Part shown: positions 1-64,000 of the stretch, piece by piece
How the letters are laid out: each line of letters opens with the position of its first letter
How positions within the stretch are numbered: position 1 is the stretch's first letter
Origin: Aggregatilineales bacterium
GTDB lineage: Bacteria; Chloroflexota; Anaerolineae; Aggregatilineales; J027
NCBI GenBank assembly: GCA_965215855.1
Contig: CBDCER010000003.1
Span: 3,467,201-3,531,200 of the forward strand
DNA: 64,000 nt
Reading direction: 5' to 3'
Program-made: the position numbers and the translations under genes
Notes under the pieces: model-generated
What the model was told of the DNA's origin: nothing
Seen by the model: the letters and a program-made list of their open reading frames with translations, nothing else
Database searches by the model: none

Positions 1-277
1 TGATTTCGATGACTTCTGTGGTGGGCGTGATGCCTGTCGGCAGCATTTCATCGCCTAACAGGGCGTTAACAAATGTTGATTTGCCCGCGTTGAATTCGCC
101 AACGATCACGACCATGAAGAACATATCGCGCAAATCATTAGCGTTTTGCAACAGGCGCTCTTTGTCAGTAGCCGCATCTTCTCCCAATGGGGCGATATGG
201 TCGGCGATGGTAAACAGTAGTTTGACTTCGCGCTCTCGCAAGTCGGCAATGGGGCCTTCGAGTACGATATTGGTCAT
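1..277 (-). CDS. dynamin-family GTPase, N-terminal part (gene runs off the window start)
   Basis: Hand translation of the minus strand from the ATG at 275-277 gives MTNIVLEGPIADLRERE...VVIVGEFNAGKSTFVNALLGDEMLPTGITPTT. It has a P-loop G1 motif followed by TPTT, as in bacterial dynamin-like proteins. It starts 9 nt after the stop of the upstream paralog. Confidence 0.75.
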   Translation of the reverse strand, partial: MTNIVLEGPIADLREREVKLLFTIADHIAPLGEDAATDKERLLQNANDLRDMFFMVVIVGEFNAGKSTFVNALLGDEMLPTGITPTTEVIEI

Positions 278-286
278 GTTTTCCTG

Positions 287-2266
287 TCAGTCCTTTAGCA
301 AGCCAGAAAGCTTCTGTTGTAGCCCAACGACAGTTTGCTCGTGGGCTTCGAGGTCATGTTTCAATTGGTTCGTTTGATCCGTCTGGGTGGTAATCAACCG
401 TGTAAAGGGCGATACAACATCGTGGCGTAGTTGTGTGCCGTAGGCGATTTGCTTTGTTGCGGCCCGTTGCAGGATATCTTGATATTCATCGTATAGATCG
501 TCCATTCGCCGCTGATAGTTGGCCTTAATCATCCAACCTCGGATTGGTAGAAGGGCAAACCCGAGGAAAAGCATGACGATGATAATGACCAGATTCAACA
601 AACCGCTACCGTTGGAGAAAATTGCGCCTGTCGCAATCAAAATTGCCATAATGATTACCACGAACATCCAAAAAGCCATCATGACGACGGTTCCGCGCAA
701 AGCACGGTCAACACGCTCGGTCTGAAAATGCCCAGCTTTGGTGATGAGACTATCCAGATCATTGCGAATATCGCGCAGCGCCTTGCGATCATAACTCATC
801 GGAGATTGGACTTTGCCGATGACCTTATTTTGCAAAGGTGCTGGGAGGTTGTCCATTTGCTGGCGTGTGTAGTCCACCAATTGGTCGATTTCTTCCTGAT
901 CGCGTCCTTCGATGGAGGGGCCAATGCGGTTAGCAATCTCCGGGATGCGTTGTAGTGCTTCGCGTACCTGGTGGCGCTCAAAGGCTTCTTGCCCTTGTGA
1001 ACGGCGACGAAACCGGCGTATCAATATCCCTAGGCCAATGATTTCAAACATTCCGGCAAATGATTGGCCTAGCCCTCGTGAAACCTGGAAAAGTTCTTCA
1101 ATGGCCTCGCACCCGTGACTGGTGGCTTCATTCCATTCTTTGCGAATGTCAGTGATACTCTTTTGCACCAGATTTTCGCGGTCACGAGTCGAGGCGTCAA
1201 TCTGGGATTGGATATTCTCAGCGGCCTTGCTGTGTGAATTCAGCGCCGCCTGCGCTTCACGCACTTGCTCTATCGCAGCGGTAATGGCGTTGCGAGTGAC
1301 CTGCAATGGTGTTTCCAGCTTTTGATGTACGCGCCGCGCATCGTCTAGAGTTTCCTCCAAATATTCCTCAACTTCGGCCAGCCCGCTTTCGTCCCAGATG
1401 ATTTCATCGCGGGGTGCGTCGGGCGAATAGGCAGTCAGAGCTTGTTTGGCAGATACCAGCCAGATTGTTGACTCAATACCCAGATGCAGCCGTGATTGCT
1501 TCTCAGCAAAGTCTCGCACAGCCTCGCGGTCTTCTGGCTCCAATACATCTATCTGGTTGACGATGATGACCATGCGCTTACCATATTCCTTCAGCGATTG
1601 CATGAAAGCCAAGTCTTTGGCTGTAAGCACCTGGGTAGCGATCATCACCAGGAATACGATGTCGGCACGGTGTAGGAATTTTTGCGTTAGCTCATCGTGT
1701 TTTTCGAATACCGATTCCAGTCCAGGTGTATCAACCAGGCTGAGGCGCTGTAACAGCTCCGCTGGATAAAAAATTGTGCTGAGATTGCCCGTGCGGCTTT
1801 TTTGAAGAGTCGGCCCATGACGCAGAATGGCAATGTGGTCGGTGGTGGGCACGGGACCGACATCCAGTACCGCTTGGCCGAGTAGAGCATTGATGACGCT
1901 GGACTTGCCAGAGCTAAAAGGGCCGACCATCGTCAATAGGAAGGGGTGGTCGGCATGAAAAACTGCATCCCGCACTTGTTCGAGATAAGTGTCGGGCAGT
2001 TCATCCACTCGGCCTAGTGTAGTTAACAGCTTATTCAGCTCTTCATACTGCTCACGTCGTAAATCAGCGTAGCGTGCCAACCGCTTGCCCATTTCTTTGG
2101 ATGCGCGTCTCGATTTGCTGGGCACTGGGTTGGCAGGTGGTAAGTCAATTGTTGCTTCGGTGTCTGCTGATGGCGTTTGCACCTCGACCGCAGGCTCAAC
2201 ATCATCGGCATTTGGGGGCTGCCGTTCAGCATTTGTATCCAAGTTGGTTTGTCCTGATTGATTCAA
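287..2266 (-). CDS. bacterial dynamin-like GTPase (BDLP/DynA-type) with C-terminal membrane hairpin
   Basis: 659-aa ORF. It has G1 GPFSSGKSSVINALLG, G2-region PVPTTD, G3 DTPG and NQID (G4-like). There are long helical stalk regions and two adjacent hydrophobic helices near the C-terminus (VVMMAFWMFVVIIMAILIATGAIF / LLNLVIIIVMLFLGFALLPI). Confidence 0.85.
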   Translation of the reverse strand: MNQSGQTNLDTNAERQPPNADDVEPAVEVQTPSADTEATIDLPPANPVPSKSRRASKEMGKRLARYADLRREQYEELNKLLTTLGRVDELPDTYLEQVRDAVFHADHPFLLTMVGPFSSGKSSVINALLGQAVLDVGPVPTTDHIAILRHGPTLQKSRTGNLSTIFYPAELLQRLSLVDTPGLESVFEKHDELTQKFLHRADIVFLVMIATQVLTAKDLAFMQSLKEYGKRMVIIVNQIDVLEPEDREAVRDFAEKQSRLHLGIESTIWLVSAKQALTAYSPDAPRDEIIWDESGLAEVEEYLEETLDDARRVHQKLETPLQVTRNAITAAIEQVREAQAALNSHSKAAENIQSQIDASTRDRENLVQKSITDIRKEWNEATSHGCEAIEELFQVSRGLGQSFAGMFEIIGLGILIRRFRRRSQGQEAFERHQVREALQRIPEIANRIGPSIEGRDQEEIDQLVDYTRQQMDNLPAPLQNKVIGKVQSPMSYDRKALRDIRNDLDSLITKAGHFQTERVDRALRGTVVMMAFWMFVVIIMAILIATGAIFSNGSGLLNLVIIIVMLFLGFALLPIRGWMIKANYQRRMDDLYDEYQDILQRAATKQIAYGTQLRHDVVSPFTRLITTQTDQTNQLKHDLEAHEQTVVGLQQKLSGLLKD

Positions 2267-2359
2267 AGATCATTGTGAAAATAGTAGCACGCCACTGTTG
2301 TCCATTCAATATGCGACTGGTAGGATTGAGAGGTTGCTGTGTAGGGAAAGGTTAGGTGA

Positions 2360-3127
2360 ATGTCTCTGAGTGTGCGCGGTGTCATCTTTGATATGGGGGG
2401 AACTTTGCTACATTACCATCCGCCCGGTGGTGAGTGGGAGGATATGGAGAAAGCCGGAGCGCAGGCTATGATCCGGATGTTAACTCAGCTGGGGCATGAC
2501 GGCTTGCCGCCGCTGCCAGAAGCTGTGCAGCATTGCTGGGAGGCAATGCAGGTTGCATGGAAGGGGCTGCGGGATAATACCGACATGGCAACCATGACAC
2601 TTGGCTACCAATTGCGCCAGGTGACAAATGGGTGGGGATTGATGCTGTCCGATGAAGAAATTCTAATTGCTGAACATGCCTACACCGCCGGGTCACAGGT
2701 CTATGTGCGGCCTTTCCCCGATGCACTTCATACGCTGCAAACGCTCAAGGAGCGTGGTTATCCGGTTGGGTTGATTTCCAACACGGTTTGGCCGGGAACA
2801 GCCCATCAGTATGACCTGATGCACTATGGACTGTGGCCCTACCTGGATTTTGCGTTGTTTTCATCCGATGTGCGGGCCTGGAAGCCATTTCCCAATATTT
2901 TTATACAGGCTGTACAGCGCATGCATCTTGCCCCGGACGAGGTGGTGTATGTCGGTGATAATTTGTTCTTTGATGTTTACGGAGCGCAGCAGGCTGGCCT
3001 GAAAGCGGTGTGGATTGAACAATCGCAGCGATGGTGGCCCCCAACTCTGGAAGTTAATGATATAATTCCTGAATTCACAATACAACAGCTTTCTGATTTG
3101 TTGTTACATCTGAACGGAGGAGCGTAG
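2360..3127 (+). CDS. HAD-IA family hydrolase
   Basis: 255 aa. Motif I-like VIFDMGGTLL, motif II GLISNT, and motif IV YVGDNLFFDVYGA. Confidence 0.8.
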   Translation: MSLSVRGVIFDMGGTLLHYHPPGGEWEDMEKAGAQAMIRMLTQLGHDGLPPLPEAVQHCWEAMQVAWKGLRDNTDMATMTLGYQLRQVTNGWGLMLSDEEILIAEHAYTAGSQVYVRPFPDALHTLQTLKERGYPVGLISNTVWPGTAHQYDLMHYGLWPYLDFALFSSDVRAWKPFPNIFIQAVQRMHLAPDEVVYVGDNLFFDVYGAQQAGLKAVWIEQSQRWWPPTLEVNDIIPEFTIQQLSDLLLHLNGGA

Positions 3128-3131
3128 AACA

Positions 3132-3818
3132 TTGGCTAAACGACGACGTGAAGAACGTGCCGCCCGTCGGCGCAAGCAGCAACAGCAGCAATTCATCGTA
3201 GGAGCCAGCATTGTTGGTGTCGTTATTTTAGTGGGTGCATTGGCTTATTACCTGATTTCCAATCGTGAGGCTTCTTTTCCAGACGAGATATTGACAGCCT
3301 ACGAGGGCTTTGATCAATCCATGGCAGGTGAAGGCTATGCTGGTGTTTTGGGTAGTCCCGATGCCCCCATAGAAGTCCGCGAATTTTCTAGTTTTCTGTG
3401 CCCGGCATGTTTGAATTTGCAATCTGATATCGAACGATTGCATCCGTATATCGAAGAGGGCCAGGTGCGCCTGGTGTTCATTCCGATTTGGAATATTGCT
3501 GGCCCAGCGGCAGATCCCAGCGCCCGTGCTGCGATCTGTGCTGGTCAACAAGACAAATTCTTTGAGATGCACGACGTTATGTTCTATTGGCAGGGCCGTG
3601 AGAGCTACGGTGGCGGCCAGATCGAATCGGCTGCCGATCAGTTGGGGCTGGATACGGACGAGTTCTCTGATTGTTTTGACTCCAGCGATACTCGCCAACT
3701 GGTGCGTCAGGGCAGAGCCGAGTTTGACGGTTTTGGTTTCACGGGTACTCCCAGTGTTTTGGTCAACGGCCAGCGTTCAAACAATGTGATCGGTGATGTG
3801 GAAGCCCTATTGAATTGA
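3132..3818 (+). CDS. DsbA-family thioredoxin-fold thiol:disulfide oxidoreductase, membrane anchored
   Basis: 228 aa. Basic N-terminus plus one TM helix, CxxC active site FLCPAC, and a DsbA-like C-terminal GTPSVLVNG. Confidence 0.75.
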   Translation: MAKRRREERAARRRKQQQQQFIVGASIVGVVILVGALAYYLISNREASFPDEILTAYEGFDQSMAGEGYAGVLGSPDAPIEVREFSSFLCPACLNLQSDIERLHPYIEEGQVRLVFIPIWNIAGPAADPSARAAICAGQQDKFFEMHDVMFYWQGRESYGGGQIESAADQLGLDTDEFSDCFDSSDTRQLVRQGRAEFDGFGFTGTPSVLVNGQRSNNVIGDVEALLN

Positions 3819-3827
3819 TGTAGGAAA

Positions 3828-4916
3828 ATGGCGCACGAGTCACCACATATCATACTCGATGCCCACCAGGACATCGCCTATAATTACTTCGAGGCCGGAC
3901 GCGACTTTCGGCAACCGGCCTTGAAGAAGCGCCAGCATGACAATTCGCCGGAGATACTCAAATCACGCGGGTTGGCAACCATTGGCTTGCCCGATGCGTT
4001 GCAGGGAAGGGTGGGAATTGTCTTTGCCACCCTGTATTCCACACCTGGCTGGTCAAGATTTCCGGCTAAAATCCGTTATAATTCTCCCCGTGAGGCCCAC
4101 GAACAAGCCATGCGTCAGCTTGACTACTACCGGCGGCTGGTCGACTCAGATGACCGGGTGGTCTTGATCCAAACGCAATCAGATTTGCAAATGGTCTTGG
4201 CTTCTTGGGCAGAGGGCTGCGACGAAGCGGAACACCGTCTTGGCCTGGTGATCTTGATGGAAGGTGCTGATCCGATTCTGGAGCCACCCCAAGCTGAAGA
4301 ATGGTTTGCGAAGGGAGTACGGATCATCGGCCCAGCTTGGTCGGAGACACGTTATGCAGGCGGCACGGGACGTCCAGGGCCATTGACTGATCTCGGCCAC
4401 GAATTGTTGGAGGTCATGGCAAGCAATGGAATGATCCTTGATCTTTCGCATCTCGCTGAGAAAGCCTATTATCAGGCTATTGAGCGGTATGAAGGTCCGA
4501 TGATTGCTAGCCACAGTAATCCCCGCCACTTTCTGGATAGCGACCGCATGTTATCGGACAAGATGATTGCACTGCTGGCTGAACGTGATGGCGTTATGGG
4601 ATTGGTTCCTTACAATGGCTTTATGACTCCTGATTGGCGGCCTGGTGACCCGAAGAATCACGTGACGATTGAGCATTATCTAGATATGATAGACTATGTT
4701 TGCCAGTTGACGGGTAGTGCCCGCCATGTTGGGATCGGTAGCGATTGGGATGGTGGTTTTGGCAGCGAGTCTATTCCACATCCGTTTGATACAGTTGCCG
4801 ATTTATGGAAACTCAATGATGCACTTTTAAATCGTGGATTTCAGGTGACGGATGTTCAGGCGGTTCTCAGCGGGAATTTTTTGAGATTATTGCAACAGGG
4901 CTTGCCTTCAAGTTAG
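3828..4916 (+). CDS. membrane dipeptidase (peptidase family M19)
   Basis: 362 aa. N-terminal DAHQDIAYN (DxHxD metal site), DLSH, and ASHSNPRH motifs typical of M19 renal-type dipeptidases. Confidence 0.8.
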   Translation: MAHESPHIILDAHQDIAYNYFEAGRDFRQPALKKRQHDNSPEILKSRGLATIGLPDALQGRVGIVFATLYSTPGWSRFPAKIRYNSPREAHEQAMRQLDYYRRLVDSDDRVVLIQTQSDLQMVLASWAEGCDEAEHRLGLVILMEGADPILEPPQAEEWFAKGVRIIGPAWSETRYAGGTGRPGPLTDLGHELLEVMASNGMILDLSHLAEKAYYQAIERYEGPMIASHSNPRHFLDSDRMLSDKMIALLAERDGVMGLVPYNGFMTPDWRPGDPKNHVTIEHYLDMIDYVCQLTGSARHVGIGSDWDGGFGSESIPHPFDTVADLWKLNDALLNRGFQVTDVQAVLSGNFLRLLQQGLPSS

Positions 4917-4934
4917 AGTTTGGCGTAGTGATTT

Positions 4935-5396
4935 ATGGCCCATCAGGAAACACGTGAACGTTTTGCTCAAATTGGGATTCTGGTCAGCACCTTGGGGCTG
5001 ATATTGGCATTGATTGGCCTGTTCCCCTCCATTACCGGCGTAGAACCGCAGTCGGGTATTGGTGTGCTCCAAATCCTGGTCATTATTTTCGGCCTGACAA
5101 TGCTAACCAGTGGGGCGTTGGTCTTCGTAAAGATTACATTCTATCCTTATTCGAGTCGCAACCTTGCCCAGGATATTGCGGTACGGTTGAGCTTAACGGG
5201 CTTGTTGATGACATTTGCCATTGGGTTGGCCGATGTATTTGGGTTTGGGTCGCATACGCCAGGTAACGAGGAAAATCTCCCTTATTTGGGTCCCTGGCAG
5301 GCGGCAGGCATGTCCATTGGCTTTGCGGTGGCGTCGTTAGGCGTTATTATCTTTGCGCTGATGGGGCCATCTGAAGATGATGGAGACGCTGGATAG
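4935..5396 (+). CDS. hypothetical integral membrane protein
   Basis: 153 aa with four predicted hydrophobic helices and no recognisable motif. Confidence 0.5.
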   Translation: MAHQETRERFAQIGILVSTLGLILALIGLFPSITGVEPQSGIGVLQILVIIFGLTMLTSGALVFVKITFYPYSSRNLAQDIAVRLSLTGLLMTFAIGLADVFGFGSHTPGNEENLPYLGPWQAAGMSIGFAVASLGVIIFALMGPSEDDGDAG

Positions 5397-5549
5397 ACTT
5401 CGTCATTTGATGCAGCAGGCAGTGTGATAGAAAACTTAGCTCAAATGGCGTGTACGCTCGTTGATATTACCCCAAATGCCATTACTGCCGGTTGGCATAC
5501 ATCATTCCACAATGGAGCTGCGCGGGATTATCAAGGCCACATCGTGACA

Positions 5550-6233
5550 CTACTGTGCCTCGAAGCGATAGCCAACCCGATGCTCGGTCACGATATAAGT
5601 GGGATTGGTAGCGTCTGGCTCAATTTTGCGACGTAGTTGGCTGATATAGACCCGTGGATAGTACAGGTCTTCACTGTATTCTCGGCCCCATACTTGTTCC
5701 AGCAGTTCACGTTGGGGCACAACTCGCCCTGCATTTTCAAGCAGAACCGCCAGTAGTTTGAATTCGGTCGGTGTCAAATGTCGTTTTTCTCCGCGTATGT
5801 GGACATGACGGTGTTGCAAATCAATGCGTAAATATCCATCGTCGTAACCACTCTCGGTTTCGCTCACTGACATCTGTGAGCGGCGGAGTAACGCCCTAAC
5901 GCGAGCAACAAATTCCTTCATTCGGATGGGTTTGACGATATATTCGTCAGCGCCAGCGTTTAGCCCCTCCACGATGTCTTCTTCAGTGGTGGCTCGTGCG
6001 CTCAGGAGCATGATTGGCGTTTCGGCAAATTCACGGATACGCTGGCACATGGTCAGGCCATCCATAGCCGGCATCAGAATGTCAGCGATGACCAGGTCAT
6101 ATCGTTCATCATGGAACAGACGCAATGCCTCCAGACCATTGGTCGCCGTCGTCACCTGAAATCCTTCGCGTGTTAGCTTTTGATTGAGCGAGTCGCGGAT
6201 TGCTTCCTCATCATCAACCACCAATATCTTCAT
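5550..6233 (-). CDS. OmpR/PhoB-family response regulator
   Basis: The ORF track gives 5550..6272. I prefer the start at MKILVVDDEE (6233). The receiver domain has DD and the phospho-acceptor D in LVIADILMPAMDG. The winged-helix output has LTPTEFKLLAVLL and VGYRF. No histidine kinase gene is adjacent. Confidence 0.85.
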   Translation of the reverse strand: MKILVVDDEEAIRDSLNQKLTREGFQVTTATNGLEALRLFHDERYDLVIADILMPAMDGLTMCQRIREFAETPIMLLSARATTEEDIVEGLNAGADEYIVKPIRMKEFVARVRALLRRSQMSVSETESGYDDGYLRIDLQHRHVHIRGEKRHLTPTEFKLLAVLLENAGRVVPQRELLEQVWGREYSEDLYYPRVYISQLRRKIEPDATNPTYIVTEHRVGYRFEAQ

Positions 6234-6338
6234 TATGAAGCTCCTATCCAAATTCTGTTGATAGTGTAGCACCGGTACGCGTCTGGAACAAAGCAGATGG
6301 TTTCAACAGACTCTTGACAGCATCAATGCCGGTAGATT

Positions 6339-6365
6339 TTGACTGTGACAAGAAATCACTATAAT
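6339..6365 (+). promoter_or_regulatory. candidate sigma70-type promoter of the liv-type operon
   Basis: TTGACT (6339-6344) and a perfect TATAAT (6360-6365). The spacer is only 15 nt, so the -35 assignment is uncertain. It lies about 50 nt upstream of the GGAGG RBS and the ATG at 6417. Confidence 0.35.
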
Positions 6366-6416
6366 CTTACAGTATCTTTTTTGTAGACTCGGCCACATAA
6401 ATTGGAGGTTCCTCAA

Positions 6417-7649
6417 ATGAAACGATCATTAAAAATCATTGTTGCTGTTGTGCTGGTGCTGACATTCATTGTGCCATTGACTGCCTTGGCGCAAGATGGC
6501 GGCGATGATGACGCTCCACGTATCGGTTTTTGGGATGAATGCCCCACGCCTGAGAATTTACCGGATGAGGTTAAGGTTGGCATTATTTTCGGACTGACAG
6601 GCAGCATTGCTCAGTACGGATCGCCGCAGCTCAACGGTGTTCTTTTGGCAGTGGACGAAATTAACGAAAGCGGTTATCTGGGCGATGCAACACTGGTAGC
6701 CCTCAGTGAAGATGGCGGTAGCGACCGTGAAACATCGATTGCAGCCATGACCAAATTGGTTGAAGAGGATGGCGTAGTGGCCGTCATTGGCCCGACGCTC
6801 TCCAGCCAGGCATTTGCGGCTGATCCTATTGCAGCTGAGGCGGGGGTACCAGTTATGGGTGTCAGCAACACCGCCAGCGGTATTACCACTATGAACGATG
6901 ACGATGCACTGGATCAATTCATCTTCCGCGACAGCCTGCCCGAATCGGGTGTGATTCCGAATACGGTAGCTACAGCGGTTGAAATTCTGGGGATTGAAGA
7001 GGTTGCGGTGCTATATGGTGATGATGATGATTTCACTTATAGCGGTTATGAAGTTTTTGTCGGTGCGTTGGAAGACAACGGCATCACGATTTTGACGGAA
7101 GAGACCTTCGCTCGTGGCGATGTTGATTTCTCAGCACAATTGACCAATATCGTCGCTGAAGATCCAGATGCACTGGTTGTGTCGGCGCTGGCTGCCGAGG
7201 CTATCCAGATCGTGACACAAGCCCGCCAGCTTGGTTACGACGGTCCCATTATCGGTGGCAATGGCTTCAACACACCTGCTATCATTGCTGATGCGGGTGA
7301 GGCCGCCGAGGGTGTAATCGTGGGTGCGGCCTGGAATATCATCAATCCATCTCCCCTCAATGTAGCGTACAGCGAAGCTTACACTGAGACCTACGACGCG
7401 CCGCCGGATCAGTTCTCGACCCAGGCTTATACAGGAGCCTGGCTAATGGCAACAGCTATCCGTTGCGCTGATTCCGACGATTCTTCTACTATCCGTGATT
7501 CGTTGGCAGCCATTGAGGGTTTCGATAGCCCGCTGGGCGAATTCGCGTTTGATGAAGACCGTAACCCGGTTCATCCGCCTGTTGTTCAGATTGTTGACGG
7601 TGGCGAATTTGCAATCTTCGATGCCTCATACGCTGAGGCCTTCGAGTAA
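6417..7649 (+). CDS. livJ: branched-chain amino acid ABC transporter substrate-binding protein (LivJ/K type, PBP1)
   Basis: The ATG at 6417 is preceded by GGAGG (6404-6408). It has a signal peptide and a type-1 periplasmic binding fold pattern, and it is first in a livHMGF-type operon. Confidence 0.8.
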   Translation: MKRSLKIIVAVVLVLTFIVPLTALAQDGGDDDAPRIGFWDECPTPENLPDEVKVGIIFGLTGSIAQYGSPQLNGVLLAVDEINESGYLGDATLVALSEDGGSDRETSIAAMTKLVEEDGVVAVIGPTLSSQAFAADPIAAEAGVPVMGVSNTASGITTMNDDDALDQFIFRDSLPESGVIPNTVATAVEILGIEEVAVLYGDDDDFTYSGYEVFVGALEDNGITILTEETFARGDVDFSAQLTNIVAEDPDALVVSALAAEAIQIVTQARQLGYDGPIIGGNGFNTPAIIADAGEAAEGVIVGAAWNIINPSPLNVAYSEAYTETYDAPPDQFSTQAYTGAWLMATAIRCADSDDSSTIRDSLAAIEGFDSPLGEFAFDEDRNPVHPPVVQIVDGGEFAIFDASYAEAFE

Positions 7650-7729
7650 GATCAATAAACTTTCATCGGAGATGCTCCAGCAACGGAGTATCTTCCACCA
7701 TTTTTTGAAAGATCGAACGAACAATATTT

Positions 7730-8752
7730 ATGGACATCATCCAGCTATTAGGGCTTGAAGACGTTAATGTTTCGCAACAAATTGTGAATGCCATCTGGCT
7801 GGGCAGTATTTATAGCCTGTTTGCATTAGGATATGCTATTGTCTTCAGCGTCTTGGGCGTGCTAAACCTTTCGCACAGTGCCATTTTTATGTGGGGTGCA
7901 TACATTGGGCTGACAGCTGCTTGTGGCGACACTATTTTCGATGGGCGCTGTGTAGAACTGGAACGCTCTATCTGGGCGGCACTTCCGGCTGCAATTATCG
8001 GCGGCGGTATAGTCGCCATCATCGTTGACCGTGTGGCATTCTACCCCCTGCGTCAACGCAATGCGCCGCGTCTTTCCCAACTCATCAGTAGTATTGGGGT
8101 AGCGATTGTGTTGGTGAATCTGGCTCAACTACGTTTTGGCGCCGAGCGCAAAGGCTTTCCGGTACAATCTGTGCCTAATCGACCTCTCGATATTCCCGAT
8201 TTCCTCAACGTCAATTCGCCGATTGATTTGGCCCGATTAGGAGTCGCTTTCCGCATCCAGGATAGCAATATCACCATAACGCCCATTCAGGTGTCGGTCA
8301 TGATTATTGCAGTGGTGTTGATGGTTGTTCTCAGCTATATCGTTGCCCGGACACGGTTGGGACAAGGAATGCGAACGGTGGCGTTTAATGCGCGGGTCGG
8401 CAGCCTGTTGGGTGTCAATACGGATAACATTTATATGATTGCATTTTTTATTTCAGGTGCATTGGCGGGTGCAGCAGGTGCGTTGTATTCGTTGGCCTAC
8501 ACGGTTCCGGTTGACCCGTTTATTGGTGATACCTATGCGTTAAAGGGATTGACTGTCATCGTTTTGGGCGGATTGGGTAGCATTCGCGGGGCGGTACTGG
8601 GAGGGTTTTTGGTGGCCGGGCTAGAAGTGTACGTCACCGCTGCCACTGAATATGGCTACCTGGATCAAGCTTTCGTTTTCCTGTTGTTCTTTATCATTCT
8701 GTTGGTTCGTCCACAAGGCATCCTTGGGCAACCTATCGAAGATCGAGCCTAG
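7730..8752 (+). CDS. livH: branched-chain amino acid ABC transporter permease (LivH type)
   Basis: 340 aa and polytopic, with the LivH-like N-terminus QQIVNAIWLGSIYSLFALGYAIVFSVLGVLNLSHS. Operon position supports the call. Confidence 0.85.
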   Translation: MDIIQLLGLEDVNVSQQIVNAIWLGSIYSLFALGYAIVFSVLGVLNLSHSAIFMWGAYIGLTAACGDTIFDGRCVELERSIWAALPAAIIGGGIVAIIVDRVAFYPLRQRNAPRLSQLISSIGVAIVLVNLAQLRFGAERKGFPVQSVPNRPLDIPDFLNVNSPIDLARLGVAFRIQDSNITITPIQVSVMIIAVVLMVVLSYIVARTRLGQGMRTVAFNARVGSLLGVNTDNIYMIAFFISGALAGAAGALYSLAYTVPVDPFIGDTYALKGLTVIVLGGLGSIRGAVLGGFLVAGLEVYVTAATEYGYLDQAFVFLLFFIILLVRPQGILGQPIEDRA

Positions 8753-8764
8753 GGGAACGTCACA

Positions 8765-10165
8765 ATGGATGCGCTATGGGACTTTCTGAACTCGGTCTTG
8801 CAGCCAGTTTTTGACGAAATCGCCGTCATTATTGATCCCCTCCTGAAAGAACTGGCTCCCCTCGGTCTGTCGGAACCTGTCATTCAGTTTATGCTAATTA
8901 ACGCTATTCTGGGCATCAGTATCTATCTGACGCTTTATTGCGGCATGTTCTCGCTGGCAAATGCGGGTTTCATGGCGGTTGGGGCTTATGTCAGTGCCAT
9001 CCTCACCACGCAACATGGAGCCAGTTATGGCGAAGGGTTGCTGTATGGCATGATCGCAGCAGGTATTATCGCCATTCCAGTAGGGTTGCCGGTCCTACGT
9101 TTGAGGAATATTTACCTCGCCATCGCTACTATTGGCTTTGGTGAAGTGGTGCGCTTGATAATTCTCAACTTCGACAAACTGGCGATCAATCTCCGTGATT
9201 CGGCGATCTATTCACCCATAGTCCGCCCTGTTTTGGAAGTGCTGGTTGAGGATGTCGATGCCAGGCGGCTCCGCATCACCTATGGGCCACAGGGTATCAC
9301 ACGTATTCCTCGCACCACCGAAACCTCCCACATCATTGTCTTTCTGGTTGTTACATGTTATTTCCTCTATCGCTTTCATCATTCGCGCATGGGGCGGGCG
9401 ATGGCAGCCATCCGACAAGATGAAAAAGTTGCCGCCAGCCAGGGAATTAACGTGGTTTTCTATAAAAATGTGGCGTTTTTCATGGGGGCATTGCTAGCAA
9501 GCGCCGCTGGTGTTTTCAATACGCACGCTATTGGTATAGTGGAACCAGGTGCATTTGATTTTAACCGTGCAGTGAATATCTTAGCTTATGCTGTCTTGGG
9601 TGGTCTGGAAAACTGGGTTGGCCCTATTTTAGGCGGCTTGACACTGACTGCCCTACCTGAAGTTTTGCGCGAAATGAAGGAATATAACGGTGTCATCACC
9701 GGTACTATTCTATTGCTCATCATTGTTTACATGCCGGGTGGCCTCACCAGCTTGTTTCGCCTCTCTTTTTGGACTGAGGGCGGCAGTTTCGAGACCGCCA
9801 AACGCATTGCGCTGGCAGGTATTATTATGGTGATTCTGGCAAATTTGCTGCCCTATCGTCGGGTCGAGACCGCCGAAAGTCGCATTTTGGGGTACGAGGT
9901 CTTGAAGCTCTACGGCAATCTCATCATCGCCACTATCTTCATATGGATACTCTATATTCCCCAGAATCCGGCGGGCAATTACTATTCGCGGCCGTTGACA
10001 GCGGTAGCAATAGGAATGATCCTGCTTTTTGTCGGTTTTGCTGCAACCAACACGCTCGAAAATATTACGACTGGTTATTATGTTCAGTTGCTTGGGATGG
10101 GATTGGGCGCTGTGGCGGGTCTGATACGCTATCCCCCAGAACAAGCCATTGAGGTAAGTGAATAA
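8765..10165 (+). CDS. livM: branched-chain amino acid ABC transporter permease (LivM type) with extra C-terminal TM segments
   Basis: 466 aa. The LivM-like core includes GMFSLANAGFMAVGAYVSA and RMGRAMAAIRQDEKVAASQGINV. About 120 extra hydrophobic residues lie at the C-terminus. The stop overlaps the livG start (ATGA-type junction at 10165). Confidence 0.8.
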   Translation: MDALWDFLNSVLQPVFDEIAVIIDPLLKELAPLGLSEPVIQFMLINAILGISIYLTLYCGMFSLANAGFMAVGAYVSAILTTQHGASYGEGLLYGMIAAGIIAIPVGLPVLRLRNIYLAIATIGFGEVVRLIILNFDKLAINLRDSAIYSPIVRPVLEVLVEDVDARRLRITYGPQGITRIPRTTETSHIIVFLVVTCYFLYRFHHSRMGRAMAAIRQDEKVAASQGINVVFYKNVAFFMGALLASAAGVFNTHAIGIVEPGAFDFNRAVNILAYAVLGGLENWVGPILGGLTLTALPEVLREMKEYNGVITGTILLLIIVYMPGGLTSLFRLSFWTEGGSFETAKRIALAGIIMVILANLLPYRRVETAESRILGYEVLKLYGNLIIATIFIWILYIPQNPAGNYYSRPLTAVAIGMILLFVGFAATNTLENITTGYYVQLLGMGLGAVAGLIRYPPEQAIEVSE

Positions 10166-10929
10166 TGGCTGGCTTATTGGCGCTGCGGGCTGTCACTCGC
10201 CATTTTGGTGGTTTGGCGGCACTTAGTAATGTCAATATGGACGTGCCCGAAGGACAGATTGTGGGCCTGATTGGGCCGAATGGTGCGGGCAAAACCACGC
10301 TCATTAATTGTATCAGTGGCCTGGATCATCCTAACTCTGGCGAGATTCGATTTGTCAATACGAAGATACACCGCCGCGCCCCACACCGGATTACCGCGCT
10401 GGGTATGGCACGAACCTACCAGAATATCCGCCTATTTGGCGATATGACAACCTTGCAGAATATCATCATTGCTCAACACCAACAGGGCAAATCCACGTTG
10501 CTGCATTCCTTGATCCAATGGCCTGGTCATTGGAAAGAGGAGAAGCGGATTCGTAGTCAGGCACGGCAATATTTGGAGGATTTTGGCCTGGGAACTGTTC
10601 TTCATGTTCGGGCCAGTAATCTGTCGTATGGTGACCAGCGCCGCCTGGAGATGGCACGGGCGCTGGCGACTCGTCCGCGTATGGTGCTGTTAGACGAACC
10701 CACCGCTGGTATGAATGCAATTGAAACTGAACAATTAGGTAGCCAAATCCTGCGAATGCGAGAAGGTGGTATCACTGTTTTGGTGGTAGAACATGATATG
10801 GCACTGATTTCACAGGTATGCGACACAGTGTATGTGTTGAATTTTGGGGAGATCCTGGCATATGGCACACCAGATGAAATCAAGCAGAATCCAGCTGTGA
10901 TTGAAGCCTATCTGGGGAAAGAAGATTAG
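10165..10929 (+). CDS. livG: ABC transporter ATP-binding protein (LivG type)
   Basis: Walker A GPNGAGKTT, signature LSYGDQRRLE, Walker B VLLDEPTAG, and the LivG-specific C-terminal NPAVIEAYLG. Confidence 0.9.
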   Translation: MAGLLALRAVTRHFGGLAALSNVNMDVPEGQIVGLIGPNGAGKTTLINCISGLDHPNSGEIRFVNTKIHRRAPHRITALGMARTYQNIRLFGDMTTLQNIIIAQHQQGKSTLLHSLIQWPGHWKEEKRIRSQARQYLEDFGLGTVLHVRASNLSYGDQRRLEMARALATRPRMVLLDEPTAGMNAIETEQLGSQILRMREGGITVLVVEHDMALISQVCDTVYVLNFGEILAYGTPDEIKQNPAVIEAYLGKED

Positions 10930-10932
10930 CTG

Positions 10933-11691
10933 ATGACTACGCCGCTGCTCGATATTCAGGAATTGGAAGTACGTTATGGTGCTATTATTGCCTTGCGTGG
11001 CATCAGCTTCCGGGTGGAAACTGGTCAGGTTGTGAGCTTGATTGGGGCCAATGGCGCAGGCAAGAGTACAACACTCAATACACTCAGTGGCATTATCAAA
11101 CCGCATAAAGGGGGGATTCACTTTGATGGGAGAGACATCACCAAATGGCGACCAGATCGTGTGGCGGGCTATGGATTGGTGCAGGTTCCTGAAGGCCGGC
11201 AGGTAATTGCGACGATGACTGTTCAGGAAAATCTGGAAATGGGTGCTTACGCTCGCGCTGGTGGCTGGTCAGGCGGTTTGCTCAATCCTCAAAAACGGCA
11301 ACAAAAGCACCATGACATTTCTGCTGATATTGCGGCTGTCTTTCATCGCTTTCCACGCCTGAAAGAACGTCGGAACCAAAAAGCTGGATCATTGAGCGGC
11401 GGTGAACAACAAATGCTGGCTGTCGGGCGGGCGCTGGTGGCACATCCTAAGCTGATGATGCTGGATGAGCCTAGCATGGGTTTGGCCCCAGTGTTGGTCA
11501 ATGAAGTATTTGACATTATTAAAGACATTAAAGCTGAGGGCAAAACAATCCTGTTGGTCGAGCAAAATGCCCGCAAGGCTCTGGAAGTGACTGATTATGC
11601 TTATGTGCTGGATCGTGGACGAATTGCCAAAGAAGGCGAATCGGAAATGCTACGCAATGATGAGGAGGTGATCGAAGCCTACCTCGGGTGA
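10933..11691 (+). CDS. livF: ABC transporter ATP-binding protein (LivF type)
   Basis: Walker A GANGAGKST, signature LSGGEQQMLA, Walker B MMLDEPSMGL, and C-terminal EEVIEAYLG. Confidence 0.9.
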   Translation: MTTPLLDIQELEVRYGAIIALRGISFRVETGQVVSLIGANGAGKSTTLNTLSGIIKPHKGGIHFDGRDITKWRPDRVAGYGLVQVPEGRQVIATMTVQENLEMGAYARAGGWSGGLLNPQKRQQKHHDISADIAAVFHRFPRLKERRNQKAGSLSGGEQQMLAVGRALVAHPKLMMLDEPSMGLAPVLVNEVFDIIKDIKAEGKTILLVEQNARKALEVTDYAYVLDRGRIAKEGESEMLRNDEEVIEAYLG

Positions 11692-11840
11692 CGTTTTCCA
11701 TCCCCATGCTCTTCCCCAATGCTTTCAATGGTTATTATGGAAGGTTTGTATTTCGTTGAGTTTCGGCGAATTCTGGCTATTCGATGCTATCATGAATATA
11801 AGGATCGACCATTCGTTTAGCTATGTGTGTGGAGTTGAGT

Positions 11841-12956
11841 ATGGCAACTATATCTGCACAAAATGTTGATATTGACATTGAGGCTGGCTACTGGCGTTTG
11901 TACCAGCAGTCGGATCGTCTGATACCACCTCTGCTTTTCGAAGCCATTCACGGATCGGGCCTATTGCAATACAAATCTACTTTTGGTCAGGAGATTGGAT
12001 TACCCGGCAATCGTTTAGCAACAACTTATGTTAGGGCAGTAGTGGTCGGGTATAATCCAAAATTGTCTCGCTGGTTGCTGGGGTTGCATGTATCGAATAC
12101 GCCTGAAGAAAAGCCACGCTGGGTTCAACTTGTCCGCTGGCCCCAAGCTTTGAATAAGAAACATGCTGACATGGCGCAAAGTGCGGGAAGGGCACTGGCT
12201 GAGTATATTGGCTGTCCACTAAAAGTCTTCGGCACGAAGAAAGTTAGTACAGCCAATGTCACCGGGCCAATAGAAAAACATGAACGTATGGACATGCATC
12301 CGTCTGATGTCAGACGTTCTGCTAAAAAGGTGAAACTTCCTATCGAGTGTGAAGGGGTGTGGTTGGGGCCAGGTCGCCATGATGGCCTGACGCTCCGCAA
12401 TAACCATGCTGGCGGCAAACATGATGCCGGACAAGTCACGCCTGCCTATCAACTGTGTGAAATTAACCCGAAGAAGAAAACGGTCAAGATGGTTCCACCT
12501 ACCGGCTTGTTGAGTGCGTTCTTTGGTGGTCTGCGAGGCCGTGAGATCGAATTTGAATCCATCCGTAATATCGAGTTGCGCCATGTCATCGAGACCACCT
12601 CTGCAGCGCGGCGCGGTGAGGCTGATGGCATGTTAGTTGAGATATCAACGACACATCGCTATTGGCGGGTGTACCTGACTTTGCGTGATGAAAATGTGTT
12701 GTTGACGATGACCTCGCACAGTACGAGTAGCGATCTGACACGGCATCGTGTCACGGGTGGGGCAGCACCATCGGCCACTGAAAGTTATCATACCAGTGTG
12801 CAATATTATCGGGAACTGGAAAATGACCAGAAATGTAGAGAGGCCGCGTGTCAATGGGCCGAACAAGCAGCAGTTGTGCTTGCCGCGATGATCGGTCGCC
12901 CGTTAGTGAAAACACAGGTTGGTCAGGAAATGGATCGGTACGAAGAACTGTATTAG
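11841..12956 (+). CDS. hypothetical protein (no recognisable domain)
   Basis: The long ORF starts at 11823. The ATG at 11841 has GGAG 6 nt upstream, so I prefer it. About 371 aa, no TM segment or signal peptide, and no motif I can name. Confidence 0.55.
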   Translation: MATISAQNVDIDIEAGYWRLYQQSDRLIPPLLFEAIHGSGLLQYKSTFGQEIGLPGNRLATTYVRAVVVGYNPKLSRWLLGLHVSNTPEEKPRWVQLVRWPQALNKKHADMAQSAGRALAEYIGCPLKVFGTKKVSTANVTGPIEKHERMDMHPSDVRRSAKKVKLPIECEGVWLGPGRHDGLTLRNNHAGGKHDAGQVTPAYQLCEINPKKKTVKMVPPTGLLSAFFGGLRGREIEFESIRNIELRHVIETTSAARRGEADGMLVEISTTHRYWRVYLTLRDENVLLTMTSHSTSSDLTRHRVTGGAAPSATESYHTSVQYYRELENDQKCREAACQWAEQAAVVLAAMIGRPLVKTQVGQEMDRYEELY

Positions 12957-12963
12957 GCTGCCA

Positions 12964-13653
12964 TCAACGCTGTAGATGGTGGATTCCATCAGCACTGGCA
13001 ACGATCACGTCGGTTGCCAGTCCCAGGAATAGTCCATGTTCTACCACTGCTGCCAGCTTATCCAGGTGAGCGGCGATTTCAGCAGGGGTAGGCATTGGGC
13101 CAAATTGACAATCCAGAATATAATTTCCCTGATCTGTGGTAAATGGGCTGCGGTCATCGTTGGTGCGTAGATTCCACTGCGCTCCCAATTGTTCTAGAAC
13201 AGCGGTTTGTGATTGCCAGCCAAATGGAATGACCTCGACTGGTACAGCAAAGTGAGTTCCCAATGCTGGTGATAACTTGCTGTCATCTACCACGATGATT
13301 TCACGACGGCTGGCCTGTGCCACAATCTTCTCGCGTAATAATGCGCCCCCACCACCTTTGATTATATCCAGATTTGGGGAAACTTCGTCTGCGCCATCAA
13401 TGGTGAGATCAATCACTGGATGCTGATCAAACGTCGTCAGCGTAATGTTGAGTTTGCGAGCCTCCTGCTCGATATAACGCGAACAGGGAATGCCGACAAT
13501 ATTGTGCAATTGACCTTCTGTCAGCAATTGCGCGATACGCTGCACAGCAAAAATGGCGGTGCTGCCATGTCCGAGACCGACCACCATGCCCGACTCGACG
13601 AATTCGACGGCACGTTCCGCCGCCATTTGTTTCAATTTTGCACTATTCATCAA
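12964..13653 (-). CDS. rpiA: ribose-5-phosphate isomerase A
   Basis: 229 aa. Motifs VGLGHGSTA, DGADEV and KGGGGALLREKI are typical RpiA signatures. Confidence 0.9.
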   Translation of the reverse strand: MMNSAKLKQMAAERAVEFVESGMVVGLGHGSTAIFAVQRIAQLLTEGQLHNIVGIPCSRYIEQEARKLNITLTTFDQHPVIDLTIDGADEVSPNLDIIKGGGGALLREKIVAQASRREIIVVDDSKLSPALGTHFAVPVEVIPFGWQSQTAVLEQLGAQWNLRTNDDRSPFTTDQGNYILDCQFGPMPTPAEIAAHLDKLAAVVEHGLFLGLATDVIVASADGIHHLQR

Positions 13654-13662
13654 GGTTCTTCC

Positions 13663-14217
13663 TTACAGGCGCGGCGGTGTCACACCCTGCTGGCCCTGAT
13701 ATTTCCCTTTGCGATCTGCATACGATACTTCACACAGCTCATCGCTTTCGTAGAACAAGAGCTGGGCAATGCCTTCGTTAGAGTAGATGCGAGCTGGTAG
13801 TGGGGTCGTATTGCTGATTTCCAGTGTCAGATAGCCTTCCCACTCTGGTTCCAGCGGGGTGACGTTCACAATCAGACCGCAGCGTGCATAGGTGCTTTTG
13901 CCGACGCAAATCGACAGGGTATTGCGCGGAATACGGAAGTATTCGACTGTGCGGGCCAACGCAAACGAGTTCGGCGGGATAATGCAAGCGTCACCTTTAA
14001 AATCCACAAAAGAAGACGTGTCAAAATGTTTCGGATCGACAACCGCGCTGTTGACATTGGTGAATATTTTGTATTCGTCGGCGATGCGAATGTCGTAGCC
14101 GTAGCTGGATAGGCCATAACTGACCACCCCATTACGCACCTGTCCTTCCACAAACGGCTCAATCATGCGATGTTCGAGTGCCATCTTGCGTATCCAATGA
14201 TCGGGTTTAATTGCCAT
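13663..14217 (-). CDS. dcd: dCTP deaminase
   Basis: The ORF track extends to 14526, but the homologous part starts at [13 protein letters not shown] (ATG at 14217). That gives 184 aa with [14 protein letters not shown] and [31 protein letters not shown]. Confidence 0.88.
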
Positions 14218-15355
14218 TCCATGCTCCAAGATGCAGTGTGTTTCCAAGGTTGGTAGCGGCTTCCACAAGCCAGGCTTCTGCTTGTTGAAGTGCCTCTTCG
14301 AGTGTGCAAACTTGTGGGACAATGCTCCACGCCGCGGAGATTCCCCACTGTTGCAACTCGCTGACTTTGGCAGTGACAGCTCCAGCGAAAGCGATGACCG
14401 GAATCTGGTGACGAGTGGCGAGCTGTGCAATGCCGAAAGGAGCTTTTCCGCCGCCAGTTTGATTATCCAACTTGCCTTCACCTGTGATGAGCAAGTCAAT
14501 GTCGCCAACCGCCAGCTGGCGATCATAGCTGCAAGACTGGATAAGCGCCAACACTCCTGATACCAGTTCGGCTCCGGTCCCTGCCATTAAACCTGCACTA
14601 AGGCCGCCCGCCGCACCGGTTCCTGGCATGTTCCGTATATCTAGCCCCACATCGCGCTGGATGACATCGGCATAGTGCGCGAGATTGGCTTCCAGACGGC
14701 GAACCGTAGCGGCATCAGCGCCTTTTTGGGGGCCAAATACGGCAGCCGCTCCATCAGGTCCCAACAATGGGTTGTCTACATCGCACAATACGCGGATTGT
14801 AACGCCAGCCAGCAATTCTTGGAGAGGCGTGAGGTCGATGTATGCTAGTTGGTGCAGTGTGCCGCCACCAAAGGGAATCGGATCCTCTCCTGTGTTGTTT
14901 AGCAACCGTGCTCCTAATGCCTGTAAGCATCCCGCCCCACCATCCACGGTGGCGCTGCCGCCAATGCCGACCAATATTTCGGTAGTGCCGCGCTCAATGG
15001 CATCGCGGATCAATTGCCCGGTGCCGAAAGTCGTTGTCCGCAAGGGATCGCGTTCTTCAATGAGTTCAATGCCGGACGCTCGCGCCATCTCAATCAGTGC
15101 CATCTGTCCTGCCAAGCCATACTCGGCCCGAACGTTTGCTCCTAGTGGCCCAGTGACATCCAGCGATATACGTTCGCCATGGTTTGCGCTTAACCAAACA
15201 TCGAGGGTTCCATCGCCGCCATCAGCCAGCGGCATCAAAATTGTCTCGCAATCCAACAAGCTTTGTTTCAAGCCAGTGTCAATTGCTGCAACCGCTTCGA
15301 GTGCTGTCAGGCTGCCACGAAAGGCATTTGGGGCAATTGCAATTTTGCGTGTCAA
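14207..15355 (-). CDS. glycerate kinase
   Basis: 382 aa. Motifs [22 protein letters not shown] and [17 protein letters not shown] are characteristic of the GlxK/GarK family. Its 3' end overlaps the dcd start by 11 nt. Confidence 0.88.
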
Positions 15356-15395
15356 TTCAAAACCACCTCAGTTATAGTTAATAAGCCCTATCATA

Positions 15396-16451
15396 ATGCG
15401 AATCCGAGTCAGGTTGAAGATGCAATCATCACCACAGGAAAGCTGGCAGAAATTCAAAGAGCAGAACATTCCTAAGCTATCGCGGCGGCGACGCTGGCTG
15501 GCTGGTTGCTTTACGAGTTTGATTTTGTTTGTGTGTATGTTGATTGTGTTGCCGTTTTTACTGCCGTTGGCTGGCCCCGATCCTCGTAATCCCCACGCAT
15601 TGGCCGATCCAAATGGCGCATTCATCACTCTGGATGATTATCAAATATACTATGTACACTTGCCAGCGGACGGGGAGACGGTATTGCTATTGCATGGTTT
15701 GGGCGGTTCGACATTGACCTGGCGTGAAACCTTACCAGCATTACAAGCAGCAGGCTTCAATACCTATGCGCTAGATTTGCCGGGAGCCGGACTTTCTGAA
15801 AAAGGACTAGAATTGGACTACAGTCACCCGGCCATGACCCAGTTGATTGTTGCCTTTCTTGATAGACAAAACATTGCTCGCGGTCATATCGTTGCGCACG
15901 CAGTCAGTGGCAATATTGCGTTGATGTTGGCCCAGGTACATTCACAGCGTGTGAGCAGTCTGACGCTGGTGGCTCCGACGATCATCACCGATGCACCGCC
16001 CAAAACCCCTTCCATCCTGCTTGATCTCCCTTTCTTGATACGCTGGATTCGGGTAGCATCCCATTATTTGGTACCAGAAATCGTAGGCGATCAACTTCGC
16101 AGCGCCACTGTGCAAGATGATGTGGTAACGGATGATTTGATTCAGAATTATTCGCGGGTGCTATATACGGAAGATTGGGATCTTGCTGCTGTTGGGATGT
16201 TGCGCGACAGCTATCGGAATGCTTTGTCTGAGCCACTGTCCACGATAGAAATCCCTGTGTTGCTTTTATGGGGGGCGGCTGATGGTTGGGCATCACCTGA
16301 AGGTGCAAACAATCTGGTGGGCGAATTTCCGGATGGGCAACTTCATAAGTTCCCCAATGTGGGCCATTTACCTATGCATGAAGCCCCAATGGCTTTTAAC
16401 ACTGTTCTTATAAACTTTTTGGATAATAGAGCGGAATCGTTGCAAGAATGA
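15396..16451 (+). CDS. alpha/beta-fold hydrolase with N-terminal membrane anchor
   Basis: 351 aa. One TM helix, the HG oxyanion motif LLHGLGGS, a nucleophile-elbow-like AHAVSG, and C-terminal GHLPMHE. Confidence 0.75.
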   Translation: MRIRVRLKMQSSPQESWQKFKEQNIPKLSRRRRWLAGCFTSLILFVCMLIVLPFLLPLAGPDPRNPHALADPNGAFITLDDYQIYYVHLPADGETVLLLHGLGGSTLTWRETLPALQAAGFNTYALDLPGAGLSEKGLELDYSHPAMTQLIVAFLDRQNIARGHIVAHAVSGNIALMLAQVHSQRVSSLTLVAPTIITDAPPKTPSILLDLPFLIRWIRVASHYLVPEIVGDQLRSATVQDDVVTDDLIQNYSRVLYTEDWDLAAVGMLRDSYRNALSEPLSTIEIPVLLLWGAADGWASPEGANNLVGEFPDGQLHKFPNVGHLPMHEAPMAFNTVLINFLDNRAESLQE

Positions 16452-16466
16452 AGAGGTAGAAACTGT

Positions 16467-16922
16467 ATGCCAGCATTTCAAATCGGTCAGGACGCCCCAG
16501 ATTTTACTGCGAAAACAAATTCCGGACGGGAATTTCAGCTTTCAGATTTCAGGGACAAGAAAAATGTGGTGCTAGTAATTTACCCTGGTGACCAAACTGC
16601 TTCTTGTACCCGGCAGCTATGTGCCTTTCGTGACGAATTCCCTCGTTTTCAGGATGCAGAGACTGAGGTGTTTGGGATCAACCCAGCCAGTGCCGAGAGT
16701 CACCAGCGATTTGTTGATAAGAATGGGTTTCCTTTTGACCTCATCGTAGATGAAGGCCGCCAGATCGCTAGGAGCTATGATTCTGTGATGTTGATGGGTT
16801 TTGTCATTAAACGCACTGTGATTGCTATCAATAAATCGGGTAAAATCGTGTTGTTCAAACGAGGTTATCCAACTAATGATGAAATTTTAGATGCTTTGAG
16901 ACAGTCGAATAAAGGTGAATAA
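16467..16922 (+). CDS. bcp: peroxiredoxin (Bcp / AhpC-TSA family)
   Basis: 151 aa. APDFTA...VVLVIYPGDQTASCTRQLC contains the peroxidatic and resolving Cys pair typical of Bcp. Confidence 0.8.
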   Translation: MPAFQIGQDAPDFTAKTNSGREFQLSDFRDKKNVVLVIYPGDQTASCTRQLCAFRDEFPRFQDAETEVFGINPASAESHQRFVDKNGFPFDLIVDEGRQIARSYDSVMLMGFVIKRTVIAINKSGKIVLFKRGYPTNDEILDALRQSNKGE

Positions 16923-16937
16923 CCCAGGAGGTAGCTT

Positions 16938-17150
16938 GTGGAGCGTACATCAGTACAGTCCAGCAACCTTGCGTCAGTGGGGTACGATTCAAGAACACAG
17001 ACGTTAGAAATTCAGTTTCAAAACGGTAGAGTCTATCAATATTTTGATGTTGCGCAGGATGTTTATAGTGGGCTTATGAAAGCTGCATCGCATGGAAGAT
17101 ATTTTCTTGCCAATATCAAAGGCATGTACGATTATCGCCGCGTGAGATAG
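16938..17150 (+). CDS. KTSC domain-containing protein
   Basis: 70 aa with a GTG start. SSNLASVGYD..TLEIQFQNGRVYQYFDV....GLMKAASHGRYF matches the KTSC (LysRS C-terminal-like) pattern as I remember it. Confidence 0.65.
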   Translation: MERTSVQSSNLASVGYDSRTQTLEIQFQNGRVYQYFDVAQDVYSGLMKAASHGRYFLANIKGMYDYRRVR

Positions 17151-17192
17151 TGGATAAATTCCGATACAACATTTGGCCGGACAACAATGTGG

Positions 17193-18239
17193 CTACATTT
17201 CGGGCGTATCATCTTCCTGCACTAAATGAGCGTAGAGCGCTCGGACGGTTTCAATCGAGCGATGCCCCAGTAGTGCTTGAATATCTTCCAGCGAATGGCC
17301 GCTTTGAATGAGTTGAAGCGCCCGCCAGTGCCGAAAATCCTGGGGAGAGACATCGGGTAACCCAACAGCTCGTGCCGCCCGTCGCACTACGCGCCAGGCC
17401 ACAATGCGACTCATCCGACTGCCATCGTAACGTGGGTCATGGCTGATGAACAAGGGATATTCCACATCTGTTGGTGTTATATCACGACGTTGTACATAAT
17501 CTCGAATTGCTGGTAGGGCGCTTTTCAGATTAAGTTGATAACGATGGCCGCTTTTCCCGATGACGTCTACATTGATTACGGATCTTGCACTCATGTTATG
17601 TCTACTAAACGCGCCCACATCCAGACTAAGCAATTCGCTGATGCGACCACCTGTCTCAGCCAGGCAGTGTAGCAAAGCCCGATTGCGAAGCCGCGTGAGT
17701 TCCCAACGTTCGAGGCGGTGACTTGCGCCGGGTTTCAGCATAGATTTGGGTGGTTTTTGTGTATCGTAGTAGCCAACAACTGCTGCTAGGTCTTCGATTG
17801 GGCTAACTGCTTTTTCATCGTCACGGTGCTGCGTTTTCAGTCGATCCCGAACCAAGCCACTGACTTTGGCGACTGGGAATTCAGGGGATAGCCACTCGTG
17901 TTGTTCCATAAACTGAAGCCAGTGTTGCACGCCAGCCACTCGTAATTCCACTGTTGCCAGCGCATAAGGACGCCGGTCATTGCCGGAACCTGGCGACATC
18001 AACCACTCGGCAAATTGCAGCAACAGGGGGGTGTCGCTTTCGGAAAAGACAGTTGGCGACAGTTCTTGTGGTGTGGCGAATGTGTGCCGATGAACGGCAA
18101 GCTCCTGGCTACGGTCTGCCAGAAATGTAAAGAATAGCTCAATTGAGCGCATATATGCCGACAATGTATGGCTGGATTTCAGGTCAGCCCGATTGATATA
18201 TTGACGGAAACATTCATCAAGCGTAGCAGGTTGGCTCAA
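17193..18239 (-). CDS. tyrosine-type site-specific recombinase/integrase
   Basis: 348 aa with a TTG start. N-terminal SAM-like core-binding region. The catalytic region has ETGGRISELLSL (Arg), FRHWRA (HxxR), LLGHRS (His) and the terminal Tyr in RALYAHL. Confidence 0.85.
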   Translation of the reverse strand: MSQPATLDECFRQYINRADLKSSHTLSAYMRSIELFFTFLADRSQELAVHRHTFATPQELSPTVFSESDTPLLLQFAEWLMSPGSGNDRRPYALATVELRVAGVQHWLQFMEQHEWLSPEFPVAKVSGLVRDRLKTQHRDDEKAVSPIEDLAAVVGYYDTQKPPKSMLKPGASHRLERWELTRLRNRALLHCLAETGGRISELLSLDVGAFSRHNMSARSVINVDVIGKSGHRYQLNLKSALPAIRDYVQRRDITPTDVEYPLFISHDPRYDGSRMSRIVAWRVVRRAARAVGLPDVSPQDFRHWRALQLIQSGHSLEDIQALLGHRSIETVRALYAHLVQEDDTPEM

Positions 18240-18250
18240 GTTCGTTTTCC

Positions 18251-19264
18251 TTATTCGGCTGCGTCCTGCGGAACGTCGGTAGGTGTGTCAGTGGGCAAGG
18301 TAGCCGCTGGTAGTTGTAACCAATAGATTTCGGATCCAAACATCGTATGTACAAACAGGCGCATGTCGGGGCTGATGGAGAGGCCTGCTAAGGGGGCGGC
18401 CAGCTCTGACCAAAGGACAATTTCAACGTCAACATTCGTGCAGCCACCCTGATCTCGACAGTGTTCTGCATCTACGCGCCCCACAATGCCGCGTGTACCC
18501 AATGAATAGGCGAAATATAGCAAGCCGTCTGGCCCCATGACAAGATTGGTGGTATTTTGCAGTCCACTCACTAACGGTTGCATATCATCAGCAGTCAATA
18601 TTGCATCGTCAGGGACTTCAAACCACTCGATTGCGCGGCGGGCGCTGCCATTGTTTGCCACATAAACAAAATCATCATCAACAATGATACCGGTTGGATT
18701 GCGGAATCCTGTCGCTATCGTGCGAATATCACCCTCGCGTGTTATGTTAATCACGTCGTCGGCACGAAGTTGTGTCAGGTAGAAAGAATCGTCATCGGCG
18801 GCGGCTAATCCCCAGGGAGAAGCCAATCCTTCGGCAATATCCACCCGTGCTGGTGATTGAGAGGTGTCAATTCGAGACAGGGTGCTGCGTTGAAAATCGG
18901 CAGCCCACAGCACCGGCCCGTCTTCTACATACATACTGTGGGTATTTTGAACACCGGATATATAGGTGATTGTTGTCCCGGTCGTGTCGTCTAAACGATA
19001 GATGGTGAAATCACCTGCACAGCCCGTGTAGAGAAATCCATCGTGCCAGAAGATGCCATTGGGACGCTGAACGTTGCCAGTGATGATTTGCAGGTCCGTT
19101 TGTAGAAATGGCTCTATCGTCGGTGTAGAGCCGTCCTGTGGGTGTAAACTTGCGTTGAGCGAATCCCCATTCGCCGCGAAAGCCATTGACGTTGCGATTC
19201 CGAAGGCGATAACGACTGTCATGATAATAACGATGATTCGATACCAATTATTGCTCTGTTCCAT
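18251..19264 (-). CDS. secreted beta-propeller protein (NHL/SMP-30-like repeats)
   Basis: 337 aa. N-terminal TM/signal helix and repeated blades with GL/GI..D......YV motifs. The family assignment is only by pattern. Confidence 0.55.
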   Translation of the reverse strand: MEQSNNWYRIIVIIMTVVIAFGIATSMAFAANGDSLNASLHPQDGSTPTIEPFLQTDLQIITGNVQRPNGIFWHDGFLYTGCAGDFTIYRLDDTTGTTITYISGVQNTHSMYVEDGPVLWAADFQRSTLSRIDTSQSPARVDIAEGLASPWGLAAADDDSFYLTQLRADDVINITREGDIRTIATGFRNPTGIIVDDDFVYVANNGSARRAIEWFEVPDDAILTADDMQPLVSGLQNTTNLVMGPDGLLYFAYSLGTRGIVGRVDAEHCRDQGGCTNVDVEIVLWSELAAPLAGLSISPDMRLFVHTMFGSEIYWLQLPAATLPTDTPTDVPQDAAE

Positions 19265-19607
19265 ATATACATCCTCACAGTAAAATCACATCCGCTCAAA
19301 ATCCTACCACCTGACGGGAATCTTGACCACATTTTCGGTTGACGGTGGGGATGATACGCGTAAAGACCCAACCACTATGCAATGGACATGGGATCCCAGC
19401 AATTATCAGGGAATCGGTAGAGATGCACGATTGTGAATGTATTCTATCTATGGGTTATCCTTGCGAAAAAATGGCCTTGTCAGCTTGATTCGAGATATTT
19501 GGGCAATGTCTCATTCTACATTCAGTGTTTTGCGATTAGATTTCAACACCAAGTTTGCCCAATATCCTTATATTTGATCTCTAGTGAACTATTGATAACT
19601 CATAGAT

Positions 19608-21049
19608 CAATACCTTCGCCAAAAACGAGGGATTGAAAGGGCTTTAGTGTCGTGTAAAGTTGTCTACATAAACCGATGAAGACAAAAAGGCATGACGAAA
19701 AAAGCCCATGATTGATATTGTAACACTATTGCTCTGCTTTGAGGTACACCTATCACCAACAACCCTACGACAAATGAGCCGGATTATCCCAGCCATACTG
19801 GCGATGACAGGGCGGGTCACGATGCTGGGTATCTCACGATGGACAGATAAAGGGGGGAGCTATCGGACGATACAGCGGTTGTTCCACACAGTGCTACCGT
19901 GGGCAGAGATGCACTGGGCATTTTTTCGCCAACACGCCCTCAATCCGGAAGATGAGTACCTACTGGCCGGCGATGAATGGGTCGTGACAAAATCGGGCAA
20001 GAAGACCCATGGGGTGGATCGCTTCTTTTCAGGATTGTACGGCAAACCCGTGCCGGGCGTGGCATTCTTCGGACTATCACTGATAAGTATTGAGGAACGG
20101 CAAGCCTATCCAGGCATGGTGGAGCAACGGGTACGCAGTGAGGCTGAGAAAACGGCAGCCAAAGCCGCCAAGAAAAAGAGCAAGAAGAAGCGGAAAAGAG
20201 GCAAGCCCGGGCGTCCTAAGACCCAGGTGGAGTTGCCCCCAGAACTACAGCAGATTCAAGGCATGGTGCAGCGACAATTGGCACTGATCAAGGACACGAT
20301 TCAGGTGACTTATCTGGTGTTGGATGGTAAATTCGGCAACAACAATGCCCTGCAAATGACCCGGCAATGTGACGTGCATTTGATCTCCAAATTGCGTCAT
20401 GATGCGGCGTTGTATATACCCTATGTTGGCCCACAATCTAAATATGGTCAGCGTCGCAAATATGGTGATAAGCTCAACTATCATGCCATCCCGTCTGACT
20501 ATTTGAAGGAAACCACCCTGGAAGATGGTATCCAAACCCAGACCTTTCAGGCAACATTGCTTCACAAAGACTTCGCCCAACCCCTCAACGTCGTCATCAT
20601 CGTCAAAACAGACTTGAAAACAGGAAAACAGGCGCGTGTGATTTTGTTCAGCAGTGACCTCAGCCTATCTTATGAGCGCTTGATTGACTACTACAGCCTA
20701 CGCTTCCAGATTGAATTCATCTTCCGCGATGCCAAACAGCATTTCGGACTGGAAGACTTCATGAACGTCGCCGAGACAGCGGTCACCAATGCCGCCAACT
20801 TGTCTTTCTTGATGGTCACGCTCTCCCGTATCCTACGCCGCCTCCTTTTCCCTGATTATCCGGATGCCAGTATCCTTGATCTCAAAGCCCGCTTTCGTGG
20901 TCGCAAATATGTCGCTGAAACATTAAAATTACTTCCGGAAATCCCTGATCCTATTTTATTGGATCGTATCTTTTACACGGTGGCGTCTCTCGGTGCTATC
21001 CATACCGTTGCGTGCCACTCCGCCTCGTCATAATTTGGCGAAGGTATTG
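19608..21049 (+). mobile_element. Insertion sequence, copy 1 (IS701-like DDE element), intact
   Basis: 1442 bp. Perfect 16-bp terminal inverted repeats CAATACCTTCGCCAAA (19608-19623) and TTTGGCGAAGGTATTG (21034-21049). It is flanked by the 6-bp direct repeat ATAGAT (19602-19607 and 21050-21055). Confidence 0.9.
19708..21033 (+). CDS. DDE transposase (IS701/IS4-superfamily-like)
   Basis: 441 aa. LLAGDEWVVTKSGKKTHGVDRFFSG resembles the IS701-family first-D region (DxT..KKG...GV.RQY.G). It lacks the 7 residues GSKNKDK that are present in copies 2 and 3 (21-nt in-frame indel). The stop codon abuts the right inverted repeat. Confidence 0.85.
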   Translation: MIDIVTLLLCFEVHLSPTTLRQMSRIIPAILAMTGRVTMLGISRWTDKGGSYRTIQRLFHTVLPWAEMHWAFFRQHALNPEDEYLLAGDEWVVTKSGKKTHGVDRFFSGLYGKPVPGVAFFGLSLISIEERQAYPGMVEQRVRSEAEKTAAKAAKKKSKKKRKRGKPGRPKTQVELPPELQQIQGMVQRQLALIKDTIQVTYLVLDGKFGNNNALQMTRQCDVHLISKLRHDAALYIPYVGPQSKYGQRRKYGDKLNYHAIPSDYLKETTLEDGIQTQTFQATLLHKDFAQPLNVVIIVKTDLKTGKQARVILFSSDLSLSYERLIDYYSLRFQIEFIFRDAKQHFGLEDFMNVAETAVTNAANLSFLMVTLSRILRRLLFPDYPDASILDLKARFRGRKYVAETLKLLPEIPDPILLDRIFYTVASLGAIHTVACHSASS

Positions 21050-30000: not shown

Positions 30001-31903
30001 TGATGTTGGGCGCGACTCCACGCTGGGCAGCTTGCTCGAAGTCATTATCCGGCTCTTCCCAGAAAGCTATACACTCAACATTATGACGTTGTCGGGCTTG
30101 ACAGTCGCGATTGGACGTGTGGTTGATGACTCGATTGTGGTGTTGGAGAACATCTATCGCAATATCCAAAAAGGCGGTGACCAGCGCGAGGCGATCTTGC
30201 AAGGAACCCGCGAAGTCTCGGTGGCGATTTTCGCTGCGACCCTGACGACAATGGTCGTGTTCTTGCCGCTGGGACTGTTTGGTGGTGTGGTTGGTGCGTT
30301 CTTCTTACCCTTTGGCCTGGCAGTGACCTATTCGCTGGCTGGGTCGTATATCGTTGCCATTACGACGGTTCCGGCGCTGGCGCAAATCTTCATCACCAAA
30401 GAAACTATTCCGGCTGAAGGGCAGATCGAGATTACCGATGAGATGGCTGGATTTGAGCGTGGGTTGAATCACACCAAGAATGCGTTTATCAGTGGTGTGG
30501 ATCGCTTGAGCGCGGCATATAGTATCGCTATTCAATGGGTGTTGCGTAATCGCTTGATTACAATTGGCATTGCCCTGGCATCGCTGTTTTTTGGGATGTA
30601 CCTGCTTGGTAATCGGCCTCAACAGTTTCTCCCGAATTTTGGTGATCCGACCATTGCGGTTTCCGTAAATTTGCCTGCTGAGACTGAAGAGGGCCAACCC
30701 ATCACCGTCGCCTATACCGATGTGCGAGTGCGGCAATTAGAAGCGTATTTGCAACAATCTGGTGGCGAAATTGAATCGATCTTGACGTCAGTTGGCGGTG
30801 ATGCACTCTCCGGTGACTTCTTGGGTGGCACAGGCGAACTAGACGAGACCATTGCATCTATCCAGATTGGGATGCCCAGCCAGGAAGCTCTGGATGCTTT
30901 CTTGCCTGAATTACGAACCGAGGCCGAGGCCATTTTCGGCTCAGAGAATGTGCAGGTTTCAGGAGCCAGTACAGGTGGTGGATTTGGCGGCTTTGCGTTG
31001 GAATTGAGCGGACCTGAAGGCACAACTCTGCAAGATCTGGCAACCTATGATGATATTGTGTTGGAAACGCTCGGTGAAATCGACGGTTTAGTGAATATCG
31101 AAAGCACTTTGGCCGGTGCTGGTGATGAGGGTGAAACAACCTACATCCGTGTCGATGGCATACCGGCGATTCGTTATACGGCTGAACTGGAGAGCGAAGA
31201 TGCACTGGGTATCACGGCCATAGCGATTGAGAAGGTCGAAGATGCCGTTGCTAAGTTCCGCGAGGAGCATCAGGATACCCTGGATCTTTCTGCTGAAATC
31301 ACTGTTGGGCAGGGGTTCGAGTCTGAACAGCAGGTCGAAGGCTTCCGGCAGATTGGTGTCTCGATGTTAATTGCTACTTTCATCGTTTACCTATTGCTGG
31401 TATTTACCTTCGGCCATGCCATTCACCCCATTACGATCCTCGTCAGCTTGCCTCTATCGGTGGTAGGAGCCGCTGTCGCCTTGACGATTACGGGGCGTGC
31501 GCTTGGACTTTCGGCCATGATCGGGCTACTGATGTTGATTGGTATTGTGGTGACGAACGCAGTTGTGCTGCTGGATCGTGTGCAACAGAACCGGCGTGAG
31601 CGTGGCATGTCTACCTATGATGCACTGGTCGAGGCGGGGCGCGTGCGTCTGCGCCCGATTCTGATGACGGCTATCAGTACCACATTTGGTGTGTTGCCGC
31701 TGGCGCTTGGTTTTACTGAGGGCGCAATTATCGCGGCGGAATTGGGCACAGTCGTCATTGGTGGTTTGGTCAGCAGCACGTTCCTGACTTTGCTGGTGGT
31801 TCCGGTCGTTTATAGCCTGTTCGACTCGTTAATCCAGACAGTGTTGGGCATCTTTGGGCGTGGCAGCAAGTCTGGCCCGTTGGCGTCACCGGCCACTGAC
31901 TAA
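27026..31903 (+). CDS. RND-superfamily efflux permease (AcrB/HAE-type) with greatly expanded first extracytoplasmic loop
   Basis: The ORF starts at 26993. The ATG at 27026 has GGGAG 8 nt upstream. It has an AcrB-like N-terminus (RFRWITLAATLALIGLGAYSYTKLNQELIPAIEFPQ). TM2-6 fall around aa 950-1150 and TM7-12 around aa 1185-1620 in ORF-track numbering from 26993. It has the conserved AIGRVVDDSIVVLENI and LMLIGIVVTNAVVLLD motifs. Confidence 0.85.
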   Translation: MRRIFDSITRLSLRFRWITLAATLALIGLGAYSYTKLNQELIPAIEFPQTFIFSQNGGASSDNMLHMYGIPIEQAVDGVDGVVNTEATSRKGISFVIVRNEFGLQQSRIVDDIQAEIDAIPLPVRRLEPTSDMSVQDMVRELGPEHLAWLYTYAGDEDIAFEQQLDADVWASFSDEALLGFPEDVFETLESIIREDILARRSGATVASPDEPPVLPSSWSQQDPRFRTVADLAEMASTRNLAAVFNDFIEDGYVVGPLVHADDLSQADVQLFIEIENSCRDFRQRTGTLLPTDGSDPCSYIAYLDAEVILATFGEDGTVADWLPQGYLADLAPRDRNTLAQAALARDITGQEVPRSAEVELPDAWQAEAPQLLTFSLSDFALGAITISSSTLTDEELREYVEDDFVPRLKDLGLIADVRVVGGETIPSYVLNPELERVNLPTIDTNNNTTETDTSETGDDESDNENQTTDESTDAASGSDENECQLEPPVETDLEPVELPAPWALLPSFFGAEGFELTTTAHLVDLSYGACQYASSILNLMTSRPEAIGLITQLPEEAFVYLAAVEPNFLDNLNSAVIDILPEDIVRTLLRDYDARLGSSWEQLSSQDEMMQAGQRLTHVSDLVDYEGKAAQTLVNVVSFLHNGQFRELGDFCGLSREGFCEFAVLLINDLSSFAIEGIIDREPDFLTALASTESGQVVLSYFSQDAMKTTPVATFIDNLDDENLQQVLQAIRDGERLTAAESLQAERSAERIVDDSAPDLPSSWSPVGGFVGTPLERADDLLNVKLLPNYESAADFINFLSADPQGQNRIRELQFEAWDYLGNVQTHEEGFWSQLSTVTLRILASADFVDQLPPTVQERIAAGGEPFEPDEFVTRTNANSSLIITVFKDKDANTVASWDEVEAVLEDVRDDIDVFVPFEQSTFIEESLAGVQREGLTGAIMAIIVILVFMNLSIRSTLVTSVSIPTSVMTAFFLMEFVPSNVYALLSPILDDVGRDSTLGSLLEVIIRLFPESYTLNIMTLSGLTVAIGRVVDDSIVVLENIYRNIQKGGDQREAILQGTREVSVAIFAATLTTMVVFLPLGLFGGVVGAFFLPFGLAVTYSLAGSYIVAITTVPALAQIFITKETIPAEGQIEITDEMAGFERGLNHTKNAFISGVDRLSAAYSIAIQWVLRNRLITIGIALASLFFGMYLLGNRPQQFLPNFGDPTIAVSVNLPAETEEGQPITVAYTDVRVRQLEAYLQQSGGEIESILTSVGGDALSGDFLGGTGELDETIASIQIGMPSQEALDAFLPELRTEAEAIFGSENVQVSGASTGGGFGGFALELSGPEGTTLQDLATYDDIVLETLGEIDGLVNIESTLAGAGDEGETTYIRVDGIPAIRYTAELESEDALGITAIAIEKVEDAVAKFREEHQDTLDLSAEITVGQGFESEQQVEGFRQIGVSMLIATFIVYLLLVFTFGHAIHPITILVSLPLSVVGAAVALTITGRALGLSAMIGLLMLIGIVVTNAVVLLDRVQQNRRERGMSTYDALVEAGRVRLRPILMTAISTTFGVLPLALGFTEGAIIAAELGTVVIGGLVSSTFLTLLVVPVVYSLFDSLIQTVLGIFGRGSKSGPLASPATD

Positions 31904-31995
31904 TGTTGCGGCGAATTGGCCTCCGGTGCGGTTATCGGGGGCCAATTCTGTATTGACACCGCCGCTATGTTTTGTATAATTTCTGTGCAAGGTAA

Positions 31996-32078
31996 GCCCT
32001 GGTGGCGGAATTGGCATACGCGGCAGGTTGAGGGCCTGTGTCCTTTTGGACGTGGAGGTTCGAGTCCTCTCCAGGGCA
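31996..32078 (+). tRNA. tRNA-Leu (anticodon GAG)
   Basis: Hand-folded cloverleaf. Acceptor GCCCTGG/CCAGGGC, D arm GCG...CGC, anticodon stem GCAGG/CCTGT with loop TT-GAG-GG. It has a long variable arm (GTCC-TTTT-GGAC) and T arm GGAGG-TTCGAGT-CCTCT. CCA is not encoded. Confidence 0.9.
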
Positions 32079-32197
32079 ATAATTAACATACAGCAGCGAT
32101 GTTGTGTGTTTTTTGATTGCACTTGCTGTAAATCCCCCCAGCCAGTAAACTCAACCACATAACCTGTTGGAATAAACGAATAATAGAGAGGGTGATA

Positions 32198-33499
32198 ATG
32201 CGCCAACTCGGTCGTCTTCTTGTTTTGATCCTTGTGTTTATTTTAGGTATCTCTTCGGTCAGTCTGGTTTATGCAGATTCACGGTCGATTTCTGCTGATA
32301 GCACCACTTGGCAGGGTGGGGCGACAGCAACAGCTAATAATACGATCAATGTGCGAGCTGGTCCTGGTGAAGGCTTCTGGATTGTCACAACATTGAACGC
32401 GTTTGAAGTTGTGCCCATCATGGGCGTTAGCCCTGATGGAATCTGGTGGTATGTCAGTACAGGCTTTGGCAATGGGTGGGTTGCGGATCGTGTTGTCACG
32501 GTGTCCAATGCGGGTGGCGTTCCTGTGCGTGATCCTGGCCCGATTGTAACCGTCACTATTCTTGAACTGAACGTTCGCAGTGGGCCGGGACAGGCTGCTC
32601 CGCTGTTAGGGCGCGTGTATTATGGAAATCAGCTTTTCCTGCTGGGCCGTAGCACCGACAACAACTGGCTCAATGTACGCTCACCCTATGGGGCCGATAC
32701 CTGGGTCGCGGCTCAATATACCTCGGCAGGGGGCGGCGGTGGTACTGCGGGAACATTACCCGTGACAGAATCACAACCTTACGCCATTGTGAATGCGGCA
32801 TTCCTAAATGTGCGGACTGGTCCTGGTGTAAATTATGCAGTGCTAGGCATTGTTGAGGGTGGCGACGAATTGCTGATTTTGGGGCAGGATACGACGGGTG
32901 CTTGGTACAACGTCAACACGGTCTATGGCGAAGGCTGGGTCTCGAAGCGATATGTCATCCCGCGCAATGAGTATGGGGCTGCACCAGTCACCAGTGCCAG
33001 TGTCGATCAGGGTACAATTGCTGGTCCCTGGGCTATTGTGAATGCTGCCGCATTGAATGTTCGCAGTGGTCCGGCGGCCAGCTATACGATCCTGGGGGTG
33101 GTTTATGGCGGCGATCAGTTCCAGCTTTTGGCCTGGAATACGACATATTCCTGGGTGTTGGTTCGTACACCAGCGTTTGATGGGTGGGTCAACCGGATTT
33201 ATGTCATCATGCGCGGTGATATTTCTGGTTTGCCGACTACAGACGTCACTGCATTACCGGGTGCAGCCGAAATTGGACCAGTTGCCTTCGTTGCCACCGG
33301 TGCGTTGCATGTTCGCAGTGGCCCCAACATTGCTTTTGACTCTATTGGTGTCGTTTATGCAGCCACTCGCATGTCGATCATCGGCCAAAGCCCTGATTTG
33401 GGTTGGTGGCAGGTAAATAGCCCCTTTGGTATCGGCTGGGTGAGCAAAGCACATATCATTGTTGAGGGCGATGCTAGTAATGTGTCTGTGGTGCAATAG
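32198..33499 (+). CDS. secreted protein with six bacterial SH3 (SH3b) repeats
   Basis: It has a signal peptide. There are six repeats of the pattern (I/L)NVR(S/A/T)GPG....(G)......G..W..V....G.GWV. The ORF track starts at GTG 32192; I prefer ATG 32198. Confidence 0.8.
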   Translation: MRQLGRLLVLILVFILGISSVSLVYADSRSISADSTTWQGGATATANNTINVRAGPGEGFWIVTTLNAFEVVPIMGVSPDGIWWYVSTGFGNGWVADRVVTVSNAGGVPVRDPGPIVTVTILELNVRSGPGQAAPLLGRVYYGNQLFLLGRSTDNNWLNVRSPYGADTWVAAQYTSAGGGGGTAGTLPVTESQPYAIVNAAFLNVRTGPGVNYAVLGIVEGGDELLILGQDTTGAWYNVNTVYGEGWVSKRYVIPRNEYGAAPVTSASVDQGTIAGPWAIVNAAALNVRSGPAASYTILGVVYGGDQFQLLAWNTTYSWVLVRTPAFDGWVNRIYVIMRGDISGLPTTDVTALPGAAEIGPVAFVATGALHVRSGPNIAFDSIGVVYAATRMSIIGQSPDLGWWQVNSPFGIGWVSKAHIIVEGDASNVSVVQ

Positions 33500-33517
33500 G
33501 CGGGAAGGATTGCGAGT

Positions 33518-34546
33518 ATGAGTACCGAAATTGATAAACAACTTGAACGGGCCTATGAATTGATCCAGCAGGATCAGTTTGATGATGCACTGGATCTTCT
33601 GAATACGGTTGTGGAGGAAAATCCAGGCGAATCTGATGCATGGTGGTTAATGGCGAATGCGGTTGACAATCCCCGTCAAGCCCGTAAATATCTGGTGAAC
33701 TGCTTGAAACATAATCCCAAGCATGCCCGGGCGCGTGAAACATTGGATGCACTCAATGAGCAATTTCCGCCGCGTGATGATGAGCTGTTGTTGTTGATGG
33801 AACTTCACGACGCTGCTCCGGACGAAGACTTTCACACACCAGATGATGTGCTGGCCGATGCCGATTTGTTCAACCTGTTTGAAGATGAGGATGCCGAGAT
33901 TGATCTGAGCGATCTGGAGGATCTCGATAGTCTGGCCGATTTCGATGAAGACGATGATCTTTTTGGTGAGTTGCTGGATGATGATAAAAAGGATCGTGAG
34001 CGTCAGCGCGAGGGTGGCGGCCTACGTAGGATACTGACATATGGGTTGGTGATCGTGCTGGCGGCACTCCTGGCGACGGTACTCCTCATGCTGACAGGAG
34101 AGGAAGAAGAAGCGGACACCGGTGCGGCTGATCTGACTCCGCTTCAGGCCATGCTACCGGAGACGACTGAACTTGACGAATTGGTGCTGGCGACTCAAGG
34201 CGATGCCCAGGAACAGTTTGGTAGCGCGAGTCAGGCTTTATTGACGCAGGACGAAACCGGACAAACACTGGTTATCAATAGCTGTGTGTGTGTCAGCGCG
34301 GATTGTGAAGGGCCACCTGTCGGCCAATTGTCAGATATTGTGGTCGAAAGTTTTTCTCTTGCTGCAGAGCATATTTCGCAGGGCGAGGCCGCAGACGCAG
34401 TTCCGACAGCAGGTGTCAATGTTCAAGCGTGTGGCAAGAGTGATGTGGTGTACCGTGCTTTTGCGCCTGTTGACAGCATTGCCACATATATGAGCGATCA
34501 TGATCTGGAAGCCTTTCGTGCCAGTTGGGTTGTCATTGAAGGATGA
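33518..34546 (+). CDS. TPR-like / acidic-linker / single-pass membrane protein, hypothetical
   Basis: 342 aa. It has an N-terminal TPR-like helical pair (AWWLMANAVDNPRQARKYLVNCLKHNPKHARARE), a D/E-rich tract, one TM helix (ILTYGLVIVLAALLATVLLML) and a C-terminal extracytoplasmic domain. Confidence 0.55.
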   Translation: MSTEIDKQLERAYELIQQDQFDDALDLLNTVVEENPGESDAWWLMANAVDNPRQARKYLVNCLKHNPKHARARETLDALNEQFPPRDDELLLLMELHDAAPDEDFHTPDDVLADADLFNLFEDEDAEIDLSDLEDLDSLADFDEDDDLFGELLDDDKKDRERQREGGGLRRILTYGLVIVLAALLATVLLMLTGEEEEADTGAADLTPLQAMLPETTELDELVLATQGDAQEQFGSASQALLTQDETGQTLVINSCVCVSADCEGPPVGQLSDIVVESFSLAAEHISQGEAADAVPTAGVNVQACGKSDVVYRAFAPVDSIATYMSDHDLEAFRASWVVIEG

Positions 34547-37077
34547 GTATAATCCGACGGTTAGCGTTATTCGCGCTACTGTTACTGAGTATCGGATTGA
34601 TGTTGATGCCGGAGTCATCCCCGACTCCGGCTTTTGCACGACTGCCCAATTTGCCGCAGTCTCAGGTGCGCCTGATTGATGCGGCGGGCACACGCTCCAG
34701 CGGGGTTTATCTGGGACATGGTCTGATCTTGACAGCGTGGCAAAACGTTGCGGGTGAACGCTACTTGTGGGATGTTGCCGCCGAAAAAGCCCCGGCGCTG
34801 CGCCACCAATTACCATTTTATATTCACGATGACTATGCAGACCCTGCGGAATATGCACTGGGATTGTGGCTGTGTGTGTGGGAGGGAGCGTATCGTGTGT
34901 CAGCGGTAGCCTATAATTCGACGTGCATTGCTTACAATTTGGCGGAAGGGATGAGGGTAACTCATTCTATTTCTGAGCAACAAGTCGGGGTTGAGCAGTT
35001 GCTTATTGCGGACCGTGCCAAGGGTATTGCATTGCTCAAGGTGAATGATGTTGAATTGGCAGATACATTCCCAGAATTGGAATCAGCACCACTGGATGTT
35101 TACCATCTTGCGCCACGCCAGATGTTTTATTCCGGCACACTCGGTTCACAAGGACAACCACTCACAATCCGTCGTCCCCAGCTCATGACTCAACCTTTGC
35201 ATGGCGATTTCGATGGTAGCGCTCAACAGACATGGGTGGTGGCTGTCCAGAATCAATCAGGACCGCGACTGGGAGCCTACACACGAATCGGCCAACCCTA
35301 TTTCTCGCAGAGGGGTGGGGTAATTGGTTTGGTGTGGGCGATGGATGCTGAAACTGAACAGGATTTCCTGACTCCGACGACCCACTGGTATCATCAATTA
35401 TGGCAGATTAATGAGCAGCTTCAGGATGATGCCCTGGCGACCGTGCTGGCGTCTGCATTATTGCCAGAGGCGATTCGGGGAAAAACCAGCATCGGCGATC
35501 CATTCGCACTAGAGTTGGGGAATTCGGGCTATGATATTCAGCATTATGACCTCAATTTACAAATCGACCCCACTATGCCCTATTTGGAGGGGCGTGCCAC
35601 CATTACAGTAAAAGCCACGTATCATCATCTGTCTGTCATGAGTCTCGATTTACGCGGGATGAGTGTTCATGCAGTCAAGGTCGGCGGCCAGCCTACATCA
35701 TTTGATGTCCAGGCGCGAAAGCTGGTTATTTATCTACCAACACCAGTTGGTTTTGGGACTGTCTTTGATGTGGTTATTGATTACAGCGGTGAACCGGCAC
35801 AAACATCAACACCTTATAGTCGGGTATTCAACGTTGGGTTGACGTATATGGATGATCCACCACGCCTTGCTTTTGCTAACCAACCTGACGGCGCAAGTAC
35901 CTGGTATCCTTGCAACGATCATCCCCTGGATCGTGCAACATATACCTTTCATTTAACCGTACCGCCGAGCTATACTGGTGTTGCTAATGGGATACCGGTA
36001 GAAGTCATTGAAAACGGTGATGAAACGCTGATTTTCGGGTGGCGCATGGATCGCCCAATGGCGACTAATCTGGCAGTCGTCGCGGTGGCTGATTACCGTG
36101 TGATTGAGGAGGTGATCGAAAGTGGCATTACGGTGCGTCACTATGCTTATAACGGTACTGAAGCTAAGGTCGCCGAGGTGCTGAGTTCTACCGGTTTGAT
36201 TTTTGAGTATATGGAGACTCTGTTCGGCTCTTATCCATTTGAGGCTTACGGGTATGTTGTAACACCGATGCCGAGTGGGGCGATTGAGACACAGACCATG
36301 GTCATGATGCCGCGTAGTATTGTGCAATCGGACGGCGAGGAAGCGTTGTTTACGCTGGTGGCGCATGAACTGGCGCATCACTGGTATGGCAATCTCGTTA
36401 CGCTTCAATCATGGCGCGACATTTGGCTCAATGAGGGCATGGCAACCTATGCTGAATGGCTGGCATTGGAATTGCGCTATGGCCCGGAACGCCCTTTGCA
36501 GCAACGTTTCATCCAGGAGCGTGGTATTGGCACGAATTATCGTCAGACACCGCTGGCTTATCCTTTGCCACATGAAATGTATGGCAACGACAGCTATACC
36601 AAAGGAGCCTGGGTAATGCACATGCTCCGAATACAGCTTGGCGATGATGTTTTTTTCGAGCTAATGCAAACCTGGGCGACTCTATATACAGAACAGGCGG
36701 TGACGACCAATGATTTCTTTCGTCTGGCCGAGCAAATCAGCAATCGTGATTTGACTCGATTTCGCCGTCAATGGCTGGAAACCAGTGGCATTCCAGAGTA
36801 TATGCTATTGTGGGTGACGACGGAGGATGGCATCCAAATCAAGAGTTGTAATCAGCGTGATGTTGCCTATGAGTTTGTGGTTCCATTGCAGATTGTGGGC
36901 GAGACCGAAGATGATCACATTGACGTTAATTTCCGCGTGTCTGATGACGCCATATTGGCGATTGACCTTGATTTTTCCCCAACTGAACTCATCATTGATC
37001 CCGATCAAGCGGTGCTGGCAACTCTGACGCCGCATTACACCGATGGTATGCCAAGCTGTTTGCTGACACTCCCCTGA
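34543..37077 (+). CDS. M1-family zinc metallopeptidase (aminopeptidase N-like) with ~320-aa N-terminal extension
   Basis: 844 aa. The M1 N-domain begins around GYDIQHYDLNLQIDP. It has a GAIET-type exopeptidase motif (SGAIETQT) and the zinc site HELAHHWYGN...WLNEGMATY (HEXXH-18-E). The start overlaps the upstream stop (ATGA). Confidence 0.85.
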   Translation: MSIIRRLALFALLLLSIGLMLMPESSPTPAFARLPNLPQSQVRLIDAAGTRSSGVYLGHGLILTAWQNVAGERYLWDVAAEKAPALRHQLPFYIHDDYADPAEYALGLWLCVWEGAYRVSAVAYNSTCIAYNLAEGMRVTHSISEQQVGVEQLLIADRAKGIALLKVNDVELADTFPELESAPLDVYHLAPRQMFYSGTLGSQGQPLTIRRPQLMTQPLHGDFDGSAQQTWVVAVQNQSGPRLGAYTRIGQPYFSQRGGVIGLVWAMDAETEQDFLTPTTHWYHQLWQINEQLQDDALATVLASALLPEAIRGKTSIGDPFALELGNSGYDIQHYDLNLQIDPTMPYLEGRATITVKATYHHLSVMSLDLRGMSVHAVKVGGQPTSFDVQARKLVIYLPTPVGFGTVFDVVIDYSGEPAQTSTPYSRVFNVGLTYMDDPPRLAFANQPDGASTWYPCNDHPLDRATYTFHLTVPPSYTGVANGIPVEVIENGDETLIFGWRMDRPMATNLAVVAVADYRVIEEVIESGITVRHYAYNGTEAKVAEVLSSTGLIFEYMETLFGSYPFEAYGYVVTPMPSGAIETQTMVMMPRSIVQSDGEEALFTLVAHELAHHWYGNLVTLQSWRDIWLNEGMATYAEWLALELRYGPERPLQQRFIQERGIGTNYRQTPLAYPLPHEMYGNDSYTKGAWVMHMLRIQLGDDVFFELMQTWATLYTEQAVTTNDFFRLAEQISNRDLTRFRRQWLETSGIPEYMLLWVTTEDGIQIKSCNQRDVAYEFVVPLQIVGETEDDHIDVNFRVSDDAILAIDLDFSPTELIIDPDQAVLATLTPHYTDGMPSCLLTLP

Positions 37078-37228
37078 TCTTCTCTCCTGATGTCATAAAA
37101 GGATCCACAAGCATTATGTCGTCCTGGGGCACGTGTGCTGAGAATCATCAAATCGCAGGATTATTTGTGAAATGGGTATGCTACAATACTTGCGTTCTTA
37201 GTTGAGGAATAGGTTTGGAATAGTACCT

Positions 37229-38479
37229 ATGCAATCCAGTAACAAACGGCTACGCAATATCGTCATTCAGGGCGGGGTACTGGGAGTTTTGCTGGGCTTA
37301 GTATTTATTGCGGGCTTTCTCTTTCATAAATTGATTGATGAGGAACCAGTCCAGGCCCAAAGTAGCAATACAGCACAGCCTGCTCTAGAACAATCTGATC
37401 CGTTTACTGATGCAAATTTTATGGTGTTGGATGAAGTGCATGGACTGGTGCGTGATAATTTCTATCGAGAATTACCAGATGCAACTGCGCTGGAATACGC
37501 TGCGATTCGTGGCTATTTGGGCGCTCTGAGCGATCCCTATAGCTTTTTCAGCGACCCACCTGTGGCCCAGAGTGAAAGCGATGCCCTGGCGGGGCGTTAC
37601 GGCGGCATAGGTGTTGATATTAAACGTAGTGTCGCGGGGCTTGTCGAACTCTATCCCTATCCCGATAGCCCAGCGGTTCAGGCCGGTGTCCTGGAGGGTG
37701 ATATTCTGATTTCCATTAACGGTGAGCTGGTTGCATCGGATGAGCGTGTGGATGTCATCCGCCAGATGTTGCGGGGTGAGGTCACTGAGGAGGGCAATGG
37801 TGTCGAAATCACCGTGCGCCGCCCTGATGCGGACGAAGAACGCGTTTACCAGATAGCTTTTGCTGAGATTCAGGTTCCTTCAATGGTCTGGCGTATGCTG
37901 CCAGGGGAACCGGCGCTAGGGTACGTTCACATCAGCGCCTTCACTGCTCGTACACCCGAAGAACTGGCGCTGGCGATCGCCGACTTGCGTGACCGGGGGA
38001 TGGCCGGATTGGTGCTGGATTTGCGCGATAACGCAGGGGGGCTGCTGCAGGAAAGTGTGGATGTGGCCGCAGAGTTCTTGGACGGCGGCATTGTTGCTAT
38101 TGAGCAAAGTCGTGTAACAGAAACCATCGAAGAAGATACACCCGGCGGCTTTGCAACTGATATGCCGCTGATTGTTGTGGTCAATAGCCGCACCGCCAGT
38201 GCAGCTGAAGTTGTGGCCGGAGCGATTCAGCAAAATGACCGGGCGATTCTGGTGGGGCAACGCACGCGTGGCAAGGGATCAGTCCAGTTCATTTTTGGGC
38301 TATCCGATGGTTCTTCGCTACGAATTACAGCGGCTATCTGGTTGACTCCAGACCGTACACCTTTAGATGGTGTTGGGCTTGTACCTGATATTGAGATGAT
38401 TCCTGACGAGACAGGGCGTGATGTGGAGTTAGATGAAGCCGCCCGCCAGTTGCGCCAGCGCATTGTGGAGAGTAACTAG
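37229..38479 (+). CDS. S41-family C-terminal processing peptidase (PDZ-containing)
   Basis: TM anchor, PDZ (GGIGVDI...SPAVQAGVLEGDILISING), DLRDNAGGLL, TASAAEVVAGAIQ and RGKGSVQ motifs. The ORF track starts at TTG 37202; I prefer ATG 37229. Confidence 0.85.
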   Translation: MQSSNKRLRNIVIQGGVLGVLLGLVFIAGFLFHKLIDEEPVQAQSSNTAQPALEQSDPFTDANFMVLDEVHGLVRDNFYRELPDATALEYAAIRGYLGALSDPYSFFSDPPVAQSESDALAGRYGGIGVDIKRSVAGLVELYPYPDSPAVQAGVLEGDILISINGELVASDERVDVIRQMLRGEVTEEGNGVEITVRRPDADEERVYQIAFAEIQVPSMVWRMLPGEPALGYVHISAFTARTPEELALAIADLRDRGMAGLVLDLRDNAGGLLQESVDVAAEFLDGGIVAIEQSRVTETIEEDTPGGFATDMPLIVVVNSRTASAAEVVAGAIQQNDRAILVGQRTRGKGSVQFIFGLSDGSSLRITAAIWLTPDRTPLDGVGLVPDIEMIPDETGRDVELDEAARQLRQRIVESN

Positions 38480-38481
38480 AG

Positions 38482-39792
38482 ATGGCCCAATTATCGGAAA
38501 CACACACTGAAAAATATAAACATACCACTGAGACACATGAACCGGTTCGCCTGACGACCTTTCAGATGCTGACGATTTTTGTGGCTATCGTTGCCACTGC
38601 GACGGTTTCGTTTCTGGCGGGGGTGGTATACGACCGTCATCAAAGTCTGGCCTATTCTGAGGAGTTTGAAATCTTCTGGGAAGCTTGGCAATACATTGAT
38701 AACGAATTCTATCGTGAGCCACCTTCAGTTACAGATCGGGTCTATGGTGGCATTCGTGGCGTCATTTCGACACTGGGCGATGAGTACACTAGTGTTAGTC
38801 CACCTGTCATGGCCGAACATAGCCGCGAAGTCATTTCCGGTAAATTCGGTGGCATTGGCGCTACTGTCTCAACTGATGAAGCGGGCGACTCATATATCGT
38901 GGAAGTCATCTCCGACCAGTGTATTACAGCGACACCAGCAGAACGTGCTGGTTTGCAGGCTGGTGATGTGTTCAGGGCCGTGGACGGACAAACGGTGCAA
39001 GGGTTGGAGATGAATCTGGTGGTTGATATGGTCAGAGGCGATCCCGACACGGACGTGGTGTTGACCATGTATCGCCCTGCGGAAGACCTTACTTTTGATG
39101 TCACGGTGCGCCGAGCAAATGTTGAGCAAATCACGGTCGTGGATCAGATGTATGGCGATGTGGCCTATTTGCACTTGGGTCTCTTCAATGCTGTTGCTAC
39201 ACAGCAAATGGCTTGCAAGCTAGAGCAAGTGCTGGCCCAAAATCCGCGTGCAATTATCCTGGATTTGCGTGGCAATGGTGGTGGATTGCTGAATGAAGCC
39301 ACCCAAATTGCTGATCTGTTCTTGGATCAAGGACTGATTGTCATTCAGCGAGACCGTGAAGGCAATGAAGAGCGTCTGTTTTCCGAAACCGGCGGGATTG
39401 CCGAACAGATTCCGATGCTAGTGTTGATCGATGGCGGAAGCGCCAGTGCTTCCGAAGTGGTGGCAGGAGCTTTGCAGGATCGTGGGCGAGCGGTACTAGT
39501 CGGCCAGAACAGTTTTGGCAAAGGGTCAGTACAATTTGTCTATATCCTGTCTGACGGTGGGGAGTTGCGTGTGACTGCCGCTGCCTGGTATACCCCTAAC
39601 AATCACGGGATAAATCGGAATGGAGATGTGGGTGGACTCACGCCTGATATTCTTATTGAAGGTGACCAGATTGGTGAAGATGGGAATGATCGGACGCTTG
39701 AGGCCGCACTGGGTTATATTGACCAACATATGCCTGTCGAATTCGAGCAAGCAGCTCAGTTGCCAGCCACCACCAGATTTCTGGGAGGATAG
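38482..39792 (+). CDS. S41-family C-terminal processing peptidase (second paralog)
   Basis: 436 aa. PDZ (GGIGATV...TPAERAGLQAGDVFRAVDG), DLRGNGGGLL, SASASEVVAGALQ and FGKGSVQ motifs. It starts 2 nt after the first paralog. Confidence 0.85.
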   Translation: MAQLSETHTEKYKHTTETHEPVRLTTFQMLTIFVAIVATATVSFLAGVVYDRHQSLAYSEEFEIFWEAWQYIDNEFYREPPSVTDRVYGGIRGVISTLGDEYTSVSPPVMAEHSREVISGKFGGIGATVSTDEAGDSYIVEVISDQCITATPAERAGLQAGDVFRAVDGQTVQGLEMNLVVDMVRGDPDTDVVLTMYRPAEDLTFDVTVRRANVEQITVVDQMYGDVAYLHLGLFNAVATQQMACKLEQVLAQNPRAIILDLRGNGGGLLNEATQIADLFLDQGLIVIQRDREGNEERLFSETGGIAEQIPMLVLIDGGSASASEVVAGALQDRGRAVLVGQNSFGKGSVQFVYILSDGGELRVTAAAWYTPNNHGINRNGDVGGLTPDILIEGDQIGEDGNDRTLEAALGYIDQHMPVEFEQAAQLPATTRFLGG

Positions 39793-39795
39793 CCG

Positions 39796-40254
39796 ATGCC
39801 TGAAGGCGTGAAAGTAATCGCGAGAAATCGCAAAGCAAGTCATGATTATCACCTATTAGACCGTTATGAAGCTGGTTTGGTCTTGATGGGATCCGAAATC
39901 AAGTCCATTCGGTTAGGACACATCAGTTTACAGGAAGCATTTGTCACAGAGCAAAATGGCGAATTGTGGGTGCTGAATATGCACATTGCTGAGTATAAAC
40001 AGGCTGCCAAAGAAGGCCACGACCCGCGCCGTCCCCGCAAATTGCTTTTGCATCGTAAGGAGATAGCCAATATCGTTGACGAGTTGAGCCGTCGGGGCTA
40101 TACCGTTGTGCCGACACAACTGTATTTGAAACGGGGCCTTGCTAAGTTGGAAATTGCCATTGCTCGTGGCAAGAAACTTTATGATAAACGCCAGTCTTTG
40201 CGTGAGAAGGATGATCGACGGCGTACAGAACGTGCGCTAAAGGATTATAGATAA
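39796..40254 (+). CDS. smpB: SsrA-binding protein SmpB
   Basis: 152 aa. IARNRKASHDYHLLDRYEAGLVLMGSEIKSIR and a basic C-terminal tail are the canonical SmpB pattern. Confidence 0.92.
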   Translation: MPEGVKVIARNRKASHDYHLLDRYEAGLVLMGSEIKSIRLGHISLQEAFVTEQNGELWVLNMHIAEYKQAAKEGHDPRRPRKLLLHRKEIANIVDELSRRGYTVVPTQLYLKRGLAKLEIAIARGKKLYDKRQSLREKDDRRRTERALKDYR

Positions 40255-40262
40255 CGGAACCG

Positions 40263-41066
40263 ATGGATAATTTACCAGTAATCTGGCCGAATTCTATTCG
40301 GGGTATCAATGATCTGCCATACGAGCAGAAATCCGCAATTTATCGGACATTGATACCGGATTGGGTATTTTCACGTTTTCGTATTGACCCTGAAACGTTG
40401 ACCATTGATGGGGTGTTGGCAGTCAAAGTTCGATGTCCAGAGGGGAGCCGAGCGATGGAGCTTTCGGTTTACCTCGCGCCGGACGCTGATGACCCCTGCC
40501 TATATCTGAACATGGCCGATACATTTTTGGGACAGCTGATGGTGTTGTTGGTTGTGATGAGTGACCCGGATTCAGAGCGTTATATGATTGATCGGATGCC
40601 AGACGGCAAGCCAACAAATTTGGGTACATCATCGCGCAATATCCCCGAAGAAATCAGGGCGATGAAAGCCGGACTCGCGCCTGGGCAGATTCGCCCTGGT
40701 TTGCGAGGGTTTCGCCATTCGGTCCCATTTTTCGAGCAGTTTATAGAGAATATGCACCATGATCTCTTTTTGATCGAGCCGCTTTCTTATCACAATGCAA
40801 TTATCTTTGAACGGTATGGCTTTGGTTATACAGTGGGGCGTAAAGAGATGGAGCGCATTCACCAGGAATTCATGCCGGGCGGATTGCTGTATAATCGGTT
40901 GGATGACAGCACGCCATTTCGCAGCCCCGATGCTTGGCGCTCGGTGCGAGGACGTTCGTGGTCGATCCATGATGGCATCCTGGGGCATTCTTTCACTGGT
41001 TTTCATATGTACAAGCGCATCCAGCATCATGCAGGCGTCAACACTTTTCCAGATTCCCTTTGGTGA
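40263..41066 (+). CDS. hypothetical protein
   Basis: 267 aa, cytoplasmic by composition, with no motif I recognise. It ends 6 nt before the STAND gene. Confidence 0.5.
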   Translation: MDNLPVIWPNSIRGINDLPYEQKSAIYRTLIPDWVFSRFRIDPETLTIDGVLAVKVRCPEGSRAMELSVYLAPDADDPCLYLNMADTFLGQLMVLLVVMSDPDSERYMIDRMPDGKPTNLGTSSRNIPEEIRAMKAGLAPGQIRPGLRGFRHSVPFFEQFIENMHHDLFLIEPLSYHNAIIFERYGFGYTVGRKEMERIHQEFMPGGLLYNRLDDSTPFRSPDAWRSVRGRSWSIHDGILGHSFTGFHMYKRIQHHAGVNTFPDSLW

Positions 41067-41072
41067 GCTTGA

Positions 41073-43496
41073 ATGTCGTCGCCACTTCAACCAACACTTA
41101 CCATAAAGGCTCTGAAAAACGCATATGACGCGCTGCAACGAGCAGATGATGTCAGCGGCAGCCCGCTGCTCAATTATGTGCTGGTTCGCCAGAAATTGCA
41201 TGATCCGGGTTCATTACACGGTCCGATGGCTGAACGCTATGCAGTATTTGATGTATTGACTGATGTGCTAGTCAATGAATTGGAACATCTGCGCTCGCTT
41301 TATGGATACCCTGCACCAAATCCTAAAACGTCGTTAGAAGCGGCCATTGAGGATATGGTGCAGGATGGGCGTTCTCCCAATGAGCGCCTCATTGCTTGTA
41401 GTGCAGCCTATCATCGTTTTGTGCGCTCTGATTTAGAGTTATCGGTTCAAGTCATCGCAGATTACCTGGGGTATGATGAACGCATTGTTCGGCGCTACGC
41501 CGACCGGTCACTCTGGCCGCATTTGGTACAGACCTTGATTGGTCTGGAAACGCAGGCACGAGCAGCAGATTATCAGCGGCGTTGTTTGGTGGCTTTGCCG
41601 AGACATGCCGTCGCTCATCTTGTCACACAGCAACGTGTTATTGAGGCGACCTATGAACATCTTGCTTTTCAAGCACCATCAGCCTTTCTCGTGCATGGAC
41701 CGCCGGGTGCTGGAAAATCGACGATTGTGATGAAGGTTGGCGAAAAGCTGGTGAATGCAGGCCATATTGGTCAAGTGGCCTGGATTGACCTGGCGAATAC
41801 GCCATTGATAGCAGACCAATCCCATGCAGCTCAACTCGAAAACTATGTTTGTGATGCGTTGCACCTGGCTCGCCATTCTGGGGATGCTATTTTGCAATCC
41901 ACTTTACAACCCCACTTGCGTGTTCTTCATGAGCAAAATCGACAATTGATGATTGTGCTTGACAATGCTGATGGTTGGGAGGCTGCTATTCAGGCTGCCT
42001 GGCCCTGGATCAGCCATTGCGTTTTGCTGGTAACTGCCCACCAGCAGATGACGCCGTGGATGGGTGGCAGTATGCGTTGTGTTCCACTAGATGAGGCCGA
42101 TGCCACCACGCTTTTGGACTATCTGGAACAGCAACATAAACATAAGAAAAAGCGACATATAGAGATTGCGGTCCTCTTTGCTGAGTCAGGCGGCAATCCC
42201 GGTGCCATTCGGCAGGCCTTTCGCTTGGCAGATAGCTTGCCCTTACAGGCTGGCGTTTCTCGACAGGCATTGGTCCAGCACTATACGGCGCTGTGGAAAA
42301 ACTTGCCAGCCACGGCCCAGGCGTTGTGGGTTTTGATCCGGCTGTTTGAAGACCCGATATCGTATGAGAAATTGGCGGAAGCAGCGCCGGATTTTTTGGG
42401 TTTTGCATCCGCGCTGGTTGATGATAGTCTGTTGGCACTAATTGATGCTGGGCTGATTGATACGGACGACTATCTGTACCGCGCTCCAGATACCGTCTAT
42501 GCTGCGTTGGCAGATGTGTTGGGCGTGACATTGGAGAATATTGGCAAACGCCTCTTAACCAGAAGTGCCACTTTATTGGTTCAGGAAATGGCCTTTCGTT
42601 TGTTGCAATGGAGTGGGCCGCATTTGCCAGTGGCACTCCTCTTGAGCCTGGTTCAACGTGCCCGGCCATATATCTTGATGACAGGCTTATGGAGTTATTG
42701 GTTGTCGCTGATTGAGAAAATCGTTCAGATGCCAACGCTGTCGGCCTTCGAGCAGATGTATCTACAGCTTGAAGGGGTAGTAGCCCTGCGCTGGCTGGGG
42801 CGTTTTGATGATGCACTGGCCCAGGTTGAACGGATCATTCGTGAGAGCAGTCGTAGCCAGGATCAGATGGTGCTACGTGGCGAGGCATTGATTGAAAAAG
42901 CAACCATTCTCTGCTATCAGGATTCCATGCACGAGGCATTTCAAATCGCTCAACAAGCCTATGAGTTGTTTGAACCGACAGCCCATATCGGGCAAATTGA
43001 ACACAGCAAAATCACCATTGCGCGGGCTTTGCGGAAAGTGAACCCACGCCGGGCACGAGCCTGGGTTGAGGGAGTGCGGAATCGGGATGCAGTGGTGTGG
43101 GGCCTGATTGCCCGCCTGGAGATTGAGCTGAAAAATGGATCTGCGGCGGTATTGGCTGCTAAGAAAGCCCTGGAAATGTTGTCGCGCCATAGCCCAGATT
43201 ATGCACGTGGACAGGGCACGCTGGCCCAGGCGTTAATCCTGATAGGGGAAGTGGCGCAAGCCCTTGAATTTTATGATGCTGCGATCAACTTGCTTCAAAT
43301 TACGCAGGATTATGTTGGTTTGGCCCGGATGTATAATAATTTTGGGGCGGCACTGATGTCGGCGGGCAACCTGGATGATGCTAACAAACAGTTGGAGTTT
43401 GCGTTGTATCTTCAGGAAACGTTGCAAGATACTTATGGGCAGCGGATTGTCCGTGAAAACTTGATTTTGCTCCGCAAATTACAATCACGACTCTGA
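41073..43496 (+). CDS. STAND/NB-ARC-like P-loop NTPase with N-terminal sigma70-region-4-like HTH and C-terminal TPR repeats
   Basis: 807 aa. Putative HTH LSVQVIADYLGYDERIVRRYADRS, Walker A VHGPPGAGKST, Walker B-like LMIVLDNAD, and C-terminal TPR-like repeats (ALEFYDAAINL..., YVGLARMYNNFGAALMSAGNLDDANKQLEFAL). Confidence 0.7.
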   Translation: MSSPLQPTLTIKALKNAYDALQRADDVSGSPLLNYVLVRQKLHDPGSLHGPMAERYAVFDVLTDVLVNELEHLRSLYGYPAPNPKTSLEAAIEDMVQDGRSPNERLIACSAAYHRFVRSDLELSVQVIADYLGYDERIVRRYADRSLWPHLVQTLIGLETQARAADYQRRCLVALPRHAVAHLVTQQRVIEATYEHLAFQAPSAFLVHGPPGAGKSTIVMKVGEKLVNAGHIGQVAWIDLANTPLIADQSHAAQLENYVCDALHLARHSGDAILQSTLQPHLRVLHEQNRQLMIVLDNADGWEAAIQAAWPWISHCVLLVTAHQQMTPWMGGSMRCVPLDEADATTLLDYLEQQHKHKKKRHIEIAVLFAESGGNPGAIRQAFRLADSLPLQAGVSRQALVQHYTALWKNLPATAQALWVLIRLFEDPISYEKLAEAAPDFLGFASALVDDSLLALIDAGLIDTDDYLYRAPDTVYAALADVLGVTLENIGKRLLTRSATLLVQEMAFRLLQWSGPHLPVALLLSLVQRARPYILMTGLWSYWLSLIEKIVQMPTLSAFEQMYLQLEGVVALRWLGRFDDALAQVERIIRESSRSQDQMVLRGEALIEKATILCYQDSMHEAFQIAQQAYELFEPTAHIGQIEHSKITIARALRKVNPRRARAWVEGVRNRDAVVWGLIARLEIELKNGSAAVLAAKKALEMLSRHSPDYARGQGTLAQALILIGEVAQALEFYDAAINLLQITQDYVGLARMYNNFGAALMSAGNLDDANKQLEFALYLQETLQDTYGQRIVRENLILLRKLQSRL

Positions 43497-44792
43497 TGTG
43501 CTGAAACTTTCTTCCAAGTCACGGAGATATGGAATGGGATCAGTTACGTTGGCGGCGGCATTTCTGCCCTCGCGAACTTCAAAATGGAGATGAGGGGCAG
43601 TCGAGCAGCCTGTAGACCCTGCAAAACCGACCAGAAAACCATGTTCGTCGAAAGTATCTCCCACTTGTACGACGATTTCGCTCAGATGGGCATAAAGAAA
43701 ATAAGTTGTCCCATTCTGGATAACCACGTAGTTGCCATAACCTACGTGCGGCTCCTCGGAGCCTGGTAGGTAAGAACAGTCAAAATCGCCCTGGTCTGGC
43801 CCCGCATGAATGACCCGGCCCGGTGATGCTGATGTAATCGGCAACCCTTTGGAAACACCAAAGTCTGCCCCGGTGTGGAAGAACGGTTTGTCCGTAGGAC
43901 AATCTGTGCCATCATAGCCGGTTTGAAAAGCGTGACAACCATAGCCACGTCCAAGCCGGAGCGCCCGTTCCCAGCTCATACCAACTGGGAAAACGGTGGT
44001 TCGTGGCGGAAACGAGCGTGCAGTAGGCCCTTCAGAGGGACCCTCTTCAGGATTAACGAGAAAACGGTCCCAGTGTTGGAAGAATGTTTCAGGGCGTTCC
44101 AGGGCGTTCTGGGCTTCTTCATCCAGGCTACAATCCTCTGCTGGGTCAAAATCACGACCGATCTCGCGCCCTCCCTTATAAGGTATCCGTAGCTCATCGC
44201 CAAGATCAAGTGCATTCAAGTTGGTATTAATGGCGAGCAGTTCATCCCAACAGACGCCGAAACCTGCAATTAGGCTAATGGGGTTGATGCCAGGCCGCAT
44301 GATGAACACCAAGACGATTTCTGGGATTTCAGCTTCAACGACGGTGATATTGATGACCTCAGCAGATTGATTGCCTTGTAAATCGGTGGCTTGAATTTGC
44401 AAACGGATGATTCCAGCCTGTCGAGGTCGCCAGTTGAAGAGAATCTCTTGATACGTTGATCCTTCAAGAAATTGAGGTGAAGGTTGAACAGCGACATTGC
44501 CCTCACAAATCGTAATATCGGTGATACCATCGCCATCTTCGACGGTGAAGGGAATAGACATATTTCTACCCGCCACCGCTTCTCCAGGCAAGGCGTTGAG
44601 GGTGATGAGTGGCCCATCAGGACTGGAACGGAGATTGCCGCAAGCACCGGTGGTAGTGGTTACTTGCGATGTCCCTGTTCTCAGCGGCCCATCGTCTTCT
44701 TTCAAGGCTACGGCCAAGATGATGAATGCCAATCCTGCGCCAATAGCCAGCACACCTGCGCCAATCAGCCATGATTTAGGAATATTTATCAT
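43485..44792 (-). CDS. M23-family (LytM-type) peptidoglycan metalloendopeptidase
   Basis: 435 aa. TM anchor, Ig-like region, LysM-like segment (WDELLAINTNLNALDLGDELRIPY), and M23 motifs HTGADF, GYGNYVVIQ and STGCSTAPHLHFEV. It overlaps the convergent STAND gene by 12 nt. Confidence 0.85.
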   Translation of the reverse strand: MINIPKSWLIGAGVLAIGAGLAFIILAVALKEDDGPLRTGTSQVTTTTGACGNLRSSPDGPLITLNALPGEAVAGRNMSIPFTVEDGDGITDITICEGNVAVQPSPQFLEGSTYQEILFNWRPRQAGIIRLQIQATDLQGNQSAEVINITVVEAEIPEIVLVFIMRPGINPISLIAGFGVCWDELLAINTNLNALDLGDELRIPYKGGREIGRDFDPAEDCSLDEEAQNALERPETFFQHWDRFLVNPEEGPSEGPTARSFPPRTTVFPVGMSWERALRLGRGYGCHAFQTGYDGTDCPTDKPFFHTGADFGVSKGLPITSASPGRVIHAGPDQGDFDCSYLPGSEEPHVGYGNYVVIQNGTTYFLYAHLSEIVVQVGDTFDEHGFLVGFAGSTGCSTAPHLHFEVREGRNAAANVTDPIPYLRDLEESFSTSES

Positions 44793-44884
44793 CGAAATCT
44801 CTTGTCTCCAAAACTGGTTTAATCATTCTTCACTGGCTCACTATTGCCAAGTATCGCGTGGCATGTTAACATTTTCTATAGACT

Positions 44885-44957
44885 GCCCCTTTAGCTCAGC
44901 GGCCAGAGCAGTGGTCTTCGGAACCAAAGGTCGGGGGTTCGAATCCCTCAGGGGGCG
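44885..44957 (+). tRNA. tRNA-Arg (anticodon TCG)
   Basis: Hand-folded cloverleaf. Acceptor GCCCCTT/AGGGGGC, D arm GCTC-AGCGGCCA-GAGC, anticodon stem GTGGT/ACCAA with loop CT-TCG-GA. Variable loop AGGTC and T arm GGGGG-TTCGAAT-CCCTC. Confidence 0.8.
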
Positions 44958-44964
44958 ACTGTTG

Positions 44965-44986
44965 AAGCGCCAGCAGGCGTTTTTTC
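44965..44986 (+). terminator. rho-independent terminator after tRNA-Arg
   Basis: Stem AAGCGCC / GGCGTTT (one G-U pair) with loop AGCA, running into a T tract (TTTTTTC). Confidence 0.5.
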
Positions 44987-45360
44987 TTTGGTTGATGGGT
45001 ATTGTACTTGTGACGGCTCCCTATGAATGAATTCAGGGGTTTCTATGGATTAATACCGAGGCACTGCCGTCCCTATGCCATGTTTGAGGATTCTCTCTTT
45101 GGCGGTTCAGATTTTACGTGGCGGCCTGCACACGCAACCACTGGTTTACAATTTTTAAAGAGCCACGTTGAGCAAATATTGAATCTTTTCAGCTGCTGGT
45201 GTTTGACACCCAACCACATTGAGGATGAGTATACCATAGGATGTGTCTTACACCCCCATGTTTAAAGCAAAGGGGCATTGCGGCACTTTTTCGATAAACA
45301 TACACATGATACAATTCAAGCGTTTTATTTCAAGCATATCCACCCGTTAAGGTACTATTT

Positions 45361-46374
45361 ATGGCGAAAACGCGAGTCCTCTCTGGCATTCAACCTTCAG
45401 GTAATCTAACAATTGGCAATTATCTCGGTGCGATTAAGCAATGGGTTGAAAATCAGAACCAGTTTGATGCTTTCTATTGCGTTGTAGATCTACACGCGAT
45501 CACAGTTCCACATGATCCTCAACAGTTGATGGATAAATCACGAGAGGTTGTCGGGATCTATCTAGCTTGTGGCATTGATCCTGATGTGTCTACTGTGTTT
45601 GTCCAGTCTCATATCAAGGCTCATTCTGAACTAGCCTGGATGTTGATGTGTGTGACCCCGCTGGGCTGGTTGAACCGCATGACCCAGTATAAAGATAAAG
45701 CTGCTAAACAGGAAACTGAAAACGTCTCAAATGGCCTGTTAAGCTATCCTGTATTGATGGCTGCGGATATTTTGTTGTATCAGGCACAGCGTGTGCCAGT
45801 TGGTGATGATCAACGCCAGCACCTTGAATTCACCCGTGATCTTGCTCAACGTTTCAATCACCTGTTTGGTGAAACATTTACGATCCCGAAAGTCATGATT
45901 CCGCCTGCAGGGGCAAGGGTCATGGGGTTGGACGCACCGACCAATAAAATGAGTAAGAGCGAGGCTGCTCAAGGCCATGCGGTTTATATCTTGGATGAGC
46001 CAGATGTCATTCGTAAGAAGATCATGCGGGCTGTGACCGATAGCGGACGTGAGATTGTCTTTAGTGATGATCCGGCAAAGGCAGGTGTTAAAAATTTGCT
46101 GACGATTTACCAGGCGTTTACTGGCCTGGACACTGCGGCGGTTGAGGATCATTTTGCGGCGGCGCGTGGCTATGGCGATTTGAAGAAAGCGGTTGCTGAA
46201 GTGGTTGTTGAGGCATTGAAGCCAATTCAGGCACGATATCGAGAATTGACAGAAGACGTGCGGACTATTGATGAGGTGTTGGCGCAGGGTGCTGAACGGG
46301 CACGGCAAGTGGCTAATCAGACACTGCAACAAGCACATCAACATATGGGATTTTTGCCGCCGGTAGCGGGTTAA
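45361..46374 (+). CDS. trpS: tryptophan--tRNA ligase
   Basis: 337 aa. GIQPSGNLTIGNYLGA (HIGH-region variant), GDDQRQHLEFTRD and KMSKS motifs. Confidence 0.92.
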   Translation: MAKTRVLSGIQPSGNLTIGNYLGAIKQWVENQNQFDAFYCVVDLHAITVPHDPQQLMDKSREVVGIYLACGIDPDVSTVFVQSHIKAHSELAWMLMCVTPLGWLNRMTQYKDKAAKQETENVSNGLLSYPVLMAADILLYQAQRVPVGDDQRQHLEFTRDLAQRFNHLFGETFTIPKVMIPPAGARVMGLDAPTNKMSKSEAAQGHAVYILDEPDVIRKKIMRAVTDSGREIVFSDDPAKAGVKNLLTIYQAFTGLDTAAVEDHFAAARGYGDLKKAVAEVVVEALKPIQARYRELTEDVRTIDEVLAQGAERARQVANQTLQQAHQHMGFLPPVAG

Positions 46375-46378
46375 ACTG

Positions 46379-47092
46379 ATGAGCGATTCATCGTCTGCAA
46401 ACGACATGCCGGCCCCTTTATTGGGCTGCTTATATTGTCATGCTGAGGGTACTATTACCCAAATAGCGGCTCGCAAATTTGCAGGGCTGGGATCAGATTT
46501 TCCCCGATTGATTTGTAGTCGTTGTCAGTCTGTCGCTTGGTTCGATGAAGACCCAACCACTGGAGATTGGCGGATACACTACCGAAAGCATGGTCGTGGG
46601 CCATTATATCAGTTTGCCAGTGTTCGGTTGGGGACGGCTGGGTGGCTGAAAGCAGATGAGGCGCTGCAAGTCAGCACGCAGACCTATATACATCGTCAAC
46701 GATTGCAACAGGCTAAACGCGGTGATTTATCCTGGCTACGGGTTAATCAAACGCTGCCTCCCTCACTTCCTTCCAGCGAACGTGTTTATATGGTGTTTGA
46801 AAGCGTAACATTATATTCTCAGCAACCTCAGTCCAAGGTAGATGCGGTCGTCGATTCGGGTGCGATCTATATTACCGGTGCGAACTTGTATTTATTGGGA
46901 CGTGACCGCGAATGGGCCTATCCACTTGCCCAGATACAGCAGACAAAATTTACGGATAGTGAATGGCAGGTGGTCTTGGGTATGACGGATATACAGCAGT
47001 ATTTCGCTTGTAATCCGCAGACCCATGAACTGGACCCCCAACTGGCAGTTAATGTATTAAACGCACTGCGACAATCTCATAAGAACAGTTAA
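46379..47092 (+). CDS. hypothetical protein with N-terminal CxxC...CxxC zinc-ribbon-like motif
   Basis: 237 aa. It has the pairs CLYCH ... CSRCQ. The C-terminal half is unassigned, possibly a PH/GRAM-like beta-sandwich. Confidence 0.5.
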   Translation: MSDSSSANDMPAPLLGCLYCHAEGTITQIAARKFAGLGSDFPRLICSRCQSVAWFDEDPTTGDWRIHYRKHGRGPLYQFASVRLGTAGWLKADEALQVSTQTYIHRQRLQQAKRGDLSWLRVNQTLPPSLPSSERVYMVFESVTLYSQQPQSKVDAVVDSGAIYITGANLYLLGRDREWAYPLAQIQQTKFTDSEWQVVLGMTDIQQYFACNPQTHELDPQLAVNVLNALRQSHKNS

Positions 47093-47101
47093 GGATTGCT
47101 T

Positions 47102-47974
47102 ATGTCTCGTCAACTGTTTGTGCAAAATCTGTTACCAACGATCACTGAACAACAACTGCGAACTTTGTTTGCGGAGATTGGCCGTGTGGTCGAGATTCAG
47201 CGCCCCGTTGATCGTGAAACGGGAAAGCCGCGCCGGTTTGCCTTTATCACCATGGAAGATGAACAAGCTGGCATGGCGGCCATTGAGCGTTTGAACGGCC
47301 ATCAATTGGAAGGGCAGGCGCTGGCTGTTATGGCTGCCAAACCGCGCAAACCCAAACCTGCTCAAAAAAAGGAGGTTTTCGATTTGGCGAAACGTATCGC
47401 CGCCAAGTTGCAGGAGACTGACAAAAGACCGCGTACTCAGATTCGCCGGATCATTGAGGAATGTGGCGCGGAGTTTGCCCAGCAACTATTGGATGATACG
47501 TTGAAAATTGAAGCCGAGGAAGGGCTGATGACGCTTGATGGCAAGCGAAAACGTACTCGCGGTGGTATTTTCTTCAAACTCGCCAAAGATCGAATGCCGG
47601 CTGAAACTCGGGCTGATATTTTCCCGAATTGGCGTGAGATCAAACAGCGCCTTAAGGCTCGTAGGGCGGCTGAACGTGTCGATAAGCCTGCTGGTGATGG
47701 GGCGCGACCTAAATCCGGAGATCCTACAGCACCAGCCGAAGTGGTTGTTGATCCTAAAGTTGAGGCTGCTAAAGCGGCTGCTCAGAAGCGAAAACTCGTA
47801 AAGGCTAAGAAAAAATTACTGGCATTGCGCGAATCTGAGAAATCTGCCCAGCAACGCTTGACTGCTATTCAGTCCGGGCGTATTCAGGGGGGGATGTTCG
47901 AGGCGCTCAAAGAAGTGGCCGAAATCAAAGGAAAGATTGCAGCACTACAGAAGACACATCCTGAGTTGGAGTAG
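47102..47974 (+). CDS. RNA-binding protein: N-terminal RRM fused to PHAX-like (RNA_GG_bind-type) domain and basic coiled tail
   Basis: The ATG at 47102 has AAGGA 6 nt upstream. The RRM has RNP2 LFVQNL and RNP1 RRFAFITM. The middle region IRRIIEECGAEFAQQLLDDTLKIEAEEGLMTLDGKRKRTRGGIFFKLAK resembles the PHAX RNA-binding domain pattern. Confidence 0.7.
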   Translation: MSRQLFVQNLLPTITEQQLRTLFAEIGRVVEIQRPVDRETGKPRRFAFITMEDEQAGMAAIERLNGHQLEGQALAVMAAKPRKPKPAQKKEVFDLAKRIAAKLQETDKRPRTQIRRIIEECGAEFAQQLLDDTLKIEAEEGLMTLDGKRKRTRGGIFFKLAKDRMPAETRADIFPNWREIKQRLKARRAAERVDKPAGDGARPKSGDPTAPAEVVVDPKVEAAKAAAQKRKLVKAKKKLLALRESEKSAQQRLTAIQSGRIQGGMFEALKEVAEIKGKIAALQKTHPELE

Positions 47975-48112
47975 AAAAGAAATCTCACCCAGGGTGAGCA
48001 AGGTGAGATTGAAACAAGCATAGATTGATTGTTAATTCTGGCAGAAAATTGAATGCTGCGCCAGTTGATTTTGCCGGAAAAACCAGCAAGCGTTTTCAAC
48101 CACTTTTCGCAA

Positions 48113-48154
48113 CAAAAAACACGGCTGACTTTTCATAAAATCAGCCGTGTTTTG
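48113..48154. terminator. bidirectional rho-independent terminator between convergent genes
   Basis: 10-bp perfect stem ACACGGCTGA (48119-48128) / TCAGCCGTGT (48141-48150). It is flanked by an A run on the left and a T run on the right, so both strands see a stem plus U-tract. It lies 20 nt downstream of the nuclease stop on the minus strand. Confidence 0.75.
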
Positions 48155-48173
48155 TTATGTGTATCGTTACTGG

Positions 48174-51100
48174 CTAGGCACTGGTTCTCTGGCGTTGTAG
48201 ATACCAACCGCCTGTCATAAAGCCTATCGCTAACGCAGCGATCAACGCTATCCACGGTAGCGCAGAGCTATTTTCTTGTGGTATTTCCACTGGTGGATAA
48301 CCTGTATCGGGCAATCCGCTAACTGCGGCGACTTGCGCAGAAGCCTGCACGAAGATGCCGCCATCGGCAGTTAGGGTGGCCGTGTTTTCGAAGGCTAGTG
48401 CAGCCGGATTGCTCAGAACGGTCGTGATGATACGGATTTCGGCGTTCTGGCCCGGAGCCAACGACGGAATCAGAATAGTCACTGTTTGACCACTGACATT
48501 AACCGTCCCGACTGTTGTCGTCGCATTGTCGATCCGCAATTCGGGTTGGATAACATCGGTGACGACGATGTTGGTCAGCGTTTGACTGGTTGTGTTACTG
48601 ACAGTGACAATCCAGGTCAGTTGTTCGCCTGGCAACCCCAATTGACCAGGTTGCAGAACGCCAATCTTACTGAGAGCCGGGTCAGTAATTGATGGTCCTG
48701 GCCCTGGTGTTGGCGTGGTGCTGAAGCTGAATACGTAATCAGCCAACATATTGATGCCATCTGGGGTGGCGACTTCGGTTGCCACTACCGTCACCGTGCA
48801 AGTTTCGTCCAGTACAAAATTGACAACCGGGTCAAGCGTGTATGTCACCGGTCCGCCACTCAAGGTATAAGCAAAGTCGTTGCCACTGACTGTGCAGTCG
48901 ATGATGAATGATGCGGTAGTGGCATTCACAGGCACGTTGAATGTCACCGTGATGTCGGTGGCAGGCCAAACGTTAGTTGCACCGTCAAGCGGTGTAGTGG
49001 CGATCACAATTGGTGTGCTGGTCAGGTTCAGGCCAATCACGACCGGGTCATGATCTGAAGCGCGAAATTCGTCGGGATTGTACAGGCCGGGGTTGGCAAT
49101 GGGTTTTTGCTCAAACGAGGCTTCACCGGAATCAACTATGGTGTCGTTATAGTCCAACAACGAGTTTTCATCGGCGTTGATATGCCAGACATCGGCTCCC
49201 ACCACCTGTGGGGTGATTGAAGGGCTGGCAACACCATGATCGAGTGATCCCCATTGTCCGCTAAACACATAGGTATAGCCACTTTGTGCGACGGGGTTGG
49301 TGTAACCGGCAGAGTAGAACGCCTGCATTGGATCTTCTTGGTAATAAGCATTGAAGTCGCCGATTACCAAAATGTCGGTGTCTACTGCACCCAGATTGCT
49401 GAGGGTGTCGGTGGGGTCAGTTGCCAGCCAATTCGCCAGATAGGTTGCGGCTGCTTCGCGTGTTCCGTTGCAGTTGCCCTGAATGGGATCGTCGTCGGGA
49501 GCGCCGCAACCAGAGCCTTTGGACTTCAGATGCACGACCACGACTGTGAATGCTTCACCGAAGTCTGTGCTGGCGACATCCGTAACCTGGAATGTTTGGG
49601 CCAGGGCAGGGCGATTGTATTGGTTGAAGGGACTGGTTCCGAAAGGATCAAGGAAGCCAGGGTCTTCCAGAACTTGCGGTGCGCCGACTGGTGTCACCAC
49701 ACCCGGTTGATAAATCAAGGCCACCTTGATTGCGTCTGTGGCATCCATGCCAGTCATGACATAGGCGTAGGTTCCGGCTCCTGCTGATGCGTTCAATGCT
49801 TCCACCAGGTCATCAACGGCTGAGGTTGCACCATCATCGTCGTTTTCGATTTCCATCAGGCCCACGACATCGGCGTCCAGTGCAACGATAGCAGCCACCA
49901 GTTTATCGGTTTGGCGAACCAATTCCGCCGGACTATGAGCGCCACGTGGAGTCGGGAAACCGCCTCCCGCACCATCGCCATTGAAGTAGTTCAATACGTT
50001 GAAGCTGGCGACTGTGATATTACCAGCCACCGCTGGAACACCGGGTCGGGCCGGGTTATTGAAGCTGACCGGGTTGGAGATTTGTGGCCGGATACGCCAG
50101 GCATCGGTTCCGCCGAAACCTGCCCATGACCAATGCAATACGCCAGTCAAGCTGTTGATCGTTGCGCCTGCTCGCACATAGGTTGTGGTGCTGAAGCCAT
50201 TGGGTTGTGGATGGTAAACCGGCGTATTGTTGACTAGACCAGTATTTTGCGTATTGTCCAGATCGTCCAGGAAGATACTGCGGCGTGCAGCGTCATCTTG
50301 ATGTGCAGCGAAGTCAGTTGGGTTGATCGGCAGTGTGGCATCCTGTGTATATTGGCGCAGTGTGCCGCCTTCCGAAATCAAGAACTGGCCGTATCGTGCC
50401 AATTGGAAATGCTCGGTGACGGTCATCACATCGGCAAACGTGACCAGCATACCCTCAAATTGCTCGTAGTAGTCGTCAATATTGACGAAACCTGCTGGTA
50501 CCGGTAGGTCAAGCGTGGCAGGCGTGACCAAACCCAACCCTGCGCCGGGCGTGTCAATCGTGATACTGCCGCCAGCCTGTGGAACGTCCAGTTGGCTCAT
50601 GCCGAAGAATTCTTCCTGGACACCGGTAACGGTCACCAGATCGCCTTCATTGACATCAACGTAGTTGGTGGGACAGTTGTTGCCGCAGTAGACGAAAATG
50701 CCTTCCGAAGTGGCAACTAGCGCGTCCTCATCGGTGGTTTCTTCCTGCATGAAGAAGCCATCCAGTTCTGGGTTTTCCTGATAATCGCCGACCACAATGC
50801 CTTGCACGGTTACGGCTGCACCAGGGTTGGTGACTGATGAGCCACTACCTTGAATTTCGTGAATGAAGACATTAGTAGCAGGAGCGCAGTCGTTGGCTGC
50901 ACCAGGTGTGCCCAAATCACCGTCGCCAAAGGGCGTGCTGGCTGTACACCAGTTGGCTCCTAAGTTGTTATCCACTGCTGGATCTTGTAACGACATGGAT
51001 GCACCATTGGGATCGGGGAAAGTCGCGCCATTATCATATTCCACGCGGTCAACTTCAGTCAAGCCAGTGTCAAATAAGACGACCTCATCGGACCCATTAC

Positions 51101-52004
51101 CGAGGAAGAAACCGCTATATTGGTAAGCGACAGTTACACCGCCGTTTGTGGCAAAATCAGAATTTCTGCCCAGAACAACGAAGCCATTCGCCGGAATAAT
51201 CAGCGGGCCGCCATTGGTGATAAGATGGCTGTCAAAATCATTATCGGCAATCGTCCAGCCATCAATGTCCACAGCACCGCTTGTCGGGTTGTGGATTTCG
51301 ATCCACTCGCCATTAGTGTCTGAAACTGCCGCGGGATTCTGTATGATTTCGTTGATGACTAATGCTGGCGGTGGGCAGTCGTTGGCAGCGCCAGGCGTAC
51401 CCAGGTCACCATCACCAAAGGGCGTGCTGGCTGTACACCAGTTAGCGCCTACATTGTTGTCTAATGCTGGGGATTGAAGTGACATGGACGCGCCATTGGG
51501 GTCAGGGAACGTCGCACCATTGTCATAATTGACCCGGTCAACTTCAATTCCACCACCATCAAGCAGGACGACTTCATCTGACCCGTTGCCAAGGAAATAG
51601 CCGCTGTATTGATAGGCAACGGTAACGCCGCCGTTTGTGGCGAAATCAGAATTTCTGCCCAGGACAATGAGGCCATTCGCAGGGACAAGCAGCGGACCGC
51701 CGTTGTTGATTGTATGACTGTCAAAGTCGTCATCGGCAATCGTCCAGCCATCAATGTCCACAGCACCACCTGTCGGGTTGTAGATTTCGATCCACTCGCC
51801 GTTAGTATCTGATACTGCGGCGGGATTTTGTATGATCTCATTGATGACCAAGGGTGGCGGACCCTGGAGGCGTGGGGATGCTTCGGCTGTGTGAGGAGTG
51901 GTTTCGGTAGTGATAATAAGACCAAAAACCACCAATAACGCTGTAGTCAAAATCAAGAGCTTTTGTAAAGCAGGGGCTTCTTTTTTCCTTAACATATTGC
52001 CCAA
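48174..52004 (-). CDS. ExeM/NucH-type extracellular nuclease (two lamin-tail domains + EEP nuclease domain + Ig-like/DUF11-like domains) with LPXTG-like cell-wall sorting signal
   Basis: 1276 aa with a signal peptide. There are two ~160-aa LTD repeats (LVINEIIQNPAAVSDTNGEWIEI.NPT). The EEP region includes ITVASFNVLNYF, DVVGLMEIEND, VIGDFN and SDHDPV. The C-terminus is LPDTG, then a hydrophobic helix, then QRQRTSA. Confidence 0.85.
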   Translation of the reverse strand: MGNMLRKKEAPALQKLLILTTALLVVFGLIITTETTPHTAEASPRLQGPPPLVINEIIQNPAAVSDTNGEWIEIYNPTGGAVDIDGWTIADDDFDSHTINNGGPLLVPANGLIVLGRNSDFATNGGVTVAYQYSGYFLGNGSDEVVLLDGGGIEVDRVNYDNGATFPDPNGASMSLQSPALDNNVGANWCTASTPFGDGDLGTPGAANDCPPPALVINEIIQNPAAVSDTNGEWIEIHNPTSGAVDIDGWTIADNDFDSHLITNGGPLIIPANGFVVLGRNSDFATNGGVTVAYQYSGFFLGNGSDEVVLFDTGLTEVDRVEYDNGATFPDPNGASMSLQDPAVDNNLGANWCTASTPFGDGDLGTPGAANDCAPATNVFIHEIQGSGSSVTNPGAAVTVQGIVVGDYQENPELDGFFMQEETTDEDALVATSEGIFVYCGNNCPTNYVDVNEGDLVTVTGVQEEFFGMSQLDVPQAGGSITIDTPGAGLGLVTPATLDLPVPAGFVNIDDYYEQFEGMLVTFADVMTVTEHFQLARYGQFLISEGGTLRQYTQDATLPINPTDFAAHQDDAARRSIFLDDLDNTQNTGLVNNTPVYHPQPNGFSTTTYVRAGATINSLTGVLHWSWAGFGGTDAWRIRPQISNPVSFNNPARPGVPAVAGNITVASFNVLNYFNGDGAGGGFPTPRGAHSPAELVRQTDKLVAAIVALDADVVGLMEIENDDDGATSAVDDLVEALNASAGAGTYAYVMTGMDATDAIKVALIYQPGVVTPVGAPQVLEDPGFLDPFGTSPFNQYNRPALAQTFQVTDVASTDFGEAFTVVVVHLKSKGSGCGAPDDDPIQGNCNGTREAAATYLANWLATDPTDTLSNLGAVDTDILVIGDFNAYYQEDPMQAFYSAGYTNPVAQSGYTYVFSGQWGSLDHGVASPSITPQVVGADVWHINADENSLLDYNDTIVDSGEASFEQKPIANPGLYNPDEFRASDHDPVVIGLNLTSTPIVIATTPLDGATNVWPATDITVTFNVPVNATTASFIIDCTVSGNDFAYTLSGGPVTYTLDPVVNFVLDETCTVTVVATEVATPDGINMLADYVFSFSTTPTPGPGPSITDPALSKIGVLQPGQLGLPGEQLTWIVTVSNTTSQTLTNIVVTDVIQPELRIDNATTTVGTVNVSGQTVTILIPSLAPGQNAEIRIITTVLSNPAALAFENTATLTADGGIFVQASAQVAAVSGLPDTGYPPVEIPQENSSALPWIALIAALAIGFMTGGWYLQRQRTSA
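50886..51851 (-). repeat. tandem duplication (period 489 nt) encoding the two lamin-tail domains
   Basis: Protein residues 52-214 and 215-373 are near-identical. The antisense ORF-track entries at 51120..51323 and 51609..51812 are almost the same peptide exactly 489 nt apart, which shows nucleotide-level conservation. Confidence 0.85.
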
Positions 52005-52169
52005 CTTTCTAATTCTGTTTGTGAAACCAAAAAATTATGCCAAATTTAGCAGACCAAGTTTAGCATTTTGCTAATGGTTGATGAAGTGCATTTTACTTCA
52101 GTCTGCGCTGAATTCTACCGCTAAATTGCATTAGTGACAAAAAGCACCTGGCGTCATGCCAATGCTTTA

Positions 52170-52198
52170 TTGAGAAATTCGGCACAAAGCGATATACT
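52170..52198 (+). promoter_or_regulatory. candidate sigma70-type promoter for the 52250..56829 operon
   Basis: TTGAGA (52170-52175), an exact 17-nt spacer, then TATACT (52193-52198). It lies about 50 nt upstream of the AAGGAG RBS and the GTG start. Confidence 0.5.
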
Positions 52199-52249
52199 CT
52201 GCACTGATTTACTATATTTTGCATAGTTTTGCAGTTGTACAAGGAGCAA

Positions 52250-53476
52250 GTGTTGAAACGTACAATAATCCTGGCGTTTTTGATTGGTTTGTTGGCTGTT
52301 GTGCCTGCTGTGCAGGGGCAACCAGGCGACCCGGCAGTAACTGGTGGCACATGGTTGGTCGAGCAGCAGTTAGAAAATGGTAGTTTTGATGATGAAATCG
52401 GCCTCACATCCCTGTCGGTGGTGGCACTGGCAACGATCGGTGAAACCAATCAACCTGCACTGGATTGGCTGGAGATGCAGGTCAGTGATGAACTGGCTCT
52501 GGATGAAGCCTCGGTGATGGTGATGGCGCTAGCGGCGACTGGCACTGATATGGAAAGTTTTGCCGATGGTGTGTTGCTGTCAACCTACAGCGGACTTTTG
52601 CGGCAGGCACGCGGCGAAAGCATTGATGGGATGTGCCTGGGACTGATTGCACGAGTTGACCTGGGGCTGGCGTTACCGGGTATGGCAGTGGGCGCGTTGG
52701 TCGGTTTCCAGAATGATGATGGCGGCTTTGGTCCAGAGCCAGGCGCAGAGTCAGACATCGTCTCCACCAGCTTGTGCATTCATGTTCTGGCGGCGACTGA
52801 GACGACTGAGGCGTTGGACCTTGCGTTGGGTTATCTGGCAGAACTTCAATTGGAGGATGGTGGTTGGTCATTTGGCGATATTGATGAAAGTGATGCGTTG
52901 GGAACGGCCTTTGCCATGCACGCCTTGATTGCAGCAGATGAAGCATTGGGCGATTGGGGTTTACCAATGCGCGTATTGCTCGAATTCCAGGATAGCGAAA
53001 CTGGCGGTTTCGTGGTTGGTGATGGCAGTGATGCTTTTGCGAATCAGATAGCAACCGCTGTGGCTATTCCGGTCTTTCGTGGCAGGAGTTTGATTAGCTT
53101 TGCGCCGATGGGTGATGAGGATGATAGCGATGCAGCGGCATCGGGCGATGATGGCCCTGCCCTGGACGCGAATTGGGCATTGGTCGGTGACGGCTTTCAG
53201 ATGGCCGAGCTGAACACGGCTGATGACTTCTTTGTGACTGTGGTTGATCCCTTCACTGAAGATGAATTGTATGGCATTGAGATCATTAATTGGACAGCAG
53301 AGTATCAATACACGGGCTATATTGTTCAGCAATATTTGACGGCTGACATTCTGATCTGGATGGCCGAGCAAGATCCTACGGTTTGGGAAAATATCTCAGT
53401 CGCAACGTTGGCGTTACTGCCACCCGAAGAATTGGCGGAGTTGCCGGTTGAGGTTCAGGCGCGGGTTGCTGAATAG
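52250..53476 (+). CDS. secreted prenyltransferase/squalene-oxidase-repeat (alpha/alpha-toroid) protein
   Basis: The GTG at 52250 follows AAGGAG; the ORF track starts at TTG 52229. It has a signal peptide and repeated Q-W-like motifs (QQLENGSFDD, FQNDDGGFG, LQLEDGGWSF, FQDSETGGFV). Confidence 0.7.
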   Translation: MLKRTIILAFLIGLLAVVPAVQGQPGDPAVTGGTWLVEQQLENGSFDDEIGLTSLSVVALATIGETNQPALDWLEMQVSDELALDEASVMVMALAATGTDMESFADGVLLSTYSGLLRQARGESIDGMCLGLIARVDLGLALPGMAVGALVGFQNDDGGFGPEPGAESDIVSTSLCIHVLAATETTEALDLALGYLAELQLEDGGWSFGDIDESDALGTAFAMHALIAADEALGDWGLPMRVLLEFQDSETGGFVVGDGSDAFANQIATAVAIPVFRGRSLISFAPMGDEDDSDAAASGDDGPALDANWALVGDGFQMAELNTADDFFVTVVDPFTEDELYGIEIINWTAEYQYTGYIVQQYLTADILIWMAEQDPTVWENISVATLALLPPEELAELPVEVQARVAE

Positions 53477-53511
53477 CGCAAACTTCCGCTAAAATCCAAC
53501 AGCTTTTTCCG

Positions 53512-53537
53512 AGAGTCTACCCTCGTAGACTCTTTTG
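53512..53537 (+). terminator. hairpin (possible attenuating terminator) between 52250..53476 and the SBP gene
   Basis: 9-bp perfect stem AGAGTCTAC / GTAGACTCT with loop CCTC, followed by a short T run (TTTTG). It lies only about 25 nt upstream of the next start codon. Confidence 0.4.
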
Positions 53538-53559
53538 CCTGTTACAGGAGTAAATTTGA

Positions 53560-54822
53560 ATGCGGTTGATGCGATTATTATTCGGGATCATGCTTTTGGG
53601 TACGGTTGTCATCAATGCGGGTGTGCTGGCGCAAGATGGTGACTCGCTACCAATTACTATCGTGGATGCGACTGGGGCCGAAATTACTATCGACTCGCTA
53701 GAGGCTATTGCGTCGGGCAGCGGCGATGTGACCGAAATTATTGTGGCGTTGGGCTTTCGGGGCAATTTGGTGGGCATTGACATCAGTTCGACCTACCCAA
53801 CTGACCTACTGGATGATATTCAAGAAATCGGCTTTGCTCGCCGCCTTGCGATTGAGCCGATTGCGGCGGTTACGCCTACGGTGTTTTTCTGTACTGAGAT
53901 CTGTACACCAACTGCTGTGCTGGATCAGGTGCGCGATCTCGATATTCCAGTCGTCATCATTCCCGACAATGATGATGCGGGTATGGATTTGCCCGCCCAG
54001 AAGATCCGGATGGTAGCGGCGGCGTTGGGTGTGCCAGAACGTGGCGAGGAATTGGTTGCCAGGATCGAGCGCGAAATTGATTGGGTAACAACAGCCCTTG
54101 CCAACGTCACCGATGAAGACCCCTATGTATTGATGATTTATGTGCGGGGTACACGTCTGCAACTCGTTTCTGGGTCAGAGGTTCCGGCTTATGAGATGAT
54201 AATCGGAGCAGGTGCGGTTGATGCAGCGGCGGATATTGGTGTGGTGGGCTATACCACACTCAACGCTGAACTGATCTTGACGTCTTATCCCGATATTATC
54301 CTGTTGATGGAAGGCGGCGTGGAGAGTTTTGGTGGCCTTGATGCGATCTATGACATTCAAGGTGTTTCCCAGACACCAGCAGGCGAGAACCGTAACCTGG
54401 TTGTGATGGATGATATGTATTTGCTGGGCATGTCCACCCGCACGGGTCAGGCGTTGTTGGATCTGGCGCTGCTGTTCCATCCCAGTATAACGTGGGAACG
54501 TCATGTGTCGTTTCCGTATACGATCACCGATGCGACAGGAACTGAAGCCACTGTTGACCAGGAGCTGACGGTGGTTGCTGCGAATGAGTCGTTGTTCAAT
54601 CTGATAGCTGAGTTGGGTTACCATCCAGATTCAATTGACGTTCTGCATGAAGACAGTTTGATTGTGGCGACTCTTGATGATGACTGGGAAGGCTGGCGTG
54701 AGGCTGGATATACAGTCATTGTGTTGGAAGATGGAACCGATGTCATGGCGGTGGCTGGAGCATTGGGTGTGCCGGGGCGCGGCGAGGCCTTGATGGCGCG
54801 CCAGTTGCAGGAAGCCCAATAG
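53560..54822 (+). CDS. ABC transporter substrate-binding protein (FecB/BtuF/HmuT-type) with extra C-terminal N-lobe-like repeat
   Basis: 420 aa with a signal peptide. The N-terminus ITIVDATGAEITID...IIVALGF...GIDISS is typical of iron-chelate/B12-type binding proteins. The last ~110 aa repeat the N-lobe pattern (YTITDATGTEATVD...LIAELGY...GALGVPGRGEALMARQ vs AALGVPERGEELVARI). Confidence 0.75.
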   Translation: MRLMRLLFGIMLLGTVVINAGVLAQDGDSLPITIVDATGAEITIDSLEAIASGSGDVTEIIVALGFRGNLVGIDISSTYPTDLLDDIQEIGFARRLAIEPIAAVTPTVFFCTEICTPTAVLDQVRDLDIPVVIIPDNDDAGMDLPAQKIRMVAAALGVPERGEELVARIEREIDWVTTALANVTDEDPYVLMIYVRGTRLQLVSGSEVPAYEMIIGAGAVDAAADIGVVGYTTLNAELILTSYPDIILLMEGGVESFGGLDAIYDIQGVSQTPAGENRNLVVMDDMYLLGMSTRTGQALLDLALLFHPSITWERHVSFPYTITDATGTEATVDQELTVVAANESLFNLIAELGYHPDSIDVLHEDSLIVATLDDDWEGWREAGYTVIVLEDGTDVMAVAGALGVPGRGEALMARQLQEAQ

Positions 54823-54823
54823 T

Positions 54824-56059
54824 ATGCAGAGAGTCGCCGACTGGCAACGTGCAATCAAGCGTTATCAACGTCACTTCGTGTTTCGAGGTGTGGTGTTAAG
54901 CCTGCTGGTTATCTTCTTGCTCCTGCTAGTGGTGCAGTCTGTCAGTACCAATCAAGTTGTAGCTACGGATATTGATCGCAACTTGGTTTTGCAAGTTTCG
55001 CTGGATTCGCTCAGAGACAAGTTTGACATTGATTGCAAAACAGGCTGGAGCGGGTGGGCCAGCGATAATCTGGGGTTAGATTGTGATAGTGACCTGGATT
55101 ATGAGGATCGTCGCACGCGCCAACAGGCATCGCTCATTGCAGATGTGCGTTGGCCGCGAGTGGTGATTGCGGTGTTGGTTGGTGCATCGTTGGCGCTGGC
55201 CGGCACTGTTATGCAGGCCGTATTCCGCAATCCACTGGCTGATCCAGGCTTAATCGGTGTTTCTAGCGGTGCTGCAATGGGGGCTATCACGGCTATTTTG
55301 CTTCAGCTCGACCTAACGCAGGTGTTGGAGGCGATGCCGGTCTTCCTGGTGGACCCTGGCGAACTATCAGGGTTGAAATTTGCCCAAACGTTGATGGCTT
55401 TTGGAATTGGCTTGCTCATGACGATGCTGGTTTTCCGGCTGTCGCGGGCCGGTGGCCGGACGGATACTGCTAATTTGTTGTTAGTGGGACTGGCCGTCAA
55501 CTCGATTGCGGGCGCATACGTTGGATTGGCGACTTATATCGGCAGTGAAGCACAGTCCACCGATATCATTTTTTGGAGTCTAGGTAGTGTGGCGGGTACG
55601 TCGTGGAACGATGTTTATCTGGTGCTGCCCTTTGTGCTATTAGGGGTAATCTTCCTGCCATTTTATGCTCGCCAGTTGAATATTATGACATTGGGTGAGG
55701 ACGAAGCACGTAACCTGGGCGTGGATACCGAACGATTACGCCGGATTACCGTTGCTATCTCGGCGTTGATGGTTGGAGTTGCCGTCGGTTTTGCCGGAAT
55801 TATCGGGTTTATTGGGTTGGTTGTTCCTCATGTCATGCGCTTGTTGTTTGGTCCTGATCACCGTATTGTGTTACCTGCCAGCATTGTAGGCGGGGCGATT
55901 TTTCTGGTGGTGGCCGACATCTTTGGGCGCACGTTGCCCAATCCAGCGTTGAGGGGATTCTACATTGAAGTGCCAGTTGGCATTTTAACGGCATTGGTCG
56001 GCGGACCAATTTTCTTGTTGCTGGTCTTGTTACATCAAATGCGGAGGACACGAAGCTAA
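54824..56059 (+). CDS. FecCD-family ABC permease (iron-chelate/heme/B12 type) with ~110-aa N-terminal extension
   Basis: 411 aa. The FecCD core contains RWPRVVIAVLVGASLALAGTVMQAVFRNPLADPGLIGVSSGA and IGFIGLVVPHVMRLL. Confidence 0.85.
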   Translation: MQRVADWQRAIKRYQRHFVFRGVVLSLLVIFLLLLVVQSVSTNQVVATDIDRNLVLQVSLDSLRDKFDIDCKTGWSGWASDNLGLDCDSDLDYEDRRTRQQASLIADVRWPRVVIAVLVGASLALAGTVMQAVFRNPLADPGLIGVSSGAAMGAITAILLQLDLTQVLEAMPVFLVDPGELSGLKFAQTLMAFGIGLLMTMLVFRLSRAGGRTDTANLLLVGLAVNSIAGAYVGLATYIGSEAQSTDIIFWSLGSVAGTSWNDVYLVLPFVLLGVIFLPFYARQLNIMTLGEDEARNLGVDTERLRRITVAISALMVGVAVGFAGIIGFIGLVVPHVMRLLFGPDHRIVLPASIVGGAIFLVVADIFGRTLPNPALRGFYIEVPVGILTALVGGPIFLLLVLLHQMRRTRS

Positions 56060-56829
56060 TGCTCAATATCAGAAATATGAGTTATTATATCGGCAAGATA
56101 CCGCTGGTGCGTGATGTCAGCCTGGATGTGCATGAAGGCGAATTGGTGGTGTTGGTTGGCGCGAATGGCGCTGGCAAGACAACCATGCTGCGCTTGATTG
56201 CGGGCGAATTGCGACCATCGGCGGGACAGATCTCGATTCGAGGGCGGCAGCTTGATCGGTACCGAATGCGTGATCTGGCGTTGGAGCGGGCCGTGATGCG
56301 ACAGCATATCTACATGAGCTTTGATTTCACGACGTATGAGGTCGTGATGATGGGCCGCCATCCCCATATTCGCTCTGGTGAGACGCAAACTGACCGGCAG
56401 GTGGTCAGCGATGTATTAGATAAGACCGAGACTACCCATTTGTCTGATCAGTTTTACGCGACTCTCTCCGGTGGCGAAAAGGCGCGGGTGACATTGGCGC
56501 GGGTGTTGGCGCAACAGACGCCAATTTTGCTATTGGACGAGCCAACGGGAGCGATGGATTTGCGGCATCAGCAATTGACCATGCAACTGGCGCGAGCTGT
56601 GGCTGATGAAGGTGGGGCGGTTCTGGCGGTTTTGCACGACCTGAATCTGGCGGCGATGTATGCGGACCGCATGGGGCTGATGCAGCATGGCGAGCTAGTG
56701 GCGCTGGGTGAACCTCGCGCGGTTCTGAATGCTGAGAATATCCAATCGGTGTTCAACTTGCCGGTGCATATCATGGAGCATCCCAACCAGAAATGCCCGT
56801 TGATTGTGCCGCTGATGCCGCAATTGTAA
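56059..56829 (+). CDS. ABC transporter ATP-binding protein (HmuV/FecE type)
   Basis: Walker A GANGAGKTT, signature LSGGEKARV, Walker B LLLDEPTGAMD, and H-loop LHDLN. The start overlaps the permease stop. Confidence 0.88.
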   Translation: MLNIRNMSYYIGKIPLVRDVSLDVHEGELVVLVGANGAGKTTMLRLIAGELRPSAGQISIRGRQLDRYRMRDLALERAVMRQHIYMSFDFTTYEVVMMGRHPHIRSGETQTDRQVVSDVLDKTETTHLSDQFYATLSGGEKARVTLARVLAQQTPILLLDEPTGAMDLRHQQLTMQLARAVADEGGAVLAVLHDLNLAAMYADRMGLMQHGELVALGEPRAVLNAENIQSVFNLPVHIMEHPNQKCPLIVPLMPQL

Positions 56830-56831
56830 TG

Positions 56832-57806
56832 CTAGATTGCCAAAACCTTTGCCAGTCTGAGCAAATTCTCATCCAATGTTTTCTTGTTGCTGACGACTTC
56901 GGATAGCGGCGTCGTAGCGATTGCTCCTTTATTGAGACCAACCAGTACGCCATATTCTTCGCGCCCAATGCAGGCTGTGGCGGCTGCTCCAAAGCGGGTT
57001 GCCAGCAGCCGATCAAATGCGCCGGGTGCGCCACCGCGCTGCACATGCCCCAGGGTCGTGACCCGTAAATCGAAGCCGACGAATGATTCGTGCTGTCTGA
57101 AATAATCGGTCAGAGCCGGAGCATCAAACCTGGCTCCTTCGGCCACGACCACCAAACCATGCGATTTGCCACGCTCATACGATTCTTCGAGTTCGGCGGC
57201 CACGTCGGCGGGTTCAGTGTCAAACTCAGGCACGACGATGGCTTCAGCGCCGCCCGCGATACCTGCCATTAACGCCAGATAGCCACAATCGCGCCCCATG
57301 ACCTCGACCAGAAAAGCACGTTGATGTGAGGATGCCGTGACTTTCAGGCGATCAATGGCTTCTAGGGCAATGTTCAGCGCGGTATCAACCCCGATGGTCA
57401 TTTCGGAACCATATAAATCGTTGTCGATGGTCGAAGCAATACCCACCACCGGAAACTCCATTTTCCACAGTGCATGTGCCCCGGATTGTGAACCGTTGCC
57501 ACCAATGACTACCAGTGCTTCGATACCTTCTTGGCGCAGTTCACGAATAGCTTTACGGCGACCTTCAACGGTCTTGAAGTCTGGGGCGCGGGCACTACCC
57601 AGAATCGTGCCGCCCAATTGCATGATGCCGCCCACATCTCGCGCCGTCATTTTCTTGATATTGCCGTCCATGCAGCCCTGGTAGCCATGATAGACACCGT
57701 AGACTTCCCAATCTCGCTCTAAGCCAGTGCGAACGACAGAGCGAATGGCAGCGTTCATGCCTGGTGCATCTCCACCACTGGTGAGTACAGCAATTCGTTT
57801 TGTCAT
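56832..57806 (-). CDS. pfkA: ATP-dependent 6-phosphofructokinase
   Basis: The homologous start is MTKRIAVLTSGGDAPGMNAAIRSV (ATG at 57806); the ORF track extends to 57893. It has IGGNGS, GIASTIDNDL, MGRDCGYLAL and GHVQRGG motifs. Confidence 0.9.
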   Translation of the reverse strand: MTKRIAVLTSGGDAPGMNAAIRSVVRTGLERDWEVYGVYHGYQGCMDGNIKKMTARDVGGIMQLGGTILGSARAPDFKTVEGRRKAIRELRQEGIEALVVIGGNGSQSGAHALWKMEFPVVGIASTIDNDLYGSEMTIGVDTALNIALEAIDRLKVTASSHQRAFLVEVMGRDCGYLALMAGIAGGAEAIVVPEFDTEPADVAAELEESYERGKSHGLVVVAEGARFDAPALTDYFRQHESFVGFDLRVTTLGHVQRGGAPGAFDRLLATRFGAAATACIGREEYGVLVGLNKGAIATTPLSEVVSNKKTLDENLLRLAKVLAI

Positions 57807-57878
57807 GTTGCGTTCCTTTAATTTTGCGCGTTTCTGTACAAATTTCTTGACTTTAATTAAGTATAGCAAGTGTTCGTT

Positions 57879-59340
57879 CAATACCTTCGCCAAAAATGAG
57901 GGATTGAAAGGGCTTTAGCGTCGTGTAAAGTTGTTTGCGTAAACATCAAAGCCAACAAGACATGACGAAGAAAGCCCATGATTGATATTGTAACACTTTT
58001 GCTCTGCCTTGAGGCACACGTATCGCCAACAACCATACGACAACTGAGCCGGATTATCCCAGCTATTCTAGCGATGACGGGGCGGGTCACGATGCTGGGT
58101 ATTTCACGGTGGGCCGACAAGGGCGGGAGCTATCGGACGATACAGCGATTGTTCCACACGGTGCTACCTTGGGCAGACCTGCATTGGACATTTTTTCGCC
58201 AACACGCACTCAACCCAGCAGATGAGTACCTATTGGCAGGCGATGAATGCGTCGTAACGAAATCCGGCAAGAAGACGCATGGGGTAGATCGCTTCTTTTC
58301 GGGATTGTACGGGAAACCAGTGCCGGGCGTGGCGTTCTTCGGACTATCACTGATTAGTACTGAGGAACGGCGGGCCTATCCGAGCATGGTGGAGCAACGG
58401 GTACGAAGCGAAGCCGAAAAGACAGCGGCCAAAGCAGTCAAGAAAAAGACCAAGAAGAAACAGAAAAGAGGCAAGCCAGGACGTCCCAAAGGCAGTAAGA
58501 ACAAGGATAAGACCCAGGTGGAACTGACACCGGAATTACAACAAATTCAACAGATGGTGCAACGGCAATTGGCACTTATCAAGGATACGATCAAGGTGAC
58601 TTATCTGGTACTGGATGGGAAGTTTGGCAACAATAATGCCCTGCAAATGACCCGACAATGTGACTTGCACCTGATTTCCAAAATGCGCTATGACGCGGCG
58701 TTGTACATCCCCTATGCTGGCCCACAACTGCCGCGTGGTCAGCGGCGCAAGTATGGTGATAAGATCAACTATCAGGCTATTCCCGATGATTACTTGAAGG
58801 AAACCACCCTGGAAGATGGTATCCAAACCCAAACCTTCCAGGCAACGTTGCTCCACAAAGACTTCGCTCAACCCCTCAATGTTGTTATCATTGTCAAAAC
58901 GAACCTGAAAACCGGTAAACAAGCGCGGGTGATCCTGTTCAGTAGTGACCTCAGCTTAACTTATGATCGCTTGATTGACTACTATAGCCTACGCTTCCAG
59001 ATTGAATTCAACTTCCGCGACGCCAAGCAGCACTGGGGTCTGGAAGACTTCATGAATGTCACCGAGACGGCGGTCACCAACGCCGCCAACTTGTCCCTCT
59101 TTATGGTCACCCTCGCACGGGTGCTGCTACGCCAACTCCATCCTCAGTATCCCGATGCCAGTGTCTTGGACCTCAAAGCCCTCTTTCGTGGTCGCAAATA
59201 TGTCGCTGAAACATTAAAATTACTTCCAGAAATCCCTGATCCTATTTTATTGGATCGTATCTTCAACACGGTGGCGTCTCTCGGTGCTATTCATACCACT
59301 GAACGCTGCCTCAATTCGCCATAATTTGGCGAAGGTATTG
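57879..59340 (+). mobile_element. Insertion sequence, copy 2 (same family as 19608..21049), intact
   Basis: 1462 bp with the same 16-bp terminal inverted repeats (57879-57894 and 59325-59340). It is flanked by the 6-bp direct repeat TTCGTT (57873-57878 and 59341-59346). Confidence 0.9.
57978..59324 (+). CDS. DDE transposase (IS701/IS4-superfamily-like), full length
   Basis: 448 aa, collinear with the copy-1 protein but retaining GSKNKDK. Multiple substitutions show the copies are diverged. Confidence 0.85.
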   Translation: MIDIVTLLLCLEAHVSPTTIRQLSRIIPAILAMTGRVTMLGISRWADKGGSYRTIQRLFHTVLPWADLHWTFFRQHALNPADEYLLAGDECVVTKSGKKTHGVDRFFSGLYGKPVPGVAFFGLSLISTEERRAYPSMVEQRVRSEAEKTAAKAVKKKTKKKQKRGKPGRPKGSKNKDKTQVELTPELQQIQQMVQRQLALIKDTIKVTYLVLDGKFGNNNALQMTRQCDLHLISKMRYDAALYIPYAGPQLPRGQRRKYGDKINYQAIPDDYLKETTLEDGIQTQTFQATLLHKDFAQPLNVVIIVKTNLKTGKQARVILFSSDLSLTYDRLIDYYSLRFQIEFNFRDAKQHWGLEDFMNVTETAVTNAANLSLFMVTLARVLLRQLHPQYPDASVLDLKALFRGRKYVAETLKLLPEIPDPILLDRIFNTVASLGAIHTTERCLNSP

Positions 59341-59596
59341 TTCGTTGTGAAAGGTTTTTTTGCAAATATGTGGCGGGAATTTTCTGAGAAGTCGCGCATG
59401 AAATGAATGCGAAAATGCGTGAAAAACGGGGGCAAAAGTCGGTCAAAACCTTGACAAAATGCGACAAACTGACACCAAATTAGTCAGGTTTTGAGGCAAG
59501 GTCTGGTCTGAATGCACACATCTGGCGACAGTTCGGGTGTGGATTGAAAACCAGAGTGAGTGCGACTTCTTGCCGCACTCTTATGTTACAGAAATG

Positions 59597-60196
59597 TCAA
59601 TTGGGGAGGTTGCTCTGAATCTGCGATACAAGTTCATCAGTTTCAACGTACATGACACCACCATTCTCTGGCGCACCGTAGTCGCGTATCCAGGCAACCG
59701 TGCCATCGGTATTAACCAGAATGAAGGTGTGGCCGGGTTCGCCACTGGGAACGGCCCATTGCAATACATCATAGTCAGCCGATACTTGTTGCGTGGTATC
59801 GGTTAGTAGCGGAATAGTGATGTTCAGGTCTGCTCTCGCCGCCGCCAGTTCTTCGGGAGAATCGAAGGCGATGCTGACGAAAGCGACGTTCAGTGCCTGG
59901 AATTCCGGATCATTTTGCAGATCAACGATCTGCGTCAGGCATGGCGGTCAACCGACGGCCATGTGGAAGTAGAGCAAAACGGGCTGTTGGCCTTTGTATT
60001 CAGCCAGGGATACAGTTCCGCCGCTGGCAGCAGGCAGCGCGAAATCTGGGGCTTCATCACCGACCGCTAGGTTTTGGGATTGTACAGGCGAATTCGACTC
60101 ATTGGTGTCTTCGGAGTCGTCATCACCGCAACCTGCCATTACAAAGCCAAGTAAGGTTAGCAAGGCCAGTAAAGATAGTAAGGGGATTTTTCTCAT
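59597..60196 (-). CDS. thioredoxin-fold (TlpA/redoxin-like) lipoprotein with in-frame TGA at the first position of the CPPC motif: candidate selenoprotein (alternatively a nonsense pseudogene)
   Basis: It has a lipobox LLGFVMAGC. VGDEAPDFALPAASGGTVSLAEYKGQQPVLLYFHMAVG-TGA-PPCLTQIVDLQ... is followed by 117 further sense codons in the same frame, to the TGA at 59597-59599 (hand translated). The internal TGA is at 59948-59950. Confidence 0.55.
59917..59933 (-). promoter_or_regulatory. SECIS-like hairpin downstream of the in-frame UGA
   Basis: On the mRNA the hairpin is GCAGAUC-GUU-GAUCUGC, a perfect 7-bp stem with a 3-nt G/U-containing loop. It begins 14 nt after the UGA. Confidence 0.45.
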
Positions 60197-60280
60197 GAAG
60201 TAGGTATCCTTAAAACTACATTGCCTCCAAGAAATCAGATTGTAAGGAATATTTCGCCAAAGAAAAGATGGATTCCGTTC

Positions 60281-60949
60281 TTAATGTTGGGCTAATGTGA
60301 ATGGCACGGCAAGTGGATCCAATTTGTCTGGATAGCCCTCAGCACGATAGCCCATGATGAATCCGGTATGCTGCTCGACTGAAAACGGCCAGGGAGTGAC
60401 ATGAATCCGACCGCTTTCGAGAATTTCATAGCTAAGTTCACAGGTTTTGAGGTTGTCGCGCTGGAAGTTGACGGATACTTGGGCCGTCGTTGGCGCTTCA
60501 AATGATAAATGGAATGCGACCATATCACAGAAATCGGTGATGGAATCCGCCCAACGGAAGTCATTGGGTGTCCAGTCTGTTTGGGCAATACACTCGGCGA
60601 TGCGGGTATCTAGATCATCAGCCAGTTGGCGTCTATCTAGGGTATCTTGATGCCCAACCAGCCGCCGGACATGGCTGAAGACTATCGCATCGACTACTGG
60701 ATCATTGCTGCCATAGTTCAATGCCTTTTGTTTGATCGCCAGCCATGTTGAAGCATCCATGCCCATGATGGGATGGTTGTCGATCAGATCATATTCACGG
60801 TCGTGCAGAAGGACGCCATTGATGAATGAGGCAAAAGGCAGGACAGGACGATCAAACGCATCACTGCCCCATAGCATGGCTAATGTGCCAGCCAGCCGGG
60901 CATGTTCAGATTGTGGGATAATCACATTGCGGATTTTGGATCGGAACAT
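60281..60949 (-). CDS. hypothetical protein, HD-like metal-site pattern (possibly DUF3891-like)
   Basis: 222 aa. N-terminal IPQSEHARLAG ... GVLLHDREYD gives an H...HD arrangement. The family name is from memory only. Confidence 0.45.
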   Translation of the reverse strand: MFRSKIRNVIIPQSEHARLAGTLAMLWGSDAFDRPVLPFASFINGVLLHDREYDLIDNHPIMGMDASTWLAIKQKALNYGSNDPVVDAIVFSHVRRLVGHQDTLDRRQLADDLDTRIAECIAQTDWTPNDFRWADSITDFCDMVAFHLSFEAPTTAQVSVNFQRDNLKTCELSYEILESGRIHVTPWPFSVEQHTGFIMGYRAEGYPDKLDPLAVPFTLAQH

Positions 60950-60985
60950 AGGGTGGATTCTCCAAGTAGTCGGGAGTTGGTCTGT

Positions 60986-61291
60986 TCAAGCCATGTGTTG
61001 GGCGATGATTTGTGTAATGAGAGCCTGATCTGGCGCTCGATAGGCAGCGAAATTCGTAGGTTCCTGGCTATAATTCAGTAGGAGGTGTGCCCGGCGATCA
61101 TCCGCGAACGTGGTCTGATAGAACGCGCAAAAGTCTACTGTCACCGTATCCGCTATACGGTTGAGGGCGCTTTTCAGGTGGGTGATATGGTCGGCATGAA
61201 GGGTCAGCCAGCCACCTGTTGTATTTTGGAACAGGCTATTGTCGTGGGCGTTTACAACAGGATAGGGGGTGTGGTTCAAATGTATCACCAT
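60986..61291 (-). CDS. hypothetical small protein
   Basis: 101-aa ORF with no recognisable motif. Its start lies 18 nt from the terminus of IS copy 3. Confidence 0.35.
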   Translation of the reverse strand: MVIHLNHTPYPVVNAHDNSLFQNTTGGWLTLHADHITHLKSALNRIADTVTVDFCAFYQTTFADDRRAHLLLNYSQEPTNFAAYRAPDQALITQIIAQHMA

Positions 61292-61308
61292 AAACCCATC
61301 ATAGCATA

Positions 61309-62772
61309 CAATACCTTCGCCAAATTATGGCGAGGTGGAGTGACACGCAACGGTATGGATAGCACCGAGAGATGCCACCGTGCTAAAGATGCGATCCAAT
61401 AAAATAGGATCAGGGATTTCCGGAAGTAATTTTAATGTTTCAGTGACATATTTGCGACCACGAAAGCGGGCTTTGAGATCAAGGATACTGGCATCCGGAT
61501 AATCTGGGAAAAGGAGGCGGCGTAGGATACGGGAGAGCGTGACCATCAAGAAAGATAAGTTGGCAGCGTTAGTGACCGCTGTCTCAGCGACATTCATGAA
61601 ATCTTCCAATCCGAAATGCTGTTTGGCATCGCGGAAGATGAACTCAATCTGGAAGCGCAGGCTGTAGTAGTCAATCAAGCGATCATAAGTTAGGTTGAGG
61701 TCACTGCTGAACAAAATCACACGCGCCTGTTTCCCTGTTTTCAAGTCTGTTTTGACGATGATAACGACGTTGAGGGGTTGGGCGAAGTCTTTGTGAAGCA
61801 ATGTTGCCTGAAAGGTCTGGGTTTGGATATCATCTTCCAGGGTGGTTTCCTTCAACTAGTCAGACGGGATAGCCTGATAGTTGAGCTTATCACCATATTT
61901 GCGACGTTGACCATACTTAGATTGTGGGCCAGCATAGGGTATATACAACGCCGCATCATGACGCAATTTGGAGATCAAATGCACGTCACATTGCCGGGTC
62001 ATTTGCAGGGCATTGTTGTTGCCGAACTTACCATCCAACACCAAATAAGTCACCTTAATCGTGTCCTTGAGCAATGCCAATTGTCGCTGCACCATGCACT
62101 GAATCTGCTGTAGCTCCGGGGTCAACGCCACCTGTGTCTTATCCTTGTTCTTACTGCCTTTGGGACGTCCAGGCTTGCCTCTTTTTCGCTTCTTCTTGGT
62201 CTTTTTCTTGGCTGCTTTGGCGGCTCTTTTCTCAGCCTCACTGCGTACCCGTTGCTCCACCATGCCCGGATAGGCTTGCCGTTCTTCAATACTTATCAGT
62301 GATAGCCCGAAGAATGCCACGCCCGACACTGGTTTCCCGTACAATCCCGAAAAGAAGCGATCCACCCCATGGGTCTTCTTGCCCGATTTTGTCACGACGC
62401 ATTCATCGCCGGCCAGTAGGTACTCATCTTCCGGGTTGAGGGCGTGTTGGCGAAAAAATGCCCAATGCATCTCTGCCCACGGTAGCACTGTGTGGAACAA
62501 CCGCTGTATCGTCCGATAGCTCCCGCCTTTATCAGTCCATCGTGAGATACCCAGCATCGTAATCCGCCCTGTCATCGCCAGCATGGCTGGGATAATCCGG
62601 CCCATTTGTCGTAGGGTTGTCGGCGATAGGTGTGCCTCAAAGCAGAGCAATAGTGTTACAATATCAATCATGGGCTTTTTTCGTCATGCCTTTTTGTCTT
62701 CATGCGTTTATGTAGACAACTTTACACGACACTAAAGCCCTTTTAATCCCTCATTTTTTGGCGAAGGTATTG
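61309..62772 (-). mobile_element. Insertion sequence, copy 3 (inverted relative to copies 1 and 2), transposase inactivated
   Basis: 1464 bp with the same 16-bp terminal inverted repeats (61309-61324 and 62757-62772). It is flanked by the 6-bp direct repeat AGCATA (61303-61308 and 62773-62778). Confidence 0.9.
61325..62671 (-). pseudogene. DDE transposase pseudogene (single in-frame nonsense codon)
   Basis: The two ORF-track pieces (61856..62671 and 61325..61855) are contiguous and in the same frame. ...AIPSD-TAG-LKETTLED corresponds to ...AIPSDYLKETTLED in copy 1, a TAT>TAG change at 61856-61858. Confidence 0.85.
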
Positions 62773-62849
62773 AGCATATTTAGCGAATTTCGATGTTATA
62801 ATATGCTCATCGTTGATTAATAAGATGGGGATATGGCCCCAGGAAGGAC

Positions 62850-62994
62850 GTGACAACATCAATACTCACTTGTTCCGAACATTTTTCCGATCTAGCTCTG
62901 AATGAGATTGCCCGCGTACATCCCGCTATAACTGTATTGGATAATGTTGCTCCCGGCTGCATCCTGATACAGTCCCCGACATCTTTCACCCAAC
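62850..62994 (+). pseudogene. 5' fragment of an unidentified gene truncated by the IS3-family insertion
   Basis: The GTG start is preceded by AGGAAGGA. MTTSILTCSEHFSDLALNEIARVHPAITVLDNVAPGCILIQSPTSFTQ then runs into IS3-like terminal sequence. Both the identity and the truncation point are uncertain. Confidence 0.3.
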
Positions 62995-63079
62995 TGACAC
63001 TATACTTACCCCCAAAAACTAGACCACAAGGATAACTCGTTTTGAGGATAAAATCAGAGCAACTTGTGGAGAGAAAAAG

Positions 63080-63373
63080 ATGAGTAGAAAACGACGAGCA
63101 TACAGCGCCCAGTTCAAGTTCCGGGTGGCAATGGAAGCGATCAAAGAAAAAAGAACGGTCAATGAGATCGCCAGCGAACATCAGATTCATCCAACGCTGG
63201 TGCGTGACTGGAAAAGGCAATTGCTCAATGGCGGAGCCAGCGTTTTTGAACGGGGAAACAAAACACAAAAACAAAAGGAAACAGGTGTTCCTGAAGCGGA
63301 ATTATACGAACAGATTGGGCGGCTCAAGATGGAACTTGAGTGGCTGAAAAAAAAAGTTACCCCCTACAGTTGA
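63080..63373 (+). CDS. IS3-family transposase OrfA (HTH)
   Basis: 97 aa. RRAYSAQFKFRVAMEAIKEKRTVNEIASEHQIHPTLVRDWKRQLL plus a leucine-zipper-like C-terminus (LYEQIGRLKMELEWLKKK). Confidence 0.88.
   Translation: MSRKRRAYSAQFKFRVAMEAIKEKRTVNEIASEHQIHPTLVRDWKRQLLNGGASVFERGNKTQKQKETGVPEAELYEQIGRLKMELEWLKKKVTPYS
63347..63355 (+). promoter_or_regulatory. A9 homopolymer at the orfA/orfB overlap (programmed frameshift / transcriptional slippage site)
   Basis: CTG-AAAAAAAAA-G. The orfB frame opens immediately after the TGA at 63345-63347 and is +1 relative to orfA. The -1 frame closes at the TGA at 63388-63390. Confidence 0.6.
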
Positions 63374-64000
63374 GGCCAAACGGGCGATGATAGACAACCA
63401 GCATCCTGACATCAGTATTCGGCGGCAGTGCGCCTTGGTGGGTCTCAACCGCGCAACATATTATATGAAACCAGCGGGGGAAACACCCTTCAATCTGCAA
63501 CTGATGCGGCTAATTGATGAACAATATCTGAAAACGCCCTTCTACGGGTACCCTAAAATGACCGTCCATTTACGGCGGCTGGGACATCTAGTCAATCCCA
63601 AGCGTATCGCCCGCTTGATGCGGCTGATGGGTTTACAGGCTATTGTTCCCAGACGGAAGCTGACCCAGCCGGCACCAGGCCACAAGATTTATCCCTACCT
63701 GCTGCGAAACGTGGCGATCACCCGCCCTAATCACGTCTGGAGTACCGACATCACGTATGTGCCCTTACAGCAAGGATTCATGTATCTGGTGGCTATTATC
63801 GATTGGTTTAGCCGCTATGTACTGGCCTGGCAGCTATCCAACACGCTGGAAGGCAGCTTTTGCCTGGCGGCCCTGGAATTAGCACTCCGCCAGCACACAC
63901 CTGAGATCTTCAACACCGATCAGGGCGCTCAATTTACAGCGGATAAGTTTACCGGACGTTTGCAGGCGGCGAATATTGCTATCAGCATGGATGGGCGCGG
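63348..64000 (+). CDS. IS3-family transposase OrfB (DDE integrase core), partial
   Basis: Hand translation gives ...KRAMIDNQHPDISIRRQCALVGLNRATYY...NHVWSTDITYVPLQQGFMYLVAIIDWFSRYVLAW...IFNTDQGAQFTADKF...AISMDGR. It shows the first two catalytic Asp contexts (STDITY and NTDQGAQF). There is no independent start codon. Confidence 0.85.

Follow-up and report, generated by a model that had tools for sequence, protein, structure and literature searches.

A predicted selenocysteine-containing, peroxiredoxin-like lipoprotein encoded across an in-frame TGA in an Aggregatilineales bacterium

The minus-strand reading frame at positions 60196–59597 of a 64-kb stretch of DNA from an Aggregatilineales bacterium (the window, meaning all 64,000 nucleotides analysed) contains an in-frame TGA at 59950–59948, within a U-P-P-C motif. 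The locus raises the question of whether this codon ends a lipopeptide of 82 residues or is read as selenocysteine (Sec) in a longer protein. As judged from comparison of sequences, the mid-gene "stop" is almost certainly read as Sec, giving one intact membrane-anchored redox protein. The gene as a whole is explained best, and with good confidence, as an isolated chromosomal copy predicted to encode a 199-residue selenoprotein lipoprotein of the UxxC reductase type. It comprises the following parts:

Positions 59597 to 60196, minus strand: complete recoded gene for a Sec-containing Prx-like/redoxin lipoprotein, from translation (82 codons, Sec and 116 codons, making 199 codons, plus the terminal TGA)
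Positions 60207 to 60211, minus strand: putative Shine-Dalgarno-like AAGGA, read from the sequence, 10 nt 5' of the ATG at 60196–60194
Positions 60128 to 60196, minus strand: signal peptide and lipobox (…LLGFVMAG-C23), with the Cys23 codon at 60130–60128
Positions 59948 to 59950, minus strand: in-frame TGA, the predicted Sec codon (U83), in a conserved TGA column
Positions 59939 to 59950, minus strand: redox motif U-P-P-C (U83, C86), from translation, with the in-frame stop followed by PPC in nearly all orthologues
Positions 59917 to 59933, minus strand: SECIS-type hairpin GCAGAUC-GUU-GAUCUGC, a perfect 7-bp stem with a GUU loop
Positions 59723 to 59740, minus strand: EPGHTF loop, residues 153–158, invariant columns in both orthologue alignments
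Positions 59597 to 59599, minus strand: true stop TGA, with orthologues ending at the same place
Positions 59558 to 59580, minus strand: terminator-like stem-loop of 9 pairs (6 G-C) followed by a T-rich tail, from a consensus scan only

Translation from the ATG (60196) gave ...LLYFHMAVG-TGA-PPCLTQIVDLQ..., with 116 open codons past the TGA, up to the TGA at 59599–59597. The hand translation in the original prediction, which had the frame open to this second TGA, was therefore correct. All 199 codons of the window copy are intact, and every family-invariant residue is present. The terminator-like element starts 17 nt past the second TGA, a position that fits a transcript ending after the full 199-codon frame. 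Orthologues stop at the same site with TAA (29), TGA (28) or TAG (22; n = 79). A strict lipobox (hydrophobic residues, A/G/S, Cys) was matched by 63 of the 77 complete orthologue N-termini, and in most of those outside this pattern L-x-A-C is visible by eye.

Relatives were compared at the codon in question, for which the original prediction had asked whether homologues carry Cys or TGA; orthologues proved to have TGA, and Cys homologues TGC without a hairpin. Each of the 80 related genomic loci has TGA at the corresponding codon, and the frame downstream is always intact. These loci represent different species-level genomes, mostly of Anaerolineae and Acidimicrobiia assembled from metagenomes, and three further metagenome loci, also with TGA, bring the count to 83 of 83 family loci. 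The orthologues align to the window protein over residues 1–197, the closest being 68% identical. A sister clade with Cys reads …EG(I/V)xC-x-x-C, its first Cys falling in the U83 column (GCEGC at the redox motif of the homologue P0100); its codons were verified as TGC, and no fold forms in the corresponding 17-mer (0.0 kcal/mol). Where a variant has Trp (TGG), the stem is degraded. UGA is not reassigned genome-wide, since it serves as the normal stop of 28 of the 79 orthologues. Because of the conserved in-frame TGA, the NCBI/JGI gene callers split orthologues into fragments of 77–79 aa and 112–115 aa, the second of which starts at the Met right after UPPC.

The perfect hairpin that had been placed 14 nt 3' of the UGA was confirmed at 59933–59917. 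Its loop begins 21 nt past the UGA, and the isolated 17-mer folds at -8.1 kcal/mol. The bacterial SECIS (bSECIS) model has a loop of 3–9 nt, a stem of 4–16 bp, G within the first two loop nucleotides, 16–37 nt from UGA to loop and a minimum free energy (MFE) of -7.5 kcal/mol or below (PMC13188914, Fig. 2 legend). With its GUU loop, 7 bp, 21 nt and -8.1 kcal/mol, the window hairpin lies within all of these published limits (PMC13188914), as the original prediction had held for bacterial SECIS elements in general. Among 81 family members, 49 pass the MFE limit and 32 are weaker than -7.5 kcal/mol, measured on the 17-mer alone. Like the E. coli fdhF-type SECIS, the element lies within the coding sequence shortly 3' of the UGA, as a stem-loop whose small apical loop opens with G-U, and its spacing is within the 16–37 nt of the consensus bSECIS. 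It differs from the fdhF type in its minimal stem of 6–7 bp and 3-nt loop, and neither a bulged U nor a lower helix extending the stem is conserved; an extended lower helix suggested by the MFE fold of the window was dropped, being absent from the conserved alignment fold.

Folding of the single sequence in a 66-nt context was not significant (z = -1.6; 15 of 200 shuffles fold equally well). As such statistics are too weak to decide, comparative analysis was used instead. Across the hairpin alignment, 95.6% of stem cells are paired. Two stem pairs covary, each with nine double changes that trace to about four independent events and without one-sided changes: pair 27–37 is GC in 69 sequences and AU in 9, and pair 28–36 is AU in 69 and GC in 9. 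The covariation score was reached by none of 500 shuffles, and RNAalifold recovered the hairpin de novo from the alignment. At the covarying pairs the substitutions are synonymous (Gln CAG/CAA goes with Leu CTG/TTG, and Ile/Val with Asp GAT/GAC), and the third loop base varies freely (GTG 34, GTT 30, GTC 16, GTA 1). The peptide QQIVDLQ is conserved and encoded by the stem, so that part of the stem conservation is at the protein level. Given the TGA in 80 of 80 orthologous loci and the covariation of the stem, the hairpin is more than chance. The claim that the TGA is a Sec codon, taking the place of the nucleophile in a thioredoxin-fold (U/C)xxC site and followed by a bacterial SECIS, is thus backed by the invariant TGA, the covarying hairpin and the Cys homologues. 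From this comparative evidence, the UGA at 59950–59948 would be decoded as Sec, the hairpin acting as a bacterial SECIS that recruits SelB with Sec-tRNA(Sec).

Genes for selA, selB, selD and tRNA-Sec were not found in the 64-kb window by ARAGORN, Rfam and an NCBIfam scan of 20 large ORFs, the window being too small to expect them. Neither the window nor 60 related loci yielded a tRNA-Sec, and in the Rfam scan of the window only tRNA reached the gathering score. A second selenoprotein candidate with an in-frame TGA was not found in the 64 kb. The immediate surroundings of the gene contain three further features:

Positions 57879 to 59340, plus strand: IS copy 1, DDE_5 / IS4-IS701-like, with an intact 448-aa transposase and a 6-bp duplication TTCGTT
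Positions 60281 to 60949, minus strand: upstream neighbour encoding a DUF3891 protein of 222 aa (Pfam DUF3891, 2.1e-12)
Positions 61309 to 62772, minus strand: IS copy 2, 85% identical to copy 1, with a 6-bp duplication AGCATA

The two flanking IS copies described originally are present, and the suggestion that the gene is their mobile cargo is not supported: each has its own 6-bp target duplication (TTCGTT at 57873–57878 and 59341–59346; AGCATA at 61303–61308 and 62773–62778), they share 85% identity, and the transposase of copy 2 is broken by an in-frame TAG at 61856–61858. A composite transposon was rejected on these duplications, the differing outer flanks and the TAG. Since each IS carries a duplication of its own, two independent insertions are indicated, between which the window gene, an isolated chromosomal copy, happens to lie. 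The G+C content of the locus is the same as that of its surroundings. The transposase is at most 57% identical to those of the cyanobacterial and Deinococcus plasmid IS elements that it resembles. In a blastn comparison of the window with the retrieved related loci, only the Sec lipoprotein gene itself matched. The DUF3891 gene was dropped as a functional partner, since the regions flanking the 80 related loci contain no homologue of it.

Against this background, three other accounts of the TGA were weighed. A recent strain-level nonsense mutation of Cys (TGC/TGT) or Trp (TGG) to TGA, next to a coincidental hairpin, deserves hardly any credence: TGA is one base away from TGC, TGT and TGG, and the hairpin is statistically unremarkable in the window alone, but TGA recurs at all 83 family loci, in dozens of species, and the hairpin is kept with compensatory changes. 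The recent nonsense pseudogene that had been offered as the alternative is refuted by this conservation and covariation, and the original argument against random decay stands. Reading of the UGA as Trp, Gly or Cys, either by genome-wide reassignment or by SECIS-independent read-through, is very improbable. A C directly 3' of UGA, as found here, is a leaky context and was counted for read-through with a standard amino acid, and some pipelines put W at this place (P0001 being the TGA read under code 4). Yet TGA also ends 28 of 79 orthologues, the window gene itself and ordinary ORFs of the window, the recoded site coincides exactly with the column that holds the catalytic Cys in the Cys homologues, and a covarying stem with a G-U loop at SECIS distance would have no role in simple read-through. 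It is improbable, to a lesser degree, that the family is one of true selenoproteins and that this particular host is unable to insert Sec, leaving a useless 82-aa lipopeptide and a silent relic in decay. Such an inert copy would agree with the Sec machinery not being seen in the 64-kb window, with the IS-ridden stretch, with the lack of the copA, cytochrome c or CcdA neighbours found elsewhere and with a nearest orthologue just 68% identical. It is opposed by the intact 199-codon frame with all family-invariant residues, the perfect hairpin at -8.1 kcal/mol, and the start codon, SD-like site and terminator-like element. Moreover, lineages that apparently gave up Sec decoding show TGG/TGC and a decayed stem, neither of which is seen here; the IS elements, which inserted independently on either side of resident DNA, are no evidence of import, and the locus matches its surroundings in G+C. 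Decoding as Sec was thus kept as the preferred reading.

The domain that the joined frame encodes was assigned with profile models. AhpC-TSA (5.8e-27) and Redoxin (1.5e-17) were matched in Pfam over residues 45–170, across the TGA, and the PF00578 score of 94.5 bits compares with a gathering cut-off of 26. The complete 199-residue redoxin-type domain claimed originally was therefore recovered, and its specific assignment to TlpA/ResA was not, the best match being AhpC/TSA (Prx-like). The NCBIfam ResA model (NF002854) scored 37.9 bits against a cut-off of 170, and no NCBIfam model reaches its cut-off for the Sec lipoprotein family. An AF2 model of the orthologue P0001 (pLDDT 84; above 90 in the mature domain) was matched by Foldseek to BCP/AhpE peroxiredoxins and the Etrx2 lipoprotein thioredoxin, with a target-normalised TM-score of about 0.8. 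In alignments, U83 falls on the first Cys of both the CEPC motif of ResA and the CxxC of the Cys sister clade, and C86 on the peroxidatic Cys of true peroxiredoxins, whose Thr corresponds to U83. His156 is invariant in the family. His78-Met79 precede the redox motif, His78 not being kept in basal members (FSMGPG). The E-P-G-H-T-F loop we take to be the thioredoxin cis-Pro loop and peroxiredoxin Arg position, presumably next to the active site, as in the thioredoxin fold; when EPGHTF is aligned to RGTF of AhpE, the Prx Arg position appears to be taken by Gly155/His156. Membership of the peroxiredoxins proper was rejected on the PxxxTxxC signature, FHMAVG-U-PPC having Met for Pro and Sec for Thr. 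Sco1 gave a weak sequence match (1e-5), and membership of the Sco copper chaperones was rejected on the UxxC spacing, which is not CxxxC.

The window protein is a member of an already known kind of bacterial selenoprotein. Proteins termed "Prx-like thiol:disulfide oxidoreductase" or "Prx-like 1" (PF00578, UxxC; Zhang & Gladyshev) have been catalogued (PMC1794560, PMC2398784, PMC13188914), with a related entry as "Redoxin family protein" (PF08534, UxxC); representatives are WP_010940744.1 (Prx-like) and HEU0032618.1 (Redoxin family). Compared with these by description, the window protein shares the PF00578 and PF08534 matches, Sec as the first residue of UxxC and the thioredoxin fold, and like them it is predicted solely by comparative genomics. 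Another UxxC Prx-like type, found in a metagenome scan, reads FYRGxW-U-PYC and is about 30% identical to the window family, whereas the latter has FHMAxG-U-PPC, a lipobox and the EPGHTF and DYGAPENGG motifs and is distributed in Anaerolineae/Acidimicrobiia. With TlpA, ResA, CcmG and ScsD, the family has in common a membrane-anchored extracytoplasmic thioredoxin-fold domain, and some of its members have CcdA/DsbD_TM genes alongside; unlike TlpA/ResA, it has Sec for Cys, Gly rather than Trp before the motif and a P-G-H-T-F instead of a P-T-T/S-F loop. The peroxiredoxins BCP/PrxQ and AhpE are the best structural neighbours and belong to the same Pfam family, but their catalytic Pro, Thr and Arg are absent from the window family. 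In Sec-containing Prx the motif is TxxU (TGG-stop in the metagenome scan), whereas the Sec of the window protein is at the Thr position (UxxC) and not at the peroxidatic one.

Gene neighbours of the relatives point to copper in part of the family. In 17 of 80 loci, the gene is directly preceded, on its own strand, by one for a P1B ATPase (E1-E2 ATPase and two HMA domains), which was assigned to the Cu(I) type from the CPC, NX6YNX4P and PX6MX2SSX5N motifs read in a representative sequence. In seven loci, a gene for a Met-rich cytochrome c follows directly downstream, and in one case the Sec domain is fused to a cytochrome c domain. MerR/MerA-like and HMA genes also occur among the neighbours. 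The copper link covers only about a fifth of the loci, many copies standing alone, and none of the copA, cytochrome c and CcdA neighbours of the relatives was found beside the window copy. A CcdA (DsbD_TM) gene adjoins the Cys homologues P0100 and P0177, and DsbD_TM genes were found in the ±3-kb flanks of three Sec forms (L074 and L080, both basal, and L026); there is none in the window or in most related loci. Copper-induced envelope reductases of the thioredoxin fold have precedents in TlpA Cg3289 of C. glutamicum (PMC3140484) and in Salmonella ScsC/ScsD, of which ScsC binds Cu(I) (PMC10907172). The window family resembles Cg3289 and Scs in its genetic linkage to copper export.

In the proposed mechanism, the precursor would be exported and receive a lipid at Cys23, which would anchor it to the outer side of the cytoplasmic membrane. 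In U83-P-P-C86, the selenol would be the attacking nucleophile and form a selenenylsulfide with C86. The most likely activity predicted from sequence is that of an extracytoplasmic selenol/thiol (disulfide) reductase, which may act in the manner of TlpA, ResA or ScsD and be re-reduced through a CcdA-type membrane electron transporter. The linkage to copA and cytochrome c suggests that it may protect or repair envelope thiols or the CxxCH of apocytochromes under copper stress; direct metal binding would be an alternative role.

A selenoprotein of other function is a possibility that deserves serious attention, though an unlikely one: it could be a peroxidase using C86 or U83, or a Sco/ScsC-like Cu(I)/Hg(II) chaperone binding metal through Sec83/Cys86/His156. 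The former finds support in the peroxiredoxins being the closest structures and in the alignment of the peroxidatic Cys with C86. The invariant His156, His78-Met79 ahead of the motif, the copA, HMA and MerR/MerA-like neighbours, the Sco1 match at 1e-5 and the binding of Cu(I) by ScsC (PMC10907172) are in keeping with the latter. On the other side, the catalytic Pro/Thr/Arg of Prx are replaced by Met/Sec/Gly or His, the spacing is that of CxxC and not the CxxxC of Sco, basal members lack a conserved His78, and CcdA beside basal members and Cys homologues points to a reductase cycle. A predicted extracytoplasmic reductase is hence retained as the preferred reading. That the protein makes part of envelope copper defence, or of the biogenesis of copper proteins, depend on selenium, as a Sec-Cys(-His) lipoprotein working with CopA and a Met-rich c-type cytochrome, is a tentative and rather doubtful proposal. 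The selenolate would then capture exported Cu(I), or envelope and apocytochrome thiols would be kept reduced under copper stress.

The commonest class of predicted selenoproteins is the thioredoxin-fold UxxC type, and the current picture of selenoproteins is unchanged by this gene. Its consequence for annotation is direct, as the family is cut into two short ORFs (one called "peroxiredoxin", 113 aa) by NCBI/JGI in Anaerolineae and Acidimicrobiia genomes numbering in the hundreds; with a curated model, each genome would regain a single selenoprotein and could be flagged as Sec-using. The very compact SECIS (6–7 bp stem, GUN triloop), with its clean synonymous covariation, would be useful for training predictors of bacterial SECIS elements and could serve as a small cassette in recoding experiments. 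The recurrent order copA – Sec-redoxin – cytochrome c provides a lead on a possible part of selenium in the maturation of cuproproteins and cytochromes, or in copper stress at the envelope, in the monoderm Chloroflexota. If the copper-defence reading is true, it would add a functional class new to selenoproteins and establish a link between selenium and copper in Chloroflexota and Acidimicrobiia.

The minus-strand lipoprotein frame at 60196-59597 was re-read directly, and the coordinates and hand translation of the original prediction (frame, both TGA codons and hairpin) were all found to be correct. The features concerned are as follows.

60196, minus strand: ATG start of the ORF, translated as MRKIPLLSLLALLTLLGFVMAGC…LLYFHMAVG up to the first TGA
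59950-59948, minus strand: in-frame TGA, predicted Sec codon (U83; direct translation)
59933-59917, minus strand: perfect hairpin GCAGAUC-GUU-GAUCUGC, starting 14 nt after the UGA
59599-59597, minus strand: second TGA, following a continuation of 116 codons (PPCLTQIVDLQ…; direct translation)
17 nt 3' of the second TGA: terminator-like stem-loop, consistent with a transcript spanning the whole 199-codon frame

The TGA-bridged product of 199 residues was matched by the Pfam models AhpC-TSA (5.8e-27, residues 45-169) and Redoxin (1.5e-17), and since these matches cover both sides of the TGA, the domain extends across the stop. The N-terminus is a signal peptide with the lipobox VMAG-C23 at its end, and an L-x-A/G-C lipobox was present in nearly all orthologues.

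Of the 441 relatives recovered by a protein search, the vast majority were fragments of 112-115 aa starting at a Met five codons past the TGA column (MQQIVDL…). Fragment starts at the same place are the signature of gene callers cutting the gene in many genomes; records from NCBI and JGI accordingly consist of a 77-79-aa ORF, a gap of 9 nt and a 113-114-aa ORF. The codon was read directly in the DNA of 80 genomic loci from species-representative genomes, mostly metagenome-assembled genomes of Anaerolineae/Chloroflexota, with a second group from Acidimicrobiia/Actinomycetota. TGA was found at the predicted Sec codon in 80/80 loci, in the context …FHMAxG-TGA-CCN-CCN-TGY…, and at the same codon in 3 further metagenome members of the family. 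The true stops of the orthologues were TAA (29), TGA (28) and TAG (22); because TGA also ends 28 of these genes, the recoding is position-specific, without genome-wide reassignment of UGA. Where full-length database entries, for example that of the orthologue P0001, show 'W' at this column, it comes from translating TGA under code 4. A genuine TGG at the Sec column occurred in a small cluster (P0003) with several altered invariant residues and a degraded stem. At one such locus (L081; SMUX01365537.1, NCBI metagenome, 2474-3028), where the TGG (Trp) is likewise accompanied by a degraded SECIS stem and changes in several otherwise invariant residues, the gene adjoins MerR, a MerA-like reductase, cytochrome c and an HMA protein, and is possibly a Sec-loss derivative within a mercury/metal-resistance cluster. 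The bin of another family locus (L005; JAIWHF010000120.1) carries the label Methanosarcinales archaeon, but both the locus sequence and its SHOCT-like neighbour match Anaerolineales loci, so that the contig is probably mis-binned.

In single-sequence folding of the window alone, the hairpin was statistically not convincing (z = -1.6; 15/200 shuffles folded equally well). Across an alignment of 81 sequences, 95.6% of stem cells were paired, compared with 11-37% when the partner was slid by 1-3 columns, and 0/500 shuffles matched the observed pairing or covariation score; RNAalifold recovered the same helix de novo. Counted over distinct sequences, alignment pair 27-37 was G-C in 69 and A-U in 9, and pair 28-36 was A-U in 69 and G-C in 9, with no one-sided or wobble intermediates at either. 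Among the codons concerned, Gln CAG→CAA was always paired with Leu CTG→TTG, both synonymous, and Ile ATC→Val GTC always with a synonymous Asp GAT→GAC change. On a tree inferred from the remainder of the protein, parsimony counted about 4 independent events at each covarying pair. All four nucleotides occurred at the third loop base (Val wobble position). The outermost stem pair was missing in 21 sequences (CAA…GAA): at columns 24/40 of alignment A3 (window 59933/59917), the outer G-C was replaced by A and G in 21 orthologues (Gln CAA … Glu GAA), always jointly and never singly, which may reflect common descent or tolerance of an A·G pair. The published bSECIS model comprises a loop of 3-9 nt, a stem of 4-16 bp, a distance of 16-37 nt from the UGA and an MFE of <= -7.5 kcal/mol, with a G within the first two nucleotides of the loop and usually a G or U after it (PMC13188914). 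With its 3-nt GUU loop placed 21 nt from the UGA, its 7-bp stem and its MFE of -8.1 kcal/mol, the window hairpin agrees with this model in every criterion.

When 1.84 billion representatives were searched exhaustively, a compact family emerged (213 representatives at E ≤ 1e-3), together with a sister clade whose members are full-length, TM-anchored and 35-46% identical; these carry …EG(I/V/L)x-C-x-x-C… at the Sec column and keep the PGHTF loop. In two members of this clade the codon was TGC, and the equivalent 17-mer did not fold (0.0 kcal/mol) although the peptide was still Q-I-V-(E/Q)-L-Q; a closer Cys form (P0100) retained only a hairpin remnant of -3.3 kcal/mol. Since the Cys forms keep the peptide but not the fold, the stem tracks the TGA and not the protein sequence.

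Neither a tRNA-Sec nor a second selenoprotein candidate was detected within the 64-kb window, and SelA, SelB and SelD were absent from twenty large ORFs scanned there. The case for Sec decoding of the window copy lies in its perfect preservation in a family whose features can be explained only by reading UGA as Sec. The TGA-interrupted gene is very probably a selenoprotein gene, and the originally predicted Sec codon and SECIS-like hairpin were both supported by the comparative evidence.

The proposal that the gene is mobile cargo between two IS copies was not supported.

57879-59340: IS copy 1, 1.46 kb, DDE_5/IS4-IS701-like, with its own 6-bp target duplication TTCGTT
61309-62772: IS copy 2, 1.46 kb, DDE_5/IS4-IS701-like, with its own 6-bp target duplication AGCATA

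The two elements share 85% identity, lie in inverted orientation and end in terminal inverted repeats of 16 bp (CAATACCTTCGCCAAA). In copy 2, a Tyr→TAG nonsense change at 61856-61858 inactivates the transposase. With a duplication of its own at each IS, the copies were inserted separately into resident DNA and do not form a composite transposon that brought in the gene. G+C content equals that of the surroundings. Mobile-element genes are abundant in the window: 19708-21033 encodes another IS701-family transposase, and 17193-18239 a XerC/XerD-like tyrosine recombinase. An unusually long RND-type efflux permease ORF (26993-31903, 1636 aa) is covered by RND matches in parts only, which suggests a large insertion or fusion.

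The AlphaFold2 model of P0001 (pLDDT 84 overall, >90 in the mature domain) was closest to BCP/AhpE peroxiredoxins and the pneumococcal lipoprotein thioredoxin Etrx2 among solved structures (target-normalised TM-score ~0.8, identity ~20%). By sequence, the nearest solved proteins were equally distant, namely Prx-like 2ywn and ResA (~1e-9), with Sco1 at 1e-5. On alignment to ResA, U83 falls on the first Cys of the CEPC motif; in true peroxiredoxins the catalytic Thr takes the place of U83 and the peroxidatic Cys that of C86. The protein is no canonical peroxiredoxin, since Pro, Thr and Arg of the Prx motif are all replaced. Its ResA score is far under the cut-off, and its spacing is CxxC where Sco has CxxxC. 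No NCBIfam model matched the 199-aa product at its cut-off. Within the thioredoxin-like superfamily the proteins form a clade apart, marked by invariant motifs of their own (FHMAxGUPPC, EPGHTF and DYGAPENGGxMYV).

Genes within 3 kb were clustered across the 80 loci. A P1B-type ATPase with two HMA domains lay directly upstream on the same strand in 17/80, a Met-rich c-type cytochrome directly downstream in 7/80 and a small membrane protein further upstream in 10/80. In the representative ATPase sequence, CPC, NX6YNX4P and PX6MX2SSX5N were read as the signature of Cu(I) transport. In P0124 (JGI 3300067032, protein record), the Sec-family domain carries a c-type cytochrome domain (CxxCH) fused to its C-terminus, joining two products whose genes are neighbours in 7 other genomes; another TlpA-like redoxin gene follows the fusion gene. 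CcdA (DsbD_TM) genes adjoin the Cys homologues P0100 and P0177 and also occur in the ±3-kb flanks of two basal Sec forms (L074, L080). Many orthologues stand alone without such partners, and the P1B ATPase, Met-rich cytochrome c and CcdA partners are all absent from the window. Copper-induced envelope thioredoxin-fold reductases include TlpA (Cg3289) of the C. glutamicum copper stimulon (PMC3140484) and ScsC/ScsD of Salmonella (PMC10907172). The protein is best read as a predicted extracytoplasmic selenol/thiol reductase, often recruited to copper handling; it may instead have a peroxidase or direct metal-binding role.

Catalogues have long listed thioredoxin-fold UxxC selenoproteins (PF00578 or PF08534) as 'Prx-like thiol:disulfide oxidoreductase', 'Prx-like 1' and 'Redoxin family protein' (PMC1794560; PMC2398784; PMC13188914). 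The FHMAxGUPPC lipoprotein clade shares PF00578/PF08534 and UxxC with these entries, and may be one of them or a so far uncatalogued subfamily. Other AhpC/TSA-superfamily selenoprotein types in the metagenome scan were FYRGxW-TGA-PYC (UxxC Prx-like) and …AFTGG-TGA-T… (TxxU peroxiredoxins), at L091, L164 and L113, L123, L130, L141-L143, L156, L157, L165. A DUF166 gene lies close to a Sec-family member (L168, 3599-4360) and a DUF1573 gene adjoins a Cys homologue (L172, 2305-2805); both are listed as selenoprotein families (2026 review). The window gene would be a further member of this already known kind of selenoprotein; the main value of the finding lies in the correction of the annotation and in the copA/cytochrome c lead.
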